Assembly (NCBI GenBank): GCA_958296135.2
Contig: CATQHZ020000001.1
Span: forward strand, 1,600,001-1,664,000
DNA: 64,000 nt
Direction of reading: 5' to 3'
Source of the DNA: an uncultured Poribacteria bacterium
GTDB taxonomy: Bacteria; Poribacteria; WGA-4E; WGA-3G
Shown: positions 1 through 64,000 of the stretch, piece by piece
How the letters are laid out: each line of letters starts with the position of its first letter
Position numbering within the stretch: the stretch's first letter is position 1
Translations under genes and position numbers: made by a program
Notes under the pieces: generated by a model
Database searches by the model: none
The model's input: the letters and a program-made list of their open reading frames with translations, nothing else
Told to the model about the DNA's origin: nothing

Positions 1-410
1 CCGCCCGTTTTGAAAACATACCCGCCGCCACTGATTAAGTCTGAACAGGTTATCATGAGCGGCGTTGCGATGTCGCTGAGGTGGAGTTCGGGGAGATGCG
101 TCGCGAGCACTTTTGCAAGCAACGCTTTTGAATACCGACTGAAGAACAACGGATGCCGATACCACTTTTTCCGGAAGAGCTGCGGTGCTTCTTTCTCAAA
201 AAGGTAGACTATCTGTTCCATCGGGATGCCGGTGGCGGCGGCCCCTGCGATGATGGAGCCGGCGCTCGTTCCAGCGCGGAGATCGAAGCAATCCTTGAGT
301 TGCACCTGAAAGGCGCGTTCAAGGTTGGCAAGGAGTTGCGCGGCATATATCCCGCGGGTGCCGCCGCCATCAAGCGCGAGGATATGAAAGGGGGTTTCCG
401 CGTTGCGCAT
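1..410 (-). CDS. Patatin-like phospholipase (partial, runs off window start)
   Basis: Absent from the ORF track. Manual translation from ATG at 410: MRNAETPFHILALDGGGTRGIYAAQLL...FDLRAGTSAGSIIAG. Has the patatin DGGGxRG and GTSxG motifs; GGAG-like RBS upstream. Confidence 0.9.
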   Translation of the reverse strand, partial: MRNAETPFHILALDGGGTRGIYAAQLLANLERAFQVQLKDCFDLRAGTSAGSIIAGAAATGIPMEQIVYLFEKEAPQLFRKKWYRHPLFFSRYSKALLAKVLATHLPELHLSDIATPLMITCSDLISGGGYVFKTG

Positions 411-807
411 TGGAATTCCTCTCCGGAGGCAAAGCAATCGTCAGTTCGGCAGACCTTTAGCGGCCGGAATTGGTGACAACAGTGAAATCTGGCACGTAAC
501 GCTCTTCATCAATTTGAAAAACCTTAAGTGTCACGCCAAAAGACCGGATTTCTCTATCCGTTTTTCTGTTCAGCCACTCCAAAGCATCGCGGTGCTCTGC
601 CCGAATTTTCTTTGCGATCCAGATGATGGTGCTAGCATCTAGTCCCGCCGCGTAAGTGAGGACTTTGCCAAGGTGCAGATGGTTTGAGTCCTCAAGTTGA
701 TTTTCGATAACCACGCGTGAGTCGTCTGCTTTGTTACGACACACGATATCGGCTCGGAATGCTCCAACCGCACTACATAACCTATGAGCATCTCGTCAAA
801 TGTAGAC

Positions 808-2031
808 TTATCTGCCATGTGCAAAGTCTACGAGTCTCTGAGAGGTCAGCGGTTTCCTGCTTCTTCCGCGCACATGCGGGTTCTGATGCCAGCCTACCAA
901 CGTAGGTGTTACAGCATCTCCACAGGCGTTTTGACTCTCGTCCGTGCTAGACGCGAGTTGTCGAAGGTTTATAGCGGCGTTAACATCCCGATCTTCAACG
1001 AATCCACAAACACCGCAGTGATATTCTCTGTCCTTGAGCGTCAGTTTGAATTCGCCACGTTTGACGTCTCCACAGGAACTGCATCGCTGGGTTGACGGCC
1101 AGAACTTATCTGCTGACACAATACGGATACCACGGCGCACCGCTTTGTATTTAAGTTTGACGAGAAAACCACCGAGGCTTGCATCGGCGAGTGCCTTGCT
1201 CAACTTGCGATTTTTCATCAAACCTTTCACGGTGAGGCTCTCGATGCCAAGTGCCGAGATGCCTTGCAGGATGCGATGTGTCACCTGATGATGGGCATCG
1301 GTTCGCACATTTGCTATACGGGCATGCAGGCGGGCGAGGAGTTCCTTTGCCTTCCACCAGTTGTTGCTCAGGAACGTCTTGCGGGAGAGTGCCTTATTTG
1401 CACGGCGTAGTTTGCGTTCATTGACGCGCAAGGCACGCGGATTTTCGTAGACAGTGCCATCGTCCATCGTAGCGAGGGCTGAGATGCCGACATCACAACC
1501 TGCAGGGGGCAGTGCTGACGTGTCGGGCGGTTCAGGGACATCAACTTCGACAAGGATGCTGAGATACCAGCGATGTGCGATTCGCTTAACGAAAGCACGG
1601 CGAACTTCACCTGTCCATCGAGGTTTTTCATGCAACCTAACATGTCCAATTATCGGAAGGACGACGTGTTTGCCGTCCGCCGTTATTTTGACGCTATCCA
1701 CACCATTATCAATCTGGAACGCGGGGCGAGACTTATGCGTCTTCCGTTTGGGCGCACCATTCTGTCCCGATTTGTATCTGGCGATAGCATCGCCGAAAGA
1801 GTGGATAGCATTCTTACCTGCGTTTTGAGAACACGCGGCGAATTCGGGGAACACCTCGCGCTTCCGTGAGTTGAAGATTTTCTTCAACTCGTAGAGGGAG
1901 TTACGGCGGTCGGCGTTCCAATCAGAATGTGCGGCATTATAGGCGGCGCGTGCGAATGCCACATGCAGGTTAAATGCCTCGACCTGTTCCTCAGTTGGTT
2001 TGAGTGCTATCTTCTGGGCTCGTAGTGCCAT
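808..2031 (-). CDS. tnpB: RNA-guided endonuclease TnpB
   Basis: MALRAQKIALKPT N-terminus; RuvC motifs GCDVG, GIESL and DRDVNAAINL; zinc finger CSSCG..CGVCG. Start moved from 2175 to the ATG at 2031. Confidence 0.93.
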   Translation of the reverse strand: MALRAQKIALKPTEEQVEAFNLHVAFARAAYNAAHSDWNADRRNSLYELKKIFNSRKREVFPEFAACSQNAGKNAIHSFGDAIARYKSGQNGAPKRKTHKSRPAFQIDNGVDSVKITADGKHVVLPIIGHVRLHEKPRWTGEVRRAFVKRIAHRWYLSILVEVDVPEPPDTSALPPAGCDVGISALATMDDGTVYENPRALRVNERKLRRANKALSRKTFLSNNWWKAKELLARLHARIANVRTDAHHQVTHRILQGISALGIESLTVKGLMKNRKLSKALADASLGGFLVKLKYKAVRRGIRIVSADKFWPSTQRCSSCGDVKRGEFKLTLKDREYHCGVCGFVEDRDVNAAINLRQLASSTDESQNACGDAVTPTLVGWHQNPHVRGRSRKPLTSQRLVDFAHGR

Positions 2032-2133
2032 AGCGTCACCGTTCCCGTTGTGTTTACCTCCATCCAAGGTAGGTTGGGCGAGAGACACGGCGGGAAGCCG
2101 CGCTTGGATGTCTCGCCCCCAACGGTAACTACA

Positions 2134-2162
2134 TTCTACCACAAATCCACGCCGACTGCAAA
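2134..2162 (-). promoter_or_regulatory. Sigma70-like promoter for tnpB
   Basis: Minus strand TTGCAG-17 nt-TAGAAT with extended TG. Confidence 0.55.
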
Positions 2163-2382
2163 TAAAAATGCACACTGCTAGATTAGGGCAGATACTCCTA
2201 GTATCTCATAGAGTTCTCTCCACTGCACCGAGCCCTTTTTTCCGTCGCTTCAAGTTCCAACTCTATGCCGAGGGGTTCAGCAAGGTAGCATAGATTCTCC
2301 GCTAACCACGGCGTAAAATCGTGTGCCTCGTGAGGCCAGACAGTGCGCAACTCAACTTTTGGCTGGTGAACGAATTGGTGCA

Positions 2383-3291
2383 TCAATCTTCTGCCGCCTC
2401 CTTGTCAAGCATGCGAATCTCGGATTCAACATAGGATTTGTGTTGTTCATCGCCTGCCGCGCGTGCGAGTCTCAAGGCAGTCTCATAATCCTCCCTCGCT
2501 TCCGCATCGCGCCCCTGGCTCCATCTTATCTCCCCTCGATAGGTGTAAGGCGGCGCAAGCGTTGAATCTAGCCGCATGGCCTCCTCATAGTCTGCCACTG
2601 CTGCATCATATTGTAACAGCCTTTCTTTCGCCAATCCACGGCTGATGTAGGCAATAGCACTCTCAGGTGCGAGCCGAATCGCCTCATCATAGTCCTCAAC
2701 GATGCCATCACGTTTGTTAGGTGTCATAAATTTGGCGAGGGCTCTGTTGTAGTAAGCTTCCGCGAGAGTCGCGTCCAGCCGCAGGGCAGCATCCTGGTCT
2801 TCGATGGCGGCCTCATTTTGGCCGAGCAAGGTTTTCGCCAAACCGCGACAGGTATATGCATAGGCATCCTCTGGATTGAGCCGAATTGCCTCATCACAAT
2901 CGGCGACTGCCTCGGCATACTGCCCGAGAAGCCGCTTCACAAGGCCCCGCTGCGTCCATGCTTCCGCGTAAGTGCGATGGCGACAGATAGCGTTGTCACA
3001 AGCGGAGAGTGCCTGCTTCAGTGCGGCGGTAGCAGACTCCGAACGCAAGGGCGCGTCTGCCCACACCTCTTCGTTCTCCAACAGCAGTTTGCAGACAGAT
3101 ACCAGCGCGCGGGCGGCCATCTTGTCATCAATCCCGCTAATAGTATTCGCGAGTGAACGCCACTTTTCTATCGCCTCCCCGATTTTTCCCTCCTCTTGCA
3201 ACCGGTCGGCATCGGCTATCACCCTGTCTACAAGAAATACCACCGGCAAAGCTTCCTCAACTTTCGGCGTATTCTGTTCGGTATGTGTCAT
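2383..3291 (-). CDS. Tetratricopeptide repeat protein
   Basis: Repeats of AY..RG.AK..LGQY..A..D.DEAIRL.P; stop overlaps the start of the next gene. Confidence 0.88.
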   Translation of the reverse strand: MTHTEQNTPKVEEALPVVFLVDRVIADADRLQEEGKIGEAIEKWRSLANTISGIDDKMAARALVSVCKLLLENEEVWADAPLRSESATAALKQALSACDNAICRHRTYAEAWTQRGLVKRLLGQYAEAVADCDEAIRLNPEDAYAYTCRGLAKTLLGQNEAAIEDQDAALRLDATLAEAYYNRALAKFMTPNKRDGIVEDYDEAIRLAPESAIAYISRGLAKERLLQYDAAVADYEEAMRLDSTLAPPYTYRGEIRWSQGRDAEAREDYETALRLARAAGDEQHKSYVESEIRMLDKEAAED

Positions 3292-3310
3292 TATGGTTTA
3301 TCTTCCTAGG

Positions 3311-3913
3311 TTAATCCGCTTTCCCCAATTCATCCTCCGCTGCGTCAAGACGTTCAAGACACGCTTCCATTTGCTGTTCAAGCTGCGCGTTACGTGCGAC
3401 TTTCGCGAGTTCCAACGCGGTCTTGAAATTTTCCCGCGCTTTCTCAATGAGCCCCATGTTGTAAGCTGTCCCACCCCGCTTGACGTAAATATCTACATTC
3501 TCTGGTTGTAGCCGGGCGGCCTCGTCCAAGTCGTCGAGCGCGGCTTCGCCATCGCCGCGGAGCAAATTGGCCATGCCGCGGTTGATGTAAAGTGCCGCCA
3601 TATCGGGACTCAATCGGATTCCCTCGCCGTAGTCCTCAACTGCAGAATCATACTGTCCCAGTTTCACTTTGGCATTGGCGCGATTGTTGTATAATTCGGC
3701 AAAATCCGGTCCAAACCGAATCGCTTTGTCAAAGTCCCCGAGGGCACTCTCATGTTTGTTAAGGGCAGTTTTCGCGAGCCCTCGATTGGAGTAGGCTTCG
3801 GCATCCTCCGGGTCCAGCCGCAGTGCCTTGTCGTAATCGGAAATGGCGGCGCGATGCCTGCCTGAATCGTATTTCGCGCGTCCCCGCCGCGTGAAGAATT
3901 TGGCTTTGAGCAT
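3311..3913 (-). CDS. Tetratricopeptide repeat protein
   Basis: Five TPR units; likely start MLKAKFF at 3913 after a GAGGG RBS. Confidence 0.85.
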   Translation of the reverse strand: MLKAKFFTRRGRAKYDSGRHRAAISDYDKALRLDPEDAEAYSNRGLAKTALNKHESALGDFDKAIRFGPDFAELYNNRANAKVKLGQYDSAVEDYGEGIRLSPDMAALYINRGMANLLRGDGEAALDDLDEAARLQPENVDIYVKRGGTAYNMGLIEKARENFKTALELAKVARNAQLEQQMEACLERLDAAEDELGKAD

Positions 3914-3989
3914 TATCGTTTCCCTCTTCAGATGAACGTTGAGAATAAGATACCACATCCTGCGGCCAAAATCAACCGATTTTTCAGTC

Positions 3990-4018
3990 TTGACACAAAA
4001 ACGGAATCTTGATAAAAT
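3990..4018 (+). promoter_or_regulatory. Sigma70-like promoter of sod (duplicated at 5316-5344)
   Basis: TTGACA-17 nt-TAAAAT with extended TG. Confidence 0.7.
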
Positions 4019-4050
4019 GGGTATCACCATCAAATGATAAGGAGCATCTC

Positions 4051-4770
4051 ATGAATCGGAGAAATTTCTTAATGAAAGGCGGCACCGCGTTGGCGGGGCT
4101 GTTCCTCGCGAATATGCCGTTGAGCCTTTACGCGGCGCACCACGAGCCCGCCGAAGGCGCCCATAAGTTGCCGGAGTTGTCCTACGCTTACGATGCGTTA
4201 GAACCGCATATTGATACCCTCACGATGACAATTCATCACGGCAAGCACCACCAGGGTTACGTCAATAAGCTCAACGCTGCCCTTAAAGGGCACGATGAGC
4301 TCATGAAGATGCCGGTGGAGGACTTGCTGCGCCATATCGACAAAGTGCCGATGGATATCCGCCAAGCCGTTATCAACAGTGGCGGTGGGCATGCGAACCA
4401 TACCCTCTTCTGGCGCACGATGGCTCCCAACGGTAGCAAACCACCCGGGGAAGTTCTGGCGGCGATTCAATCCGAATTCGGCTCTTATCAGGCTGGTAGT
4501 GACCTGTTTGACAAAGCCGCGCTGGCGCATTTCGGTTCAGGGTGGGCATGGCTCGTCGTTGACGAGAAGAAAAAGTTGCAAACCTACGTCACAGCGAACC
4601 AGGATAGCCCACTGATGAAGGGACATACGCCGATTTTGGGGCTTGATGTCTGGGAGCACGCCTATTATCTGAAATATCAGAACCGGCGTGCCGATTACCT
4701 GAAAGCCTGGGAAAACGTCATCCATTGGGAACAGGTGAACGCGCTTTATCTCGCGGCAATGGCCCGGTAG
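4051..4770 (+). CDS. sodA: Mn/Fe superoxide dismutase with Tat signal peptide, copy 1
   Basis: MNRRNFL twin-arginine signal; HHGKHH, GGGHANH, FGSGWAW, NQD and DVWEHAYY motifs; AAGGAG RBS. Confidence 0.93.
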   Translation: MNRRNFLMKGGTALAGLFLANMPLSLYAAHHEPAEGAHKLPELSYAYDALEPHIDTLTMTIHHGKHHQGYVNKLNAALKGHDELMKMPVEDLLRHIDKVPMDIRQAVINSGGGHANHTLFWRTMAPNGSKPPGEVLAAIQSEFGSYQAGSDLFDKAALAHFGSGWAWLVVDEKKKLQTYVTANQDSPLMKGHTPILGLDVWEHAYYLKYQNRRADYLKAWENVIHWEQVNALYLAAMAR

Positions 4771-4824
4771 GCGCGATGTCCCAATCGCGCACCGATCTCG
4801 CCCGATCTCGCACGAGGAACAACT

Positions 4825-5162
4825 ATGGAACGCAGAGATTTCCTGAAACAGTGCGGCCTCACGCTTACCGCGCTGTTGCTGAGCCCTTGGAGCAGCTACG
4901 CCTTTCCGAGCCGGGAAGGCGAGGTGCTCATCCCCTTCGCAGCTCAGTCGCCGGCATCCGATAACAAACGGGTGCTGCTTGACTGGAATCCCCTTGATAC
5001 TTTCATCACACCGAACCAGAAGTTCTTCAACGTCTCGCATTATGGGAAACCCGAGGTGGACTTAGACGCGTGGCAATTAGAGATGAGCGGTTTGGTTGAC
5101 AATCCGCTGATACTCACGATGGAGACATCAAAGCACGCCCACGCCGAGAGGTAACCTTTACG
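4825..5162 (+). pseudogene. Truncated 5' copy of the sulfite oxidase-like gene
   Basis: Matches the N-terminus of 6151-7287, has a 1-nt frameshift near 5122 and ends at the duplication junction. Confidence 0.85.
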
Positions 5163-5239
5163 TCGGAAATGGCGGCGCGATGCCTGCCTGAATCGTATTT
5201 CGCGCGTCCCCGCCGCGTGAAGAATTTGGCTTTGAGCAT
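5163..5239 (-). pseudogene. 5' fragment of the duplicated TPR gene
   Basis: MLKAKFFTRRGRAKYDSGRHRAAISD is identical to the start of 3311-3913, then hits the junction. Confidence 0.8.
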
Positions 5240-5376
5240 TATCGTTTCCCTCTTCAGATGAACGTTGAGAATAAGATACCATATCCTGCGGCCAAAATCA
5301 ACCGATTTTTCAGTCTTGACACAAAAACGGAATCTTGATAAAATGGGTATCACCATCAAATGACAAGGAGCATCTC

Positions 5377-6096
5377 ATGAATCGGAGACATTTTTTAATG
5401 AAAGGCGGCACCGCGTTGGCGGGGCTGTTCCTCGCGAATATGCCGTTGAGCCTTTACGCGGCGCACCACGAGCCCGCCGAAGGCGCCCATAAGTTGCCGG
5501 AGCTGCCCTACGCTTACGATGCGTTAGAACCGCACATTGATACCCTCACGATGACAATTCATCACGGCAAGCACCACCAAGGTTACGTCAATAAGCTCAA
5601 CGCTGCCCTTAAAGGGCACGATGAGCTCATGAAGATGTCGGTGGAGGACTTGCTGCGCCATATTGACAAAGTGCCGATGGATATCCGCCAAGCCGTTATC
5701 AACAGTGGCGGCGGGCACGCGAATCACTCCTTTTTCTGGAAGATTATGAGGCCCACCGGGGGGATGCCTCACGGCGAAGTTGCCGACGCACTCAAAGCAC
5801 GGTTCGGATCCCTCCAAGCCGCCGATGATCTGTTCGATCACACGATGCTAACTCTGTTCGGCTCAGGTTGGACCTGGCTCGTCGTTGATGAAAACAAGGC
5901 GCTGCAAATCTATGCCACCCCGAATCAGGATAGCCCGCTGATGAAGGGACACGCGCCGGTACTCGGACTCGATGTCTGGGAGCACGCCTATTACCTGAAG
6001 CACCAGAACCGCCGTTTGGACTACTCCGTAGCCTGGGGCAAGGTTATCAACTGGGAGCAGGTGAATACCAACTACGTTGAGGCAATGGCCCGGTAG
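5377..6096 (+). CDS. sodA: Mn/Fe superoxide dismutase with Tat signal peptide, copy 2
   Basis: MNRRHFL signal; same metal-ligand motifs; C-terminal half diverged from copy 1. Confidence 0.93.
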   Translation: MNRRHFLMKGGTALAGLFLANMPLSLYAAHHEPAEGAHKLPELPYAYDALEPHIDTLTMTIHHGKHHQGYVNKLNAALKGHDELMKMSVEDLLRHIDKVPMDIRQAVINSGGGHANHSFFWKIMRPTGGMPHGEVADALKARFGSLQAADDLFDHTMLTLFGSGWTWLVVDENKALQIYATPNQDSPLMKGHAPVLGLDVWEHAYYLKHQNRRLDYSVAWGKVINWEQVNTNYVEAMAR

Positions 6097-6150
6097 GCGC
6101 GATGTCCCAATCGCGCACCGATCTCGCCCGATCTCGCACGAGGAACAACT

Positions 6151-7287
6151 ATGGAACGCAGAGATTTCCTGAAACAGTGCGGCATCACGCTTACCGCGCT
6201 GTTGCTGAGCCCTTGGAGCAGCTACGCCTTTCCGAGCCGGGAAGGCGAGGTGCTTATTCCCTTCGCAGCTCAGCCGCCGGCATCTGACAACAAACGGGTG
6301 CTACTTGATTGGAATCACCTCGATACGTTTATCACGCCGAACGAGAAGTTTTTCAACGTCTCGCATTATGGGAAACCCGAGGTAGACCTGGGTGTGTGGA
6401 GCCTTGAAGTGAGCGGTCTGGTTGACAATCCGCTGATGCTCACAATTGAGGATATCAAAGCGCGCCCGCGCCAAGAGGTAACCTTTACGTTGGAATGCTC
6501 TGGGAATCACGGGTTTCCCACGTTCACCGGGGCGATCGGCAATGCGAAGTGGGGCGGCACGCCGCTCGCACCGATTTTGAAGGAAGCGCGCGTCCAAGAA
6601 AACGGTATCGAGGTTATTTTCTTCGGGCACGATGTCGGCGAAGAGGAACGACGCGATGTCAAGATGCGCCAGAATTTCGCGCGGAGCATGTCCATCGCGG
6701 ACGCGCTAGGAGATACCGTCCTCCTCTGTTACGAGATGAACGGCGAACCGTTGCCGCATGCAAACGGCGCGCCGCTGCGCCTAATCGCGCCTGGTTGGTA
6801 TGGCATCGCGTGCGTCAAATGGCTCAAACGGATTGAGGTGCGCGATACCCGTTTCATGGGGAGGTTCATGGCGCGTGACTACGTCACGATGCGTGAGGAG
6901 AAACGTCCCGATGGCGAATCTGTCTGGATGGAAACCTCTGTCGGCCGAACGCAACTGAAATCGTTGGCGGCGAAGGTGACGTGCACCGACGATAAATACC
7001 GTATTTACGGGGCCGCGTGGGGCGCGCCAATTGATACCGTTGAGGTGAGCATTGATGGCGGCGTGTGGCAAAAAGCGACGATTGACACGACTGAATCCGC
7101 CGAATTCGCGTGGAAAATCTGGCACCTCAATTGGGATAACCCGATGAAAGGGGAACATACCGTCGTTTCCAGAGCCATCGATACGATGGGCAACATCCAA
7201 CCCGCGGGCGACTCTGCCTACATCACAGGCAAACACACCTATTGGGAGAGCAACGGCCAAATCGTCCGCCGCATCCACATCCCGTAG
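6151..7287 (+). CDS. Tat-exported sulfite oxidase-family molybdopterin oxidoreductase
   Basis: MERRDFL signal; LECSGN Mo-ligand Cys; NGEPLP..NGAPLRLIAPGWYG..VKWL; C-terminal dimerisation domain. Confidence 0.88.
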   Translation: MERRDFLKQCGITLTALLLSPWSSYAFPSREGEVLIPFAAQPPASDNKRVLLDWNHLDTFITPNEKFFNVSHYGKPEVDLGVWSLEVSGLVDNPLMLTIEDIKARPRQEVTFTLECSGNHGFPTFTGAIGNAKWGGTPLAPILKEARVQENGIEVIFFGHDVGEEERRDVKMRQNFARSMSIADALGDTVLLCYEMNGEPLPHANGAPLRLIAPGWYGIACVKWLKRIEVRDTRFMGRFMARDYVTMREEKRPDGESVWMETSVGRTQLKSLAAKVTCTDDKYRIYGAAWGAPIDTVEVSIDGGVWQKATIDTTESAEFAWKIWHLNWDNPMKGEHTVVSRAIDTMGNIQPAGDSAYITGKHTYWESNGQIVRRIHIP

Positions 7288-7366
7288 GCGCGCTTGTAAG
7301 GGCGGATGCCCTTAACTATCCGCCCGTTCCTCCTGTCTGAATTTGATATTAGGAGGCACTAACTTT

Positions 7367-8146
7367 ATGCACATTACTGATGGACAAAAACAGCAATTTC
7401 AAGAGGAAGGCTATTTCATCCTAGAGAACGTCATCCCGGAGCCGATGTTGGAACTCCTGCGCGGCGAATGCGGAACGTTTATCAGTCAGATGGATGCCGA
7501 GATGGACAGGATGCAAACGGATGTCCTTGGCATTAACCATCGCGACAAGCGGTATTTTGTCTCAAACTGCTTCCGGAAGCAGCCGAAACTGCGCGAATTT
7601 CTCTTCAGCAATCTGATGGCAGAGGTCTGCCGTGCTACCCTCGGCGACACCGCGTATCTCTTCTGGGAGCAGTATGTCGTCAAAGGCGCGGAAGCCGGAA
7701 TGAAGTTCAGTTGGCATCAGGACTCGGGATACGTCGGCTACCCAGACCACGAGCCGTATCTCACCTGCTGGTGTGCCCTTGACGATATGTCCGAAGAGAA
7801 CGGCACCGTCTATGTGATGCCGTTTTCGCAGATCGGCATCCGTTCGTGGGTGAAGCACATCCGCGAGGAGGGCAGCAACGACATGGTGGGCTATTTCGGG
7901 CCGGAGAAAGGCGTGCCGGCTATCGTGCCTGCGGGGAGCATTGCGGTATTTACCAGCATCAACTTCCACTGCAGCAGCACGAACCATACGAATAAACTGC
8001 GCCGCGCGTATCTCGCGCAGTATTCGGCGGAGCCGCTCCTCTCTCACGATGGTACGCGCCTATGGGGTAATGCGGAGCCGCTGTTGCGGGATGGAAAATC
8101 TGCTGTGGGAGAACCGCCGCCGGAGATTTCGTCGCGGTTTGATTAG
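7367..8146 (+). CDS. Phytanoyl-CoA dioxygenase (PhyH) family protein
   Basis: F.EEGY; WHQD; W.ALDD...ENG; distal H. AGGAGG RBS before the ATG at 7367. Confidence 0.88.
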   Translation: MHITDGQKQQFQEEGYFILENVIPEPMLELLRGECGTFISQMDAEMDRMQTDVLGINHRDKRYFVSNCFRKQPKLREFLFSNLMAEVCRATLGDTAYLFWEQYVVKGAEAGMKFSWHQDSGYVGYPDHEPYLTCWCALDDMSEENGTVYVMPFSQIGIRSWVKHIREEGSNDMVGYFGPEKGVPAIVPAGSIAVFTSINFHCSSTNHTNKLRRAYLAQYSAEPLLSHDGTRLWGNAEPLLRDGKSAVGEPPPEISSRFD

Positions 8147-8154
8147 GGGAGTTC

Positions 8155-8439
8155 ATGACAATACAAGAATTCCAAAACCAGATCGAGGCAATCTACTATG
8201 AACGCGATGCTGAACGCGGTGTCCCGCTCACCTTCACGTGGTTCGTTGAAGAAGTCGGCGAACTCGCAAAGGAAATCCGCAAACATCCGCATGACATGGA
8301 ACGGCTTCGCGAAGAGTTTGCAGACGTGTTTGCATGGCTCGCCACGTTGGCGAGCCTGCTTGGCGTGGAGTTGGAGGATGCCGCGCAAATCTACGCAGAC
8401 AGCTGTCCGAAGTGCAAACATACGCCGTGCTGTTGTTAA
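8155..8439 (+). CDS. MazG-like nucleotide pyrophosphohydrolase
   Basis: EEVGELA...EEFADV motif; C-terminal CPKC..PCCC. Confidence 0.85.
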   Translation: MTIQEFQNQIEAIYYERDAERGVPLTFTWFVEEVGELAKEIRKHPHDMERLREEFADVFAWLATLASLLGVELEDAAQIYADSCPKCKHTPCCC

Positions 8440-8640
8440 TTCCCATATATCGCGTCATTTCCCGTGTAGACGCACTTTGATGAAGTTTCAGGATGAAAAT
8501 GGACGATTTTCCAACCCCGAGGTCCGCATAGGAGAGTTCTCCCAGTCTCGATGCTTCGGATTTGGGACCAGGAGAACCCGCCTACCGCAAATGTCCGATT
8601 TATTTAACCTCGCTAAGCGCGCCATCTATGACGCAGCCTC

Positions 8641-10525
8641 TTATATCGTCTTGAGACAGCACTGCAAAGCAAGGTTCGCCGCAAGCGTATCAGTCAATGC
8701 AATATCCCGGCAGATGAACACGGAATCTTTTGATAACCGCAGGCGTTCTAAATCCGCTTCCGCCAACTTCTCGTCTAAACAGACGTGGCATCTCTGCGAA
8801 CTATCTGGCGTGGCGATGCGGAAAATGGTGTTTGCGGGCGGATATGAACGACATCCGCCCTTACCTTCTTTCTTTCTCAATTCACCGTTACCTTTTCCTA
8901 CGGGTTCAATCGTGCTATTAAGCGGGTATCCCTCCTTAAGCGCGATTTCATAAAGGACATCCTCAACGCGCCAACCTTCGCGGAGCGGATCGATGGTGTT
9001 CTCCAACTGTGCGATATACGTCTGTGCATCATCTGAGAGAATTTCGGCTGCAGTGCGATAATTAGATGCGGCAAGTTCAAAGACGCGGAAGCCTAAATCC
9101 GCGTTGAGGTTCTGACAAACGCGCCGAATTCGTTCTTTGCCAATCTCGGCGATAGTCTGAAATCCCGCCTTGCGTGCCGCCGATTTTTCCGGCGTGCGTT
9201 CCGGCAGTTGCACCATGATAAACTGCCGCCTGCCCGAATCCTCCCGATTGAGTGCCAGCACTGCCTGCGCTGTCGTGCAGGAACCGGCGAAGAAATCCAA
9301 AACAATCGAATCTCGCTCTGTGCTAAATTGGAGGAGGTGTCTAATCAACCCGACCGGTTTGGGATTCGTAAAGATACCATCTGCCTTGAGCAGTTCACGC
9401 AGTTGCGCCCTGCCGTGGCTGTTTTTCTCAACATCGGTTAGCAAACCGCGCGGGACTCTCCCGCTTGATTCATTCAGGTAGCGTTTATACTCCACGAGCC
9501 ACTTCCCTTTCTGTGTCTTTCTAAAGACGATCCGATTTTCCTTTTTCATCTGAAGGAAGCGCGATTCCTGTCGGTTCCACTCGTTGAAGACGAAAGAACC
9601 GTCCGGACATTCAATCCGATACTGCAACCCTGGAGAGGGATGATCTGGCCTTCCTCGCGTGAAGGCATCGGTTTTATAGGGCCCGCGAGATGCGTAGTGC
9701 TCGTCTTTTTGTGTGTAAGCGGCCCTCTCCTTTTCAGCGAGCGGATACCGAAACCGCCCGGTCACCGTTCGATCTTTCGCATAAGCGAGGATATATTCGT
9801 GGTTCAGCGCGAAGTGTTTGGCATCGTTACTTCCACTAGCATACCGTTGCCAGACCAGTTGTTGCAGGCAGTTTTCCTCGCCAAAAATTTCATTCATCAT
9901 GAAGCGGAGGTTGTAGCCCTCGCGGTCATCGATACTGACGAAGATGATGCCATCATCGGTGAGCAACTGCCGCGCGAGGAAGAGGCGCGGATACATCATC
10001 GACAGCCACGCCGAGTGGTAGCGGCCGCTTGTCTCTGGGTTGCTGGTTTGCAAATTGCCCTCGGTATCCAGCTGCCCGGAGAGTTGGAGATAAGTATCCA
10101 AAGGTTTCGCGTAGTTATCGGGGTAGACGAAATCGGTGCCGGTGTTGTAAGGCGGATCGATGTAGATGGCTTTGATGCGCCCGAAGTAGGGCTTGTAGAG
10201 GAGTTTCAGCACCTCCAGATTATCGCCTTCAATGAAGAGATTTGGGGTGCTGTCAAAATGCAGAGAAGCATCTCGGCGCGGCTTAAGAGTAGCCTCGGAG
10301 GGAACGCTGAGCAGGCGGAGAGCATCGCGTTTGCCTGCCCAGTTGAAGCCATACCTATTGGGTGGAGCAGCCTCGTTAGCGTTTACCCCCCCCCTCACAA
10401 TAGTATAGTATATTCTGAAGTTTCTCCGCGTCAATTCTGCCTTCGGTGAGGCATTCGGGGAAGAGTTGCTTGAGTTGGCGGAGGCGTTCCGCGTTTGGGT
10501 TGCGGGTTGTTTTGGGAGTCTTCAT
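8641..10525 (-). CDS. mod: Type III restriction-modification Mod-like adenine methyltransferase, frameshifted at a G9 tract
   Basis: IEGDNLEVLK, IYIDPPYNTG and LDFFAGSCTT motifs. The true N-terminus (MKTPK..LKQLFPECLTEGRID) starts at 10525 in another frame and stops just after the G9 run at 10386-10394. Confidence 0.85.
10386..10394 (-). repeat. Homopolymeric G9 tract (candidate phase-variation switch)
   Basis: C9 on the + strand; G8 or G11 would fuse the two mod frames. Confidence 0.75.
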
Positions 10526-10731
10526 TGGCGTTCCTCGTATTCGGGATTTATTTCTATCAGCATGTCCGTGGTGTATTCGGGCTCGTCATCGCCGTAGGCG
10601 TATGAAAGCATTTGGAGGGAGAAGCGCGCCCAGGCTGCACGTTCTTCCCATTCTTGCGCCACCTTGAGTGCATTCGGGACGACACGAGCATCATGCCTAC
10701 CATTCCAATTGGATTCGTCTGTCAGGACCAT
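10522..10731 (-). CDS. Small acidic protein resembling type II antitoxins
   Basis: Ends AYGDDEPEY...INPEYE, resembling small proteins found upstream of PemK/MazF toxins (recollection, not searched); ATGA overlap with mod. Confidence 0.5.
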   Translation of the reverse strand: MVLTDESNWNGRHDARVVPNALKVAQEWEERAAWARFSLQMLSYAYGDDEPEYTTDMLIEINPEYEERQ

Positions 10732-10966
10732 TTAATTTTTAGTTTTTGATGTCATCGATAAAAATCAACAACGGCCCCCATCCCTGTAGTTCAAGTTCGT
10801 CCGATCTTAACCTGTTCGGGCTCGGGCGAGCCCGAAGACAGATATGGGAGAACTGAATCGTCCTGAGCAGTTTCGCTGTTTTCTTGAGGTGTATGCCATC
10901 AGATTGGACATAAAAATTCACGACTAATCTGATTCCTCTTAACATAAGGTAGGATTTTTTTTGGAA

Positions 10967-12358
10967 CTAAATGCCCCTGAGTTCAAAGGCTTTCTGGAAG
11001 TCCACGTCCGCTTCTAGAGTTCGTCCCAAGTGCCTCTTGGCTTCTCCTCGACAGCGGTGAGCATAGGCATTGTCTGGATTGAGCCGGATCCCCACATCAA
11101 AATCGGCAATTGCAGCCGCATATTGCTCTAGTGCGCTCTTAGCGAATCCACGATTGAAGTAGGCATAGGCATCGTCTGGATTGAGCCGGATCCCCACATC
11201 AAAATCGGCAATTGCAGCCGCATATTGGCCAAGTTGCCCTTTGGCAAATCCCCTGATGAAATAGGTTTCGGCATCATTTGGATTGAGCCGGATTGCTGTG
11301 TTGAAATCGGCAATTGCAGCCGCATATTGCTCTAGTGCGCTCTTAGCGGATCCACGATTGAAGTAGGCATAGGCATCGTCTGGATTGAGCCGGATTGCTG
11401 TGTCGAAATCGGCAATTGCAGCCGCATATTGCTCTAGTGCGCTCTTAGCGAATCCACGATTGAAGTAGGCATAGGCATCATTTGGATTGAGCCGGATCCC
11501 CACATCAAAATCGGCAATTGCAGCCGCATATTGGCCAAGTTGCCCTTTGGCAAATCCCCTGATGAAATAGGTTTCGGTATCCTTCGGGTTTAAGCGAAGG
11601 GCTTGATCAAAATCGGCAATTGCAGCATCATAATGTCCAAGGCTGCCCTTTGCACGTCCGCGCATAGCGTAGACATAGGCATCGTCTGGTTTCAACCCGA
11701 TAGCAGCATCAAGATCGGCGATAGCAGCGTCATATTGTCCGAGGTCTCCCTTAACAATCCCACGTTTGCTGTAGGCTCCTGCATCATCTGGTTTCAGACG
11801 AATTGCCTCATCAAAGTCTGCAAGAGCAGACTCAAGTTGGCCGAGTAGGGACTTTGTAATCCCGCGATTGTTGTAAGAAAGCGGGTTATCAGGTTTGATT
11901 CGGATGGCCTCATCGTAGTCGGAAATAGCAGATTCGTGTTGCCCCAGCGCGTTCTTCAGGTTTCCGCGGTTGTGGTAGGCATCTGCATAATCCGGCTTAA
12001 GACGAATGGCCTCGTTGTATGCGGAAAGTTCTTCTTCCTCGCGATTGCTTTCCGAAAGGAGACTGCCGACAGATAACCAAGCATGCGCAGCAAGTTCATC
12101 GTTGATGCCCCCCGCGATAATCGCGATAGCGCGCCATTTCTCAAGAGCATCAACGATTTTCCCATCCTGTTGTAACAAGTAGGCATCAATGATAGCCCTA
12201 TCGACAAGAGGCAATTCGGACTTCTGCCGAATCGTTCGCATAATTTCCTCGGAAACTCCAAATGTATTGGTATTACCAAGGTTTTTGATGATTTTTGTTA
12301 CCGGTTTTGTGCTCACAATTTCCCTCATTGTAGGGGATGGGCGCGAGAAATAAGGCAT
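10967..12358 (-). CDS. Tetratricopeptide repeat protein with recently expanded repeats
   Basis: About ten 34-aa TPRs; start codon uncertain. Confidence 0.88.
   Translation of the reverse strand: MPYFSRPSPTMREIVSTKPVTKIIKNLGNTNTFGVSEEIMRTIRQKSELPLVDRAIIDAYLLQQDGKIVDALEKWRAIAIIAGGINDELAAHAWLSVGSLLSESNREEEELSAYNEAIRLKPDYADAYHNRGNLKNALGQHESAISDYDEAIRIKPDNPLSYNNRGITKSLLGQLESALADFDEAIRLKPDDAGAYSKRGIVKGDLGQYDAAIADLDAAIGLKPDDAYVYAMRGRAKGSLGHYDAAIADFDQALRLNPKDTETYFIRGFAKGQLGQYAAAIADFDVGIRLNPNDAYAYFNRGFAKSALEQYAAAIADFDTAIRLNPDDAYAYFNRGSAKSALEQYAAAIADFNTAIRLNPNDAETYFIRGFAKGQLGQYAAAIADFDVGIRLNPDDAYAYFNRGFAKSALEQYAAAIADFDVGIRLNPDNAYAHRCRGEAKRHLGRTLEADVDFQKAFELRGI
11060..11630. repeat. Intragenic 102-bp tandem repeats with a 306-bp higher-order period
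   Basis: AAAATCGGCAATTGCAGCCGCATATTG-like motif recurs every 102 bp; 11177-11270 matches 11483-11576. Confidence 0.9.
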
Positions 12359-12493
12359 TTTTCACGCGCCTTCATTGGTGGGTCGACACGGACATCATCG
12401 CTGCCATCACTTGACTAGCTGGACGAATCCATCTCTTACGACACAGCAAACCCGGCCCCCCAATATCTGTGTTATCCAACCATTATCCAACGC

Positions 12494-12922
12494 CTATATC
12501 TCCGATGGTTCGGGAACGTGCTCATCCTCGTAATGCTCAATAAGCGTACCGATGAAGTCCATCAACGAGGCTAATATATGGTCTTCATCTTCGCCCACGA
12601 CATCAATTAAATCATTTAGAATTGTCACGAGCCATTCATAGTGATTTTCCGTCAATGAGGCGAAGAGGCGCGTTTCGCTTGTTCCAACGACATCAATCAG
12701 ATTTTCTAAGGCCGTTACAAGCGGTAGATAATTCGGACTAAGACTTCGGTTGAAGATCTCAAGGCCCGTTATTGATTCACTTGCTTCCGAATCGTTGGAT
12801 AGGGCCGAGACATCCAAGGGTTGGAACCTAAACACGCTAGGGTTTGGCTCGTCAACCGAAAGGTCGGCTCTAAAAGTCTCCGCTATCCGAGGAAAAGTCC
12901 GTGTAGTTGATTGGAACATCAT
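12494..12922 (-). CDS. higA: HigA-like antitoxin lacking the HTH domain
   Basis: LIDVVGEDEDHILASLMDFIGTLIEHYEDEH is typical of the HigA N-domain; AAGGAG RBS; lies downstream of higB. Confidence 0.65.
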   Translation of the reverse strand: MMFQSTTRTFPRIAETFRADLSVDEPNPSVFRFQPLDVSALSNDSEASESITGLEIFNRSLSPNYLPLVTALENLIDVVGTSETRLFASLTENHYEWLVTILNDLIDVVGEDEDHILASLMDFIGTLIEHYEDEHVPEPSEI

Positions 12923-12923
12923 G

Positions 12924-13223
12924 CTACTCCTTCCAATTTCCTTTCTCATACTCGGCGTGGGTTAGCACAGCACGAATGTAGACTTTTTTCCTATCATAGT
13001 GTATGGCCGCGATAAGGCGAGGAGCTGTCTTGCCGCCAATGTCAAAAACTGTCAACTTGCCCACTTGATCTACCTTCTGTGGTGAGAACATCTGCAACAG
13101 TTCAGCAGGTACCAGGAAATCGTTCCGCTTCATCCTCCTATACCAACGATCAAGTCCAGGTTTGGCTGTTCTATCTTTCTGTTTGATGAACTCATTTAAT
13201 GACTTCCGCGAGATAACATGCAT
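12924..13223 (-). CDS. higB: HigB-family mRNA interferase toxin
   Basis: MHVISRK..L..W...VFDIGG...RLIAAIHY...VYIRAVLTHAEYEKGNWK. Confidence 0.88.
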   Translation of the reverse strand: MHVISRKSLNEFIKQKDRTAKPGLDRWYRRMKRNDFLVPAELLQMFSPQKVDQVGKLTVFDIGGKTAPRLIAAIHYDRKKVYIRAVLTHAEYEKGNWKE

Positions 13224-13433
13224 CGTAATTTCCACAAACCCTGGGAGGCGTGTCCCGTTTGTAGTTCTGCCTCTTCACCGTTAACCAATGCTTGAAGGCA
13301 ATTACGGCATAGTTTCGCAGAAATCCCCAACCAAGTACCAATTATTATACGATGAACGAGTCTATTTCGCAAGAAAAAAATTCACCGCGTTGAAAACTTC
13401 CGGTTGCAACAATTCTGCAGCGACTGATGCGCC

Positions 13434-14702
13434 TTAATTTGCATCCAAAAACCGCTCAAAATTCCCACCGAACAGATTCCCAACATCCCGCGCGATTTCC
13501 GAACGCGTCACACACCAACCTGCATCCAGCAACGTCTGATACTTCTCTGCCAAAACATCGGCGATGATCTGGCGCGAATGCTGCCATTTGTATACCAGCT
13601 GATCCAAGATGCGCGCATCCGAATGCTGCGGGATAACGCTCAACCCAAGCAACTCGAGCCGCTCACGCGTGATTTCCTCAATAATGCTCGGGTTGTTCAT
13701 AAACCACCAACACCCGAAAATCATCAGGTTTTTGAACTTCCGTCCGATGACGCATAACTCATGTTGGTTCTCGCGCGACAGAAGCGTTACCAAAAACTTA
13801 TTGTCGGGATGTTCGCGGAGTAACGCTTCTAAACTGCCCAGGTCCGCCTTCGCGCTCCCATCGCCGGCCATCTGGAGCTGTGGGTTTACGGCGCGCTTGA
13901 CACCAATCATCAGCGCAAACGGAACGTTGGATTCACGCGAGACCGGCAGGATGCAGTTGTCGAACACTCTACCGAGGATGCCATCATCCGGGTACCGGAA
14001 ATCCGGCGGCAGCGAGACTGCCATGTATTTCGGCTGCATCCGTTGAATCCACGTCTCCAAGAATCGGCGCACCCCTTTCTGTGCCTTTTTAGACGAGAGT
14101 GTTGCATCCACCTCATAACCGAGTCCGCGGAGGTGCTCATAGGCGGTTTCTGGGTAAGTATTGATTAGCACGTCCAGCCGAAGCGCGGCGTGAAAGCGCG
14201 CATCGCCTGTGTTCCCAGATTCCCATACCGGGGCCTCCGCCGCATCAAACGGATCATTCGTCATGACGACTTGTGAGACGTTCGCGCGTTCAAACACCGT
14301 GTCAATGAACGCCTCAGCGGAGGTATCCGCAAAGTAGTCGCGATAGTCCTGCAGGTTGCGCGCGCCGACATTCAACCCCAATTCGTTCAATGTCGTGACG
14401 ACACCGCGGCACGCCTCGCTCAGCGGCGAGTTTTCAATGAAAAGCGTCTGCCAGATGAGCGCCGCTTGTTCCGCCTTCGTCATCGCCCAAAATTGCTGAT
14501 ACGAGACATCAGATTGACGAAATACCTCTGCGATGAGGTAGTGATACGTCAACAGTTCGTCAATGCCCCACAGCAGCAATTCGCCGAAGGGTGGACTGAA
14601 CAGATGCGTGTGGATATCGGTGACGCTTTGCGCATGAACTGCCGCCGTAACGGCGGTTTTCAGTTCAGCTGCATTCGCAATGGGCTGCGTGCCATTGTTC
14701 AT
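13434..14702 (-). CDS. uxaC: Glucuronate (uronate) isomerase, amidohydrolase superfamily
   Basis: DIHTHL, LLTYHYL, VMTNDPF, FGCWWFMNNP and QHSDAR motifs. Confidence 0.85.
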   Translation of the reverse strand: MNNGTQPIANAAELKTAVTAAVHAQSVTDIHTHLFSPPFGELLLWGIDELLTYHYLIAEVFRQSDVSYQQFWAMTKAEQAALIWQTLFIENSPLSEACRGVVTTLNELGLNVGARNLQDYRDYFADTSAEAFIDTVFERANVSQVVMTNDPFDAAEAPVWESGNTGDARFHAALRLDVLINTYPETAYEHLRGLGYEVDATLSSKKAQKGVRRFLETWIQRMQPKYMAVSLPPDFRYPDDGILGRVFDNCILPVSRESNVPFALMIGVKRAVNPQLQMAGDGSAKADLGSLEALLREHPDNKFLVTLLSRENQHELCVIGRKFKNLMIFGCWWFMNNPSIIEEITRERLELLGLSVIPQHSDARILDQLVYKWQHSRQIIADVLAEKYQTLLDAGWCVTRSEIARDVGNLFGGNFERFLDAN

Positions 14703-14746
14703 TCTTCACTCTCCCCTAGGCGCGCTTTAGAAACGCGCGTGCAACT

Positions 14747-15187
14747 TCACTCTTCGGTAGTCGCGCTTTCCAAGCGCGCACGAATAAAAGTAACTACCGA
14801 TTCCGATGGCTGCGCGCCAAATCGGACGTAAACGCCCCGGAAATTCTCAAGCCGCGTCGGTTTCGCGAAAGGACTGAGCAGTATCCCATTCGCATCGACA
14901 TAAGAACTCCGAAACGCGGCCCAGGGCCGCGCCATCCGATAACAGCAAGCCGTGACGATGAGCCTATCTGCCTCGCACTGGTAGCGGAACGGCAGAAAGT
15001 ATTTGTAAAGTGAACCGAGCAGGAACAGTGCGGACAGAAAGACGATAGGAACAGACTTGAACCCCCAATAGATGCAGAGGAAAAGGAAACACAGGAAAAT
15101 CCCCAGCAGCGCGCTCCGTTTCCAATTCTCGACGAGCGGATGCACTGTCCATGAGAGTTGTTCGTCCGTTTGGTGCTGCGTTTCCAT
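14747..15187 (-). CDS. Hypothetical membrane protein
   Basis: Two TM segments; LSPF..PTRLENFRG; in operon after secG. Confidence 0.7.
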   Translation of the reverse strand: METQHQTDEQLSWTVHPLVENWKRSALLGIFLCFLFLCIYWGFKSVPIVFLSALFLLGSLYKYFLPFRYQCEADRLIVTACCYRMARPWAAFRSSYVDANGILLSPFAKPTRLENFRGVYVRFGAQPSESVVTFIRARLESATTEE

Positions 15188-15195
15188 TTTCTCGA

Positions 15196-15615
15196 CTACT
15201 CGGTTTTCTCTGTCAAGCCCCCATCCACTTCGGTTTTTGAGGATTGTCCGTCTTCTGCCGGGCTCTCACTCTCGGTGCTGTCCGCGCCATCTTCACCGAC
15301 GGTGTCAACCGGTTCCGGTGCTTCTCCTGCTTGCGTTTGTTCCTGCTCAATCGGTGTCAGGGCACCGCCGCCCTCCTCACCGTAGAACCGCATTAAGAAG
15401 AGTGAGATAACCATGAACCCGATGGCGAACCACGTAGTCAGTTTGCCAAGGAAGGTTGCGGCACCGCGCCCGCCAAGCATCGACTGCATCTCCGCGCCGC
15501 CAAACGCGCTTGATGACAGCCCCTCGCCTTTGCTGTCTTGTAAGAGGATGATCAGCGTCAAAATTACGCAGACCGGAACGAAAAGCACTACTGCAAATCC
15601 AATGATAATGTCCAT
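15196..15615 (-). CDS. secG: Preprotein translocase subunit SecG
   Basis: ILLQDSKGEGL..AFGG...FLGKLT; follows tpiA. Confidence 0.9.
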   Translation of the reverse strand: MDIIIGFAVVLFVPVCVILTLIILLQDSKGEGLSSSAFGGAEMQSMLGGRGAATFLGKLTTWFAIGFMVISLFLMRFYGEEGGGALTPIEQEQTQAGEAPEPVDTVGEDGADSTESESPAEDGQSSKTEVDGGLTEKTE

Positions 15616-15687
15616 GAGATATTCCTTGTAATTACGTGTCCGGTAGGCGCGCGTTCCAAGCGCACCTACGGTTGGTGTTGTTCGCGC

Positions 15688-16443
15688 CTAACTTGCGGCC
15701 TTCACGATTGCCGCGAAGGATGCCGCGTCAAGACTCGCGCCGCCGACTAATGCACCGTCTACATCCTGCTTCGCCAGCAGCTCCGCTGCATTGTCGGGTT
15801 TAACACTGCCGCCATACTGAATGCGAATCTGATCGGCGATATCATCCGAGGCGGCTAACGCCACTAAACTGCGGATGATGGAGTGGACCTCCTGTGCTTG
15901 CGCCGGCGTGGCGGTTCTCCCCGTGCCGATCGCCCAGACTGGCTCATAAGCGATGACGCAGGAGAGCAAATCCGTTGTTGATAAATCGGCGATGCCGCCC
16001 GCGACCTGGGCCGCGATAACTCCCTCCGTGCGGTCTGCCTCACGTTCTTCAAGGAGTTCACCGACGCAGATAATCGGCTTTAATCCGAGTGTTAACGCCG
16101 CCTTCGCTTTGCGATTGACGCTCTCGTTCGTCTCCCCGAAATACTGCCGCCGCTCGGAGTGCCCGACAATGACGTATTCACAACCGAGATCTTTCAACAT
16201 TGTTGACGAGACTTCGCCGGTGAATGCGCCGCTTTCTTCCCAATAAACATTTTGCGCGGCGAGACAGACGTTGCTGCCCGCTATCGTCGCGCTGACCGCG
16301 GCGAGTGCCGTAAATGGCGGCGCGACGACAATCTCAACGCCGCGTTCTTGAGCAACTAACGCCTTCAACGCTGTCGTTAGCGTAACCGCTTCCCCAACCG
16401 TGGTATTCAGTTTCCAATTTCCTGCAATGATAGGTGTTCGCAT
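15688..16443 (-). CDS. tpiA: Triosephosphate isomerase
   Basis: AGNWK, GHSERR, AYEPVWAIGTG and YGGSV motifs; start at 16443. Confidence 0.97.
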   Translation of the reverse strand: MRTPIIAGNWKLNTTVGEAVTLTTALKALVAQERGVEIVVAPPFTALAAVSATIAGSNVCLAAQNVYWEESGAFTGEVSSTMLKDLGCEYVIVGHSERRQYFGETNESVNRKAKAALTLGLKPIICVGELLEEREADRTEGVIAAQVAGGIADLSTTDLLSCVIAYEPVWAIGTGRTATPAQAQEVHSIIRSLVALAASDDIADQIRIQYGGSVKPDNAAELLAKQDVDGALVGGASLDAASFAAIVKAAS

Positions 16444-16459
16444 AATCCTCCCGCACCCG

Positions 16460-17464
16460 TTAAAGCACCCGTGCCACGAGCTCAACCAGACGGTTTGAGT
16501 AACCCCACTCGTTATCATACCATGAGAGCACCTTGAGCAGGCCACCCTCAATCGCTTTCGTGAAAGGTGCGTCGAAGACCGAGGAGAGCTTGTTCCCGTT
16601 GAAATCGGATGAAACCAGATCGAGTTCGGAATAGCCAAGGATGCCGCTGAGGCTGTTTGCCGCGGCGGCTTTCACAGCCGAATTCACTGCTTCGGCACTC
16701 GGTTTCTCCCGCAAATCTACCGTTAAATCGACGACAGAGACGTTCGGTGTCGGCACCCGGATGGCAAACCCATCCAGTTTACCGTTCAGTTCCGGCAACA
16801 CTTTGCCGACGGCGACAGCTGCGCCGGTTGTCGTCGGAATCATGGAGAGTGTCGCTGCGCGGGCGCGCCGCATATCGGAGTGCGGGAAGTCGTGAACCCG
16901 CTGGTCCCCCGTGTAGGCATGCACCGTCGTCATCAACCCGCTTTCAATCCCGAACTCCTCGTGCAGCACCTTCGCAACCGGTGCCAAGCAGTTCGTCGTG
17001 CAAGATGCATTGGAGATAACGTGATGACTCGCCTTATCGTATTTATCGTCGTTCACGCCGAGGACAATCGTGATGTCCTCACCCTTCGCGGGTGCAGAAA
17101 TCACCACCTTTTTCGCCCCGCCCTCGGTGATATGCTTCTCGGCATCGGCACGTTCAGTGAAGAACCCGGTCGATTCAATCACGACATCCACCCCGAGTTC
17201 ACCCCACGGCAGATTGCCCGGGTCGCGTTCGGCCAGCACTTTAATCGCTTTGCCGTTGACAACTAACCCATCTTCTGTCGCCGAGATGTCATCGGACAAA
17301 ATGCCGTGTACAGAATCATACTGCAGGAGATGCGCCAGCGTCTCCGGACTCGTCAAATCGTTGACTGCGACAAACTCTATATCTAACGCCGGATTTTTCA
17401 GGGCAGCCCGAAACGCATTCCGCCCAATCCGACCAAATCCGTTGATACCTATTTGAATTGGCAT
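16460..17464 (-). CDS. gap: Glyceraldehyde-3-phosphate dehydrogenase, type I
   Basis: GINGFGRIGR, SNASCTTNCLAP and WYDNEWGY motifs. Confidence 0.97.
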   Translation of the reverse strand: MPIQIGINGFGRIGRNAFRAALKNPALDIEFVAVNDLTSPETLAHLLQYDSVHGILSDDISATEDGLVVNGKAIKVLAERDPGNLPWGELGVDVVIESTGFFTERADAEKHITEGGAKKVVISAPAKGEDITIVLGVNDDKYDKASHHVISNASCTTNCLAPVAKVLHEEFGIESGLMTTVHAYTGDQRVHDFPHSDMRRARAATLSMIPTTTGAAVAVGKVLPELNGKLDGFAIRVPTPNVSVVDLTVDLREKPSAEAVNSAVKAAAANSLSGILGYSELDLVSSDFNGNKLSSVFDAPFTKAIEGGLLKVLSWYDNEWGYSNRLVELVARVL

Positions 17465-17615
17465 AATCTCAATATGTTCTCCCTATAGACACAGGACAGA
17501 CGCAAACCGCGCCTACCCATGGCAATGAGGCAATCCGCGTCCGTTCTGTCAGAATTGTTTTTTTTTACTTTTCTTTTTAATTATACCACAGAACGCGATT
17601 AATTGCAAGTTTAAC

Positions 17616-17644
17616 TTGACAATTTACGCGATTTCGGGTATCCT
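17616..17644 (+). promoter_or_regulatory. Sigma70-like promoter; trmJ transcript probably leaderless
   Basis: TTGACA-17 nt-TATCCT; ATG follows after a 6-nt gap; no SD sequence. Confidence 0.55.
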
Positions 17645-17650
17645 ATTTTC

Positions 17651-18472
17651 ATGTCAACACATGCTCACAGCAAATTGATTCAACCGCCGGGGAGTTTCCG
17701 CGCGATTCCGGTAGACGTGCCTGAAAACCTCGCCAATATCCGCATCATTCTCTTTGAACCGCGCGAGCCGGGAAACATCGGCTCCGTCGCCAGAGTCGTC
17801 AAGGGGATGGGACTTTCGCAGCTCTATCTGGTGAACCCTGTGCCGTTCCGCGATGTCGACGCTGCGTGGTATATGGCGCACGGCGCGAAGGACATCCTTG
17901 AAAACTGCCAGGTTGTTGATACGCTGTCAGACGCGCTCATCGGCATCCAGTATCTGGTGGGGACAACGCACCGGCGGCGCGATATGCGGCTGCAGCAACC
18001 CGTGCCGGCCCGCGAAGCCGCGCACACTATCGCGTCTATCTCGCAGGATAAACCGGTTGCGCTGCTGTTCGGACGCGAAGACTTCGGTTTATCCACCGAC
18101 CAGGTGAGTCTGTGCCAGTTAACTGCAAGCGTGCCGATGGCGACGAAAAATCCGTCGTTGAACCTTGCACAGGCGGTGCAGATCTTCGCGTATGAAGTCT
18201 TCGTCGCGAGCCTCGGCGAGGTGTCGCCAGACCCGGTTGATTACGCCGCTGTGAACGCGCTAGAGGCATTCTACGGGCGCGTTACCCGGTTGCTGGACAG
18301 AGTTGGCATGTCTCCCTATAATCATGAGTGGGAGACGTATCTGAAATCGCTGCGGCGCGTCTTCTCCCGTGCGCCGTTAGAAGAGCGGGATATCGCCACG
18401 CTGGACATGATTTTCTCGACGACGCATCGCTATATTGAGCGGTTGGAGAAGAAAATCGCGGATTCTGCTTGA
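17651..18472 (+). CDS. trmJ: TrmJ/LasT-family SPOUT RNA methyltransferase
   Basis: P.EPGNIGSVAR, LLFGRE..GL and SLNLAQAV motifs. Confidence 0.85.
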   Translation: MSTHAHSKLIQPPGSFRAIPVDVPENLANIRIILFEPREPGNIGSVARVVKGMGLSQLYLVNPVPFRDVDAAWYMAHGAKDILENCQVVDTLSDALIGIQYLVGTTHRRRDMRLQQPVPAREAAHTIASISQDKPVALLFGREDFGLSTDQVSLCQLTASVPMATKNPSLNLAQAVQIFAYEVFVASLGEVSPDPVDYAAVNALEAFYGRVTRLLDRVGMSPYNHEWETYLKSLRRVFSRAPLEERDIATLDMIFSTTHRYIERLEKKIADSA

Positions 18473-18546
18473 CATTTTTGGCGGTTCTAGGGTACTATAT
18501 CTATTGCTAGACGAACTAGCATTAAGATCTAAGGAGGTTTTAGACC

Positions 18547-18936
18547 ATGTGGACAATTGACAAAGTTCGGGATTTAATTCAGCAAGAATCCCATGAGGAC
18601 TACGAAGAACGCTACGCGAACGTTGATGAACTTTACTCGCGAGTTGCAGAGCTACTGAATTTAATTCAGGAGGAAAATTGGAGTTTAACTCCCAAATTCC
18701 GCCAATCCTATTGTTGCTTTTATTTTCGGGGCAGACGGGTATTTGCTGTTACCTTGTTCAGTTTGCCTACGTTTGGGATTTGGATAACGGAAAACGAGGC
18801 AGAACAGTGGGAAAGCCATTGTAAACCTCAGCGTTATGACCATTCCTACGCCTGTGCTGTTTACCCTAGGGATGCGACTGTAGACGAGCTTCTCCCCATC
18901 TTCGAGTTTGCCTACCGGAAACATCGGGGCAATTGA
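18547..18936 (+). CDS. Hypothetical protein
   Basis: Own promoter (TTGACA at 18469, TACTAT at 18493) and AAGGAGG RBS; AT-richer than its neighbours. Confidence 0.7.
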   Translation: MWTIDKVRDLIQQESHEDYEERYANVDELYSRVAELLNLIQEENWSLTPKFRQSYCCFYFRGRRVFAVTLFSLPTFGIWITENEAEQWESHCKPQRYDHSYACAVYPRDATVDELLPIFEFAYRKHRGN

Positions 18937-18990
18937 CACAGACCGTTCATAACGGGTGGATATGAACAACATCCGCCCAGACAATTAAGC

Positions 18991-21900
18991 ATGCGACACA
19001 TCAAACCCATCGTTTGGCTCATCTTTATCCTCTCCGGCGCGAGCGGCCTCATCTACGAAGTGATCTGGATGCGGCAACTCACGCTCATCTTCGGAAGCAC
19101 GGTCTTCGCCACTACCACGGTGCTAACCGCTTTCATGGCAGGTTTGGCACTCGGCAGCTTCTATTTTGGCCGGAAAATCGACGAAAGCGAGCAATCGCCC
19201 CTGCGGCTCTACGCGCTTTTAGAAGTCGGCATCGGTGTCTTCTGTCTCGTGTGGCCGCTCATTTTAGCGGCCCTAGGCGCGCTCTATGTCCTAATTCACC
19301 GCAACGTCACCTCCGAATTCTACACACTTTCGCTCATCCGATTCGTGTTGACGTTCGGGGTGCTCCTGATTCCGTCGACGTTGATGGGCGGTACGTTGCC
19401 GGTGCTGACGCGCTTTTTTGTGCAACGCTTGGAACAACTCGGTGCCAACGTTGGGATTCTGTATGCGTTGAACACGTTCGGCGCGGTCATCGGCTGTGTC
19501 GCGACTGGGTTCCTCCTGATCGAACGTCTAGGCATCCAACAGACACTCTTCGTTGGGATAGCGATTAATTTTGTCGTGGCAGGCGTAGCGGTGTTGCTGA
19601 CGCGGGCGAGCGGACAAGCCGCGCCTACCGGTAATCTTAAACGCGTCCACAAAAACGGAGATATCGGCGATACGGAGAGAGACATTGTTCACTCAGAAAC
19701 CCTCATCGAACGCCTTGCGAATGACAAAAAATTGGTTTTATGGGCGATTGGCATTTCAGGGTTCTGCGCGCTGGCCTATGAAGTCCTCTGGACGCGCATC
19801 CTCGTCTTCTTTTTGGGGAGCACGACGTATGCGTTTGCGACGATGCTGGCGGCGTTTCTGTTCGGCATCGCCCTCGGCAGCCTCCTGTTTGCGAGGTGGG
19901 TAGATAAACTCTCATCGCGCGCGATGAGCATCTTCGGCATTATCCAACTCGGTATTGGGTTCTTCGCGCTTTTGCTCATGCCTGCGTTCGAGGAGCTCTA
20001 CGGAATGAGCCGCGCGTTCCAATCCACCTTTGGCGGCGGTAGATTTTGGGCATTCTTCTCCTGCTTCCTCGTGATGAGCGTGCCGACGTTTTTGATGGGT
20101 GCCAGTTTCCCGCTGGTAACGAAGATTTATACGGGCAGTGCTGCCCAACTCGGCAGGAGCATCGGGAACGTTTACGCCGTGAACACGGTGGGAAGCATCC
20201 TCGGTTCGTTTTGCGCGGGGTTTGTCTTCATTCCGCTTTTGGGAATTCGGCCGAGCATTTTGTTGATGGTGGCATTGAACACGGGCATCGGATGTTTGCT
20301 CCTCTTCTTGCCGGTAGGCGCGGTTTCCAACCGCGCGCCTGGGCGGGCGTTCCTACAAGGGGCAGGCATCGCAATGCCGATTCTGAACGTAGGCCTGGCG
20401 GTAATTCTGCTGCTCACGGTAAATCAGCCGCTCTTCCTGAAGAGCGCGATTTTCAAAACGCAACGCCCCGGCGACACTCTTGTCGATTACAACGAAGAGG
20501 TGGACGCAACCGTCACCACGCTGAAGGATGACGAGGGTGTGTATCGGCTCTATGTGGACACGAATCAGGCGGCGGATGCCTCGCGATGGGATTCTCCCTC
20601 GCATCGGGTGATTGCGCACTTGCCGTTGCTTTTGCATCCGCGTCCGAAACGCGCGCTCGTCGTCGGGTTCGGGATGGGGCTCACCTCGCATTCCATCACG
20701 CAGCACGGGGTGCGCGTCGATGCGGTAGAGCTCTCCAGCGGCGTAATTGCCGCGGCGCAAAAGCATTTCACGCACGTCAATGGGAATGTGTTTGACAACC
20801 CGCTTTTCAACTATCGGCTCAACGATGGCAGAAACCACATCCTGATGACACAGGCGAAATATGATATGATTTCTACGGGCATCATCCATCCGCTTGTCAG
20901 CGCGGGGAGTTCCAATATTTACACCGCCGATTTTTATCGCTTGTGCAAACGGGTTTTGACAGCGGACGGGATTATGTGCCAGTGGGTGCCGTTGCATCGC
21001 CTGCCGGAGGCACACTACAAGATGATTGTGCGCACGTTCATCGAGGTGTTTCCGCACACGACACTGTGGTATAAATACACCCCCGATTTTGTCATCCTCA
21101 TCGGCACGCAGGAGCCGTTGACAATTGACTACAAAAACTTCATCGAACGCGCGCGAATAGCCAGCATCAGCGAAGGGCTCGCCGCCGATGATTTAGATGG
21201 CATGTCCTTGCTTGATTCGTTTATGATGGGACCGGGAGCAGTTCGCGAGTATGCTAGCACCGGACCCGTCCATACCGACAACCGCCCGCGCTTAGAATTT
21301 TTCAAAGGAGAGGCACTCGTCAATACGACAGCGCGAAACATCACCGGGATGGCGAAGTATCGGGAGCGTGTTACGCCGTATCTTACTAGTACCGGTGCGA
21401 CGTTGGATGAGAAAAAGGCGACGCGCCAGAGAATTGACACCTACTTTAACGCCACACAGAAGTTAATCCGAGGGCAAATTGCCTACGCTAACGCGCAGTA
21501 TGACACCGCCGCAGCCCTCATGAGCGAGGCTGTGGACATCAACCCCGTTGATGAAACGATTCGCTACAATTTCGGTGTTGTCGCAGGTTTAATTCGTGAG
21601 GACGAGCAGGAGGAACTCCGCCGACTTGAAGAGCAGGTGCAGCGTACTCTCGCGCAGAATCCTGACGACGTTCGCGGACATCTCCATTTAGCAACGCTCT
21701 ATGAAATGCGCGGCGAACTTGCGAAGGCAACGAACGAATTGGAAGTGGTGCTTCAGCGCGAACCGAATCGAGTTGCTGTCTATTTCCTCCTCGGCCCGCT
21801 CTACGAACGGCAGCAACGCTACTCGGAGGCACTCCGCACGTATGAACGCTTGGAACAGCAGGAGAGGCAGCTGCCCGCGCCTATTTTCGCGGCGATGGCG

Positions 21901-22161
21901 CAACTCCATCTGCTCCTCAAAAATCTGGCAGAGGCAGAACGTTACGGACAGCAGGGTATCGCTGCCGATGCCAACTCGTGGCGTTCGCACTACATCCTCG
22001 CGAACGTGTACGGTGAGATGAATCAACCGCAAAAACAGCGGCAGCACTACGAAAAGGCTTTGGCGGCAATTGACGCGGCACTCCGTTTGGAGCCCGATGA
22101 TCTGGAGTTACCGCTCGCCAGAGAGCACATTCAAAAGGAATTTGATCCGCGCGAAAAATAG
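18991..22161 (+). CDS. Fused membrane (MFS-like) / spermidine synthase-like protein with C-terminal TPRs
   Basis: LSGASGLIYEVIW repeated TM block; LVVGFGMG..VEL..DGRNHI SAM-fold; TPR tail. Confidence 0.85.
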   Translation: MRHIKPIVWLIFILSGASGLIYEVIWMRQLTLIFGSTVFATTTVLTAFMAGLALGSFYFGRKIDESEQSPLRLYALLEVGIGVFCLVWPLILAALGALYVLIHRNVTSEFYTLSLIRFVLTFGVLLIPSTLMGGTLPVLTRFFVQRLEQLGANVGILYALNTFGAVIGCVATGFLLIERLGIQQTLFVGIAINFVVAGVAVLLTRASGQAAPTGNLKRVHKNGDIGDTERDIVHSETLIERLANDKKLVLWAIGISGFCALAYEVLWTRILVFFLGSTTYAFATMLAAFLFGIALGSLLFARWVDKLSSRAMSIFGIIQLGIGFFALLLMPAFEELYGMSRAFQSTFGGGRFWAFFSCFLVMSVPTFLMGASFPLVTKIYTGSAAQLGRSIGNVYAVNTVGSILGSFCAGFVFIPLLGIRPSILLMVALNTGIGCLLLFLPVGAVSNRAPGRAFLQGAGIAMPILNVGLAVILLLTVNQPLFLKSAIFKTQRPGDTLVDYNEEVDATVTTLKDDEGVYRLYVDTNQAADASRWDSPSHRVIAHLPLLLHPRPKRALVVGFGMGLTSHSITQHGVRVDAVELSSGVIAAAQKHFTHVNGNVFDNPLFNYRLNDGRNHILMTQAKYDMISTGIIHPLVSAGSSNIYTADFYRLCKRVLTADGIMCQWVPLHRLPEAHYKMIVRTFIEVFPHTTLWYKYTPDFVILIGTQEPLTIDYKNFIERARIASISEGLAADDLDGMSLLDSFMMGPGAVREYASTGPVHTDNRPRLEFFKGEALVNTTARNITGMAKYRERVTPYLTSTGATLDEKKATRQRIDTYFNATQKLIRGQIAYANAQYDTAAALMSEAVDINPVDETIRYNFGVVAGLIREDEQEELRRLEEQVQRTLAQNPDDVRGHLHLATLYEMRGELAKATNELEVVLQREPNRVAVYFLLGPLYERQQRYSEALRTYERLEQQERQLPAPIFAAMAQLHLLLKNLAEAERYGQQGIAADANSWRSHYILANVYGEMNQPQKQRQHYEKALAAIDAALRLEPDDLELPLAREHIQKEFDPREK

Positions 22162-22291
22162 ATAAAGGCGTTCGCGAGGTGCTGGTCAACTTCCACTTGG
22201 CAAAGAACGTTGACGTATCAGCCTGCATTTGCCGTTGGCGATGCTTATCGCCCTCGGCAGTAGCTGAATAACCACTAGGAACAACAAAACC

Positions 22292-24379
22292 ATGTCTCAA
22301 GAAACTAGCGCGGGAGCATCTGCTTCCGCCACCTCATTTTTAAAACGCACCCACTACTGTGGTGCCCTTCGCCTCACCGATGCGGGTTCCCGCGCGCAAT
22401 TCAACGGCTGGGTGCAACGCCGCCGCGACCATGGTGGTGTCATCTTCGTTGATTTGCGCGACAGAACCGGCATCACCCAAGTTGTCTTCGATCCGCAGAT
22501 TGACGAGGCGGCACACGAACGTGCTAGTGCGGTGCGCAGCGAATTTGTGCTGAACGTCAGCGGCACCGTTCGCGAACGCGAACCGGGCGAACGCCTCTTT
22601 CAGGCAGCTGTCGCGCATCAAACTGAACTTGGCGAAGGCACCGTGTCTCCTGAATTCCGAGCCATGTTCGCCGGTGTAGACACAAAATACACGTTGTCTG
22701 ACGACATTACAGTCGCTGTCCGAGAGCCCGGTGTCCGGTGGCTGCTCACTGATGTGAAAAATAACCGCACTTATGAAATCCACCTAGCGGCGGTGCGGTT
22801 GGAAACCGCGCCGCCCGAGGAGAAGAGGCCTGTCTTAAACGTCTATCAGGGCACCGTGAATCCGGAACTCGCCACGGGTGAGGTTGAGCTCGCCGTGGAT
22901 TCTCTGAACATTCTGAATACGGCGAAAACGCCGCCGTTCCTTGTGGAAGACGACGTGGAAGTCGCCGAAGACATTCGGATGCAGTATCGGTTCATCGATT
23001 TGCGCCGGCCGGAGATGCAGCAGACGCTCGCGATGCGCCACAAAGCGGCACTCGCCGCACGCAACTACATGAACGAGCACGGCTTCCTCGAAATCGAGAC
23101 ACCTATCTTGATGAACAGCACCCCGGAAGGCGCGCGCGATGTCCTCGTGCCGAGCCGGCACTATCCCGGTAAATTCTATGCGCTCCCGCAGTCACCACAG
23201 CAGTTCAAGCAGATTCTGATGATGAGCGGCGTAGACAGGTATTTTCAGATTGCGCGATGCTTCCGCGACGAAGATACTCGGGCAGACCGGCAGCTGGAAT
23301 TCACGCAGCTTGACATCGAGATGTCCTTCGCGGATGTAGACAATGTGCTGGAAGTCACTGAAGGGCTCATGAAGCGGATATTTGAAGAGGCAGGCGGCAT
23401 TCCCGTTCAAACACCGTTCCTGCGGCTGCCTTATCACGAATCGATGGCACGCTTCGGTAACGACAAGCCGGATACACGATTCGGCATGGAACTGACAGCC
23501 CTTGGTGATGTCATGGCGGCCTCCGATTTTCAGGTGTTCAAGCGTGCGCTAGCAAGCGGCGGGCAGGTGAAAGCCATCGCTGTTCCAGGCGGCGCAGATT
23601 TCTCGCGCAAGGACATTGATGAGCTGACGAAGTTCGTCGGTATCTATCGCGCAAAGGGGTTGGCATGGGTAAAGGTTACCGCTGACGGTTTTTCATCCGG
23701 CATCGTCAAGTTTTTCAAGCCGGGACAGTTGGAGATAGCGCAGGAGCGGACCGGCGCGCAACCGGGTGACATCATGTTCTTCGTCGCTGACCGGGCGAAT
23801 GTCGTCGCCGATGCACTCGGGAACCTCCGGACGCATCTCGCGCGCAAACTGGACATGATTGACGAAACCCGCTACAATTTCCTCTGGATTGTCGACTATC
23901 CGCTCTTTGAGTGGAACGCCGAAGTACATCGGTATGAGCCGTTTCACCACCTCTTCACCGGCGCGACGGATGAGACAGTCGGCTTACTTGACACCGACCC
24001 GGGGAAAGTGCAGAGCCAACACTATGATCTGGTTTGCAACGGCTACGAAATCTGTAGTGGTAGCGTCCGGATCCACCGGTGGGATATCCAACAGAAGGTT
24101 TTTGACGTTTTGAAAATCAGTCCGGCGGATGTCAAAAGTCGGTTTGGGTATTTCATCGATGCGTTAGAATACGGCACGCCGCCGCACGCCGGCATCGCCC
24201 CTGGCTTGGACAGAATTGTTATGCTGATGCGCAACGAGGAGAACATCCGGGAGGTAATTGCCTTTCCGAAATCGCAGCAGGGACTTTGCCCATTGACGCA
24301 TGCTCCCTCTGTTGTCACGGATGAACAATTGGCAGAATTGTCCATCCGCGTGGATGCCCCGGTAGGCGCGGATGCCTAA
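22292..24379 (+). CDS. aspS: Aspartate-tRNA ligase (probably non-discriminating) with an ~87-aa insertion
   Basis: RRRDHGGVIFVDLRD, LPQSPQ.FKQ, CFRDED and PPHAGIAPGLDR motifs; His in DHGG. Confidence 0.96.
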   Translation: MSQETSAGASASATSFLKRTHYCGALRLTDAGSRAQFNGWVQRRRDHGGVIFVDLRDRTGITQVVFDPQIDEAAHERASAVRSEFVLNVSGTVREREPGERLFQAAVAHQTELGEGTVSPEFRAMFAGVDTKYTLSDDITVAVREPGVRWLLTDVKNNRTYEIHLAAVRLETAPPEEKRPVLNVYQGTVNPELATGEVELAVDSLNILNTAKTPPFLVEDDVEVAEDIRMQYRFIDLRRPEMQQTLAMRHKAALAARNYMNEHGFLEIETPILMNSTPEGARDVLVPSRHYPGKFYALPQSPQQFKQILMMSGVDRYFQIARCFRDEDTRADRQLEFTQLDIEMSFADVDNVLEVTEGLMKRIFEEAGGIPVQTPFLRLPYHESMARFGNDKPDTRFGMELTALGDVMAASDFQVFKRALASGGQVKAIAVPGGADFSRKDIDELTKFVGIYRAKGLAWVKVTADGFSSGIVKFFKPGQLEIAQERTGAQPGDIMFFVADRANVVADALGNLRTHLARKLDMIDETRYNFLWIVDYPLFEWNAEVHRYEPFHHLFTGATDETVGLLDTDPGKVQSQHYDLVCNGYEICSGSVRIHRWDIQQKVFDVLKISPADVKSRFGYFIDALEYGTPPHAGIAPGLDRIVMLMRNEENIREVIAFPKSQQGLCPLTHAPSVVTDEQLAELSIRVDAPVGADA

Positions 24380-24455
24380 GCGGCGCGTAGGGCGGGGGAT
24401 TTCCCCGCCTTCTTTTAACCCCCGTTAGGGGTAACATATTTATAGGAGCAAACTT

Positions 24456-26033
24456 ATGAATGAAAACAAAAACAGCAGTCTCAATCTGCTATTCGGAATT
24501 GTCATCGCTATTGTTGCCGGCGCGCTCATCGGCGGCATTTTTCCCGATTTCGCGGAACATACTTCTATCCTCGGCGAAATCTTCTTGAATCTGCTCAAGA
24601 TGATCGTGATTCCGCTTGTCATGCTCTCGATGATAGTCGGCATCACGAACCTCGGCGATATTCGCCACCTCGGTTCCATCGGCGGAAGAACCGTGCTTTA
24701 CTACACGGCGACGACGGGACTCGCTGTCCTCGTCGGCATCATCCTCGTCAACGTGATTCTGCCGGGGCAAGGGCTCTCCAAAGGCGAAGAACTCCCCAAC
24801 TTGCGCTATACCCTCAGCGGTGAGGAAATGCAGAATGTCGCACTAGAGGGGAGATTCGAGAAAACCTATAATGACAAATATGTCATTACCCTGAAGGACC
24901 AGAATGTGAAAGGTGAGGTGGCGACTATCTCCGATACCGCCGTGACGGTAAAGTCGTGGACGCTCTTGGATGAGGGCGTTACCTACGTGCCAACTACCAC
25001 CGAAGAACGCCTGCTATTCGTTGATGGAAAACTTGATAAACTGGCTCTCAACGCTATGGGGCAGGGCATCGAAATCTCCCTTCCGATTGCAGGAAATGTG
25101 CAAGCAAAGAAGGACAAAAGCGTCGGCCAAACGCTCAAAGAGGTTGTTCTCGGCAACCATGAAACCGGCAAAGAGGGTATGATTCCGGAGAACGTCTTCA
25201 AAGCGATGGCGAATATGGATATCCTGCCGCTCATCTTTTTCTCCCTGCTCATCGGCGCAGCGATATCCGTGCTTGGTGAACGCGGCAAACCGGTTGTCTC
25301 CGTGATTTCCGGGCTCAACGAGGCCGTGATGCAACTCGTTCATTGGATTATGTATATCGCCCCGTTCGGCATTTTCGGATTAATTGCCGGCCGCATCGGG
25401 CAAGCAAAAGGGTTCGCTGGCTTCTGGCCGGAACTCGTCGCGGTGGGCAAATACAGTTTCACGGTGATCTTAGGGCTTGGCGTTCACGGCGCGGTAGTTT
25501 TACCGCTGCTGCTCCTGCTCTTCGGCCGCCGAAACCCGCTAAGCTATGTGAAAGGCATGGCAACCGCCTTGCTCAACGCGTTTTCCACAGCAAGCTCTAG
25601 TGCCACCCTGCCGATTACGATGGACCAGGTTGAAACGAATAATGGGGTTTCAAGACGCACATCCAGTTTTGTCATTCCACTTGGTGCGACGATTAACATG
25701 GATGGCACGGCGCTTTACGAGGCAGTGGCTGTCATGTTCATCGCGCAAGTGTATGGGATTACGATGGATCCCGCGCAACAACTCGTTGTTGTTCTCACCG
25801 CCACACTCGCCGCCATCGGTGCCGCTGGCATTCCGGAGGCGGGGCTTGTCACCATGGTCATCGTGCTCAGAGCGGTAGATTTGCCGATTGAGGGGATCAC
25901 GTTGATTCTCTCTGTTGACTGGCTGCTGGACCGGTTCCGCACCACTATCAACGTCTGGGGTGACAGCATCGGTGCAGGCGTGATTGAAACGTATGAAAAC
26001 AGAGGTGCAGCCGAAGCACCTTCTCCAACGTAG
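24456..26033 (+). CDS. Dicarboxylate/amino acid:cation symporter (DAACS/SDF family)
   Basis: AFSTASSSATLP, GATINMDGT and DRFRTTINVWGD motifs. Confidence 0.92.
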   Translation: MNENKNSSLNLLFGIVIAIVAGALIGGIFPDFAEHTSILGEIFLNLLKMIVIPLVMLSMIVGITNLGDIRHLGSIGGRTVLYYTATTGLAVLVGIILVNVILPGQGLSKGEELPNLRYTLSGEEMQNVALEGRFEKTYNDKYVITLKDQNVKGEVATISDTAVTVKSWTLLDEGVTYVPTTTEERLLFVDGKLDKLALNAMGQGIEISLPIAGNVQAKKDKSVGQTLKEVVLGNHETGKEGMIPENVFKAMANMDILPLIFFSLLIGAAISVLGERGKPVVSVISGLNEAVMQLVHWIMYIAPFGIFGLIAGRIGQAKGFAGFWPELVAVGKYSFTVILGLGVHGAVVLPLLLLLFGRRNPLSYVKGMATALLNAFSTASSSATLPITMDQVETNNGVSRRTSSFVIPLGATINMDGTALYEAVAVMFIAQVYGITMDPAQQLVVVLTATLAAIGAAGIPEAGLVTMVIVLRAVDLPIEGITLILSVDWLLDRFRTTINVWGDSIGAGVIETYENRGAAEAPSPT

Positions 26034-26049
26034 AGAAGGTGTCCGTTTT

Positions 26050-26182
26050 ACCGTAGCGCGAGGGCCGTCTTGGCGAACGCGAGGGACAGGCCCTCGCGCT
26101 ACGGGCTAGAGCGGTTTCTGGTTCGTCGTAGGTTAGCAAACGCGAGGGACAGGTCCTCGTGCTACGGGCTAGAGCGGTTTCG
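26050..26182. repeat. REP/REPIN cluster (GCGAGGGACAGGCCCTCGCGCTACGG family)
   Basis: CCGTAGCGCGAGGG followed by two direct copies of AACGCGAGGGACAGG(c/t)CCTCG(c/t)GCTACGGGCTAGAGCGGTTTC. Confidence 0.75.
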
Positions 26183-26209
26183 GGTGCTAGGAATAACAAA
26201 AAAACGAAA

Positions 26210-28258
26210 ATGGATACACAAAACAGTTCACCCTCACAAAATTCGTCAATCACCGGCGCGACGATTCTCGCGATTATCAGCGTGGTGCTCGCCGCCGGAT
26301 GGATTGCGTATGCCTATTACAAAGGCGGTAGCACGGATGCAAACGGCAACCGCATCCTGCTCTTGCATCCGGTTGTAGCGATGCTACTCATCTTCCTACT
26401 GACTCGCGTTTACCGATGGGTAGAAATAAAAATCATCGCGACGCTAGAAATTGTGATGATAGTCTTATGGCTCTTCGTCACGATGCTTGGCGTGCTAATG
26501 CCGTTCATTCTCGGTTTCGGGTTCGCCTATTTGCTACGGTTCATTTCCAGCGCGATTCCATTTGACAAGACGTACCAACGTCGGCTCGCGATGGCGGCGA
26601 TCTTGATTATCTGCGGCGGTATCTTCTTCTGGACAAGTCGACAGATTGGCAAACAGGCGAGCCAGATGAGCAGGGGGCTGCAGCAGTTTTATCATGAATC
26701 GGTTCTTCCGTCCATCGTCGGTGAAACGCTGGAGGTCCTGGCTATTGAGGAATCCGGCGCGGCGACGAAGTTTTACCTTGGCACCAACCACGGTGTCTAC
26801 GTTATTGAAGGGGATGTCCGTTCAGGATTGACAAATGGCAACATCATCGGGAAACGGGTACAAGCCATCTCCCTCGCGGATGAGGGGCTTTATGTAGGAA
26901 CACCAGATGGGCTCTATAGGCTTGACGTGGAGACAGAGAAGGCAACTTGGGCAAAAGTAGAAAACATCCCTTTTGCTAATCCATCCGTGCGGGCTATCAG
27001 TACCGGACGTGACGCATCCAGCCTTTATGTCGGGACAGCCGCCGGACTTTATGCCAGTCACGATTCTGGTGCAATGTGGACACCTGTTTCTCCTGAAACT
27101 TTTGCGAAACTCTCCATCGTCAGCATCGCACGTGAGGGAGACAGCGTTTACGTCGCGGCGAGAGGAGAGGGGGCCCAGGCATCTCAGACAGCCCTCTGGC
27201 TGCAAGCAGGTTCAAACATGGAGTGGCAGGTTCTTCCGTTGAAAGGGTTAGAGGGGGCAACACTTCAGGCACTCGCCGTTGGCAACGACATGCTCTATGC
27301 TGGGACAACGAGCGGGGTATATGCTTATGAGGGTGCTGCGGGGCAATGGCAAGAGGTTCAAGGCCAGGAACACCTCCCAACCTCAATTTCGTTGTTAGCC
27401 GCTACGCCCACGCGTGTGTATGCCGGCGATAAAACGGTCATCCGTTACCATGGAGGTGCGGGCAACTGGCCGCTCGCGATTGCCCATAATGAAGGACGTT
27501 TTAATACCCTCAAACATACGCCGATTGGTAAAACGGTGCAGCAATACCTAACCGAAAGAATACCGAGTTTGGCGCAAGCGGGTGGCACTGCTGTCAAGTG
27601 GCTATCTGCGTCCGCGGGTTCATTCGCTTTCCAGTTTGGCGGGTTTCTTGCGACGCTCTCCTTCGCGTTCATCGTTTTTGTCTATGCCGGCCAAAAGTTT
27701 GAAGACTATATCCGCGGCCTTACGTCGCTCATCCCGGCAGGGCATCGAGAGCAGGTGAAAACGCATTTGCGCGAGATTGATAGGCAGATGCAGGCGTATC
27801 TGAGGGGACAAGTCACCGTCATCGCGATTGTTTCTGTCATCTCATCTATTGCTTATGGCGTTATTGGCGTGCCGTTCGCGCTCCTGGTCGGCTTGCTAGC
27901 CGGGTTCTGCAATGCGGTTCCGACATTCGGTCCTTTTATTGGCGGTGCGTTCGCGTTCGTTGCGATGCTGATGGGGCTCGCCGCTGGCGATTTCAGCATG
28001 GGATTTGATTTCCTCATCCGCTGCCTCGCCGTATTGGGTGCCATCTTGGGTATCCAAACTATTGATAACTCGCTCATTTCGCCGAAAGTGATGAGCAAGG
28101 CTGTTGAGGTAGATCCGTTGCTGATTATGTTCGGTGTCATTGTGGGTGGTTCGCTGCTCGGTTTTTGGGGTGTCCTGCTCGCCATTCCGATTCTTGTCGT
28201 CATCAAATCGGTTATTGCCGTTTCGCAAGGAAAAATCAGCACAGAGGAGGAACAGTAG
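26210..28258 (+). CDS. AI-2E (PerM-like) family transporter with inserted beta-propeller
   Basis: LMPFILGFGFAYLL N-part; YLRGQV..PTFGPFIG..ISPKVM C-part; central LYVGT..GLY repeats. Confidence 0.82.
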   Translation: MDTQNSSPSQNSSITGATILAIISVVLAAGWIAYAYYKGGSTDANGNRILLLHPVVAMLLIFLLTRVYRWVEIKIIATLEIVMIVLWLFVTMLGVLMPFILGFGFAYLLRFISSAIPFDKTYQRRLAMAAILIICGGIFFWTSRQIGKQASQMSRGLQQFYHESVLPSIVGETLEVLAIEESGAATKFYLGTNHGVYVIEGDVRSGLTNGNIIGKRVQAISLADEGLYVGTPDGLYRLDVETEKATWAKVENIPFANPSVRAISTGRDASSLYVGTAAGLYASHDSGAMWTPVSPETFAKLSIVSIAREGDSVYVAARGEGAQASQTALWLQAGSNMEWQVLPLKGLEGATLQALAVGNDMLYAGTTSGVYAYEGAAGQWQEVQGQEHLPTSISLLAATPTRVYAGDKTVIRYHGGAGNWPLAIAHNEGRFNTLKHTPIGKTVQQYLTERIPSLAQAGGTAVKWLSASAGSFAFQFGGFLATLSFAFIVFVYAGQKFEDYIRGLTSLIPAGHREQVKTHLREIDRQMQAYLRGQVTVIAIVSVISSIAYGVIGVPFALLVGLLAGFCNAVPTFGPFIGGAFAFVAMLMGLAAGDFSMGFDFLIRCLAVLGAILGIQTIDNSLISPKVMSKAVEVDPLLIMFGVIVGGSLLGFWGVLLAIPILVVIKSVIAVSQGKISTEEEQ

Positions 28259-28340
28259 GTGCTGTTTTCAACAGTGCCTAGCGAACTGGGATCACTAAAG
28301 AGATGCAAGTCTTGACGTTGTCAAGACTGCCTGCTAAGCC

Positions 28341-29720
28341 ATGTTCCAACAACAAAATCAGTTAAACAACGCATTGCGAAATACAAAAAATCTTCCCATT
28401 GTTGCAATTGTGGGCCGGCCGAATGTCGGCAAATCGTCCCTTTTCAATCGGATGGCAGCCGCCGCTTCTGGGCGTGGGGCATCGAAAAAATTCGCTGTCG
28501 TTCACGACACCCCCGGTGTCACGCGCGACCGGAACTATATTGATATTGAATGGGTTGACAGCGGTTTCACCATCGTTGATACCGGCGGGTTAGACACAGA
28601 CCCGGACGATAGGCTTATTGATAGTGTGCAGTTGCAAGTCGATGCCGCTGTAGCGGAAGCGAGTCTCGTGCTGTTCGTCGTCGATGCGCGCACCGGCATC
28701 ATGCCGCACGACATGATGGTCGCCGATAAACTGCGCGCCGCGGATAAACCCATCTTCCTTGTCGTCAACAAAGTTGATAGCGAACGGCTTCGGAACGAGG
28801 CGGCGGAATTTTACGCGCTCGGCCTGGATGAGCCCACATTTACCTCGTGTGTGCAAAACGAAGGCATCCTAGGGCTCCTTGACCAGGTTGTCGAAGTGCT
28901 TCCTGAACCGGTGGCAGTAGACGCTAGTCAAACCGGGATAAAAATCGCCATCGTCGGTAGGCCGAACGTCGGCAAATCGTCGCTCATTAACAACCTGCTC
29001 GGCGAAGAGCGGATGATTGTCGATGACCGGCCCGGCACCACCCGCGATGCTGTCAACATCCATTTCGTCCACGACAACGTTGCCTTTGAAGTCGTGGATA
29101 CCGCGGGGATGCGGCGCAAAACTGCAATTGACGATGAGTTAGAATCCGCGACCGTGCAGCGTGCTATCCACAGTATCCGCCAGAGCGACATTGCTGTCCT
29201 CGTGTTAGACGTATCGCGGGAGGTGTCACAGCAGGATAAGACGATTGCGAATTTCATCGCGCGCCAAGGAAAAGCCTCTGTGATAGCAGTAAACAAGTGG
29301 GATCTGATCGAGAAGGACCACACCACGCACGGCGCGTTTCTGAATATAATCGATGTACAACTGCCGCAACTCGGCTATGTGCCGCGCGTGTTCGTCTCTG
29401 CTGTCACAGGACAGCGGGTTACGAAAATCTTAGACACTGCACTAGAGGTTTACCGCGAGTATTGCACGCGGATTCCGACACCCCAACTCAATGCGTTGCT
29501 CGGTGAGCTGTGGAATGCGTATCCGCCACCGCGTGTGAAAGGGGTCCGTCCTGCGCTCAAATATATCACCCAAATTGAGACGAAGCCGCCGACATTCCTG
29601 ATTTTTGGACGGAACACGCACCGCGTGCGGCCGCCCTATGAAGCGTATCTAACAAACGCGCTTCGCAAAGAGTTCGGTTTCCACGGCACACCGATACGGA
29701 TTTATTACCGCCGCTCGTAG
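28341..29720 (+). CDS. der: Ribosome biogenesis GTPase Der (EngA)
   Basis: Two GRPNVGKSSL GTPase domains plus a KH-like tail. Confidence 0.96.
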   Translation: MFQQQNQLNNALRNTKNLPIVAIVGRPNVGKSSLFNRMAAAASGRGASKKFAVVHDTPGVTRDRNYIDIEWVDSGFTIVDTGGLDTDPDDRLIDSVQLQVDAAVAEASLVLFVVDARTGIMPHDMMVADKLRAADKPIFLVVNKVDSERLRNEAAEFYALGLDEPTFTSCVQNEGILGLLDQVVEVLPEPVAVDASQTGIKIAIVGRPNVGKSSLINNLLGEERMIVDDRPGTTRDAVNIHFVHDNVAFEVVDTAGMRRKTAIDDELESATVQRAIHSIRQSDIAVLVLDVSREVSQQDKTIANFIARQGKASVIAVNKWDLIEKDHTTHGAFLNIIDVQLPQLGYVPRVFVSAVTGQRVTKILDTALEVYREYCTRIPTPQLNALLGELWNAYPPPRVKGVRPALKYITQIETKPPTFLIFGRNTHRVRPPYEAYLTNALRKEFGFHGTPIRIYYRRS

Positions 29721-29815
29721 TTGCACAAGGCATCGTCTATAAGGTTGCGTGCTTTTGCAGATTGGAAAACTTTTTTTGGAACTTTTTCGTGACTTCAGGG
29801 TATAATCTAATCAGA

Positions 29816-29901
29816 ATTCGCGCGGGTAGGAGGGACCTCCTGGTCCCGATACCGCATTCGCGCGGGTAGGAGGGACCTCCTGGTCCCGATACCGCATTCG
29901 C
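29816..29901 (+). repeat. Two perfect 40-bp tandem copies of a GTAG-REP
   Basis: ATTCGCGCGGGTAGGAGGGACCTCCTGGTCCCGATACCGC x2. Confidence 0.85.
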
Positions 29902-30030
29902 TTTTTGCAGAGAGACGACATTCGCGCCGGGGTGCACTGAATCGCTCTGGTTTTTAGCGGATGCAACTACGAAAAGTATCCATTCCGCGAAAAGTCCGTT
30001 AGGGCTTTAATCGCTATAGGAAAAATAAAA

Positions 30031-30450
30031 ATGAAAACCGTATTGAACCAGCACTTGATGCTGCCCAGACTCAATAGGAGTTTGCTCAGCACTCTCAGCC
30101 TCGCGGTGTTATGCGCGATGGCATTTACCTTTACCTGCGCACTCGCCCCGATGATGAACACGGCGAATGCACAGAGTGGGGCTTTGACTACTGCCAGCTC
30201 TCGCCCATGCTATAATCAGGCGATGTCAGGCATACGCACGGCTCGCGAGAACCATGCGAGCGCACAAGTGACACTCATGACGGCACTCGATCTGTATGAC
30301 GAGATGGTGAGTGCCGCGCAGGAAGACCCGTTCTTTAACTTCTTCGTCTACCTCGCTTCGCTAGCTGTGGAAACGGCGAGGAGCAATTTGCAAGCCGCGG
30401 CGATTGCCTTGGTGAAGTCATATTGGGTCCTCGCCCGATGCGTGGAGTAA
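30031..30450 (+). CDS. Hypothetical exported helical protein
   Basis: Signal-like N-terminus (..NTANA|Q); AGGA upstream. Confidence 0.5.
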   Translation: MKTVLNQHLMLPRLNRSLLSTLSLAVLCAMAFTFTCALAPMMNTANAQSGALTTASSRPCYNQAMSGIRTARENHASAQVTLMTALDLYDEMVSAAQEDPFFNFFVYLASLAVETARSNLQAAAIALVKSYWVLARCVE

Positions 30451-30809
30451 ATGACGCAATTGCAAACCGCCATGCCGTGGTGCGTGTGCAAGCCGCTGAA
30501 AACGGGTGCTGAACCGAATGGCATGCACCCACCGAGGATAACCTCAAAAACGGCTGGGGGCGCGTTACCGAAGCGCGCCACCCAGCACCTCTCGGATTTT
30601 CTAGCCATGTCCTTCCCAAAACGTCCCGATTTATTCTCAGGACTTACCCAAATACCATAATTTCTGTCCGGGAGGCGCGCGTTGGAAGCGCGCAGGGTCC
30701 CGCAGGTGCGCAGTTGAAAACCGCGCAGACGGAGCTCTTCTGCGTAAATCTATTCTGAAACTTCATCAGGGCCCTAAAACGAAGTCATCCTATTACAAAG
30801 GAGAATCCC

Positions 30810-31793
30810 TTGTCTAAATTCAAAGTTTTTATCACCCGGCCCATTCCGCAACAGATTGTCGCCCAAATGGAAGCGGAATGCGAGATAGACATGTGGCACA
30901 CGAGTGCCATCCTGCCGCCCATCGCGGAGAACATCGCGCCGCTTGATGGACTCATGACATACGGGCACGAACCTGTCTCCGCCGAGATGATAGCCACCGC
31001 GCCCAATCTCAAAGCTGTCTCTGTCGTCGGTGTCGGCTATGACCACGTTGATGAGGCGGCGTGCAGGGAACGCGGTATCGCGCTCGGCCACACCCCCGGC
31101 GTGCTGAGCGATACTACCGCTGATATGACGATGGCACTCTTGCTGGCGGCCGCGCGGAACATTGTCCCGGCGCACCAACACGTCCAAGTCGCCAGAGAAT
31201 GGACATACTATGATCCGAATATCTTGTGGGGTACTGACGTGCATCACACCACGTTAGGCATCGTCGGCATGGGCCGTATCGGCTACGCTGTGGCCAAACG
31301 CGCCTTAGGTTTTGACATGCGCGTCCTCTACCACAAACGCAACCGCCGCCACGACTGGGAGGAAGAACTCGGCATTGAATACGTTGAGTTGGAGCATCTC
31401 CTGCAAGCCTCCGATTTCGTCACGCTTCATGTCCCGCTCACTGAGGATACGACGCACCTTATCGGCAAGGCGGAGTTGGCGTTAATGAAATCGACAGCGA
31501 TTCTGGTTAACATCGCGCGGGGTCCTGTCGTCAACCATGGTGCGTTATACGATGCGCTCGCGTCGGGACAAATTGCCGGAGCCGCGCTGGACGTGACGGA
31601 GCCGGAGCCGATTAACACAGACCATCCGCTTTTGGGTTTAGAGAACGTTCTGGTTGCGCCGCATCTCGGCAGTGCGACTGTCCAGACGCGCACGAAAATG
31701 GCGACGATGGCGATGGAGAATTTGTTGGCGGGGTTAAAAGGGGAGCGGTTGCCGTATGCGGTGCTGCAGCCGGGGCATGCTTCCACTGTCTAA
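30810..31793 (+). CDS. D-2-hydroxyacid dehydrogenase (glyoxylate/D-glycerate reductase family)
   Basis: GIVGMGRIG, LVNIARG, ALDVTEPEP and PHLGSAT motifs. Confidence 0.92.
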   Translation: MSKFKVFITRPIPQQIVAQMEAECEIDMWHTSAILPPIAENIAPLDGLMTYGHEPVSAEMIATAPNLKAVSVVGVGYDHVDEAACRERGIALGHTPGVLSDTTADMTMALLLAAARNIVPAHQHVQVAREWTYYDPNILWGTDVHHTTLGIVGMGRIGYAVAKRALGFDMRVLYHKRNRRHDWEEELGIEYVELEHLLQASDFVTLHVPLTEDTTHLIGKAELALMKSTAILVNIARGPVVNHGALYDALASGQIAGAALDVTEPEPINTDHPLLGLENVLVAPHLGSATVQTRTKMATMAMENLLAGLKGERLPYAVLQPGHASTV

Positions 31794-31931
31794 ATCGCGG
31801 ATTTGCAGGATGAAACGCGCGGCTTGGCAGAATACGAATCTTTCTGCAAAAGTGCCTTTTCTGGAGTTTTCATCTTGCATTGAAGGCAAAATTATGTTAA
31901 AATCTGGTTAAAACTTTGGAGGAAACCGAAA

Positions 31932-32369
31932 ATGAAACCGAAACGGATACTGGAAGAACTCCCGGATGTTCCTGTGCCGATAACGGAGCACCTTGCGGAA
32001 CCCTCGGTTAGCACGAGTTTTCCTGCTGTTGAGCATTTGCCGCCGCAAAGCGGTGCGACAGCTGCAACCGGTAACCTCGCTGCAGCCGAGAAGAAAGCAG
32101 ACGATGAGTGTGTGGAGGAAGTGCAGGATACCGATTCCCTTCTCGCACTCGCTGGCACGGTGAAATGCGATTTTTCGGCTATTGAACTGGCACCAGTACC
32201 ACAGATGCGGGAAGTTCCCCAAGACCCGGGACTGGCAAAACACGCTACAACTCCGCTCCTCGCGCTGGCTGGCACATTAGAATGTGATGTTACGGACATC
32301 AGCGAACGCCACGACGAGTATATCGTGGACACGTTGGTGACAGAATTACGAGGAAATGATGATGAATGA
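31932..32369 (+). CDS. Hypothetical antitoxin-like protein with internal duplication
   Basis: LLALAGT(V/L)(K/E)CD occurs twice; ends DISERHDEY; GGAGG RBS; ATGA overlap with the helicase. Confidence 0.55.
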   Translation: MKPKRILEELPDVPVPITEHLAEPSVSTSFPAVEHLPPQSGATAATGNLAAAEKKADDECVEEVQDTDSLLALAGTVKCDFSAIELAPVPQMREVPQDPGLAKHATTPLLALAGTLECDVTDISERHDEYIVDTLVTELRGNDDE

Positions 32370-35300
32370 AGCCGCCGGAGGAACAGCCTAAAATGCCTCG
32401 CATCTTCGATAACATCGGGCAGGCACTGCTGCCTGCACTCCGAGAAACGCTGAAAACCGCCACGCATGCAGACTTCTGTGTCGGCTACTTTAATCTGCGC
32501 GGATGGAAGGCACTCGCCGATTCTATTGAAACATGGGATGGCGGCGAAGGACGCTGCTGCCGACTCCTCGTCGGGATGCAACGTTTGCCGCAAGAAGAAC
32601 TCCGCCACGCCAAACGCCTCCGTAAACAAGACGACAGAATTGATAACCAGACTGCACTCCGTCTCAAACGGAAGTTGGCAGAAGAATTCCGGGAACAACT
32701 CACTGTCGGTGTCCCGACGCGTGAGGATGAGGCAGGGCTCCGACAATTAGCACAGCAGATTCGGGACAAAAAGGTTCAGGTGAAGTTGTTCCTTCGGCAT
32801 CCGCTCCACGCAAAACTCTACCTGCTTCACCGTCCCGATCCGATTACGCCGATTGTCGGCTACCTCGGCAGTAGCAACCTCACCTTTGCAGGACTCTCCA
32901 AACAAGGGGAGCTCAACGTTGATGTCCTTGATGCCGACGCGTGCCAAAAGTTAAAAGATTGGTTTGACGCGCGCTGGACAGACCGGTGGTGCATCGATAT
33001 TTCTGCCGAACTGGTTGAAATTATTGAGGAGAGTTGGGCGCGCGTGGAACGCATCCCGCCGTATCACATCTACGTCAAGATGGCGTATCACCTCTCACAA
33101 GAAGCACGACTCGGATTGACAGAATTCCAGATCCCGAGCGAATTTCGGGACAAACTGTTTGAATTCCAGGCTGCGGCGGTGCAAATTGCGGCGCATCACC
33201 TCAACAGACGCGGCGGCGTGTTAATCGGCGACGTTGTCGGACTCGGCAAAACAGTGATGGGCACCGCGCTCGCGCGCATTTTTGAAGACGATTACGGGCT
33301 TGAAACGCTTATCATCTGCCCAAAGAACCTCGTCAAAATGTGGGAGGCGTATCGCGAGGAATATCACCTGCGCGGCAGCGTGCTTTCGCTGAGCCGCGTC
33401 ATCCAAGAGTTACCGAACCTGCGACGGTATCGGATTATCCTCATTGATGAAAGCCATAACCTGCGAAACCGCGAGGGAAAACGCTATCGCGCGATTCAGG
33501 AATACATCCACGAAAACGATAGCCGCGTCATCCTGCTCTCCGCAACGCCTTACAACAAAACCTACCTCGATCTCTCCAGTCAACTCCGCTTGTTTGTTGA
33601 GGAGGACCGAGACTTGGGCATCCGACCGGAACACTACCTCCGTGAGTTAGGCGGCGAGACTGAGTTCCTCCGCAAGCACCAAAGCGGCGTGCGCACGCTA
33701 CCCGCTTTTGAACAGAGCGAGCACCTTGACGATTGGCGCGAATTGATGCGTCTCTATCTCGTCCGTCGGACACGCAGTTTCATCATGGAAAACTACGCCG
33801 AGACAGATGCCGATACGGGCCGGAAGTTCCTCGCTTTTCCCGGTGGCACGCGCTCCTACTTTCCCATGCGCGTGCCAAAAACGGTGAAGTTCACCATTGA
33901 CGACGAAAATCCCGACGATACCTACGCGCAGCTATATTCGTCGCGCGTCGTCCAAATCGTTAGCAACTTGCAACTCCCGCGGTATGGACTGGCAAATTAC
34001 ATCGTTGACGCGCCAGAGGGAGCGCGGTTGAAAACCGCGCCTACCGAAGAGAAGGACTTGGAACCGCTGACACCGGCGGAGAAAACGCAATTGGACAACC
34101 TCTCCCGCGCAGGACAGCGGCTCATCGGTTTCAGCCGAACCAATCTTTTCAAGCGGCTTGAGAGTAGCGGACAGGCGTTCCTCCAATCGGTGGAACGCCA
34201 CATTCTGCGCAACTACGTCTATCTCCACGCGATTGATAACGGCGAACCGCTTCCCATCGGTGGACAAAGTAGTGAGATGCTCGATGCGCGTTTCTACGAT
34301 GAGGATGTGGATGCCGTGGAGGGAGTAGCCGACCCGGTTGATAACGAGAGTGACGTGGATATGGATAGTGCGTGCTTGGAAAGCGCGCCTACGGGACATC
34401 AGTCCGGTGAATTCAAACAGCGCGCCGCCGAAATCTATCACCTTTACACCACGAGATATAAAAGTCGGTTTAAGTGGGTGCGTTCCGAGCTCTTTCGTCC
34501 CTCTCTCCGGAAAGCACTCGCCGACGATGCAAGCGCGCTGCTCACTATCTTGCAAGACTCCGGTGTTTGGCATGCCGAAAACGACGAGAAACTCAACGCG
34601 TTGGCGGCACTCTTAACCGAGACTCATCCGAATAATAAGGTGCTGATTTTCACGCAGTTTGCGGACACGGTGCGCTATCTGAAAACGGCACTCGTGTCGC
34701 GTGGCATTTCGCGGATTGAAGGAGTAACCGGTGATTCCCCAGATCCGACTGGGGTGGCGTGGCGGTTCAGTCCTGTGAGCAATGAGAAGCGCGCCGCTGT
34801 TTCGCCACAAGAGGAGCTGCGGGTGCTCATCAGCACGGATATTTTGAGTGAAGGCCAGAATTTGCAGGACTGCGCGATTGTCGTCAACTACGATCTGCCG
34901 TGGGCAATTATCCGCCTCGTCCAACGCGCTGGGCGTGTGGACAGAATCGGGCAGACAGCTGAGCAGATTTCGTGCTATTCGTTTCTGCCGGCTGATGGCG
35001 TGGAACGCATTATCAATTTGCGCGGACGCGTCCGGGAACGCCTCCGCCAAAATTCGGAGATTGTCGGCACGGACGAGGCATTTTTTGAAGATGACGCGGA
35101 CGAGAACGCACTCTTGGCGTTGTATCACGAGCGGGCAGGTTTGCTGGACGATGAACCCGACAACGATGTCGATCTTGCCTCTTACGCGTATCAGATCTGG
35201 AAAAATGCGATGACGCGTGAGCCGCGCCTAGAACGCGTCATCCCTGAACTGCCGGCCGTCGTCTATTCAACGAAGGCGCACGATGCTGTCGAAGGCGCGC

Positions 35301-35830
35301 TTGTCTATCTGCGAACAGGCGATGGCAGCGATGCGCTCGCGTGGATAAATCGGGAAGGCAAAAGCGTCACAGAATCACAATTTGCGATTCTGCAAGCCGC
35401 TGCCTGCATGCCGAATACCGAGGCACTGCCGCCACTTGAGGAACACCACACTCTCGTGCGAGAGGGAACTGAATTGATTCTCTCTGAGGAACGTTCTGTC
35501 GGTGGCCAGTTAGGGAGGCCATCGGGCGCGAGGTTTCGGACATACCAACGGCTGCAACAGTATGCCGATGAAGTCAAAGGCACGCTATTTGATACGCCTG
35601 AATTGAAACGCGCCATTGACGACATCTATCGTTATCCGCTGCGGCAGGCTGCGACAGGCACGCTCAATCGCCAACTGCGCAGCGGTATCTCTGACGAAGC
35701 ACTCGCAAATCTTGTCCTGCTGCTGCGAGATGAGGATAGATTGTGCATTGTGCAGGGCGAACGGCAAACCGGAGAGCCGCAGATTATTTGTTCTTTGGGG
35801 CTTGCAGCGGAACCTCCCCGTGGAACGTAG
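32366..35830 (+). CDS. PLD-nuclease (HKD) / SF2 SNF2-like helicase fusion, restriction-type subunit
   Basis: VGYFNL, LHAKLY and GSSNLT (PLD); GDVVGLGKT, IDESHN, SATP, SEGQNLQ and QRAGRVDRIG (helicase). Confidence 0.9.
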   Translation: MKPPEEQPKMPRIFDNIGQALLPALRETLKTATHADFCVGYFNLRGWKALADSIETWDGGEGRCCRLLVGMQRLPQEELRHAKRLRKQDDRIDNQTALRLKRKLAEEFREQLTVGVPTREDEAGLRQLAQQIRDKKVQVKLFLRHPLHAKLYLLHRPDPITPIVGYLGSSNLTFAGLSKQGELNVDVLDADACQKLKDWFDARWTDRWCIDISAELVEIIEESWARVERIPPYHIYVKMAYHLSQEARLGLTEFQIPSEFRDKLFEFQAAAVQIAAHHLNRRGGVLIGDVVGLGKTVMGTALARIFEDDYGLETLIICPKNLVKMWEAYREEYHLRGSVLSLSRVIQELPNLRRYRIILIDESHNLRNREGKRYRAIQEYIHENDSRVILLSATPYNKTYLDLSSQLRLFVEEDRDLGIRPEHYLRELGGETEFLRKHQSGVRTLPAFEQSEHLDDWRELMRLYLVRRTRSFIMENYAETDADTGRKFLAFPGGTRSYFPMRVPKTVKFTIDDENPDDTYAQLYSSRVVQIVSNLQLPRYGLANYIVDAPEGARLKTAPTEEKDLEPLTPAEKTQLDNLSRAGQRLIGFSRTNLFKRLESSGQAFLQSVERHILRNYVYLHAIDNGEPLPIGGQSSEMLDARFYDEDVDAVEGVADPVDNESDVDMDSACLESAPTGHQSGEFKQRAAEIYHLYTTRYKSRFKWVRSELFRPSLRKALADDASALLTILQDSGVWHAENDEKLNALAALLTETHPNNKVLIFTQFADTVRYLKTALVSRGISRIEGVTGDSPDPTGVAWRFSPVSNEKRAAVSPQEELRVLISTDILSEGQNLQDCAIVVNYDLPWAIIRLVQRAGRVDRIGQTAEQISCYSFLPADGVERIINLRGRVRERLRQNSEIVGTDEAFFEDDADENALLALYHERAGLLDDEPDNDVDLASYAYQIWKNAMTREPRLERVIPELPAVVYSTKAHDAVEGALVYLRTGDGSDALAWINREGKSVTESQFAILQAAACMPNTEALPPLEEHHTLVREGTELILSEERSVGGQLGRPSGARFRTYQRLQQYADEVKGTLFDTPELKRAIDDIYRYPLRQAATGTLNRQLRSGISDEALANLVLLLRDEDRLCIVQGERQTGEPQIICSLGLAAEPPRGT

Positions 35831-35994
35831 GGCGGGGGCCTGGCCCCCGCAGGTGCCGCGGCCGGGCGAAGGATAGGGCCTCGCGACGCGGTTTTCCTTA
35901 GAGATGTCCACCTTTTGAGTTTCCTGCGAAGCAGGGCGAGCTCAAACTACAGATGCAGGATGGCTGAATAACTATGCGCTCCGGACGAATGAAT

Positions 35995-36024
35995 TTGACA
36001 ATTAACCGCATTGCAAGGTATAAT
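35995..36024 (+). promoter_or_regulatory. Sigma70-like promoter for the methyltransferase
   Basis: TTGACA-18 nt-TATAAT. Confidence 0.65.
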
Positions 36025-36066
36025 CACCTATATCTCAACCGATTTTGCCATCAAGGATAACGCCAG

Positions 36067-39000
36067 ATGGACTTCAACGTCAACGAAACACGTCACTTCC
36101 TCCGCGAAGCCGATTTTCATTCGCTCTTCATCGAAGGACTCGGATGGGACAGGCACGCGCACGCCCTCACCGTCACCGTCGATGACACCGACTACGCCCT
36201 CGCCGCCCTCGCCGAAAAACGCGGCATGGTAGTCTTTCTGTGCACCACCACCGATGAAAAACAGTTGCCCGACTACGCCACGCGGCGTGCTATTCAACGG
36301 CAGGTGGCAAAAGTTGTCCACGAACACGTTATCATTTACACCGACGCTGCGAAAACTACCCAGATCTGGCAGTGGGTGAAACGCGCCCCCGGCAAACCCA
36401 ACGCTTGCCGTGAACATCGCTACCATCACGAACAAGCCGGCGACGCACTCCTCCAAAAACTGCAAACCCTTGCATTCAGTTTAGAGGAGGAAGACGGGCT
36501 GTCCCTCGTTGATGTGACGGGACGCGTCCGCGCCGCGTTTGACGTTGCCCCCGTGACAAAACGCTTTTATGAACGCTTCAAAAAGGCACACGATGTCTTC
36601 CTTCAGTTCCTCAACGGTATCCCCGATGTGGAGACGCAGAAGTGGTTTGTCTCTGTCATGCTCACTCGGCTGATGTTCATCTACTTCATCCAGAAGAAGG
36701 GGTTCCTTAACGGCGATACCGACTATCTCCGCACGAACCTCACCCGAAGCAAAGCGGCAGGCACCGACAGGTTCTACCGCGCGTTTCTCTGTCCGCTCTT
36801 CTTTGAAGGCTTCGCAAAACCGAAGGCAGACCGGACCGAGGAGACAAACCGATGCCTCGGTGATGTGCCCTATCTCAACGGTGGCATCTTCCTACTGCAT
36901 CCTATTGAGCAGCAACACGGTGACACCCTTCAGATTCCCGATGAGGCGTTCGCGCAACTCTTCACCTTCTTTGAGTCGTATCAGTGGCATCTCGATGAGC
37001 GGCCGCTGCGCAACGATAACGAGATAAACCCCGATGTTCTCGGCTATATCTTCGAGAAATACATCAACCAGAAACAGATGGGTGCCTACTACACGCAGGA
37101 GGACATCACCGACTATATCAGCAAGAATACGATAATCCCGTTCCTTTTTGACGCGGCGCGCAACTCCTGCAAAATCGCTTTTGAAGGCGATGCGAGTGTC
37201 TGGCAGCTGCTCCAAACTCACCCAGCCCGGTATATTTACGATGCCGTCAAAACGGGTGTCAAACACCCCTTACCGCCGGACATTGCCCTCGGCATTGACG
37301 ATGTCTCCCAACGCGCCGCATGGAATACGCTCGCATCGGACGCGTATGCGTTGCCGACAGAAATCTGGCGCGAAGTCGTCGCGCGGCGGCAGCGGTATGA
37401 ACGGGTGCGCGCGAAACTCGCCAACGGCGAGATAACCGACATCAACGCGCTCATCACCGAGAACCTAGACATCCGCCAATTCGCGCAAGACGTGCTCGAG
37501 CATTGCGAGGGCCCCGAACTACTCCGAGCGTTTTGGAACGCTATCACACAGGTGACAATCCTCGATCCGACGTGCGGGTCCGGCGCGTTCCTCTTCGCCG
37601 CGCTGAACATCTTGGAGCCGCTCTACGAAGCATGCCTTGAGCGGATGCAAGCCTTCGTTGATGAAGCAGATTCAGTCTCGCGTCCCGGTAGGAGAGACCT
37701 CCCGGTCTCGCCGCCCCATGCTCGCCGCTCCCAAAGATACAGCAACTTCCGCAAAGTCCTCGGACGCATCGCGCAGCACCCGAACCGCCGCTATTTCATC
37801 CTCAAGTCAATCATTATCAATAACCTCTACGGCGTGGATATTATGGACGAGGCAGTCGAGATTTGCAAACTCCGCCTCTTCCTCAAAATGGTGGCGCAGA
37901 TCGATGACGTGAACCAGATCGAACCGCTGCCAGACATTGACTTCAACGTGCGGGCCGGCAACACGCTTGTCGGCTATGCCACCTACGACGAGGTGGAAAA
38001 GGCCGTCACGGGAAAGTTTGATTTTGACGACACGATGACGCGCATCCGTGAACGCGCCGAGGACGTTGAGGCACTCTTCTCTCTCTTTCGTCAGCAACAG
38101 ACAAAACTGGGCGGCGATGTAACGCTGGCGAACAAACAGGCGTTGCAGGAGAAACTGGCAGAGTTATCCGACGAATTGAACGGTTACCTTGCAGGGGAAT
38201 ATGGGATTGATACGAACAACGCAGGTGCGTATCAGCGGTGGCTTTCGTCGCATCAACCGTTCCACTGGTTCATCGCGTTTTACGGCATTCTCAAAGAGGG
38301 TGGGTTTGACGTGGTTATCGGCAATCCGCCGTATGTGGAATATAGCAAGGTGAAGAAGAATTACACGATTCGGGGTTACGAAACCGAGCGTTGCGGGAAT
38401 CTCTACGCGTTTGTTATGGAGCGAGGAGCGTGCCTTAATTCGGGAAGAACCGGTTGGATAGTCCCTATCTCTTGGGTTTCTACCAACAGAATGGCTGCCG
38501 CCCGTCATATTATTGCCCAGTCGCATCCTGCGCTCTGGATAAATAATCACGCGGACCGCCCAGGATCATTGTTTGTTGGTGTGCACCAAAAACTTACTAT
38601 TGCTCTTTGTGCCAAAGGGATCCCTGCCATTCACACAACTGGATTTTGCCGGTGCTACTCGAAAGAGGGAGGAAGGAATCATTTGTTTACCACCCTTGCT
38701 TATTCCTCTTTGGACTGGGAGGGCGAAATCATACGAAAATTCTCGGATGAGGTTGAAGCGGCTATATGCCGCAAAGTTGTCCAAAAATCCAACCCGATAA
38801 CTTCAACATTCACATCCTCGCAAAAGGCAAAGGATGCTGATGCATTTCATTTGAATCAGCGGCTGATGATGTGGGTAAAGTGCTTCCTTGCCCCCAAGAA
38901 GTCAAAAGAGTTTCGGACATTCTATCCGATTAAGGGATTTTCGGCAAAGGAGTTGTCTGCTGTCTTGAATTCCACTCTGTTCTTCTGGTTCTGGGAGACA

Positions 39001-39306
39001 AAGGGCGATTGTTGGCACTTGACGAAAGGAGACCTGGATGCTTTCCACATCGACCTAGGTCAATGCGCTGATGCGAACAGGAAATCTCTGATTCGCTTAG
39101 CTGACACCTTGGAACGCCACTTAGAAGAAAACAAGGAATATGTTGGCACGAAGCAAACCGATTACGAGTATTATCACAAGAAGTCAAAGCACATTATTGA
39201 TGAAATCGACCGCGTTCTCGCTGAACACTACGGGTTCACAGACGAGGAGGTAGACTTCATCATCAATTACGCTATTAAATATCGGATGGGGCTCGGCAAT
39301 GCCTGA
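36067..39306 (+). CDS. Eco57I/type IIG-like N6-adenine DNA methyltransferase with C-terminal target recognition region
   Basis: PYLNGGIF, GAYYT, ILDPTCGSGAFL, YGVDI and FDVVIGNPPY motifs. Confidence 0.9.
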   Translation: MDFNVNETRHFLREADFHSLFIEGLGWDRHAHALTVTVDDTDYALAALAEKRGMVVFLCTTTDEKQLPDYATRRAIQRQVAKVVHEHVIIYTDAAKTTQIWQWVKRAPGKPNACREHRYHHEQAGDALLQKLQTLAFSLEEEDGLSLVDVTGRVRAAFDVAPVTKRFYERFKKAHDVFLQFLNGIPDVETQKWFVSVMLTRLMFIYFIQKKGFLNGDTDYLRTNLTRSKAAGTDRFYRAFLCPLFFEGFAKPKADRTEETNRCLGDVPYLNGGIFLLHPIEQQHGDTLQIPDEAFAQLFTFFESYQWHLDERPLRNDNEINPDVLGYIFEKYINQKQMGAYYTQEDITDYISKNTIIPFLFDAARNSCKIAFEGDASVWQLLQTHPARYIYDAVKTGVKHPLPPDIALGIDDVSQRAAWNTLASDAYALPTEIWREVVARRQRYERVRAKLANGEITDINALITENLDIRQFAQDVLEHCEGPELLRAFWNAITQVTILDPTCGSGAFLFAALNILEPLYEACLERMQAFVDEADSVSRPGRRDLPVSPPHARRSQRYSNFRKVLGRIAQHPNRRYFILKSIIINNLYGVDIMDEAVEICKLRLFLKMVAQIDDVNQIEPLPDIDFNVRAGNTLVGYATYDEVEKAVTGKFDFDDTMTRIRERAEDVEALFSLFRQQQTKLGGDVTLANKQALQEKLAELSDELNGYLAGEYGIDTNNAGAYQRWLSSHQPFHWFIAFYGILKEGGFDVVIGNPPYVEYSKVKKNYTIRGYETERCGNLYAFVMERGACLNSGRTGWIVPISWVSTNRMAAARHIIAQSHPALWINNHADRPGSLFVGVHQKLTIALCAKGIPAIHTTGFCRCYSKEGGRNHLFTTLAYSSLDWEGEIIRKFSDEVEAAICRKVVQKSNPITSTFTSSQKAKDADAFHLNQRLMMWVKCFLAPKKSKEFRTFYPIKGFSAKELSAVLNSTLFFWFWETKGDCWHLTKGDLDAFHIDLGQCADANRKSLIRLADTLERHLEENKEYVGTKQTDYEYYHKKSKHIIDEIDRVLAEHYGFTDEEVDFIINYAIKYRMGLGNA

Positions 39307-39922
39307 TTTACTGGAACGGATTTCACGCGATGCCGTGAACTATCCGGAAGCGTTGCATCGCTATTTGCAGGCGGATGCCCCTGAAAATATCTGGGCGCGA
39401 GGGAACCTCGGCTTGCTGGAGAGCGAGGGTTTATGGGCATTGTTCTGTTCTAGCAAATGTCCCGGTGCGGTGATCTTGGAAACGCATGAGTTGGCGCAGC
39501 GGTTCAAGGATGCGGGTATGCCGACTATCGGCGGGTATCATTCGCCGGTTGAGCAGGAGTGTCTTCGGGTATTGCTGCGCGGTTCGCAACCGATTATTTT
39601 ATGTCCTGCGCGAGGTATTGAAAGGATGCGTCTGAAATCGGAGTGGCGGCAGGCGTTTGTGGATGAGAGGCTGTTAATCGTCTCCATGTTTGGCAGCAAC
39701 CATCGGCGAACGACGTTGGGATTGGCGCGTCGTCGGAATCTTTTCGTCGCGGCGTTAGCGGACAAAATATGCATTGCGCATGCTTCGGCGGGGAGTCAGA
39801 CGTTGGCGTTTGCGCGTCAGGTATTGGCGTGGGACAAGCCGGTCTTCACGTTTGATGTGGCGGCGAATGGGTTGCTTTTGGAGTTTGGGGCAGAACCGTT
39901 TCGCGCTCTTTATCCCGCGTAG
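39299..39922 (+). CDS. DprA/SLOG-like protein
   Basis: IWARGNLGLL, ALFCSSKCPG, IGGYHSPVE and ARRRNLFVAALAD; overlaps the MTase stop. Confidence 0.75.
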   Translation: MPDLLERISRDAVNYPEALHRYLQADAPENIWARGNLGLLESEGLWALFCSSKCPGAVILETHELAQRFKDAGMPTIGGYHSPVEQECLRVLLRGSQPIILCPARGIERMRLKSEWRQAFVDERLLIVSMFGSNHRRTTLGLARRRNLFVAALADKICIAHASAGSQTLAFARQVLAWDKPVFTFDVAANGLLLEFGAEPFRALYPA

Positions 39923-40006
39923 GTTGGGCTTGCTGGTTTCCCTACAGAGGGAGAGCAAAGATCCAACTTTAGGTCCCCTAGGTCCTGAATGGCTAGAGGC
40001 GGAAAA

Positions 40007-40756
40007 ATGACACTCAACATTATGGTATTAACCCCGGGGGCATTCCGCGACTGGGCCCTCCCTTTTGTGGCGGATTCGCTGTTTGCCTCCCGTGAGCGGA
40101 TGGTTGCCCTGCTCGCGCAAGGTGCCAATAGGGAAAAGTTGGAAGCAGAATTTCGCGAGTTTTTTGAGGAATATTGTGGGCTCGCCTTTCTATTTGAGGA
40201 GCCCGAAAAATCGCTGCTCGTTACTCTTGATGAGTGCGCGGCGTTTTCGCATCTCAACTATCGCGTGAAAAACGTTGAAGCGCAGCGGCAGACTTCGCCT
40301 GCAGGACGCATCGCACGGCGAACCGGCGGCGGGATTATCAACGATCCGTCCCCCGAAATAAAGGTGGCAGCGTTATCGGATGCCGACTTCCGCGCCTTAA
40401 TGGAAACGCTCGTGAGTTGGCCACTCTTTGCCGCGCGTAAACGGGTGGTTAAGTTGCTCGACGCGGAATCAGACCTGGGTGGGAACCCCGGGTCGCTAGC
40501 GAGCACTCAGTTTCCATCGGCTTCTGTGGAGACGCGCGGACAATCGGCGTTCCTTGAATTTTTCGTGTGCTATTTGGAACTAGAGCAGTTTCTGGAAGAT
40601 TACGATTACGACCCGGACGAAGGCTTGGAGTTGCGGCAAGAAGTCGCCGAAAGACTAGAACGTAGTGCAGCCGCGGTCGAGGCGGGAACGGCAGACCTGA
40701 TTCCGCTTGCAGAGGTCGCGAAAGAGCTCGGGATCGAACTGCAATGTACACGTTAA
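40007..40756 (+). CDS. Putative antitoxin (enlarged, internally duplicated)
   Basis: C-terminal DPDEGLELRQEVAERL..IPLAEVAKELG; overlaps relE. Confidence 0.6.
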   Translation: MTLNIMVLTPGAFRDWALPFVADSLFASRERMVALLAQGANREKLEAEFREFFEEYCGLAFLFEEPEKSLLVTLDECAAFSHLNYRVKNVEAQRQTSPAGRIARRTGGGIINDPSPEIKVAALSDADFRALMETLVSWPLFAARKRVVKLLDAESDLGGNPGSLASTQFPSASVETRGQSAFLEFFVCYLELEQFLEDYDYDPDEGLELRQEVAERLERSAAAVEAGTADLIPLAEVAKELGIELQCTR

Positions 40757-41001
40757 GGTTAGAACGCCAGGCCCGTAAGGATTTACAGCGTTTGGATGCC
40801 ACCATCCAAAGGCAAATCTTTGACAAACTGGAGTGGTTGTGCGAAAATTGCCGCAGCTACAAGCACAAGCCGTTGAAAGGGCCACTTCGCGGAAAGTATT
40901 CTTACCGAGCAGCAGGGGATTATCGTGCACTCTATAACGTCAACAAGGACACCCGAGAAATAGTTGTCTACGAGATCGGACATCGGAGTAGCATCTATTA
41001 A
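40744..41001 (+). CDS. relE: RelE/ParE-family toxin
   Basis: A.KDLQRLD..LKG..Y.YR..GDYR..Y..V.EIGHRSSIY. Confidence 0.88.
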   Translation: MYTLRLERQARKDLQRLDATIQRQIFDKLEWLCENCRSYKHKPLKGPLRGKYSYRAAGDYRALYNVNKDTREIVVYEIGHRSSIY

Positions 41002-41111
41002 AACGAGATACGAATTAGGGTGATTCAGTTTTCCCGATCTGTAGGTTGAAATCAGGACATCGGATTTTCACCGTCGACTGGTGATAAAATAGTTCTGGTG
41101 CAGAAGTGCCC

Positions 41112-41175
41112 CGTAGGCGCGGTTTGCAACCGCGCACATCCACCCGTAGGCGCGCTTGCAAAGCACGCCTACAGG
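41112..41175. repeat. REP doublet (GTAGGCGCG family)
   Basis: CGTAGGCGCGGTTTGCAACCGCGC.. and CGTAGGCGCGCTTGCAAAGCACGCCTAC. Confidence 0.75.
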
Positions 41176-41214
41176 ATAGGTTCGGCATAATTCAGGCAAA
41201 GAGGAGGAACAATC

Positions 41215-42117
41215 ATGACACAAACCGTTTTTCTTGGAGAACACGAACTCACTTTCCCGAGCCCGCGCCTTGGTGTGCTTCGGGATTGCAACGCCGTGCT
41301 GGATTCCGCAGAGGGATTGCATGCACAAATCGCTGATGATGGATATCTACTTGTCCGCGGCTTAATCGACAGAGAAAAGGTTATCGCCGCGCGGCGCGCG
41401 ATTCTGGCATACGCCGAAGGCAGCGGAAAAGATAACGTCTTCAAACCCGGCACCGAGATGATGGACGCTGTCGCGGGTGGGGGGAGCCCCGGCCGGACGA
41501 TGGGCGCGCCCGCCGTGACGCATCATCCCGATGTGCAGGCTGTCTTGGAAGGCGATGAGCTTTTCGGATTTTTCCGGAAGTTCTTTGTCGGCGAGACGCG
41601 CACGTTTGATTACAAGTGGTTGCGGTTTATCCGTCCTACCGTCTGGTCTGGCCCGCATGTCGATTTCGTCTATATGGGGCGAGGTTCAAAGCAGTTGCAT
41701 ACCTGTTGGGTGCCGTTCGGCGATGTGCCAGCGGCGATGGGGACGCTAGCTGTCTTGGTAGGTTCGCATAACCTACCGAGTTTCGCACGGATACGCGATA
41801 CGTATGGGAAAACGGATGTCGATAAGGATGGAACCCCCGGCCATTTCGGCCGCGACCCGCTGGAAATTAGCGATACCTACGGTGGCGAGTGGAAGACAGC
41901 GGATTTTGAGATGGGCGATGTCATCATCTTCACGATGCATACGATGCACACCTCAACGAAGAATCTGTCGGAGCGGTGGCGGATCAGTTGCGACATCCGC
42001 TTCCAACCGGCGGCAGACCCGATTGACGAGCGGTGGGTAGGCAAGAACCCGATTTCACATACAGGCAGTCAGAAGATTTCATTTGAGGAGGCGAAGGCGC
42101 AGTGGGGACTAGCGTAG
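41215..42117 (+). CDS. Phytanoyl-CoA dioxygenase (PhyH) family protein
   Basis: DDGYL, PHVD..YM, TCWVP.GD, H.S..N and RISCDIRFQ motifs. Confidence 0.85.
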   Translation: MTQTVFLGEHELTFPSPRLGVLRDCNAVLDSAEGLHAQIADDGYLLVRGLIDREKVIAARRAILAYAEGSGKDNVFKPGTEMMDAVAGGGSPGRTMGAPAVTHHPDVQAVLEGDELFGFFRKFFVGETRTFDYKWLRFIRPTVWSGPHVDFVYMGRGSKQLHTCWVPFGDVPAAMGTLAVLVGSHNLPSFARIRDTYGKTDVDKDGTPGHFGRDPLEISDTYGGEWKTADFEMGDVIIFTMHTMHTSTKNLSERWRISCDIRFQPAADPIDERWVGKNPISHTGSQKISFEEAKAQWGLA

Positions 42118-42189
42118 GCGTTGTAGCACCGTAGCGCGGGGGCCTGTCCCCCGCGGTCTCCGTAGTTTGGCGCGGTGCGGCCCCACGCG

Positions 42190-43491
42190 CTACCCGGAAT
42201 TTAGCACCGCCGCAATCGCCGCGAACATTTCCTCCACCTCAGATACCTCTAGGCATGAATAGGCTATCCGCAGCTCAGACTCGCCGAGTGCGATTGTGCC
42301 GATGCCGTGCTCGGCGAGGAGTTTTTGGCGTACCGCCTCGGCGTTCCCTGATTTCAGGCGCAGGCATGTGAAATAACCGGCGTGACTTGGATAGACTTCC
42401 CACAATGTTGCGTACCGTGCATCGGACGCAATCTGCTTGACTTTCAGCGCGCGTGCCTTGAGGGTTTCAGAGTTGTGCCGTTTTTGTTCAGCGTAGCCTG
42501 GGGCGTTCATCGCGGCTAGGATGAGCGTTTGCGCGATTTGCGCCGCGCCGGAGGTATTCGCCCGGATGAGCCCGCTGATTTTTTGTTCAAGCGGTTGCAT
42601 CACGGCTGAGTCAAGCGCGAATGTGAGAAACCCGACACGCATGCCCCAGGCGTATTCCTCTTTCGTCGCGCCATCTATCTTCACAGGGACGACATTGGGG
42701 TGGCATCCTGCCAGCATTCCGAAAAGCGATTCGTGCATCACGGATGCGTCATACCAAAAGCCGACGTAAGCATCGTCAAGCATAACGAGGAGGTGATTGC
42801 CGGCACCGGCACTTTCCACAATTGTGTTGACAATTTCTTGCGCTTCGGCGCGTGTGATGGCATAACCGGTGGGGTTATGCGGGAAATTGAGAAGGACTCG
42901 GGTACTTCCAGCCGAACGTGCGCGTTTACAGCGCGCGCCTCCCTTAATAAGTGTCTCGCGGAATCCGTGGACGTTAAAACGGCGTTGGGCATCGTAAAAC
43001 GGATAAGTCTCAATCTTCGCCTGCGCTTTAGTTTCAAAGATGAGCCGATAGTTGCCCCAGATTTTGTCGGGGAGGATGAGCGTATCGCCGCTCTCCACGA
43101 AGAGCTCGGCGAGCAAACTGAGCCCGTGCGTCATGCCGCTCGTCACAATCGGAAGACTGAACGTCGCCTTTGCAAGCGATGGGTTTGTTTCGCGGAGGTG
43201 TGCCGCCCATTTCTGGCGTAACACTGGCTGTCCTAGCACGGGCGCGTAGCCATAGATGTCTTCAAGCGACGGTGCCGGCACCAGCGCGCGTGAAACGTCA
43301 AGGTGCATCATTTCGCCATCTTCCAATGCGATGGCACGCGTCGCGTTAAACCGAACCGCCTGCGCATTCGCCGCTGCTGTCTGGCTTAAGATACCTTTCG
43401 GCAGGTAGATGCGTTTGCCTAACTCGGAGAGGAGCGCGAAAACCGCCGGTGAGGCTGTGTGGATGTGTTTGTTTAATTCGGTTGCTGGCAT
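42190..43491 (-). CDS. PLP-dependent aminotransferase class I/II
   Basis: NFPHNPTGY, DDAY and DGATKEEYAWGMRVGF motifs; start MPATELN at 43491. Confidence 0.88.
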   Translation of the reverse strand: MPATELNKHIHTASPAVFALLSELGKRIYLPKGILSQTAAANAQAVRFNATRAIALEDGEMMHLDVSRALVPAPSLEDIYGYAPVLGQPVLRQKWAAHLRETNPSLAKATFSLPIVTSGMTHGLSLLAELFVESGDTLILPDKIWGNYRLIFETKAQAKIETYPFYDAQRRFNVHGFRETLIKGGARCKRARSAGSTRVLLNFPHNPTGYAITRAEAQEIVNTIVESAGAGNHLLVMLDDAYVGFWYDASVMHESLFGMLAGCHPNVVPVKIDGATKEEYAWGMRVGFLTFALDSAVMQPLEQKISGLIRANTSGAAQIAQTLILAAMNAPGYAEQKRHNSETLKARALKVKQIASDARYATLWEVYPSHAGYFTCLRLKSGNAEAVRQKLLAEHGIGTIALGESELRIAYSCLEVSEVEEMFAAIAAVLNSG

Positions 43492-43516
43492 AGTTTTTTT
43501 CCTTCTACTCTTCTTA

Positions 43517-43625
43517 CCGTAGGGCGGGGGCCCGGCGAGCGCGAATCGCCGAGGGTTTCCTTCGCCATGCACCTTCGCAAAAGCACGCTGTATTCCGTTT
43601 GGGCGTAACGGCCCCCGCGCTACGT
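43517..43625. repeat. REPIN-like element (two inverted GTAG-REPs)
   Basis: CCGTAGGGCGGGGGCCCGGCGAGCGCGAATCGCCGAGGG...GGCCCCCGCGCTACG; homologous to 46340-46445. Confidence 0.7.
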
Positions 43626-43756
43626 GCCAAGGGGTTATCTCTTCAACCAACGTAAATTATGCGCCACCGCCAATTTAATGTCAACCAATTTCGTCAAAAT
43701 TCGTCTTAAAATATAAACGGACTAACCCGTAACAAACAGAAAGGTTTCACATAACG

Positions 43757-44881
43757 ATGAAAGCACTCTTTAAAAGCCTCACGGTGGTGATACTCGCTGT
43801 CCTTGCGGCCGGTTTTGGCATTTGCATCTATATCCTCCAGGCACCGTCGGTTGCGCAACCGGGGCCGCCAAAACTGCAGATCCACACGCGGACAGCGTTG
43901 CGCGGCAGACCGGCGGTGAACTCCAAGCCGCTCGCCTATACGAAAGATGTCTATCGGTTTAGTTTAGCGCGGCAGCATATCAGCAACTTGAACAGCGGTG
44001 AGTTCTCGCCGAAATTACTGTTCAGCGCGGCCTTGGCGCGGCGCGCGACGTTGGAAGCCAAACGGTTGGACGCGGAATTGCGAAAGGGCATCGATTGGGA
44101 GAAAATGTTCGCCGATTTGACAGAGAACGTTCGGTTCGATGCCCGTTCGTCTGACTTAAAAGTGTTGCTCAGCGGGAAAGAGTGGCATCTCATCGACGGT
44201 TCAGGCGCGATGTATACGGTAGTCCGAGTCCAAAATCGGCTGAATGTCTATCTGCCGAATCTCAAAGAGGCATTTGAGACAAACAAAGGCCGCCTCTCGA
44301 AGAATATTGAAGTTTCTGTTGAAAAAGCCGGAAGGCAATGGCTGATCAGAGACGTAGGCTTTCAGCAGGCGTATACCGTAAAACTTGGCGGGCAAAAAGG
44401 TGATGAGAAACTGAACGTCTTCCAGCAATCGAAGGTTGAGATTCGTCACTTGCTGTTTGATGCGGATTTGCTATCGCAGCCTGCGTTGACAGATGGCCTT
44501 CTGAAGGCATCTTCGCGGCACTATATTTCGGCAGCACTACGCTCCGAGTTTGCAGAACAAAAGATCGCGCTGACCCGAAAGGCGAAGTTGTCGGTAATCA
44601 AGGAAGATAGGGAATGGCTGATAACCGATGCCGGCCAGAAATATCGTATCCGTTTGGAAGACGCACCGCAAGACGGAGGAAAAACCTCAAGGTTGAAGGT
44701 ATTCCTCGGCTTGGATAGCGAATGGCTTCGCGTGCGGGTTGATGATGAGCTGCAAGGTTGGGTGCAGCGGGAGCGCGGGACGGTTTTCCAGCCGCCGCCG
44801 CTGCCATTGAGCTCACGTCAACAGGCAAAAGCACGACTGCTAGTGCTGATTGACAGAGTGAAAGAGAAAATAGGGCAATGA
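43757..44881 (+). CDS. Membrane-anchored SH3b-like protein interrupted by three copies of an ~80-aa module
   Basis: N-terminal TM; SH3b-like pieces ALRGRPAVNSKPL / SKVEI / LG..SEWLRVRV...GWV separated by W.I.D..Y..LNV(Y/F) modules. Confidence 0.65.
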   Translation: MKALFKSLTVVILAVLAAGFGICIYILQAPSVAQPGPPKLQIHTRTALRGRPAVNSKPLAYTKDVYRFSLARQHISNLNSGEFSPKLLFSAALARRATLEAKRLDAELRKGIDWEKMFADLTENVRFDARSSDLKVLLSGKEWHLIDGSGAMYTVVRVQNRLNVYLPNLKEAFETNKGRLSKNIEVSVEKAGRQWLIRDVGFQQAYTVKLGGQKGDEKLNVFQQSKVEIRHLLFDADLLSQPALTDGLLKASSRHYISAALRSEFAEQKIALTRKAKLSVIKEDREWLITDAGQKYRIRLEDAPQDGGKTSRLKVFLGLDSEWLRVRVDDELQGWVQRERGTVFQPPPLPLSSRQQAKARLLVLIDRVKEKIGQ

Positions 44882-46080
44882 AAATCCTTTTCCTCTCGCC
44901 CACTGTGCCTTTTCCGCTGACCGATGGTGGACGGATTCGGGTGTTTCATCTGCTCAAACAGATTGCTCAGAAAAGCGAGGTAACGCTGCTGGCATTGGAG
45001 ACGCAGCCTACCGATGCAGACAACGTCCCCCAACTGGAACGTTTCGGGATTCAGGTGCATCTCGTCCGACAGGGAGGGACGTTTCCGTCTCTATCGCTCG
45101 GCACAATCCTGACAGCGTTTATCAAAAGGGTGCCTATCACGGTGGCGCGCTATAATGTGCCGGCCTATCGGCAGAAATTCAGAGAATTGGTGGCAGCCGA
45201 ACCCTTCGACCTGGTTCACTATGAAATGTGCCACGTCGCCCAATTTCACATCGAGACAGAGTTGCCAAGCCTTCTTTCGCAGCAGAACGTCGATTCTGCC
45301 ATCTGGCGGCGGCTCTGTCAAGAAACGGCGAATCCTCTCCGGAAATCCCTCTATTGGACGCAGCAACGCGCTTTTGAACGTTATGAGCGGCTGATGAGCC
45401 CGAAGTTTGACATTGTCACCTGCGCTTCCGAGATAGACAGGCAGACTTTTCAACGGACAAGCACTGAGAGCCGCTTTGAGATTATTCCAAATGGCGTGGA
45501 TATTGAGGACTACCAACCTGACTTCGGCAGCGAAGAAGAGGCACACCTCATCTACATCGGCAGCATGGATTGGTATCCAAACGAAGACGCGGTAGCCTTC
45601 TTTGCCGATGAAGTCTTACCAGAAATCCACGAGAGACTCCCAGACGTTCAATTTTCTGCTGTTGGCGGCAACCCCTCACAGCGCGTGCAGAAATTAGCGG
45701 AAAACCCGCAGCTCTTCGTCACCGGGCGCGTGCCGGAGATTAAACCGTATTTTGCGCGCGCGACTGTTTTTGTTGTGCCGTTGCGTATCGGGAGCGGCAC
45801 GCGCCTGAAAATCCTTGAAGCCTTGGCGATGGGCAAGGCTGTCGTCTCAACCACCGTCGGCGCAGAAGGGTTAGATTTGGTTGACGGTGAAGAAATCCTC
45901 ATCGCCGATGAACCGGGAGCGTTCGCTGAATCAGTCCTTCGGTTGCTCACCGATGCATCCCTCCGTCGCGAGCTCGGCGAGAGGGGCCGCGCGCGCGTGG
46001 AGCGAGATTACGATTGGCGGCGCATCGGAGAAAAGCTCCAGAGTCTTTATGAATCGGCTTACGCGGCCCGCTCCCGGTAG
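44878..46080 (+). CDS. Glycosyltransferase family 4
   Basis: PFPLTDGGRIR, IPNGVD and GSGTRLKILEALAMG motifs. Confidence 0.9.
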   Translation: MKILFLSPTVPFPLTDGGRIRVFHLLKQIAQKSEVTLLALETQPTDADNVPQLERFGIQVHLVRQGGTFPSLSLGTILTAFIKRVPITVARYNVPAYRQKFRELVAAEPFDLVHYEMCHVAQFHIETELPSLLSQQNVDSAIWRRLCQETANPLRKSLYWTQQRAFERYERLMSPKFDIVTCASEIDRQTFQRTSTESRFEIIPNGVDIEDYQPDFGSEEEAHLIYIGSMDWYPNEDAVAFFADEVLPEIHERLPDVQFSAVGGNPSQRVQKLAENPQLFVTGRVPEIKPYFARATVFVVPLRIGSGTRLKILEALAMGKAVVSTTVGAEGLDLVDGEEILIADEPGAFAESVLRLLTDASLRRELGERGRARVERDYDWRRIGEKLQSLYESAYAARSR

Positions 46081-46810
46081 GGACGGTTTAAGACAGCAAA
46101 CCTCGCCCTACGGACTAAGGGCCCCTTCTACCGTAGCGCGAGGGAAAACCTGTCCCCCGGTAGGAGAGACCTCCCGGTCTCGATGTTCGGGACCTGTCAC
46201 CCGCTATCCCTCTCGATAGACCGATGCCCGGCGCAGCACAGTGGACATCTCTGCAGCGAGGCGGCAGAGATGACAAAGTTTCGGCGTAACGGCCCGCGCC
46301 CTACGGACTAAGGGGCCCTTTTTACCGACGGGCCCTTTTCACCGTAGCGCGAGGGCCCGGCGATCGCGAATCGCCGAGGGTTCCCCTCGCGATCCTCCTC
46401 GCTAGACCGATGCATAGCGCGGCACAGGACCGCGCCCTACGGACTAAGGGGCCCTTTTTACCGACGGGCCCTTTTCACTGACGGGCCCTTTTCACCGTAG
46501 CGCGAGGGCCCGGCGATCGCGAATCGCCGAGGGTTCCCCTCGCGATCCGCCTCGCTAGACCGATGCATGGCGCGGCACAGGCCCGCGCCCTACGGACTAA
46601 GGGGCCTTTTCACCGATGCATGGCGCGGCACAGGCCCGCGCCCTACGGACTAAGGGGCCTTTTCACCGATGCATGGCGCGGCACAGGACCGCGCCCTACG
46701 GACTAAGGGGCCCTTTTTACCGATGCATGGCGCGGCACAGGCCCGCGCCCTACGGACTAAGGGGGCCTCTTCACCGTCGCGCGAGGGAAAACCTGTCCCT
46801 CGCGGGTGTC
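46077..46810. repeat. Large mosaic REP/REPIN (BIME-like) array
   Basis: About seven copies of GCCCTACGGACTAAGGGG; four tandem ~53-bp units CCGATGCATGGCGCGGCACAGG(c/a)CCGCGCCCTACGGACTAAGGGG at 46560-46775; no unique spacers. Confidence 0.85.
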
Positions 46811-46899
46811 CCGATGTCACTAACAGATGATTTTTCTTGCATATCTATCCCATTTTTGGTAAAATTACCTATAATCTTTAAAAATAAGGAGAGAAACGA

Positions 46900-48171
46900 A
46901 TGGCACTTCCAAAAATGACGCGGATTCAGCAGCAGTTTGAGGCACCTGTTCTCACGGACTTACCTGCAACAATCCACGCGGAATTAGCACGAATTAACGC
47001 CGCTGCTATCGTGCGCCCCGGCGATACCGTCGCGATTACCGCTGGCAGCCGCGGCATCGCGAACGTCGCCACCGCTGTGAAGGCGACCGCGGACTCTCTC
47101 AAAACTATCGGCGCGAAACCTTTCGTTATCCCCGCAATGGGCAGCCACGGCGGCGCAACCCCCGAAGGCCAACGGAGTGTTTTGGAACACTACGGCATCA
47201 CCGAAGAGACCGTGGGGGCACCGGTGAAAGCGACAATGGATGTCGTCGAACTCGGTAAAACAGAGCTCGGCCTGCCTGTGTTTCTTGACCGGTTCGCCGC
47301 TGAGGCAGACCACGTCGTGCCGCTCAACCGCATTAAGGCGCACACCGATTTCAACGGCTCAATCGAAAGCGGTCTGATGAAAATGATGGTGATTGGGCTC
47401 GGCAAACAGCGGGGAGCGAATCTCTATCACCGCGCCTTTTTCCAATACGGGTTTGAGAACGTTATCGCGGCTGTGGGCGGTTTCATGCTTGATACCGGGC
47501 GGATCGCTTTCGGCATTGGGCTCATCGAAAACGCGCACGAGCAAACCGCGAAGGCAGTAGCGATGCCCGCCGAACAACTCCTCCAAACCGAACGTCGGCT
47601 TCTCGTTGAGGCGAAATCGCTGATGGGCAGACTGCCGTTCGATGAACTCGACCTGCTGATTATTGACTGGGTTGGCAAAAACATCAGCGGCACTGGCATG
47701 GACACGAACGTCATCGGTAGAATGATGCAGAATTTTGAACCGGAACCCGCGAAACCCGCGATTCTTCGGATATTTGTCCGCGACCTGACGGAAGAAAGCG
47801 ATGGCAACGCGACCGGCATCGGCTTGGCAGATTTCACGACGACGCGGCTGGTTGACAAGATCGACCGGCACGCAACCTATATGAACGGCATCACTGCCCT
47901 TGGCCCGCAGAAGTCCAAGGTTCCGTTCTACTACGATACTGACAAGGAAGCGATTTCGGTGGCACTTGATACTATCGGGCTCACCGCGCCGGAAGACGCG
48001 CGCGTTATTCGGATTGAGAGCACGCTGAGATTAACCGAGCTTGACATCTCCGAGGCGCTCCTTGAGGATGCACACTTGCACTCAAGCCTCCAGGTTATCG
48101 GTGAAACGAAGCCGTTCCTGTTTGATGCCACGGGCAACCTGCTGCCGTTTTTTTTGGAGACACCGCATTGA
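46900..48171 (+). CDS. Lactate racemase (LarA)-like / DUF362-type protein
   Basis: AITAGSRGI, PAMGSHGGAT, NRIKAHTDF and GKNISGTGMDTN motifs. Confidence 0.75.
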   Translation: MALPKMTRIQQQFEAPVLTDLPATIHAELARINAAAIVRPGDTVAITAGSRGIANVATAVKATADSLKTIGAKPFVIPAMGSHGGATPEGQRSVLEHYGITEETVGAPVKATMDVVELGKTELGLPVFLDRFAAEADHVVPLNRIKAHTDFNGSIESGLMKMMVIGLGKQRGANLYHRAFFQYGFENVIAAVGGFMLDTGRIAFGIGLIENAHEQTAKAVAMPAEQLLQTERRLLVEAKSLMGRLPFDELDLLIIDWVGKNISGTGMDTNVIGRMMQNFEPEPAKPAILRIFVRDLTEESDGNATGIGLADFTTTRLVDKIDRHATYMNGITALGPQKSKVPFYYDTDKEAISVALDTIGLTAPEDARVIRIESTLRLTELDISEALLEDAHLHSSLQVIGETKPFLFDATGNLLPFFLETPH

Positions 48172-48758
48172 AACGATTGATTGTAGGTATCACCGGTGCG
48201 AGCGCGGTTGTCTACGGCGTGCGCCTCCTTGAAATCCTCGCCAAACAAACGGATGTTGAAGTGCATCTAACGATTTCCACGTCCGGAGCGCGCGCTTTGT
48301 GGGAGGAACTCCAGATTGAGGTAGATATTGACAACTTTCGGTTGGAATCGCTGCTCGGGATTTCGGCCGATACTGTCATTTATCATCATCAATCCGACAT
48401 CGGTGCTGCCATCGCCAGCGGCTCTTTCCGCACGGAGGGGATGATTGTGGTGCCGTGTAGTATGGGCACTGTCGCTTCTATTGCGGCGGGTATTTCGCGT
48501 AACCTTATCCATCGCGCTGCAGATGTGTGTATTAAGGAACGCCGCAAACTAGTCATTGTGCCGCGCGAAACACCGCTGAGTGCTATCCATCTGGAGAATA
48601 TGTTGAAGTTGTCGCGCCTGGGTGTGTGTGTGCTGCCAGCGATGCCGGGGTTCTACCATTTCCCCAAAACCGTCGATGATCAGATTAATTTCGTGGTAAC
48701 GAAAATCTTGGATCAGTTTGGGATGGATACCGGGTTGATTCAGCGGTGGAAAGAGTAA
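48168..48758 (+). CDS. ubiX: Flavin prenyltransferase UbiX
   Basis: GITGAS, IASGSF, PCSMGT, RAADV.IKE and PRETP motifs. Confidence 0.93.
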   Translation: MKRLIVGITGASAVVYGVRLLEILAKQTDVEVHLTISTSGARALWEELQIEVDIDNFRLESLLGISADTVIYHHQSDIGAAIASGSFRTEGMIVVPCSMGTVASIAAGISRNLIHRAADVCIKERRKLVIVPRETPLSAIHLENMLKLSRLGVCVLPAMPGFYHFPKTVDDQINFVVTKILDQFGMDTGLIQRWKE

Positions 48759-48900
48759 AGGCCTTACGCCAATTTCATTATTTTCCGTAGGCGCGGTTTG
48801 CAACCGCGCCTACCAAGGCGTTTCTGCGTAAATCCTAATTTCTTTAGTGCCGTTAGGAACTACATGAAACGCGATGCCGCTGCGCTGTGTCTGATTTCCG

Positions 48901-48929
48901 TTGACATTTTGCGCGAAAGAGGGTATACT
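48901..48929 (+). promoter_or_regulatory. Sigma70-like promoter
   Basis: TTGACA-17 nt-TATACT. Confidence 0.65.
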
Positions 48930-48992
48930 CCTTTTATCAATGCGCAACTTCGGCACTCGCACAACCACAAGGAGAATGGAAATCTCACGAAA

Positions 48993-49841
48993 ATGCGCAA
49001 ACTCAAAATTATCTTAGAGATGATTAAGTTTGAACATACCGTCTTCGCGTTGCCCTTCGCGTTGATGAGTGCGTTCATCGCCGCCGATGGCTTGCCATCG
49101 CTGGATAAACTGGGATGGATACTCGTCGCGATGGTAGGCGCGCGCAGCTGCGCCATGGCGTTTAACCGCCTCGCCGATTCGGAGATAGACCGGGTTAACC
49201 CGCGCACCTCCATGCGCGCGATTCCGGCTGGACTCATCACGAAAGGCGCAGTGTGGTGCTTCACCCTCGTCTCTGCAGGACTCTTAGTCCTTGCAGCATG
49301 GTGCCTGAATCCGCTCGCCTTCGCGCTGTCCCCGGTAGCACTCGCCGTGATTATGGGGTATTCCTATACCAAACGGTTCACCGCGCTGTCGCATTTCTGG
49401 CTCGGGCTTGCGCTCTCTATTTCGCCTGTTGGCGCGTGGATTGCAATAAAAGGTGGGTTTGATTGGCCCCCGATGGCTCTCTGTCTTGTGGTGCTACTCT
49501 GGACAGCGGGGTTTGACATTATCTACGCCTGCCAAGATCTCAATTTTGACCGGAAGCATGCTCTCCACTCTATTCCGGCACGACTCGGAATTCGTTCGGC
49601 GTTATGGGTTTCGGCGGCGTTGCATGTGGTTGCGGTGTTGCTCCTCCTCGGTATTCCCATGCTTACGGACTTGGGCATCTTCTATTTCATCGGGGTGGGA
49701 ATTGTGATGATAATCTTTATCTATGAACACGCCATCGTTAAACCGAATGACTTGTCCCGTGTGAACCTCGCCTTTTTTACGCTGAACGGCATGATTAGCC
49801 TGGTTTTGATGGTGCTTTCAATTGCCGATATTTTGTTGTAG
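48993..49841 (+). CDS. ubiA: UbiA-family (MqnP-like) aromatic polyprenyltransferase
   Basis: IKFEHTVFALPFA, NRLAD..ID..NPRT, YSYTKRF and GFDIIYACQD motifs. Confidence 0.85.
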   Translation: MRKLKIILEMIKFEHTVFALPFALMSAFIAADGLPSLDKLGWILVAMVGARSCAMAFNRLADSEIDRVNPRTSMRAIPAGLITKGAVWCFTLVSAGLLVLAAWCLNPLAFALSPVALAVIMGYSYTKRFTALSHFWLGLALSISPVGAWIAIKGGFDWPPMALCLVVLLWTAGFDIIYACQDLNFDRKHALHSIPARLGIRSALWVSAALHVVAVLLLLGIPMLTDLGIFYFIGVGIVMIIFIYEHAIVKPNDLSRVNLAFFTLNGMISLVLMVLSIADILL

Positions 49842-49924
49842 GGAGTTATCGCGCCGAGCGCGCTTCCTCTGAAACCGCCTTCAATCAGATTGTGCCTACC
49901 GGTTGCGAACGCTGGAGATAAAAA

Positions 49925-50749
49925 ATGAAACTTTCACTTTCTGTCCGTGTGGCAGAAACGGCATCCAAACGGGATGCCACCCATACTTTCGCGCAACTCA
50001 CCGCCTTGGCGGCGGAGCTCGGTTACGAAGCAGTCTGCATGCGTGCATCGCAAGTCGGTATCCAAACGCCTTTGGAGCAGATTACTGCCGCGCGCAAACA
50101 GGCGAAGTCACACAACCTTCATATCTCCATGGTCACGGGTGATTTTGCCGTGCCGCTCAACAACGATGAAGGCCCCAACGGCCTCCGAAACATAACACCT
50201 TATCTCGATTTAACGGCGTTGCTCGGCGCAGATCTCATCCGTATTGCTATGAAGGTAGAGGCGGATATTCCTTGGGCGCAGCGTGCTGCCGACGAAGCGG
50301 CTGAGCGCGGCATCCGCCTCGCGCATCAATCGCATACGCAAAGTCTGTTTGAAACGGTGGCGGGTTCGGTTGATGTGCTGAAACGCGTCGGCAGACAAAA
50401 TTTCGGGATTATCTATGAACCGGCGAACCTCGATCTGTGTGCGCAGGATTACGGTGCCGAGACGCTCAAGCGGTTTTCGCCGTATCTCTTCAACGTCTAT
50501 CTCCAGAACCACATCCGCCGCCCGATGGGGAAAACGCGCCTCCTGACGTGGATTCAGGGAGTCATTCCACACGACATGATTCCCTTGCAGGAGAAAGGCG
50601 GCATCGATTTTCCGCTCGTCTTTCGAGGGTTGGAAGCAATCGGTTACGATGGCTATGTGACAGTGCATCAGGCATTCCGTGAGATAATGGAGCCTGAAGA
50701 CGCAGCGGCGCAGAGTTACGCGTATCTCAAGCCGTTCTGTAAAGGTTAA
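49925..50749 (+). CDS. Sugar phosphate isomerase/epimerase (xylose isomerase-like TIM barrel)
   Basis: AAELGYEAV, GIIYEPANL and L.AIGYDGYVTV motifs. Confidence 0.75.
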   Translation: MKLSLSVRVAETASKRDATHTFAQLTALAAELGYEAVCMRASQVGIQTPLEQITAARKQAKSHNLHISMVTGDFAVPLNNDEGPNGLRNITPYLDLTALLGADLIRIAMKVEADIPWAQRAADEAAERGIRLAHQSHTQSLFETVAGSVDVLKRVGRQNFGIIYEPANLDLCAQDYGAETLKRFSPYLFNVYLQNHIRRPMGKTRLLTWIQGVIPHDMIPLQEKGGIDFPLVFRGLEAIGYDGYVTVHQAFREIMEPEDAAAQSYAYLKPFCKG

Positions 50750-50753
50750 TTTT

Positions 50754-52268
50754 ATGAGCCTGCAACGTCCCAACATCCTCATTATCACGACGGACCAGCA
50801 GCGCACCGACAGCCTCAGCTGCTACGGTTCAACGTTTACGGATACGCCGCATATTGACAGACTTGCAGCGGAGGGAGTCTGTTTTGAGCGTGCGTATTGT
50901 GCAAATCCGGTGTGCACGCCTGCTCGCGCATCTCTTTTTTCGGGGAGGTTTGTTAGCCGCCACGGCGCGTGGAACGTCGGCATGAACGTTCCTGACGATG
51001 AACCGCTCATTTCGCATCGGCTTGCAGCAGAAGGGTATCGCACGCACTACATCGGCAAAGCGCATTTTCAACCTTTCGGCGCGTCCGCCGCGCAATCTGT
51101 TGAAGTGCTAGGCGATACGACGCGCTACCCCGAATTCCGCGGGCCCTACTATGGATTTGAGACGGTGGAGCTCGCCCTCGGCCACGCCACTTATGGTATC
51201 GCTGGCCATTACGGCGAGTGGGTAAAAGCGCAGGTTTCCGAAGAGGAGTTTGCCACTTATCCCAAAGCAACACGCCTTGCGAAAACCGGCTTCGGCGGAG
51301 AGGCGTATGATTGGGAGATGCCGCTGGCATACCATAATAGCGTCTGGACAGCGGACCGGACGATAGACTTCTTGACTAACCGAGATGCAACGCAGCCGTT
51401 CCTCTTGGCGGTGGGATTTCAGGATCCGCATCATCCGCATTGTGTTCCCACCGATTTTGCCGAGCGCGTTGACCCGGGGCAGGTGCCCCTCCCGGACTTC
51501 GTGGAAGACGAATTAGACGACAAGCCGCCCCATTTTCTGGAAGCGCGCCGCGGGCAGCTTGAAAAATCGGATATCCGTGGCACATTCCCTATCGCAGGAC
51601 AGGGCGGCGGTGCCGATTTTCGCAAAGTCTCCGAAGACGATGCCCGCTTTGGGCGGGCATATTACTACAACATGGTGAAAATCATCGATTCACAGATGGG
51701 GCGCGTTTTGGAATGTCTAGATGCGTGCGGATTGACAGAAAACACGCTGGTGATTTTCACGACAGACCACGGCGAATTGCTCGGAGACCACGGGTTGTGG
51801 ATGAAAGGTCCCTTTCACTACGAACAACTTATCCGCGTGCCGATGCTAATGCGGATGCCTTCAGTGGTGCCAGCCGGACAACAGACGCAGGCGTTATTCA
51901 GCCACGTCGATATTGTGCCGACACTCCTCGCCGCTGTCGGGCTGTCTGTCCCTTCAGAGATTGATGGCGTGAACGCCTTGCCGCTACTCACCGGTAAAAC
52001 GGATGCCGTTCGGGATTCCGTGTTGGTGGAATGCGTGGACGATCCAAGCGGCTTGCGCCTCAAAACTATCGTGACTGACACGCGGAAATTGACGTGGTAT
52101 TGTGGGAAAACCTATGGCGAACTCTACAATCTGGAGCGTGACCCGGGTGAGCGCATCAATCAGTGGGACAACGCCGCCTGCGCGGCCGACAAGGCACATC
52201 TTCTCGGCCGCATTCTTGAGGAAATGGAGCCGTTGGAAAAGCGGGTGGAGCGGCTCTCCTACGCGTAA
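50754..52268 (+). CDS. Sulfatase
   Basis: RPNILIITTDQQR, CTPAR, GKAH, DPHHP and TTDHGE motifs. Confidence 0.92.
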   Translation: MSLQRPNILIITTDQQRTDSLSCYGSTFTDTPHIDRLAAEGVCFERAYCANPVCTPARASLFSGRFVSRHGAWNVGMNVPDDEPLISHRLAAEGYRTHYIGKAHFQPFGASAAQSVEVLGDTTRYPEFRGPYYGFETVELALGHATYGIAGHYGEWVKAQVSEEEFATYPKATRLAKTGFGGEAYDWEMPLAYHNSVWTADRTIDFLTNRDATQPFLLAVGFQDPHHPHCVPTDFAERVDPGQVPLPDFVEDELDDKPPHFLEARRGQLEKSDIRGTFPIAGQGGGADFRKVSEDDARFGRAYYYNMVKIIDSQMGRVLECLDACGLTENTLVIFTTDHGELLGDHGLWMKGPFHYEQLIRVPMLMRMPSVVPAGQQTQALFSHVDIVPTLLAAVGLSVPSEIDGVNALPLLTGKTDAVRDSVLVECVDDPSGLRLKTIVTDTRKLTWYCGKTYGELYNLERDPGERINQWDNAACAADKAHLLGRILEEMEPLEKRVERLSYA

Positions 52269-52429
52269 AAGAGAAACGAGCCAAAATCGCGGATGTCTAG
52301 GGGGCAGAAGTTCCAATTCTCTCAGAGTTTCCTGAAGAGAAATCTGTTTAATTCGCGGCGGCAAATCAAGCCGATACAATTCACTCTACGAAATAGTTAA
52401 CCATTTTGTCAACGAAAAAGGATTTTCCG

Positions 52430-53188
52430 ATGCCACAAACTGCAATTTTTCATCCCTACATTTTCGGAGAGGAAGAGCGGAAAACGATGGACCGGGATGG
52501 GCATTTCGTTTTTCCCGGCTTGCTAGTGCCTGAGGCCCAAGAACAATTACAAAAATCGTTGTCGCACATTCAGACGCTAGCACGCAACGCCAAGGCAGGC
52601 CATGAACCGAACCGATTTTCAGCGGAGTATGACAGTTATCTTGAGCGCCTGATTGCGCATCCGCAGCTGCTTGAACTCGCGAGGAAAGTGCTTGGCGACG
52701 AAATTCGCTTCGATCACTGCGTCAGTCTGAATCGTCCTGGCGGCAATCGCGGTATCGGCTGGCACAGCCACGGGTACGCCGAGGATGAACCGCGCTTAGG
52801 TTTCGTCCGAATCTTCTTCTACGTCAACGGATTTGAGGCAGATGATGGCGGGTTGAAGGCGGTTCCCGGGAGCCATCTGTATCGGGATGCCAAGATTCAT
52901 GCTGAGTCGGATGAAGTGCTGCGTGCCGGGTGGATGGCAGGCAAGATGCACCCAGAGACAAGTGAACCTCTGGAAATTGAAGCGTTATCCGCACCGCCGG
53001 GGACGATGGTATTGATGTGGACGCACGCGGCGCACGCTGTCACCCCAAGAAAATCGGGGAGTGAGACGCGGTGGTGCGTCGTCTACGCCTATCGGAACCC
53101 CGGCAGACCCTCGGGTGCCCGATGGATTACCCCCGAATTTGAGCGAAAACCTATCCTCGGTGCAGAAGGGTTGATGTCGCTATACTAA
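52430..53188 (+). CDS. Phytanoyl-CoA dioxygenase (PhyH) family protein
   Basis: RDGHFV, WHSH, VPGSH and HAAH motifs. Confidence 0.78.
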   Translation: MPQTAIFHPYIFGEEERKTMDRDGHFVFPGLLVPEAQEQLQKSLSHIQTLARNAKAGHEPNRFSAEYDSYLERLIAHPQLLELARKVLGDEIRFDHCVSLNRPGGNRGIGWHSHGYAEDEPRLGFVRIFFYVNGFEADDGGLKAVPGSHLYRDAKIHAESDEVLRAGWMAGKMHPETSEPLEIEALSAPPGTMVLMWTHAAHAVTPRKSGSETRWCVVYAYRNPGRPSGARWITPEFERKPILGAEGLMSLY

Positions 53189-53271
53189 CCGTCGAATGCG
53201 CCCGGTAGGCGCGGTTTCAAACCACGCCTACCCACGCGAGCCTTCCGGAAATGCACGCAATTCCGCACGCG

Positions 53272-54063
53272 CTATCGCATCCGTTTGATGCGCCCCCATG
53301 TGCTCGCCAATTTGCCAACAGCAGAGACATCGGAAGCTTCCTCAAGTCCGTTGTCCATGATGTTCTTGAGCTCGTCGTCAGTGAGTGGCGTGTTAAAAAC
53401 GCCGACATCGTCCAGCACTCCCCTGAAGTCCCAACCCGGATTTTTCCATGTCGCGAGCCAGATTGAACCTTGGTGTGGTGCGGGCGTTGCCGCATGCGGC
53501 TTGTCATCAGCTTTCCCGACTGCTTTATCGGCGACAAATTCGCCATCAACGTAGAGTTGAATCACATCGCCATCGTAAGTGATTGCGACAAAACTCCATG
53601 CATCCTGTTTCCATGCGCCGCCTCGCACATGCGTTGCCGCCTGATCGGCGTTGACTGCGATACTGCCATAAAAATCAGCGGGACCGATTTGTATGGTAGG
53701 GTTATGCCAATCCCGTTCAATCACGCGCGTGTTGACGTTGGGTGGAGCCTCGGTCGGTTTCACCCAGAGGAGGTAAGTGAAGCCGTTAAGATAGTCATCG
53801 GTTGTTTTGCTCGCCGGTATCTCAACGTGCCCTGTGCCATCGAACTCAAGTCCCTTGCCGAGTTTTCCATCCACCCATTTCGCCTTCACGATCTTTCCAT
53901 CGTTTCCGTTTCCGGAAGAGTCTTTGACTTTGTCGCCCTGTCCTTCGTCAAGGAGCCAGATGCCGACGATCGACCCCGGGTCGAGCCTTGCTGCATCGGG
54001 TTCTTCATAAGAGATGGCTATCAGAGTTATGAGACAAAGCATCATCAATATTACACTTTTCAT
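53272..54063 (-). CDS. Exported LamG-like jellyroll protein with Poribacteria-type C-terminal tail
   Basis: Signal peptide; W.LDEG.G..V.DSSGNGNDG; W.FVAITYDG..LYVDG; ends DVSAVGKLASTWGRIK. Confidence 0.85.
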   Translation of the reverse strand: MKSVILMMLCLITLIAISYEEPDAARLDPGSIVGIWLLDEGQGDKVKDSSGNGNDGKIVKAKWVDGKLGKGLEFDGTGHVEIPASKTTDDYLNGFTYLLWVKPTEAPPNVNTRVIERDWHNPTIQIGPADFYGSIAVNADQAATHVRGGAWKQDAWSFVAITYDGDVIQLYVDGEFVADKAVGKADDKPHAATPAPHQGSIWLATWKNPGWDFRGVLDDVGVFNTPLTDDELKNIMDNGLEEASDVSAVGKLASTWGRIKRMR

Positions 54064-54117
54064 TTCGTATTGTTCTCCTTTCAGTGGCTATGTACCAAAA
54101 CGAGTCAGTTCTCCCCT

Positions 54118-54275
54118 CTGTAGTTCGGGCTCGCAGCCCTCCGATGTTATACCAAATGAAGTTGATTTGCCTCGCACCTGTAGGTCAAGATCGGTAGCTC
54201 TTGACCCGTTCGGGCTCAGGCGAGCCCGAACGACTCAGGTTAATTTAGTATTAGTGACATCGGGAGCCCGAACAG
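54118..54275. repeat. REP family TTCGGGCTC..GAGCCCGAA (also 10815-10836 and 61327-61376)
   Basis: GTAGTTCGGGCTCGCA, TTCGGGCTCAGGCGAGCCCGAA and GTGACATCGGGAGCCCGAAC; inverted copy at 61327-61376. Confidence 0.65.
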
Positions 54276-54473
54276 TGGGAATTGCTGCAGGACAGTTGTC
54301 ACCGATTAATGTTAATATCAAAAACGGAAAAACTGAAGCGTTCTGGGCCATTCACGGCTTGACTTGGACTGCATTCCGCTAAACCCGATTTTAGCAAAAT
54401 TCCGGGCACTTGTCAAGGAAGATGTGAAAATTCCACAAATGCATTTCAGATTTATGGACGAGGCGGATGCTGT

Positions 54474-54932
54474 TTACAACACATCATCAGTTCTCAACAC
54501 AGAACCAGCCACCCGGATGCCGTTCCGATCTAACAACCTGCGATAACTGCCCCTTTTCAGCATGGGTTCAGTGCCACCACTGGAGACCCAGTGATAAGTG
54601 CTCCGATGTTCCAAATCTTCAAGGTTTTGGGCAGAACGTTTACGCCACTGCTTTAACCAAACGCATTTCGCGATGACGTTTTTCACTTCGCCGGTGCTAC
54701 CGGCCGGGTGAACTTCAACGTAGTAAATCCGACCTTTATAGCCGAGCACGTAGTCCCATCGCGAATCGTTTGGATAGAGTTTTTCGAGACACTTATCTAT
54801 ATTCACGCTGCCTTCCAAAGCGCGCGTTGTGTCCACTTTAATCCTATTCCTGTCTGGCCCCAACGCTTGTAATCCGGGTTTCAGACACGCTGCAATTTCC
54901 GGAGTATCCTGCACCGCGTCAACAAAACTCAT
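54474..54932 (-). CDS. Small putative PD-(D/E)xK-like nuclease, copy B
   Basis: RWDYVLGY...YYVEVH; ATGA overlap with the ATPase. Confidence 0.6.
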   Translation of the reverse strand: MSFVDAVQDTPEIAACLKPGLQALGPDRNRIKVDTTRALEGSVNIDKCLEKLYPNDSRWDYVLGYKGRIYYVEVHPAGSTGEVKNVIAKCVWLKQWRKRSAQNLEDLEHRSTYHWVSSGGTEPMLKRGSYRRLLDRNGIRVAGSVLRTDDVL

Positions 54933-56083
54933 AGGTTATCCTCCCATATTGCTGCGGTGAGAATCTCAGACACCTTCGTACTGAATAGGGTAAGTCCTCC
55001 CCAGTCTGACACATCTTCGTCCGGATGTCCGGGATGGAGGGTTGAAATGTCTTTGACATTCACGACACTTTTCCGCCGAGAGAAATAGTAGGTGCTGAAC
55101 GTCTTTTCAAGCCCGGTTTTTGCAAGATCTTTGGCAAAGGCAGTGGGTTTCAAATCCAACACCTTCAATAACCGTTTCATTGGCGCGGATCTTTCTTCAG
55201 CGATAATCCGTATCGCCCAGATCAGCTCCAGTATTTGCGGCGAATGCGTGGAGACGATGACACGGTAGCCGCGCTCCAAGAGCTCCAAGAAAATAAGCAG
55301 CAAGGCTGAGATGGCTTTCGGATGCAACCCCAGTTCCGGTTCTTCAATGACAACCCAATCAAGACCGGCTTTCTTCTTCGCGCTGCCTGAGGGCATTAAC
55401 CAATAAAGTCCCAGCAGTAGCGGCGTGAATTCCCGCTGGCCGGCAGACCAGGCCATAAACGGCAATCGGTTGCCCGCGACATCCAAGACAATGCGCCGAC
55501 GCGGCCCGGATTTATCCAAATTGACTTGAGCCGATCCAAAGATGCTTTCTCCAATTGCATCCCGGATCGCTTTGTTCATGCGGCCCTCCTGCGGAAAGAG
55601 GGCACCTTCTCCTGAGCCCAATCCGGCTCCCATCAATCGCCGCAATTGCTCACTGAATTGCCTCACGACATACGGATCACCGATAGCATAATCCATAAAC
55701 GCGCGTGGCCATCCATCTCTGAGTGTGACAACCCGTTGCGCGGGAATTAGGAAGAGCGATTCCGCTTTTTTCCTGCCTTTTCTGGATAACGCCTTATCCA
55801 GCGCGAAATCTCTGCAGTCAACGGTTATTTTTGTCGCATCAGACCAGATGCCTTCCATCCCCTCACCGAAATAGAGGTATAAAAACGCCTCGGGGTTTTC
55901 GTGCCAATCAAACCCGTGTGTTTTGAGGGTGCAGGTAATGTTGTCTGCGTCTAAAATTAACTTGATAAGTTGGAGCAGTATGCTTTTCCCACTGGCTTGT
56001 TCGCCGACAAACACCGTCATGTCCCCGAAGGTGATATCGGCTTCGGAAATTTGCCCCAGTGAAGTTAGGACAATGCGATTCAT
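54929..56083 (-). CDS. AAA/ABC-type ATPase (AAA_21-like), copy B
   Basis: GEQASGKS, SAGQRE, IEEPELGLHP and STHS motifs; start at 56083 after GAGG. Confidence 0.85.
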   Translation of the reverse strand: MNRIVLTSLGQISEADITFGDMTVFVGEQASGKSILLQLIKLILDADNITCTLKTHGFDWHENPEAFLYLYFGEGMEGIWSDATKITVDCRDFALDKALSRKGRKKAESLFLIPAQRVVTLRDGWPRAFMDYAIGDPYVVRQFSEQLRRLMGAGLGSGEGALFPQEGRMNKAIRDAIGESIFGSAQVNLDKSGPRRRIVLDVAGNRLPFMAWSAGQREFTPLLLGLYWLMPSGSAKKKAGLDWVVIEEPELGLHPKAISALLLIFLELLERGYRVIVSTHSPQILELIWAIRIIAEERSAPMKRLLKVLDLKPTAFAKDLAKTGLEKTFSTYYFSRRKSVVNVKDISTLHPGHPDEDVSDWGGLTLFSTKVSEILTAAIWEDNL

Positions 56084-56183
56084 AAGTTGCCTCACCTCCA
56101 TCGGATTCTTTTGATACCCTATTTTACCAAAATCTCGGTGTGATGACAAGGGAAATGTTAAAATTCCCCGATGCCATGCAGAT

Positions 56184-56663
56184 TCATAGGTGTCGAGGAC
56201 TGTGCTTAGACACATCGTCAGTGTTTAGCACAGCATCAGGCCCTACGATGCGATTTTTCAACAACAAGTTGCGATACTTCCGGTCTTTCGCGAAGGCTGT
56301 CGCAATTTTACCCGTGGAAACCCAATGATAACTACTCCGACGCTCCAAATCTTCAAGCGGCTTTGAGGAGCGTTTACGCCACTGCTTTAACCACGCTAAT
56401 TTCGCGAGAATGCTCCCTATCTCACTCGTACGTCCTTGGTGAACTTCAACATAGAAGACCCGGGTTTTGTAGCCGAACACGTAATCCCAGCGCGGCGCGT
56501 CTGGGTACTCCTTCGCGAGGCAGGTGTCAATGTCAACACTTCCAGACAACTCGCGCGTTGAGTCCACTTTGACTTTATTACGATTTGAACCCAACCCCTG
56601 TAATCCCGATTTGAGACACTCGGCAATTTCAGGGGTGTTCCGAACCGCTTCAGCAAAATTCAC
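56184..56663 (-). CDS. Small putative PD-(D/E)xK-like nuclease, copy A
   Basis: GTG start overlapping the ATPase TGA; RWDYVFGY...FYVEVH; paralog of 54474-54932. Confidence 0.6.
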   Translation of the reverse strand: MNFAEAVRNTPEIAECLKSGLQGLGSNRNKVKVDSTRELSGSVDIDTCLAKEYPDAPRWDYVFGYKTRVFYVEVHQGRTSEIGSILAKLAWLKQWRKRSSKPLEDLERRSSYHWVSTGKIATAFAKDRKYRNLLLKNRIVGPDAVLNTDDVSKHSPRHL

Positions 56664-57811
56664 AAATCTCCCTCCCATATCGCCGCAGTGAGGATATCCG
56701 CCACCTGCGTGCTGAAGAGTGTCAACCCACCCCAATCGGATACAGCATCATCCGCATCCTCCGGATCGAGGGTTGAAATATCCTTGACAGGCACAATCTC
56801 GTCTGCAGGAGAGAAGTAGTAGGTTTTGAAACTCTTCTCAAACACTGTCTCCGCCAACTTCTTGGAGCCGGGCTCGGGTTTTAACCCCAACAATTCCAAC
56901 AGCCATTTTGGGCCGGCATTTCCTTCGGCAAGGAATTGGATTGCCCATATCAGTTCCACGATTTGTGAGGCATGCGTAGAGACTACAACTCGGTAGCCGT
57001 GCTTCAAGAGTTCCAAAAGAACCAGGAGCAGTGCCGAAACGGCTTTCGGATGCAACCCCGCTTCCGGCTCTTCAATCACAACCCAATTGCCCTGATTTTT
57101 GTTCGCCGCGCCTCTCACAGGCATTAAGGAGTAAAGCCCCATCAACAACGGCGTAAACTCGCGCTGCCCCGAAGACCAGGCCATAAACGGCAACTGGTTG
57201 CCTGCAACATCTAAAACAATGCGTTTCCGTAATCCAGACCGGTCCAACTTGACTTCGGCAGTACCGAAGACACTCTTTCCAACTGCTTCCCGGATGATTT
57301 TATTCAGCCGATGCGTATATGGAAAGATAACTCCTTCAGTTGTGCCTAAACCGCTATCCAGTAAGCATCGCAATTGCTCACTAAATCGCTTCACGGCGTA
57401 AGGCGCACCACTTGCATAATCTGTGAAGCAACGCGGCCACCCATCTTTGAGCGTCATAACTCGTTGTGCGGGAATCAGGCAGACTGACTCCGCTTTCTTC
57501 CTGCCTTTTCTCGCTAAAACCTTCTCCAGCACAAACGCCTCACCATCAACAATTAGTTGAGTCTCGCCAGACCAGATGCCTTCCATCCCCTCACCGAAAT
57601 AGAGGTATAAAAACGCCTCGGGGTTTTCGTGCCAATCAAACCCGTGTGTTTTGAGGGTGCAGGTAATGTTGTCTGCGTCTAAAATTAACTTGATAAGTTG
57701 GAGCAGTATGCTTTTCCCACTGGCTTGTTCGCCGACAAACACCGTCATGTCCCCGAAGGTGATATCGGCTTCCGGAATTTGTCCTAGTGAAGTTAGGCGA
57801 ATTCGTTCCAT
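56660..57811 (-). CDS. AAA/ABC-type ATPase (AAA_21-like), copy A
   Basis: GEQASGKS, SSGQRE, IEEPEAGLHP and STHA motifs; AGGAGG RBS. Confidence 0.85.
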   Translation of the reverse strand: MERIRLTSLGQIPEADITFGDMTVFVGEQASGKSILLQLIKLILDADNITCTLKTHGFDWHENPEAFLYLYFGEGMEGIWSGETQLIVDGEAFVLEKVLARKGRKKAESVCLIPAQRVMTLKDGWPRCFTDYASGAPYAVKRFSEQLRCLLDSGLGTTEGVIFPYTHRLNKIIREAVGKSVFGTAEVKLDRSGLRKRIVLDVAGNQLPFMAWSSGQREFTPLLMGLYSLMPVRGAANKNQGNWVVIEEPEAGLHPKAVSALLLVLLELLKHGYRVVVSTHASQIVELIWAIQFLAEGNAGPKWLLELLGLKPEPGSKKLAETVFEKSFKTYYFSPADEIVPVKDISTLDPEDADDAVSDWGGLTLFSTQVADILTAAIWEGDL

Positions 57812-57880
57812 CAGCTGTCCCTCCTGTCTTGATACCTATTCTATCACAAATTCGGGCGTGTGTCAAGGGTCAGACAGTCT

Positions 57881-59506
57881 CTACTCCCCTTCCCGATACT
57901 TCAATTCCGGCCAAATTGAACGCATTTGCCACACATCCAGTGACAAGACTTTCGCTTCCCCGCCGATGGCGAAGAGCGAAATACCCCGACTTTCTTCCCG
58001 TAGCGGATAGACGCGCGCAACGGCGCATTGCTGTGAGAACAGCGGAAAAATCTTGTCAACGCCTTTCCGCGGAAACGCCCATGCCGGCAAACACTCTCCG
58101 TTATCTGCGAAGACTTCAATGAGACTCCTATCAATGAAAACGCGCAGCCGCACCCTACCGTCACTGCTTAGTCGAAACGGCGCGTTTTCGGGTGGCTTAC
58201 CCGCAAGATCGGTGCGCAAGGAAGAATAGGAGGTATCGATCTGCAGACTATCGTTGGTTTTTCCATGCCCGTGGTTGTAAACGGAGATCTTCGTCCGCTC
58301 AGAGCCGCAAGGTGAGCGCAGCACCTGCAAGCCAATCTCTCGCGCCGTGCCTATGTCCAGCGTCACTTCTATCTCAATCGCTTTGCCGCCGATGCCATTA
58401 TCCAAAAGATGTTCTTCGTTAGCGGCCAACGCGATATCTTCCAGGCGACGGTGGTGATAGCGTAACGCCTTTACTTCCTCGACCGGCTCCATCGCTAACA
58501 TATTGTCGCCTCGCAAGGAGAGGTGCCATGGCAACGTCATGCACAATCCCGATGTAGCCTCTGCACCGCGTCTTCCATCGGAGCAGTTTAAAATGGCGAG
58601 GAGGCGGCCGCTCGCGTCTATCGTCGCAGAGGGACACGAGACAATCCCGCCGCCAAAGTGCCCATGGTTAATTCGCCCGTGGTATTCCGGCGTGAACGTG
58701 TGCGTCTCCGTGTCATATTCGCCGATGTAATAGCGCGCGGCGCGTTTATGACTGAAGAGGAGCAAGATGTGCTTGCCGTGCCCAATAGGCAGGAAATTTG
58801 GCACCGCGCCATCTTCGCCGAGCTCGCAGAATACATCGTCAATCAGCAACGGATGTAGATACTCCCAGTGCGTCAAATCTTTGGAATAGAACAGATGCGA
58901 GGCAGAACGCCGACGCTCGCGGATATAGCCGCCGATAGAAGTGCCCGAAATCGAATAATACCCATCCGCCTCTTTCCAAATACACGGGTCGAAGACGTTG
59001 TAGGGACGCTCATATTCATCGGTTTCAACATTCGGGATGACCGGATTATTCGGATGCTTTTTCCAATTTAAGAGGAGCGGGTCTGTGGCAGTAGCAATGC
59101 TATTCCCCGACATCTTGCCGTGATACATTACGACGACTCGCTCATCTTCCACGAGTGCCTGCCCACTGAAGCAGTGCAGTTCGGTATCCGGATAGAGCGC
59201 GGGCGGCAGATCTCGCCAATGCACCAGGTCATCGCTATAGCAGTGGCCCCAGTGGACCCGGTTGCCATCCGGCGGCCCGAATTGGTAAAACAGATGATAC
59301 CTGCCTTGCCACTGGCACAGCCCATTCGCATCGCCCATGCCGTAGAGGGAGGATATATGGTAGATGGGCCGATACGGTTCTTCTGCCCATTGTTCCCGCA
59401 GTTGCGTATAATAGCGCGCTGTCTCATCCGTTTCCAGCGCGGCGAGTTGTTCGGGCTCTGTATCCGGATAGGTTTTGCCTGCTAATTTTTCCCAGTTATC
59501 GGCCAT
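57881..59506 (-). CDS. Glycoside hydrolase family 32-like protein
   Basis: RPIYH, GDANG, YHLFYQ, HWGH..S.DLVHW, CFSG, FDP and LRVFIDRSLIEVF motifs; start MADNWEK after GGAGG. Confidence 0.85.
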   Translation of the reverse strand: MADNWEKLAGKTYPDTEPEQLAALETDETARYYTQLREQWAEEPYRPIYHISSLYGMGDANGLCQWQGRYHLFYQFGPPDGNRVHWGHCYSDDLVHWRDLPPALYPDTELHCFSGQALVEDERVVVMYHGKMSGNSIATATDPLLLNWKKHPNNPVIPNVETDEYERPYNVFDPCIWKEADGYYSISGTSIGGYIRERRRSASHLFYSKDLTHWEYLHPLLIDDVFCELGEDGAVPNFLPIGHGKHILLLFSHKRAARYYIGEYDTETHTFTPEYHGRINHGHFGGGIVSCPSATIDASGRLLAILNCSDGRRGAEATSGLCMTLPWHLSLRGDNMLAMEPVEEVKALRYHHRRLEDIALAANEEHLLDNGIGGKAIEIEVTLDIGTAREIGLQVLRSPCGSERTKISVYNHGHGKTNDSLQIDTSYSSLRTDLAGKPPENAPFRLSSDGRVRLRVFIDRSLIEVFADNGECLPAWAFPRKGVDKIFPLFSQQCAVARVYPLREESRGISLFAIGGEAKVLSLDVWQMRSIWPELKYREGE

Positions 59507-59562
59507 ATCAAGTCCTCCAGAGCCGGTAGGCGCGCTTTCAAAGCGCGCCGAAGCGAAGCAAA

Positions 59563-61119
59563 TCATTCATAGATGTTCTTCATCTGCCATGCATCCAGCG
59601 ATTTGAGTTCGCACGCTTGCCCTTGCGAACGTAACGAGACACCGATACTCTCTTCCTTGTCCGGATAGACGCGCATCGCCACGCATTGCCGTCCATTGGC
59701 GAAAACCTCGAGGACACTCCTGTCAACGAATACGCGCAACTTGAGCGTCTCGTCTGGCGCGATGGAAACCGCGCCTGTCTCCGGCGCGCGCGAAAGCACA
59801 TCAGGGGCAATCGAGGAATACGATGAGTCGATTGTGAGTAGGCTATCGCGAACGCGGCCCGCCGCATCTGGATTTCGCAAACCGCGCTCTCTGAAGAAGG
59901 CGATACGGGTAAACTCCTCTTTCTGCGGCGAACGCAGGACATTCAACTCAACCATTGGCGCGGACTTCACATCGATTTCGACTTCAAGTTCCATCGCGTT
60001 GCCGTTGATGTTCTCAAGCACGACTTCCTCGTTCGCGGGGAGCGTCATCGTATTCACGTGCTGATGTGCATAGCGCAACGATTCAATGTCGCCGGTAGGT
60101 TCAACGCCGATTTCGTCCTTGGAGAGGAGCGTCAAGCGGCGCGGCAACGTCATAATCTGATTCCAGCCTTTCGTCGGCTTCGCGGGATTCATGTTATAGA
60201 GGACGATGAGCCCGCCTTTGCCATCCGGGGTCGCGGAGGGAGCATGCACGCCAGCCGGAGATGCGGCACCGAAGTTGTTTTTCGCGCCTGCTGTCACGAC
60301 AAACTTGTCGCGCTCGGTGTCATAATCGCCGAGCAAATACTGCCCGCCGCTCATGTGACTGAAAAAGAGAAGCATGTGCCGGTCGCCGATGGGCCAGAAG
60401 TAGGGACACGCGCCATCATCGCCTACTAGTGTATACATGTCGTCCTCAACGAAGGGATGCAGATAGACCCAGTTTGCCAAGTCTGCGGAACGGAGGAGGA
60501 AATTGGCGCGGACTCGCTTGCCGCCTGGCCCGTGCGGGAGTGTCCCACCCGATAGCGAGTAATACATTCCGTCCTTCTTCCAAATACAGGGGTCAAAGAC
60601 GCGGTAAACAGGTGTTGTGCCATCGGCGTGCTTCGCGGGAATTACCGCCTTGCCAGAAACCTTCTCCCAATTTAGCAGAAGCGCATCGCTGGAGACTGCC
60701 ACCATGTTGCCGACCACGGTGCCGTGATACATCGCGATGACTCTGTCTTCTTCGACAAGCGTCGCGCCGGAGAAACAGCACCGTTCAGGATTGGGATAGA
60801 TGGCATACGGCAGGTCGCGCCAGTGGATGAGATCATCGCTGATGGCATGTCCCCAGTGCTGCCTCGGGTCTTCCGGCGGATACGCCTGATAGAAGAGATG
60901 CCACCGGTCCTGCCAGAAACAGAGCCCGTTCGGATCGTTGAGCGTATGTTCGGGGTTGACATAGTGGTAAATCGGACGATGCGCATCGCCCTCAAACGCC
61001 TTGCGCGCCGCGTTCATCCGCTGTAGCAACGGATTCGTCGCGAGTTGTGCCTCCTGCGCCTCCTGCGTCTCCGCGAAGGTATAGTGCGGCACTTTTGAGG
61101 TATAGTCTTCGTTCGCCAT
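59563..61119 (-). CDS. Glycoside hydrolase family 32-like protein
   Basis: RPIYH, LNDPNG, HWGHAISDDLIHW, FDP and LRVFVDRSVLEVF motifs; start MANEDYT. Confidence 0.88.
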   Translation of the reverse strand: MANEDYTSKVPHYTFAETQEAQEAQLATNPLLQRMNAARKAFEGDAHRPIYHYVNPEHTLNDPNGLCFWQDRWHLFYQAYPPEDPRQHWGHAISDDLIHWRDLPYAIYPNPERCCFSGATLVEEDRVIAMYHGTVVGNMVAVSSDALLLNWEKVSGKAVIPAKHADGTTPVYRVFDPCIWKKDGMYYSLSGGTLPHGPGGKRVRANFLLRSADLANWVYLHPFVEDDMYTLVGDDGACPYFWPIGDRHMLLFFSHMSGGQYLLGDYDTERDKFVVTAGAKNNFGAASPAGVHAPSATPDGKGGLIVLYNMNPAKPTKGWNQIMTLPRRLTLLSKDEIGVEPTGDIESLRYAHQHVNTMTLPANEEVVLENINGNAMELEVEIDVKSAPMVELNVLRSPQKEEFTRIAFFRERGLRNPDAAGRVRDSLLTIDSSYSSIAPDVLSRAPETGAVSIAPDETLKLRVFVDRSVLEVFANGRQCVAMRVYPDKEESIGVSLRSQGQACELKSLDAWQMKNIYE

Positions 61120-61540
61120 GACAATTCTCCTGTTGAGTAATCTAATATCCTTGAGCATAGCATAGAATGGATTGTATATCCAGACAATTTTTATTTTTAC
61201 CTATGCCTCATTTGACACCTATTCGGCATAGCGAAGGGCCAGGACTATTTAGTTTCCATATTTTCGCCCTCCTCAGTAGGGACCTTGGCCTGTCCGAAGG
61301 ATCCAGAGCCCATTCAGTTCTGACAGTTCGGGCTCCCGATGTCACTAACATCGGCGGGTTGCGAGCCCGAACTACGCGGGTGGGGACAAGCACCGCATGA
61401 AAAACTAAGTAGTCTTGGCGAGGAACAGGCCCCTCGCCCTACGTAATCACACGCTTCAGACAATTAGAAAATCGCCGCTTGACTCAAATCCGAAATTCTG
61501 ATACAATCCCTCCAAAACCGATTCCAACCGGAGAAACATC

Positions 61541-62827
61541 ATGCCTACATCCCCCAACATCCTCTTGATTCTCGCCGATGACCACGGTTACGGCGACTTG
61601 TCCGTGCATAACGGGCCTTCTATCCAGACACCGAACCTCGACAGAATCGCCTCAGGCGGCACGCGTTTCACGCGGTTTTATGCCAACTCCTCGGTCTGCT
61701 CTCCGAGCCGCGCGTCACTCATGACCGGTAGATTTCCCGACAGGGTCGGCGTGCCGGGCGTGATTCGCACGCATGCGGATAACAGTTGGGGCTACTTCCG
61801 CCAAGATGCAGTCACGCTTCCTTCAATGCTCAAGCGAAAAGATTATCACACTGCGCTCATCGGCAAATGGCACCTTGGGCTTGAACCAGAGAATCACCCG
61901 TGTCAGCGAGGGTTCGATCATTTCCACGGCTTCCTCGGCGATATGATGAACGACTATTACACGCACCTCCGACACGGTATTAACTATATGCGGCGCGGCT
62001 TTGACACCATCGACCCGAGGGGACACGCCACGGATCTCTTCACGGAATGGAGTGTGGAGTTTCTTCGGGCGCAAGCGCAGTCATCGCAGCCGTTTTTCCT
62101 CTATCTCGCCTATAATGCGCCGCACACGCCGATCCAACCTCCCGATGAGTGGGTAGCGCGCGTCCGTGAACGCGAGCCGGATATTTCTCCACAGCGCGCG
62201 AAATATATCGCGCTCGTTGAGCACATGGATGCCGGTATCGGTAGGGTGCTGGATACACTTGAAGCGACCGGACAGCTGTCCAATACGCTCGTCATCTATA
62301 CCTCCGACAACGGTGGTGACATGAACGTCGGCGCGCATAACGGACCGTTGCGTGGACAAAAAGGGGATATGTATGAAGGCGGCATCCGAGTCCCCGCGTG
62401 CGCGATGTGGCCTGGGCATATCCCTGAAGGACATGTCACGGATCAGGTTGCGATGCTCATGGATCTTTTCCCGACAGCGTGTGAGGTGGCCGATGTGCCG
62501 CTCACGCACGAGATTGAGGGACGTTCTATCTGGCAGACACTCCAAGGCGAACGACAGGATTTTTCCGAGCGCGTCCTCTATTGGCTGCGCAGAGAGGGGA
62601 ATCAACGGTTTCTGGGGCAGTGCCAGCATGCCATCCGCCTCGGCGATATTAAGTTGTTGCACAACAGTCCGTTTGAGCCGTTGGAACTCTACGATCTCGC
62701 CATGGATCCGCAGGAGACCACGGATGGCGCGCGGGCAGAGGCGGAGCTCTTTAGAGAGATGAGCGTTCTGTTTCAGGCAGAAACGCAGAAGGCGGGGAGT
62801 GTGCCGTGGCAACGCGGCGCGCCCTAA
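61541..62827 (+). CDS. Sulfatase (arylsulfatase A-like)
   Basis: LADDHG, CSPSR, GKWHLG, APHTP, SDNG and YEGGIRVP motifs; TTGACT/TACAAT promoter at 61479-61507. Confidence 0.92.
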   Translation: MPTSPNILLILADDHGYGDLSVHNGPSIQTPNLDRIASGGTRFTRFYANSSVCSPSRASLMTGRFPDRVGVPGVIRTHADNSWGYFRQDAVTLPSMLKRKDYHTALIGKWHLGLEPENHPCQRGFDHFHGFLGDMMNDYYTHLRHGINYMRRGFDTIDPRGHATDLFTEWSVEFLRAQAQSSQPFFLYLAYNAPHTPIQPPDEWVARVREREPDISPQRAKYIALVEHMDAGIGRVLDTLEATGQLSNTLVIYTSDNGGDMNVGAHNGPLRGQKGDMYEGGIRVPACAMWPGHIPEGHVTDQVAMLMDLFPTACEVADVPLTHEIEGRSIWQTLQGERQDFSERVLYWLRREGNQRFLGQCQHAIRLGDIKLLHNSPFEPLELYDLAMDPQETTDGARAEAELFREMSVLFQAETQKAGSVPWQRGAP

Positions 62828-63012
62828 AGATTCATTTGCATTTTTCGCGGGAATAGGGTATCATAATTGCTATGCTCAATTTTCCGCGGGAAGGAGATTG
62901 CAATTTTGTGCAAAGAGATTGTAACCGACGCGACAACGCTAGAACCGGAAACGGCAGCGGAAAACGCAGCTGCCGTTATCTTGAGAGACAAACGGATTGA
63001 AAGGCATAAACA

Positions 63013-64000
63013 ATGATAACTCCCAACAACCTCACTCTCTGGTATCAAAAACCGGCCGAAGAATGGACAGACGCACTCCCCATCGGAAACGGGCGGCTCG
63101 GAGCCATGGTCTTCGGGGGTGTGGCACGCGAACGCATCCAACTCAACGAAGAAACGCTTTGGGACGGCGGCCCTCGCGATACCACGAACCCGAAAGCAGT
63201 CGCGGCTCTGCCAAAAGTGCAACAACTCCTTTTTGACGATAAAAACGACGAGGCGACAAAACTCGCCGGCGAAACGATGCTCGGCATCCCGGAACGCATC
63301 AAATCTTACCAATCCCTAGGCGAGCTGGTTCTGGATTTCTCCCACGATGGCGAGATAACCGATTACCGGCGTGAACTGGCACTAGATACCGGCATCGCGC
63401 GGACAACCTATCGCTGCAGCAATGCAACCTTTACACGCGAAGTGTTCGCAACAGCCGTGGACAACCTGATCATCGTCCGAGTGGCATGTGACAAGGCAGA
63501 CGCTATCAACGTTGATGCAACCATGACGCGGCAACAAGGGGCTATCGCCAACGCTATCTATCACGATACCCTTAGGCTTGATGGCGAATGTAGCGATGAG
63601 GGGATGCGGTTTTCTGCCTACCTGCAGATGTGGGAAGAAGGCGACAACGTGGAAGTGCCTGAGTCAGTTGAAGACCGGATTCGTGTCCGCGGCGCGGATG
63701 CTGTTACGTTGGTGCTCTCAGCGGCGACAAGTTACGTAGATCAGAATGGTGCCTCTGCCGAACCACACAACCGGTGCGAAAACATCTTCAAAACGCTAGG
63801 CGGTAAACCTTACAAAGAAATCAAGGCGGACCACGTCGCCGAGCATCAATCTCTTTTCCGGCGGGTTGAATTGGATTTAGGCGAGACGGAGGCAGTCAAC
63901 CTTCCCACCGATGCACGCTTGGAATCGGTGAAGGCTGGTGGGTTCGATCCGCATCTCATCGTGCTCTATTTCCAATTCGGACGGTACCTACTGATGGGCA
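63013..64000 (+). CDS. Glycoside hydrolase family 95 (alpha-L-fucosidase-like), partial
   Basis: Absent from the ORF track (runs off the end). MITPNNLTLWYQKPAEEWTDALPIGNGRLGAMVFG...YFQFGRYLLMG. Confidence 0.9.
   Translation, partial: MITPNNLTLWYQKPAEEWTDALPIGNGRLGAMVFGGVARERIQLNEETLWDGGPRDTTNPKAVAALPKVQQLLFDDKNDEATKLAGETMLGIPERIKSYQSLGELVLDFSHDGEITDYRRELALDTGIARTTYRCSNATFTREVFATAVDNLIIVRVACDKADAINVDATMTRQQGAIANAIYHDTLRLDGECSDEGMRFSAYLQMWEEGDNVEVPESVEDRIRVRGADAVTLVLSAATSYVDQNGASAEPHNRCENIFKTLGGKPYKEIKADHVAEHQSLFRRVELDLGETEAVNLPTDARLESVKAGGFDPHLIVLYFQFGRYLLMG

Follow-up and report, generated by a model that had tools for sequence, protein, structure and literature searches.

A probable recombined domain in the anticodon-binding fold of a Poribacteria aspartyl-tRNA synthetase, with a REP palindrome inside it

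The only aspartyl-tRNA synthetase (AspRS) gene of an uncultured Poribacteria bacterium encodes 87 extra residues, which lie in the OB fold, in the loop joining strands 4 and 5. The reading that we favor, with a probability of about three in four, is that these residues are a self-folding domain that was recombined into AspRS, has been inherited vertically since then and was later entered, in a single genus (g1), by a copy of a REP palindrome. The window analyzed is a stretch of 64,000 nucleotides of this genome, and all nucleotide positions refer to it.

The gene, aspS (22292..24379, + strand), is a single open frame for a protein of 695 aa that is, by sequence, a bacterial-type AspRS with a GAD domain. 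Three Pfam families were found above their cut-offs: the OB fold (PF01336) covers aa 37-99 and profile positions 3-62 of 75, breaking off at 62, the class II core (PF00152) picks up again at aa 226, and GAD (PF02938) corresponds to aa 416-509. The match to TIGR00459 comes in two parts (model positions 2-83 and 80-582), split at 80-83 by the insert, which together score 643.8 plus 73.3 bits and, with the neighbors in the frame, 719.2 against a cut-off of 373.85. AspRS chains of the PDB align to query aa 17-101 and 186-260, and the insert falls between residues 79 and 82 of the E. coli enzyme (1C0A). The best PDB sequence match, 4WJ3, is devoid of the insert, with query aa 101 and 186 falling on overlapping chain positions (89-92). 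The Pfam, TIGR00459 and PDB alignments place the insert at aa 100-186 (22589..22849, +), exactly where a preliminary description of this DNA had put it; homology searches, AlphaFold2 (AF2) and hhalign delimit the same module. It is preceded by strands 1-4 of the anticodon-binding OB fold (aa 1-99, 22292..22588, +), as delimited by PF01336 and by AF2 (E19-32, E35-42, E45-51 and E71-80 in the numbering of the model, to which 15 must be added for AspRS residues). The rest of the loop and OB strand 5 (GTVNPELATGEVELAV...; 22850..22969, +) follow it, according to orthologue comparison, AF2 and the PDB alignment. In the flanking motif N-P-x-L-x-T-G-E-x-E, the N, L, T, G and last E do not vary among 28 orthologues, whether these carry the insert or not, and this conservation of the loop residues beside it suggests that the enzyme still works.

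The insert is predicted to fold by itself. Modeled alone, AF2 gave it a pLDDT of 94.0 and a pTM of 0.79, with a strand, two helices and four strands in this order, and in the model of the whole AspRS N-terminal domain the blocks of the module reached pLDDT values of 90-95 with OB strands predicted on either side. Among the orthologues, the inserts measure 73-87 aa and their edges are nearly constant, approximately E(R/L)LF after a G at the beginning and VYQ before a G at the end, in 34/34 aligned insert-bearing sequences (the first residue is E or D). The net charge of 61 AspRS inserts varies from -13 to -2, with a median of -8. In a sample of nine AspRS inserts eleven positions never change, and seven of these do vary across the whole module family (see below). 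The same loop accepts additional nested insertions of 7-50 residues. One of these, of 22-24 aa, in the genomes G001 and G002, was considered as a possible repeated DNA and discarded, being single copy in G002. At the DNA level, three contig sets contain the stretch unaltered, probably deriving from the source sample and hence not providing independent support, and a diverged relative has 202 letters in place of 133 letters of the stretch.

The module is not exclusive to AspRS. A 374-aa protein encoded in the same window (43757..44881, +) has a hydrophobic signal or anchor at its N-terminus, is assigned to no family by Pfam or NCBIfam and contains three modules in tandem: module 1 (44012..44254, +), delimited by profile comparison, module 2 (44255..44425, +), without the N-terminal strand and the first helix, and module 3 (44447..44707, +), which is the top BLASTP match to the AspRS insert (E 4e-4, versus 0.41 for module 1). 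Iterated HMM searches within the genome gave values between 1e-8 and 1e-23 per module, and the AspRS insert of the window matched the resulting own-genome module HMM at 3.4e-23. When a profile of the inserts of nine AspRS orthologues (the one in the window excluded) was compared by hhalign with a profile of the three modules of the 374-aa protein, the probability was 98.1% (E 1.3e-13, 72 columns), leaving the homology claimed in the preliminary description well founded. A family alignment of 20 modules (A1) has an invariant W51, D55 and Y62, whose counterparts in AspRS are W150, D154 and Y161, and a leucine (L71) conserved at 90% or more. The family unit comprises about 70-75 aa, arranged as strand-helix-helix-four strands and ending in L-x-V-Y, features that are all present in the AspRS insert.

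Within this genome the module is found in at least eight open frames, sometimes inside other domains. For example, Pfam matches DUF4861 in two separate stretches in its host, and the larger of these follows the module. Searches with the A1 profile retrieved 2302 representative proteins at a threshold of E<=1e-3, of which 650 reached <=1e-10 and 40 reached <=1e-30. These proteins measure between 111 and 5820 aa and have up to 31 stretches each; a search for loci with a single AspRS segment retrieved AspRS loci only. Pfam families could be named in 21 of the 37 A1 matches scanned, and the hosts included pentapeptide repeats, HAMP, Wzy_C, SpoIIE, cohesin, caspase, metallophosphatase, PD40 and UPF0182, among others. 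The module appeared in 58/61 of the Poribacteria genomes searched, with 7-24 matches apiece, and in 1/101 genomes of another phylum. Signs of export could be read from the host sequences, namely a lipobox, a helix of the signal or anchor type, CxxCH haem motifs and a sensor loop between membrane helices. The module occurs, as had been anticipated, both in a cytoplasmic enzyme and in proteins that carry export signals.

Searches for described relatives gave little. No match of the module at E<=0.01 was obtained in the 2025 copy of Pfam-A (the best over 20 members was Vault, 0.025), NCBIfam 20.0 had nothing for the module itself (E>=0.02 only, in three module-bearing proteins) and the best match in a PDB sequence-profile search had an E of 0.011. 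With Foldseek no PDB match at E<=1e-3 was found, the best being frataxin (E 0.57, TM 0.31). VIA-align against 48,161 chains reached at best a Z of 4.4 (AFT2, kinase N-lobes, KA1), in the range of common arrangements, and named no family; neither fold comparison counts as a negative. The MftB/PqqD clusters of the ESM Atlas were rejected as candidates, their best score (0.84) lying below the lead level of 0.9; the order of their secondary structure elements is also different. A complex prediction for two copies of A1 gave scores of 0.14 and 0.02 against a mark of 0.42, which is no answer either way. We found no literature on the AspRS insert, the module or the REPs of Poribacteria in a search that covered few subscription journals. 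Altogether, the module appears to be an undescribed protein family that is strongly expanded in Candidatus Poribacteria.

A way to gauge the age of the insert is to look at the same site in the relatives. The orthologous AspRS site is occupied in 34/41 genomes of the order, across three families, and empty in the other seven, specifically in all the members of family f4 (0/5 with the insert) and of genus g11 (0/2). The insert is also missing in the five deeper Poribacteria lineages (5/5) and in the solved AspRS structures, so that it cannot be a universal AspRS subdomain, in agreement with the preliminary description. In an AspRS tree computed after leaving out the insert columns, the insert-bearing clade had a support of 1.0 with f4 as its sister. 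Genus g11 was nested inside this clade (support 0.80-0.83), indicating that AspRS works without the module and weakening the case for an essential role. Of 17 pairs, 15 yielded a dN/dS value for the insert, in the range 0.06-0.31, and its dN exceeded that of the OB and catalytic parts in 17/17 pairs. The insert of G000 differed from those of G001 and G002 by a dS of 1.14, versus 0.35-0.55 in the flanks, a comparison that we set aside, a 22-aa indel making the alignment unreliable there. The insert is old in AspRS and under purifying selection. Values of dN/dS below 1 can reflect nothing more than what an essential enzyme would lose if its insert misfolded.

Inside the module lies a much smaller element. 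Relative to most other genera, the ortholog alignment and the within-genus DNA comparison revealed twelve extra codons (LAAVRLETAPPE; 22784..22819, +) in the hairpin loop between module strands 4 and 5, where the AF2 pLDDT goes down to 62. They include an imperfect palindrome, GGCGGTGCGGTT-GGA-AACCGCGCCGCC (22789..22815, no strand assigned), with a stem of 12 bp and one G-T pair. The 15-mer at its center has 17 exact copies in the genome, the other 16 of which have REP flanks; by our own arithmetic, about 0.01 occurrences would be expected by chance in 5.2 Mb. The whole palindrome is within six mismatches of the 27-nt REP pattern, and the copy of G001, a member of the same genus, preserves 24 nt of the REP consensus with one change. 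We found 128, 299 and 562 such sites in the genome when allowing up to 2, 4 and 6 mismatches, compared with three sites at up to six mismatches in a shuffled control of 5 x 1 Mb. These data identify 22789-22815, at the sequence level, as a member of the REP family of this genome and bear out the REP-derived peptide that had been pointed out within the insert.

The aspS copy is not extragenic, lying in frame within a gene, and neither are many others: 104 of the 562 sites, aspS included, are well inside open frames of at least 300 aa. The peptide produced in frame, x-A-R-L-E-T-A-P-T, is present not only in aspS but also in many other open frames of the genome. The consensus has a conserved GTAG end, and since the consensus, if intact, would contain a TAG stop in the commonest reading phase, the intragenic copies have an altered arm. 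At this aspS site the REP was found only in genus g1, and it is variable among the members. There are two Y1_Tnp matches in the genome; within 2.5 kb, one has a different palindrome family on its flanks and the other has no such element, so that no transposase could be linked to this REP family.

Taken together, our preferred scenario would begin with one copy of a domain of about 70-75 aa that recombined in frame into the OB strand 4-5 loop of AspRS, in the ancestor of three Poribacteria families, with vertical inheritance thereafter. The insert would be translated and retained by the mature enzyme, forming a distinct and strongly acidic knob. Later, in genus g1, a REP palindrome would have entered the last hairpin loop of the module in frame, adding about 7-12 residues to a poorly ordered loop, and the site would have been gaining and losing sequence ever since. 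As to what the module does, it would be a tolerated acidic add-on domain, possibly offering a docking surface. Our best guess is that it adds a surface on which a protein partner docks, and not one that binds tRNA, with a mere passenger as a nearly equal rival.

That passenger would be a chance insertion in a permissive surface loop. It would persist thanks to the short distance between the ends of the domain and its ability to fold independently, with selection acting only to maintain the folded, soluble state. This is a real possibility, if short of an even chance. Its complete absence from g11, a genus within the insert-bearing clade, the faster dN in every pair and the tolerance of the loop to nested insertions all fit with it, but the insert has been kept in most genomes of the order over three families, is consistently acidic and has eleven positions invariant in nine AspRS inserts, seven of them free to vary elsewhere in the family. 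The putative role as a general interaction tag, mediating protein-protein or self association wherever it is placed, AspRS included, was the other option of the preliminary description, and we hold it as a tentative one. The module is promiscuous: it occurs in many unrelated host architectures, forms tandem arrays with as many as 31 stretches and sits inside other domains such as DUF4861. However, most of its hosts in this genome look extracytoplasmic from their sequences and AspRS is cytoplasmic, which makes a single common partner unlikely. A module that reshapes the loop reading anticodon position 36, in a sole AspRS that charges both tRNA-Asp and tRNA-Asn, is distinctly improbable. The location is suggestive, as the strand 4-5 loop presumably takes part in anticodon reading (as in the AspRS-tRNA structures of E. 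coli and yeast), and the genome has one AspRS and GatB, with no AsnRS match over the cut-off. The anticodon-binding domain is described as what determines the specificity of non-discriminating AspRS (ND-AspRS) (PMC9976931). Against this, AsnRS was not found in any of the 41 genomes of the order, including the seven whose AspRS is devoid of the insert, which thus does not follow the non-discriminating lifestyle, and the strong acidity of the module disfavors contact with RNA.

Two further explanations concern mobile elements. The preliminary description left room for a selfish module, that is, one that spreads in frame as DNA in the manner of the Rickettsia palindromic elements, and presence in at least eight open frames, sometimes inside other domains, could be taken that way. 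We consider it largely refuted and very improbable. When the insert was compared with the genome by blastn, there were 150 non-self matches and none fell on another module copy: 142 were located on insert nt 199-230, the REP part, and the remaining eight were scattered with E>=0.3. The copies have no DNA similarity to each other and only 23-36% protein identity to the AspRS reference copy, and in AspRS a single orthologous site is occupied over three families with dN/dS below 1. The repeated-DNA behavior seems to belong only to the small REP, and the module itself, to judge from these comparisons, is a protein domain and not mobile DNA. An intein or another spliced element taken out of the mature AspRS would also appear as an in-frame insertion in an essential enzyme, but its probability is close to nil. 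No Hint or intein family was detected with Pfam, the first residue is E or D instead of C/S/T, the end is VYQ followed by G instead of HN followed by C/S/T, and inteins are not known to be as small as the 73-87 aa of the insert.

Returning to the favored reading of a recombined domain, the observation matters in several respects. Few enzymes are as conserved as the synthetases. For the sole AspRS to carry an entire domain in its anticodon-reading loop is unusual, and it provides a natural test of what this loop can bear. Describing the module family would annotate thousands of proteins in an uncultured phylum of sponge symbionts, and the nested REP, varying among close relatives, extends in-frame palindromic elements beyond Rickettsia and into an essential gene. 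A broader and rather unlikely proposal would join both stories: the W-D-Y modules would be a plug-in docking family, with a fold lacking a clear solved match, that ties the sole AspRS to a phylum-specific partner or cell structure, and REPs would routinely lengthen proteins. If true, around a hundred proteins would have ARLETAPT-type peptides added by REPs to their surface loops and linkers, and REP insertion would keep generating variation in protein length, in essential genes as well.

Both parts of the case have known counterparts. Lineage-specific domains of aminoacyl-tRNA synthetases (aaRSs), such as the GAD of bacterial AspRS or CAAD, a domain of cyanobacterial aaRSs, are likewise folded, in frame, restricted to one lineage and vertically inherited, and the core enzyme motifs are retained there as in the AspRS of the window. 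Unlike them, the module belongs to no described family, is located in the OB strand 4-5 loop and not in the catalytic domain, is common to many extracytoplasmic proteins and is modeled by AF2 without long transmembrane-type helices. The closest solved enzyme, the ND-AspRS of the transamidosome (4WJ3), is also a bacterial AspRS with GAD, and the genome studied here has GatB and lacks AsnRS; the difference is the insert. Regarding the palindrome, in-frame fusion with host genes has been described for Rickettsia palindromic elements (RPEs), of about 150 bp, and for intragenic ERIC/MITE elements (PMC10969869). The likeness to RPEs, as far as they are described there, is in mode only, a repeated palindrome in frame within protein genes that adds a conserved peptide, whereas the element in the window is a REP of about 27-33 nt, or 36 nt at most, that adds 7-12 residues. 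Like the REPs and REPINs mobilized by RAYT (Y1) transposases, it is a short palindrome, imperfectly paired, that exists in hundreds of copies and ends in a conserved GTAG, and it differs from them in that many sites are well inside open frames and not between genes. The genome-wide count suggests that intragenic REPs are common in this genome, and the case as a whole is a variant of two known kinds, the lineage-specific insertion domains of aaRSs and the in-frame palindromic elements.

The AspRS of the window is encoded by an open frame of 695 aa (22292-24379, + strand), uninterrupted on frame reading. Pfam recognizes three domains in it: the OB anticodon-binding fold at aa 37-99, where the match runs as far as position 62 of a 75-position profile, the class II core at aa 226-662, and the GAD insertion of bacterial enzymes at aa 416-509. 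The match to the NCBIfam model for bacterial AspRS is split between positions 2-83 and 80-582 of the model, with a joint score of 719 bits (cut-off, 374). Solved AspRS chains match at aa 17-101 and then again from aa 186, and the alignment breaks between residues 79 and 82 of the E. coli enzyme (1C0A) and at residues 89-92 of the non-discriminating AspRS of Pseudomonas (4WJ3). Because the solved chains break here, aa 100-186 (22589-22849, + strand) are 87 extra residues, exactly where the preliminary description had placed them, in the OB-fold loop that joins strand 4 to strand 5.

That description had also equated the insert with the module found three times in tandem in a 374-aa protein (43757-44881, + strand), and three kinds of comparison bear this out. 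BLASTP of the insert gave E 4e-4 to the third repeat and 0.41 to the first. An iterated HMM, searched against all stop-to-stop frames of the genome, converged on 10 included modules in seven frames (per-module E-values 1e-8 to 1e-23), and one more frame contained an additional, weaker match. To guard against circularity, nine AspRS inserts from other genomes and the three repeats were aligned separately, and hhalign joined the two alignments with 98.1% probability (E 1.3e-13, 72 columns). Throughout a 20-module alignment a W, a D and a Y never vary, and the L in the closing L-x-V-Y hardly does.

The eight hosts of the module in this genome are AspRS, the three-module protein, a DUF4861 lipoprotein (with the module before the larger of two Pfam-matched stretches), a double-VWA protein bearing two modules in tandem, a doubled YibE/F membrane protein, a histidine kinase, a Wzy_C protein and a protein with CxxCH motifs. 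The module of the DUF4861 host (locus L031) is the closest relative of the AspRS insert in the genome (38% identity). Direct sequence reading found export or membrane signals in all hosts except AspRS (7/8), so that the module would occur in both compartments, as had been proposed. Searching 1.84 billion representative proteins with a profile of the family gave 2302 matches at E<=1e-3 (lengths from 111 to 5820 aa, up to 31 stretches each), of which 650 reached <=1e-10 and 40 reached <=1e-30. Among the 37 of the 150 matches listed that were scanned with Pfam, 16 had no family; the others included pentapeptide-repeat, HAMP/cNMP, Wzy_C with TPR, SpoIIE with dCache, cohesin/dockerin, caspase, metallophosphatase, PD40 and UPF0182 proteins and two AspRS fragments. 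The module was present at E<=1e-5 in 58 of the 61 Poribacteria genomes sampled (7-24 matches per genome; the three without it belong to families f5 and f6) and in 1/101 genomes of another phylum, a sample entered via a record labelled Syntrophobacter; one representative match is labelled Deltaproteobacteria. Thus the family, although strongly enriched in Poribacteria, extends beyond them.

The module had no Pfam match at E<=0.01 (best across all 20 members, 0.025) and none in NCBIfam, where only three longer module-bearing proteins appeared, at E>=0.02; a profile search of PDB sequences gave a best E of 0.011. For the AspRS module of genome G014 (75 aa), AlphaFold2 predicted a strand, two helices and four strands, in that order (mean pLDDT 94.0, pTM 0.79). 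We give this fold no name because Foldseek found no PDB match at E<=1e-3 and the best Z of an exhaustive VIA-align search (4.4) lies inside the range of common arrangements.

The proposed comparison of AspRS orthologues was carried out, and the insert is present in 34 of the 41 genomes of the order, all of which have AspRS, and in 0/5 from deeper Poribacteria lineages (f5-f8). Families f1 (25/25, this genome included) and f2 (6/6) and genus g8 of f3 (3/3) carry it; f4 (0/5) and genus g11 of f3 (0/2) do not, and their frames, of 588-605 aa, align to the window AspRS with a split at aa 99/186. In an alignment of 36 of the 41 genes, including all 34 with the insert, the site is common, RER-x-E/P-G before the module and G-T-V/I-N-P after it. 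A tree built with the insert columns left out (FastTree LG+gamma, 41 sequences, 585 columns, rooted on f7/f8) places every insert-bearing sequence in one clade with support 1.0, sister to f4, and a g11 sequence nested within it (support 0.80-0.83). Although the position of g11 has only moderate support, the simplest reading is that the insert was gained once and that g11 later lost it or had its allele replaced. The dN/dS of the insert was 0.06-0.31 (Nei-Gojobori, 15/17 pairs with unsaturated dS), while the OB and catalytic parts had ranges of 0.00-0.20 and 0.02-0.21, and in 17/17 pairs its dN exceeded that of both. When the insert region was used in a word-based search, a design that favours AspRS, 62 of 197 candidate proteins were retained, all AspRS (412-758 aa). 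In the AspRS of the same-genus genomes G001 and G002 (L037/L038) and of P0168-P0185, the two helices of the module are separated by another insertion of 22-24 aa that contains LLAWSVRSSDGEVLFQSD, absent from the window and single copy as DNA in G002; G004 and P0189 have a different one of 10 aa after helix 2.

A repeated palindrome (REP) had been described within the insert, and 22789-22815 (GGCGGTGCGGTT GGA AACCGCGCCGCC) does belong to a palindrome family of this genome (consensus ccnGTAGGCGCGGTTTcAAACCGCGCCTACcGg): its central 15-mer has exactly 17 genomic occurrences, the other 16 with REP flanks. The 27-nt pattern occurs at 128, 299 and 562 sites with <=2, <=4 and <=6 mismatches, against 3 sites at <=6 in 5 Mb of shuffled sequence. 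The hairpin loop at this point has 18 residues in the window versus 5-6 in orthologues outside genus g1, and in the AlphaFold2 model of the N-terminal domain confidence falls from 90-95 over the module to 62 in the 10-residue block with the REP peptide. Within the genus, G001 has the REP, with 24 nt of the consensus and one change, and G002 lacks 21 nt of it, with GCGCGG left at the junction. Since our genome is sister to G001 plus G002 in the AspRS tree, the REP is probably older than the genus, with part of it lost in G002, although independent gains within the genus are conceivable. Metagenomic AspRS of this group carry no REP (P0176, P0181, P0182, P0185), one (P0168-P0171; the peptide of P0169, EARLETAPTE, translates the consensus exactly) or two (P0173); P0179 has an unrelated tandem, SGPEVPPT x2. 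In module 3 of the 43757-44881 protein the long hairpin loop (44650-44690) reads RLEDAP, with 13/18 REP core positions in the DNA, and may be the degraded remnant of an old REP in the loop that holds the REP in AspRS. The DUF4861 host has a REP peptide, ARLKSAPT, about 15 residues past its module (G000:C1:2658860-2658886).

REPs are common inside genes of this genome. Of the 562 sites, 104 are buried by 30 aa or more in open frames of >=300 aa. The 110 frame-site pairs comprise 53 x-A-R-L-x-x-A-P-T, 36 V-G-A-V-S-N-R-A-Y-like and 21 R-R-G-F-Q-P-R-like readings; as the frames run from stop to stop, some of these frames are spurious. Two more in the window, 20314-20340 and 34018-34044, fall in linkers of Pfam-confirmed genes (an MFS, spermidine synthase and TPR protein, and a PLD and SNF2 helicase). 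A second palindrome family (GCATGGCGCGGCACAGGACCGCGCCCTACGG), with two window copies at 46417-46435 and 46676-46694 and sites at G000:C1:4789445 and 4792484, flanks one of the two Y1_Tnp (RAYT-like) genes. Contig C2 (143,886 bases) differs in G+C from the main contig (0.368 vs 0.544) and may thus be plasmid, phage or foreign DNA in the bin.

The preliminary description left two options for the module, selfish or a general interaction tag. Sensitive blastn of the 261-nt insert against its own genome gave 150 non-self matches, 142 on the palindrome (insert nt 199-230) and 8 scattered at E>=0.3, none on another module copy. This absence of DNA similarity, with only 23-36% protein identity of other-host copies to the AspRS reference in the 20-module alignment, rules against mobile DNA and hence the selfish option. 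Nor does the insert look like an intein, as Pfam and the boundary residues in the AspRS alignment reveal none of the intein features.

Regarding function, the genome (94.7% complete) has one AspRS, a LysRS and GatB and no AsnRS over the cut-off, so this AspRS is presumably non-discriminating (general pathway: PMC2330236, PMC9976931). No AsnRS exceeded the curated cut-off in any of the 41 genomes of the order, whether or not their AspRS has the insert, in a search that did detect the control genomes. The indirect route to Asn-tRNA seems common to the whole order, and the insert does not track the trait. All 61 AspRS modules are acidic, with net charges from -13 to -2 and a median of -8 (other-host modules, -10 to +6), which argues against simple tRNA binding, and the loop residues flanking the insert remain invariant. 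From the charge and these residues we infer a putative protruding, acidic accessory domain that would not disturb anticodon reading. Its most likely role would be that of a docking surface, and a tolerated passenger is nearly as likely.

Extra domains in synthetases are of a known kind. A literature search, with most subscription journals outside its scope, returned nothing on the module family, the AspRS insert or nested or in-frame REPs here. New are this family of domains, its occurrence in the OB loop of a genome's only AspRS, a REP nested within the inserted module and how often this genome seems to carry REPs in frame. In-frame palindromic elements as such are already known, and the REP in aspS resembles in this respect the Rickettsia RPEs and intragenic ERIC (PMC10969869).

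Follow-up and report, generated by a model that had tools for sequence, protein, structure and literature searches.

The window considered here, a stretch of 64,000 nucleotides from the genome of a sponge-associated Poribacteria bacterium, contains an ORF (43757..44881, + strand, 374 aa plus stop) coding for a TM-anchored SH3b protein with three copies of one module. How did these copies enter the SH3b domain, one of them inside another, and does the module behave like a mobile element, as the first-pass annotation proposed? That annotation had parsed the ORF into a first part of copy A, a complete copy B, the rest of A, an SH3 strand and copy C, and its boundaries turned out to be accurate to about 2 residues.

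All features described below lie on the + strand. The protein begins with an N-terminal hydrophobic anchor helix (residues 1-30, 43757..43846), which can be aligned to the insert-free orthologue's own anchor and appears in the AF2 model as a helix over residues 2-27 with pLDDT 72-82. The first SH3b segment, TRTALRGRPAVNSKPLAYTKD (residues 44-64, 43886..43948), aligned to approximately residues 46-70 of a 127-aa insert-free orthologue, is followed by the N-terminal part of module A (residues 65-85, 43949..44011; HMM positions 10-31), which aligns side by side with the module copy of YibE/F. The complete module B is nested in A (residues 86-166, 44012..44254; independent HMM i-E 1.1e-3) and gives way to the C-terminal part of A (residues 167-223, 44255..44425; HMM positions 30-82, independent HMM i-E 1.2e-12). 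The SH3b middle strand QSKVEIR (residues 224-230, 44426..44446), whose counterpart GSRLVIV in the insert-free orthologues was matched by eye, separates A from the complete module C (residues 231-317, 44447..44707; independent HMM i-E 8.9e-11). The last SH3b segment, GLDSEWLRVRVDDELQGWVQRE... (residues 318-343, 44708..44785), was recognised by BLAST to the insert-free orthologue, and a conserved Pro-rich linker with a C-terminal helix (residues 344-374, 44786..44878) closes the protein. The inserts total 242 residues and divide the SH3 domain into three pieces at two loops. The gene of a group-1/family-4 glycosyltransferase (44878..46080) overlaps the stop of the ORF by 4 nt, and no conserved adjacency of this gene to ORF orthologues of other families was found.

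The independent HMM was built only from 79 module copies of four other genomes, with none from the source genome. When all 38,321 stop-to-stop ORFs in the source genome were scored with it, the ORF ranked first (E 3.7e-32). Exactly 10 ORFs of the genome reached E<=1, and the 13 module copies that the source genome carries in 10 ORFs were thus recovered without any sequence of its own. The nesting test consisted of a virtual excision of B followed by HMM scoring of the joined A. The C-terminal part of A alone scored 48.9 bits (HMM positions 30-81), and fusing it with the 21 residues that precede B raised the score to 60.5 bits (HMM positions 12-81), compared to a mean of 49.9 bits (sd 2.5, max 59.7) for control joins with 200 21-mers. 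The N-terminal part of A is weak when taken alone (3.5 bits, not significant with the independent HMM). The HMM matches and the excision score, which exceeds the control maximum, bear out the earlier claim of three copies with one of them nested.

That the pattern could result from chance resemblance, from an assembly artefact or from an over-read tandem repeat is barely conceivable. Such a reading could draw on the insignificant N-terminal part of A and on B being the weakest copy. Against it stand the independent HMM result, the insert-free orthologues that match both SH3 halves, and the homologues of the ORF: we recovered 262 of them, and the best 120 of these 262 are 356-376 aa long with 99-100% coverage, come from many assemblies and display the same three-copy architecture without exception (120/120). 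Moreover, head-to-tail duplication cannot yield the order N-part, full copy, C-part. This order is seen in the ORF (A N-part, complete B, A C-part, instead of head-to-tail complete units) and in six other proteins. Tandem-repeat misreading and assembly artefact were therefore ruled out by the nested order, the independent HMM and the architecture conserved across assemblies.

Regarding the host domain, the protein of the ORF itself has no SH3 match in Pfam, and in the AF2 model of the full-length protein (mean pLDDT 54.9) the SH3 segments remain below 50. The proposed check for orthologues without inserts was successful in five genomes (G027, G030, G057, G063 and G068). Judging by their sequences, these SH3b proteins are orthologues of the ORF; they showed no synteny with its neighbours in the window. 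The Pfam scan for SH3_3 (PF08239) took in G027, G057, G063 and G068. Three scored above the 27-bit gathering score (G057 27.5, G063 33.4 and G068 34.1 bits) and G027 fell below this cut-off with 22.9 bits. The SH3_3 match of the 127-aa orthologue spans residues 50-96. BLAST aligned residues 9-66 of the ORF to residues 11-70 of this orthologue (E 8e-4) and residues 309-369 to residues 68-127 (E 2e-12), and the SH3 pieces of the ORF are colinear with the uninterrupted protein once the inserts are removed. The likeness to SH3_3 thus consists in insert-free orthologues above the cut-off with which the three pieces of the ORF align in order, whereas the domain of the ORF differs from the family in being split into three and escaping Pfam detection. 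The idea that a contiguous SH3b domain would be left after removal of the modules agrees with this colinearity.

As the three-copy architecture is kept in all of the 120 listed orthologues, the insertions in the ORF seem to be old. We searched for intermediate architectures among 16 shorter homologues, and all 12 that were inspected are fragments of the same nested form. In the distant f1 orthologues the module regions are 43-66% identical, compared to 61-80% for the SH3 parts.

The module is ~70-90 aa long (typically ~75) and follows the consensus LLFsv..f..dLD.G.is..LRqeFe.ngi.LS.na.vsv...gs.WlItD.....tYtvrke...LnvY, in which W, D, Y and L hardly vary among 74 copies; it is predicted to form a strand, a helix and four strands. 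DSSP of the AF2 model assigned the same strand-helix-strands pattern to B, A and C, and copy C was modelled with pLDDT 70-80 as a strand, a helix and four strands. We also noticed weak coevolution between module positions 2, 3 and positions 72, 73 (z 2.7-4.4, 287 effective sequences), which are gap-prone positions at the alignment ends. The module may well fold autonomously, with its first and last strands adjacent, and such adjacency would allow a host loop to tolerate the insert.

Searches of the module against Pfam and NCBIfam gave no family match, and when 74 copies were scanned singly against Pfam, not one family had matches to more than two of them. The module profile had no significant match among PDB sequences. 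Chlorite dismutase, matched over a stretch of 31 residues with E 0.0089, was considered as a PDB relative and taken as chance. We found no description of the module in the literature either, and the term "undescribed" used in the first-pass annotation is justified by these results. The family formed by the module is large, lacks annotation and has undergone a strong expansion in Candidatus Poribacteria.

The module is present in 167 of 176 Poribacteria species genomes with 5-33 copies each and in all 41 relatives examined. It is matched by 2126 representative proteins at E<=1e-3, and 540 still match at E<=1e-10. In the source genome the hosts are the SH3b ORF, AspRS, VWA, DUF4861, TamB, YibE/F, a histidine kinase, Wzy_C and BamA. 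The AspRS copy, already named from the sequence alone, is real and occupies an OB-fold loop (22589..22849, host ORF 22292-24379, +), as seen from the alignment to the insert-free AspRS of G032 and G030. Four other genomes add sigma-54, SecA (at two different sites), RpoB, PolyA_pol/CCA, RseP, COX15, MFS, ABC and other hosts, and a Pfam family was found in 52 of their 68 host ORFs. From the 94 scanned representatives, 44 have a Pfam family, including 13 pentapeptide-repeat proteins, which carry C-terminal tandem arrays of the module. No transposase, integrase or homing endonuclease occurs among the Pfam families of the 94 representatives, and no mobilising enzyme domain in any of the host lists (source genome, four other genomes, 94 representatives). 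The module sits in loops of many proteins that have no relation to each other and belong to the cytoplasm as well as to the envelope. Hosts occur to either side of the inner membrane, with AspRS, SecA, RpoB and sigma-54 in one group and BamA, TamB, POTRA and periplasmic enzymes in the other. Outside the phylum, a megaplasmid of Xenorhabdus bovienii encodes a pentapeptide-repeat protein with two copies. The phage collection had no module match, and a search of genome contigs with protein P0241 found no relative.

The module nests in itself at no fewer than three different loop positions and to a depth of up to three. The G064 orthologue of the SH3b ORF has a fourth copy nested inside B. In P0171, P0203 and P0232 the outer module is split at the strand 2-3 hairpin, and in P0239 and P0139 after the LS motif, the latter protein with two inner copies. 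Tandem module arrays occur in other hosts. Non-adjacent duplicates in P0215 (75% identical) and P0242 (88%) have their similarity confined to the module, +/-1 residue, while within-protein duplicates in P0197, P0129, P0124 and P0122 run past the module borders, so ordinary segmental duplication also makes copies. Between unrelated hosts, module copies reach up to 70% identity, compared to a between-protein median of 29%.

Clean presence and absence among orthologues indicates that the module was gained at different times. In AspRS the insert is present in f1, f2 and genus g8, and the protein is contiguous in g11, g14, g16, g17 and f4. The source genome (G000) has orthologues of the DsbH-like protein, UPF0182, SecA and COX15 that are cleanly without the module, and its CCA/PolyA_pol enzyme bears a degenerate copy. 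Six genomes were compared for sigma-54: five of them have the module, one of these five belonging to the same genus as the source genome, and only a vestige is left in the source genome; the loss resembles a deletion at a short NG/NG microhomology and not a precise excision. Different hosts thus acquired the module at different times and it can be lost again. Presence and absence in AspRS and in the SH3b ORF do not agree in a simple way with the family labels. Within f3, G064 shares the f1 architecture of the SH3b ORF and G063 and G068 are insert-free, so losses or gene transfer blur the count of gains.

These observations have to be weighed against another possibility: the module could be an ordinary domain with a function, offering a common partner or ligand a surface for binding, docking or regulation, and selection would have recruited it repeatedly. 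Its high numbers would then be a sign of its usefulness, and the loop location and the nesting would reflect only which of the rare products of recombination are viable. We regard this as a rather unlikely explanation, although the near-invariant W, D, Y and L of the 74 copies, the retention of the copies of the ORF in all of the best 120 of its 262 homologues at the 43-66% identity given above, the C-terminal arrays in 13 of 94 scanned representatives (all pentapeptide-repeat proteins), the two copies on the Xenorhabdus bovienii megaplasmid and the lack of mobilising enzyme domains in the host lists all speak for it. However, hosts on both sides of the inner membrane are unusual for a single partner or ligand, the sigma-54 module was lost in the source genome and kept in the five others compared, the CCA/PolyA_pol copy is decaying, and it is not obvious what function nesting of the module in itself, seen at three or more sites, would serve.

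At the DNA level the picture is different from that expected of an active element. Among the 13 copies of the source genome we counted 438 same-codon sites with 416.1 expected. The four other genomes gave 1762 observed for 1629 expected, 2042 for 1679, 953 for 806 and 667 for 671, an excess of 0-22%. GC and GC3 of the copies match the host genes in the source genome and the codon use is native, and RNA folding (z-scores -0.07 and -1.64) is in no way unusual. The search for inverted repeats returned only two short ones, approximately the number estimated by chance and neither placed at both module ends; the conserved DNA ends suggested for inspection were thus not borne out, as no terminal inverted repeats were found at the module ends. 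The nhmmer DNA profile retrieved from the source genome the 13 known copies and one weak match inside the TamB gene, with no intergenic copies at E<0.1 and none out-of-frame. No DNA signature of copy-and-insert was detected in any genome examined, and the source genome has no DNA-level sign of current module mobility. The statement that the module behaves like a mobile element consequently holds in part. It is right historically, given the unrelated hosts, recurrent nesting, clean presence and absence, and module-confined duplicates, but not for a DNA-level element or for present activity, as judged from codon identity, GC, ends, folding and the intergenic search.

The same results bear on the idea that the module is coding cargo of a DNA mobile element, either MITE/RPE-like or a homing cassette, that is trans-mobilised now or was so recently and can excise. 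PMC10969869 describes Rickettsia palindromic elements (RPEs) as short in-frame inserts in many unrelated genes, including housekeeping and essential ones, where the added peptide is tolerated. The module is likewise inserted in frame into many unrelated genes, housekeeping genes included, and the non-adjacent duplicates confined to it, the near-consensus copies up to 70% identical in unrelated hosts and the presence or absence that differs even inside one genus (sigma-54) would suit such an element as well. In contrast to RPEs, which are known as DNA repeats of ~150 bp with palindromic structure, the module has copies with no DNA similarity beyond codon usage, no inverted ends and no unusual folding, and none of them is intergenic. 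It is found across the whole phylum and not in a single genus, and the conserved entity in Poribacteria is a protein fold pattern of ~75 residues, probably kept by selection. On the tests of nucleotide similarity, inverted repeats and intergenic copies, an RPE/MITE-like repeat was rejected. Given also the host-like GC and GC3 and a sigma-54 loss that left a vestige, a DNA element of the wider kind appears clearly improbable.

Inteins are in-frame insertions at conserved sites of essential proteins, with nested arrangements and with presence or absence among orthologues. The module shares with them the in-frame position in essential proteins, the nesting and the variable presence. However, it has no Hint or intein family match, amounts to half a mini-intein in size, and gives no indication of being excised from the protein. 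Compared with intein motifs as generally known, neither the 13-copy nor the 74-copy alignment has a conserved nucleophile or His-Asn at the module ends, and no residue is invariant at either alignment end. The intein identity was rejected on these grounds, and the earlier remark that the module lacks intein, transposase and endonuclease motifs is in accord with the family searches and with the Pfam families of the hosts. Lineage-specific inserts in RNA polymerase beta subunits are inserted or nested domains of multidomain proteins, and the module is similar to these in being a putatively compact domain in a loop, sometimes nested and lineage-specific. It differs in that a single family occurs in dozens of unrelated host folds, nests in itself and reaches 5-33 copies per genome.

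Taken together, the module is probably a self-folding domain cassette whose spread proceeded by copy-and-insert and which has since become fixed or is tolerated. In the ORF, three in-frame copies would have broken up the SH3 barrel of a small N-terminally anchored protein at two consecutive loops: copy A may have entered the first loop and itself been split by the complete B, and copy C would lie in the next hairpin. We suppose that a module-coding cassette was copied and inserted at another coding position, often within the same gene, and that only in-frame insertions located in loops survived. The copies of the ORF would be old, fixed and under purifying selection, and may represent passengers that were retained, or a surface that was put to use, and not an active element. 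Several points count against the cassette explanation. The near-invariant W, D, Y and L, the family-wide retention and the tandem arrays fit a domain with its own function, and in all five genomes the number of same-codon sites equals or modestly exceeds what is expected. The low pLDDT of the full-length model, the weakness of the coevolution signal, the duplicates that run past the module borders, the presence and absence that do not follow the family labels and the lack of synteny of the insert-free orthologues belong here as well. A bolder version is speculative and on balance doubtful, namely that the module represents a novel sort of genetic parasite or commensal within proteins, a self-folding coding cassette with its own copy-and-insert and possibly excision, which colonised loops of housekeeping and envelope proteins phylum-wide, as well as its own, and persists as it is structurally harmless.

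Domain insertions are commonly viewed as rare accidents. Within this one phylum, a single unannotated domain occupies loops of dozens of unrelated folds, including AspRS, SecA, RNA polymerase beta, sigma-54 and BamA, which provides natural data on the loops at which essential proteins tolerate an insert of ~75 residues and offers protein engineering a naturally tested insertion scaffold. It is also a warning for annotation, as split host domains such as the SH3 of the ORF escape profile searches. For Poribacteria the module is a strong lineage marker, and with it the semi-selfish spread of protein-coding cassettes without recognisable DNA repeats becomes testable.

The ORF at 43757-44881 (+) encodes a membrane-anchored SH3b protein of 374 residues, which matched no NCBIfam family and only one Pfam family at chance level (E 0.1). 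Self-comparison of the product showed three related stretches, with SVEKAGRQWLIRDVG / SVIKEDREWLITDAG as the top 15-mer pair. The first-pass annotation had parsed the ORF into copies A, B and C of an unnamed module of ~80 residues, with A split around B, and its boundaries proved correct to about two residues: the N-part of A lies at 43949-44011, B at 44012-44254, the C-part of A at 44255-44425, a seven-residue SH3 strand at 44426-44446 and C at 44447-44707 (all +). A 13-nt inverted repeat (44253-44265 / 44436-44448, 92% complementary) flanks the C-part of A and is probably due to chance, as about 0.4 such pairs are expected in this ORF by a rough estimate. Elsewhere in the window, an intergenic tandem repeat array (46313-46776, periods 53 and 153 nt, 95% matches) sits between a glycosyltransferase gene and a Lar_N-like gene. 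Reading of the translation also showed a 597-residue ORF (8641-10434, -) with a DPPY-type motif, which we take to be typical of DNA methyltransferases, and an 85-residue ORF (40744-41001, +) resembles RelE/ParE-type toxins by eye only.

When a profile from the copies was iterated over every stop-to-stop ORF in the genome, the search settled at 13 copies, spread over 10 ORFs. An independent profile, built solely from 79 copies in four other genomes, recovered precisely those 10 ORFs at E ≤ 1. In this independent search our ORF ranked first among 38,321 (E 3.7e-32), and its domain i-E values were 1.2e-12 (C-part of A), 8.9e-11 (C) and 1.1e-3 (B). By itself, the C-part of A matches profile positions 30-81 (48.9 bits). 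The 21-residue stretch that precedes B corresponds to positions 10-31, but this N-part was not significant alone, nor with the independent profile. Joined, the two parts reached 60.5 bits (positions 12-81), against a mean of 49.9 (sd 2.5, maximum 59.7) when 200 other 21-mers replaced the N-part, which bears out the nesting of B inside A. Once rejoined, A resembles the copy in YibE/F of this genome, with FSP followed by (A/N)L(R/K)EAFE. Head-to-tail duplication was rejected, as it cannot place a full copy between an N-part and a C-part.

The SH3b domain expected to be left after removal of the modules is supported at the sequence level: both flanks align by BLAST to an uninterrupted orthologue. 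This 127-residue protein from another family (genome G057) has an uninterrupted SH3 and the same anchor helix, Pro-rich linker and C-terminal helix; residues 9-66 of our protein align to its residues 11-70 and 309-369 to 68-127, with 242 residues inserted. Insert-free orthologues, which the annotation had suggested looking for, occur in five genomes (G057, G063, G068, G027 and G030), their orthology being judged by sequence alone because neighbouring genes are not shared. Their SH3_3 (PF08239) scores are 27.5, 33.4 and 34.1 in the first three, and 22.9, under the gathering cut-off of 27 bits, in G027. We found 262 homologues of the ORF, and the best 120 listed all have 356-376 residues, 99-100% coverage and 53-82% identity, so the three-copy architecture is fixed in the family. 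Of 16 short hits, the 12 read were fragments of the same nested form. An orthologue from another family (G064, L098:453-1907; 485-residue frame, 31% identical) carries A, B and C at the same sites and a fourth complete copy within B, making three nesting levels inside the SH3. Among distant orthologues, identity is 43-66% in module regions versus 61-80% in the SH3 pieces. The copies in this ORF are old and conserved.

The module is a real, unannotated domain family. Source names of homologues place the organism in Candidatus Poribacteria. The profile matches all 41 relatives and 167 of the 176 species genomes of the phylum Poribacteria, being absent from family f5 (0/3) and mostly from f8 (2/8 with a match). 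Copy numbers within the order are 5-33 per genome, and these are lower bounds since the genome-wide search missed a degenerate copy in the CCA/PolyA_pol enzyme. Among 1.84 billion representative proteins, 2126 matched at E ≤ 1e-3, of which 540 reached E ≤ 1e-10 and 35 reached E ≤ 1e-30; the matched representatives are 113 to 4293 residues long with up to nine matched stretches each. A Pfam scan of 74 single copies gave no family shared by more than two, PDB sequences gave no convincing match, and we found no description of the module in the literature searched, supplementary files excluded. The phage collection searched contained no match. One case was found outside Poribacteria, a pentapeptide-repeat protein with two copies (26.5 and 39.4 bits) on a Xenorhabdus bovienii megaplasmid; its gene (NZ_FO818638.1, L136; WP_038201898.1) adjoins a type I polyketide synthase gene.

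Other hosts in the genome of the window are AspRS, a VWA protein (two copies), DUF4861, TamB, YibE/F, a histidine kinase, Wzy_C ligase, BamA and a 328-residue protein without Pfam match; the AspRS, also in the window, had been correctly noted as a carrier. A Pfam family was assigned to 52 of the 68 host ORFs in the other four genomes, and these include sigma-54, RpoB, PolyA_pol/CCA, RseP, COX15, AI-2E, UPF0182, MFS, ABC exporters, PMT_2, M23, HEAT and TPR proteins and a RAMP protein. Among 94 representatives, 44 have a Pfam family at E ≤ 1e-8, 13 of them pentapeptide-repeat proteins, and others S26, TssG, MotB, SSF, ComEC, PilM and a caspase-like protein. SecA carries the module at different sites in G043 and G032. 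Split copies around complete ones were also read in other proteins (the profile gave 404 domain hits on 149 representatives), at positions unlike those in our ORF: in the strand 2-3 hairpin in P0171, P0203 and P0232, and just past the LS motif in P0239, a sigma-54, and P0139, which has two inner copies. The module has entered loops in many unrelated proteins as well as in its own copies.

It was gained at different times and lost at least once. AspRS, matched in 174 of 176 genomes, has frames of 665-762 residues aligning from the N terminus in f1, f2 and genus g8, and of 588-631 residues aligning only from query residue ~186 in g11, g14, g16, g17 and f4; in the OB fold, RER.EG(D) directly precedes the insert and G..NP directly follows it, and G032 and G030 are contiguous at this point. 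DsbH-like, UPF0182, SecA and COX15 orthologues in our genome cleanly lack modules present elsewhere. Sigma-54 carries one at the same site in G002 (the same genus), G006, G037, G026 and G032, and the gene in our genome (C1:737115-738737, -, outside the window) has lost it. What is left is a seven-residue vestige, HLDVSDF, and a short NG/NG repeat marks the junction. The CCA/PolyA_pol copy (C1:1335932-1337386, +, outside the window) is shortened, with the conserved W replaced. Family f3 is split: G064 has the f1 architecture of our ORF and two other genera are insert-free. Such patterns indicate gains mixed with losses, perhaps with gene transfer. An extra weak DNA-profile hit in TamB (C1:2876863-2877001, +, E 0.0023), ~60 codons upstream of the known copy, may be a second, decayed one. 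In RpoB of our genome (C1:98375-102940, -), ~237 unaligned residues at the site where G032 RpoB carries a module do not match the profile and form a different lineage-specific insert.

The behaviour of a mobile element, proposed in the first-pass annotation, is supported by the history of the proteins (unrelated hosts, self-nesting, gains and losses), but the DNA of this genome gave no sign of such an element. The copies match their host genes in GC and GC3, no inverted repeats mark module ends, a DNA profile found no intergenic copies, and RNA folding z-scores were -0.07 and -1.64. Where residues are identical, 438 codons agreed versus 416.1 expected (excess 0-22% in four other genomes), so the copies here are old; median identity between copies is 27-29%. 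None of the host lists includes a transposase, integrase, reverse transcriptase or homing endonuclease, and we consider cargo of a cryptic mobile element improbable. Younger events occurred elsewhere, with within-protein pairs up to 97% identical. Non-adjacent copies in P0215 and P0242 are alike solely within the module (±1 residue), similarity in other pairs runs into the flanks, and near-consensus copies in unrelated hosts are up to 70% identical.

The full-length model of our protein (53-row alignment) was poor (mean pLDDT 54.9; module C 70-80, SH3 pieces <50); in its DSSP assignment B, A and C each show a strand, one or more helices, then four strands. Weak mean-field couplings (297 copies) of positions 2 and 3 with 72 and 73 (z 2.7-4.4, which end gaps could mimic) hint at pairing between the first strand and the last. 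The module would fold autonomously with adjacent ends and may have spread by copy-and-insert of a coding cassette, with selection as filter and presumably no current activity in this genome. Hosts include both cytoplasmic and extracytoplasmic proteins; a role as a recruited docking surface seems rather unlikely to us, though less so than mobile-element cargo. We favour, with some reserve, the reading that the module is a tolerated passenger of Poribacteria proteins, which would include cassette copying without a dedicated element.
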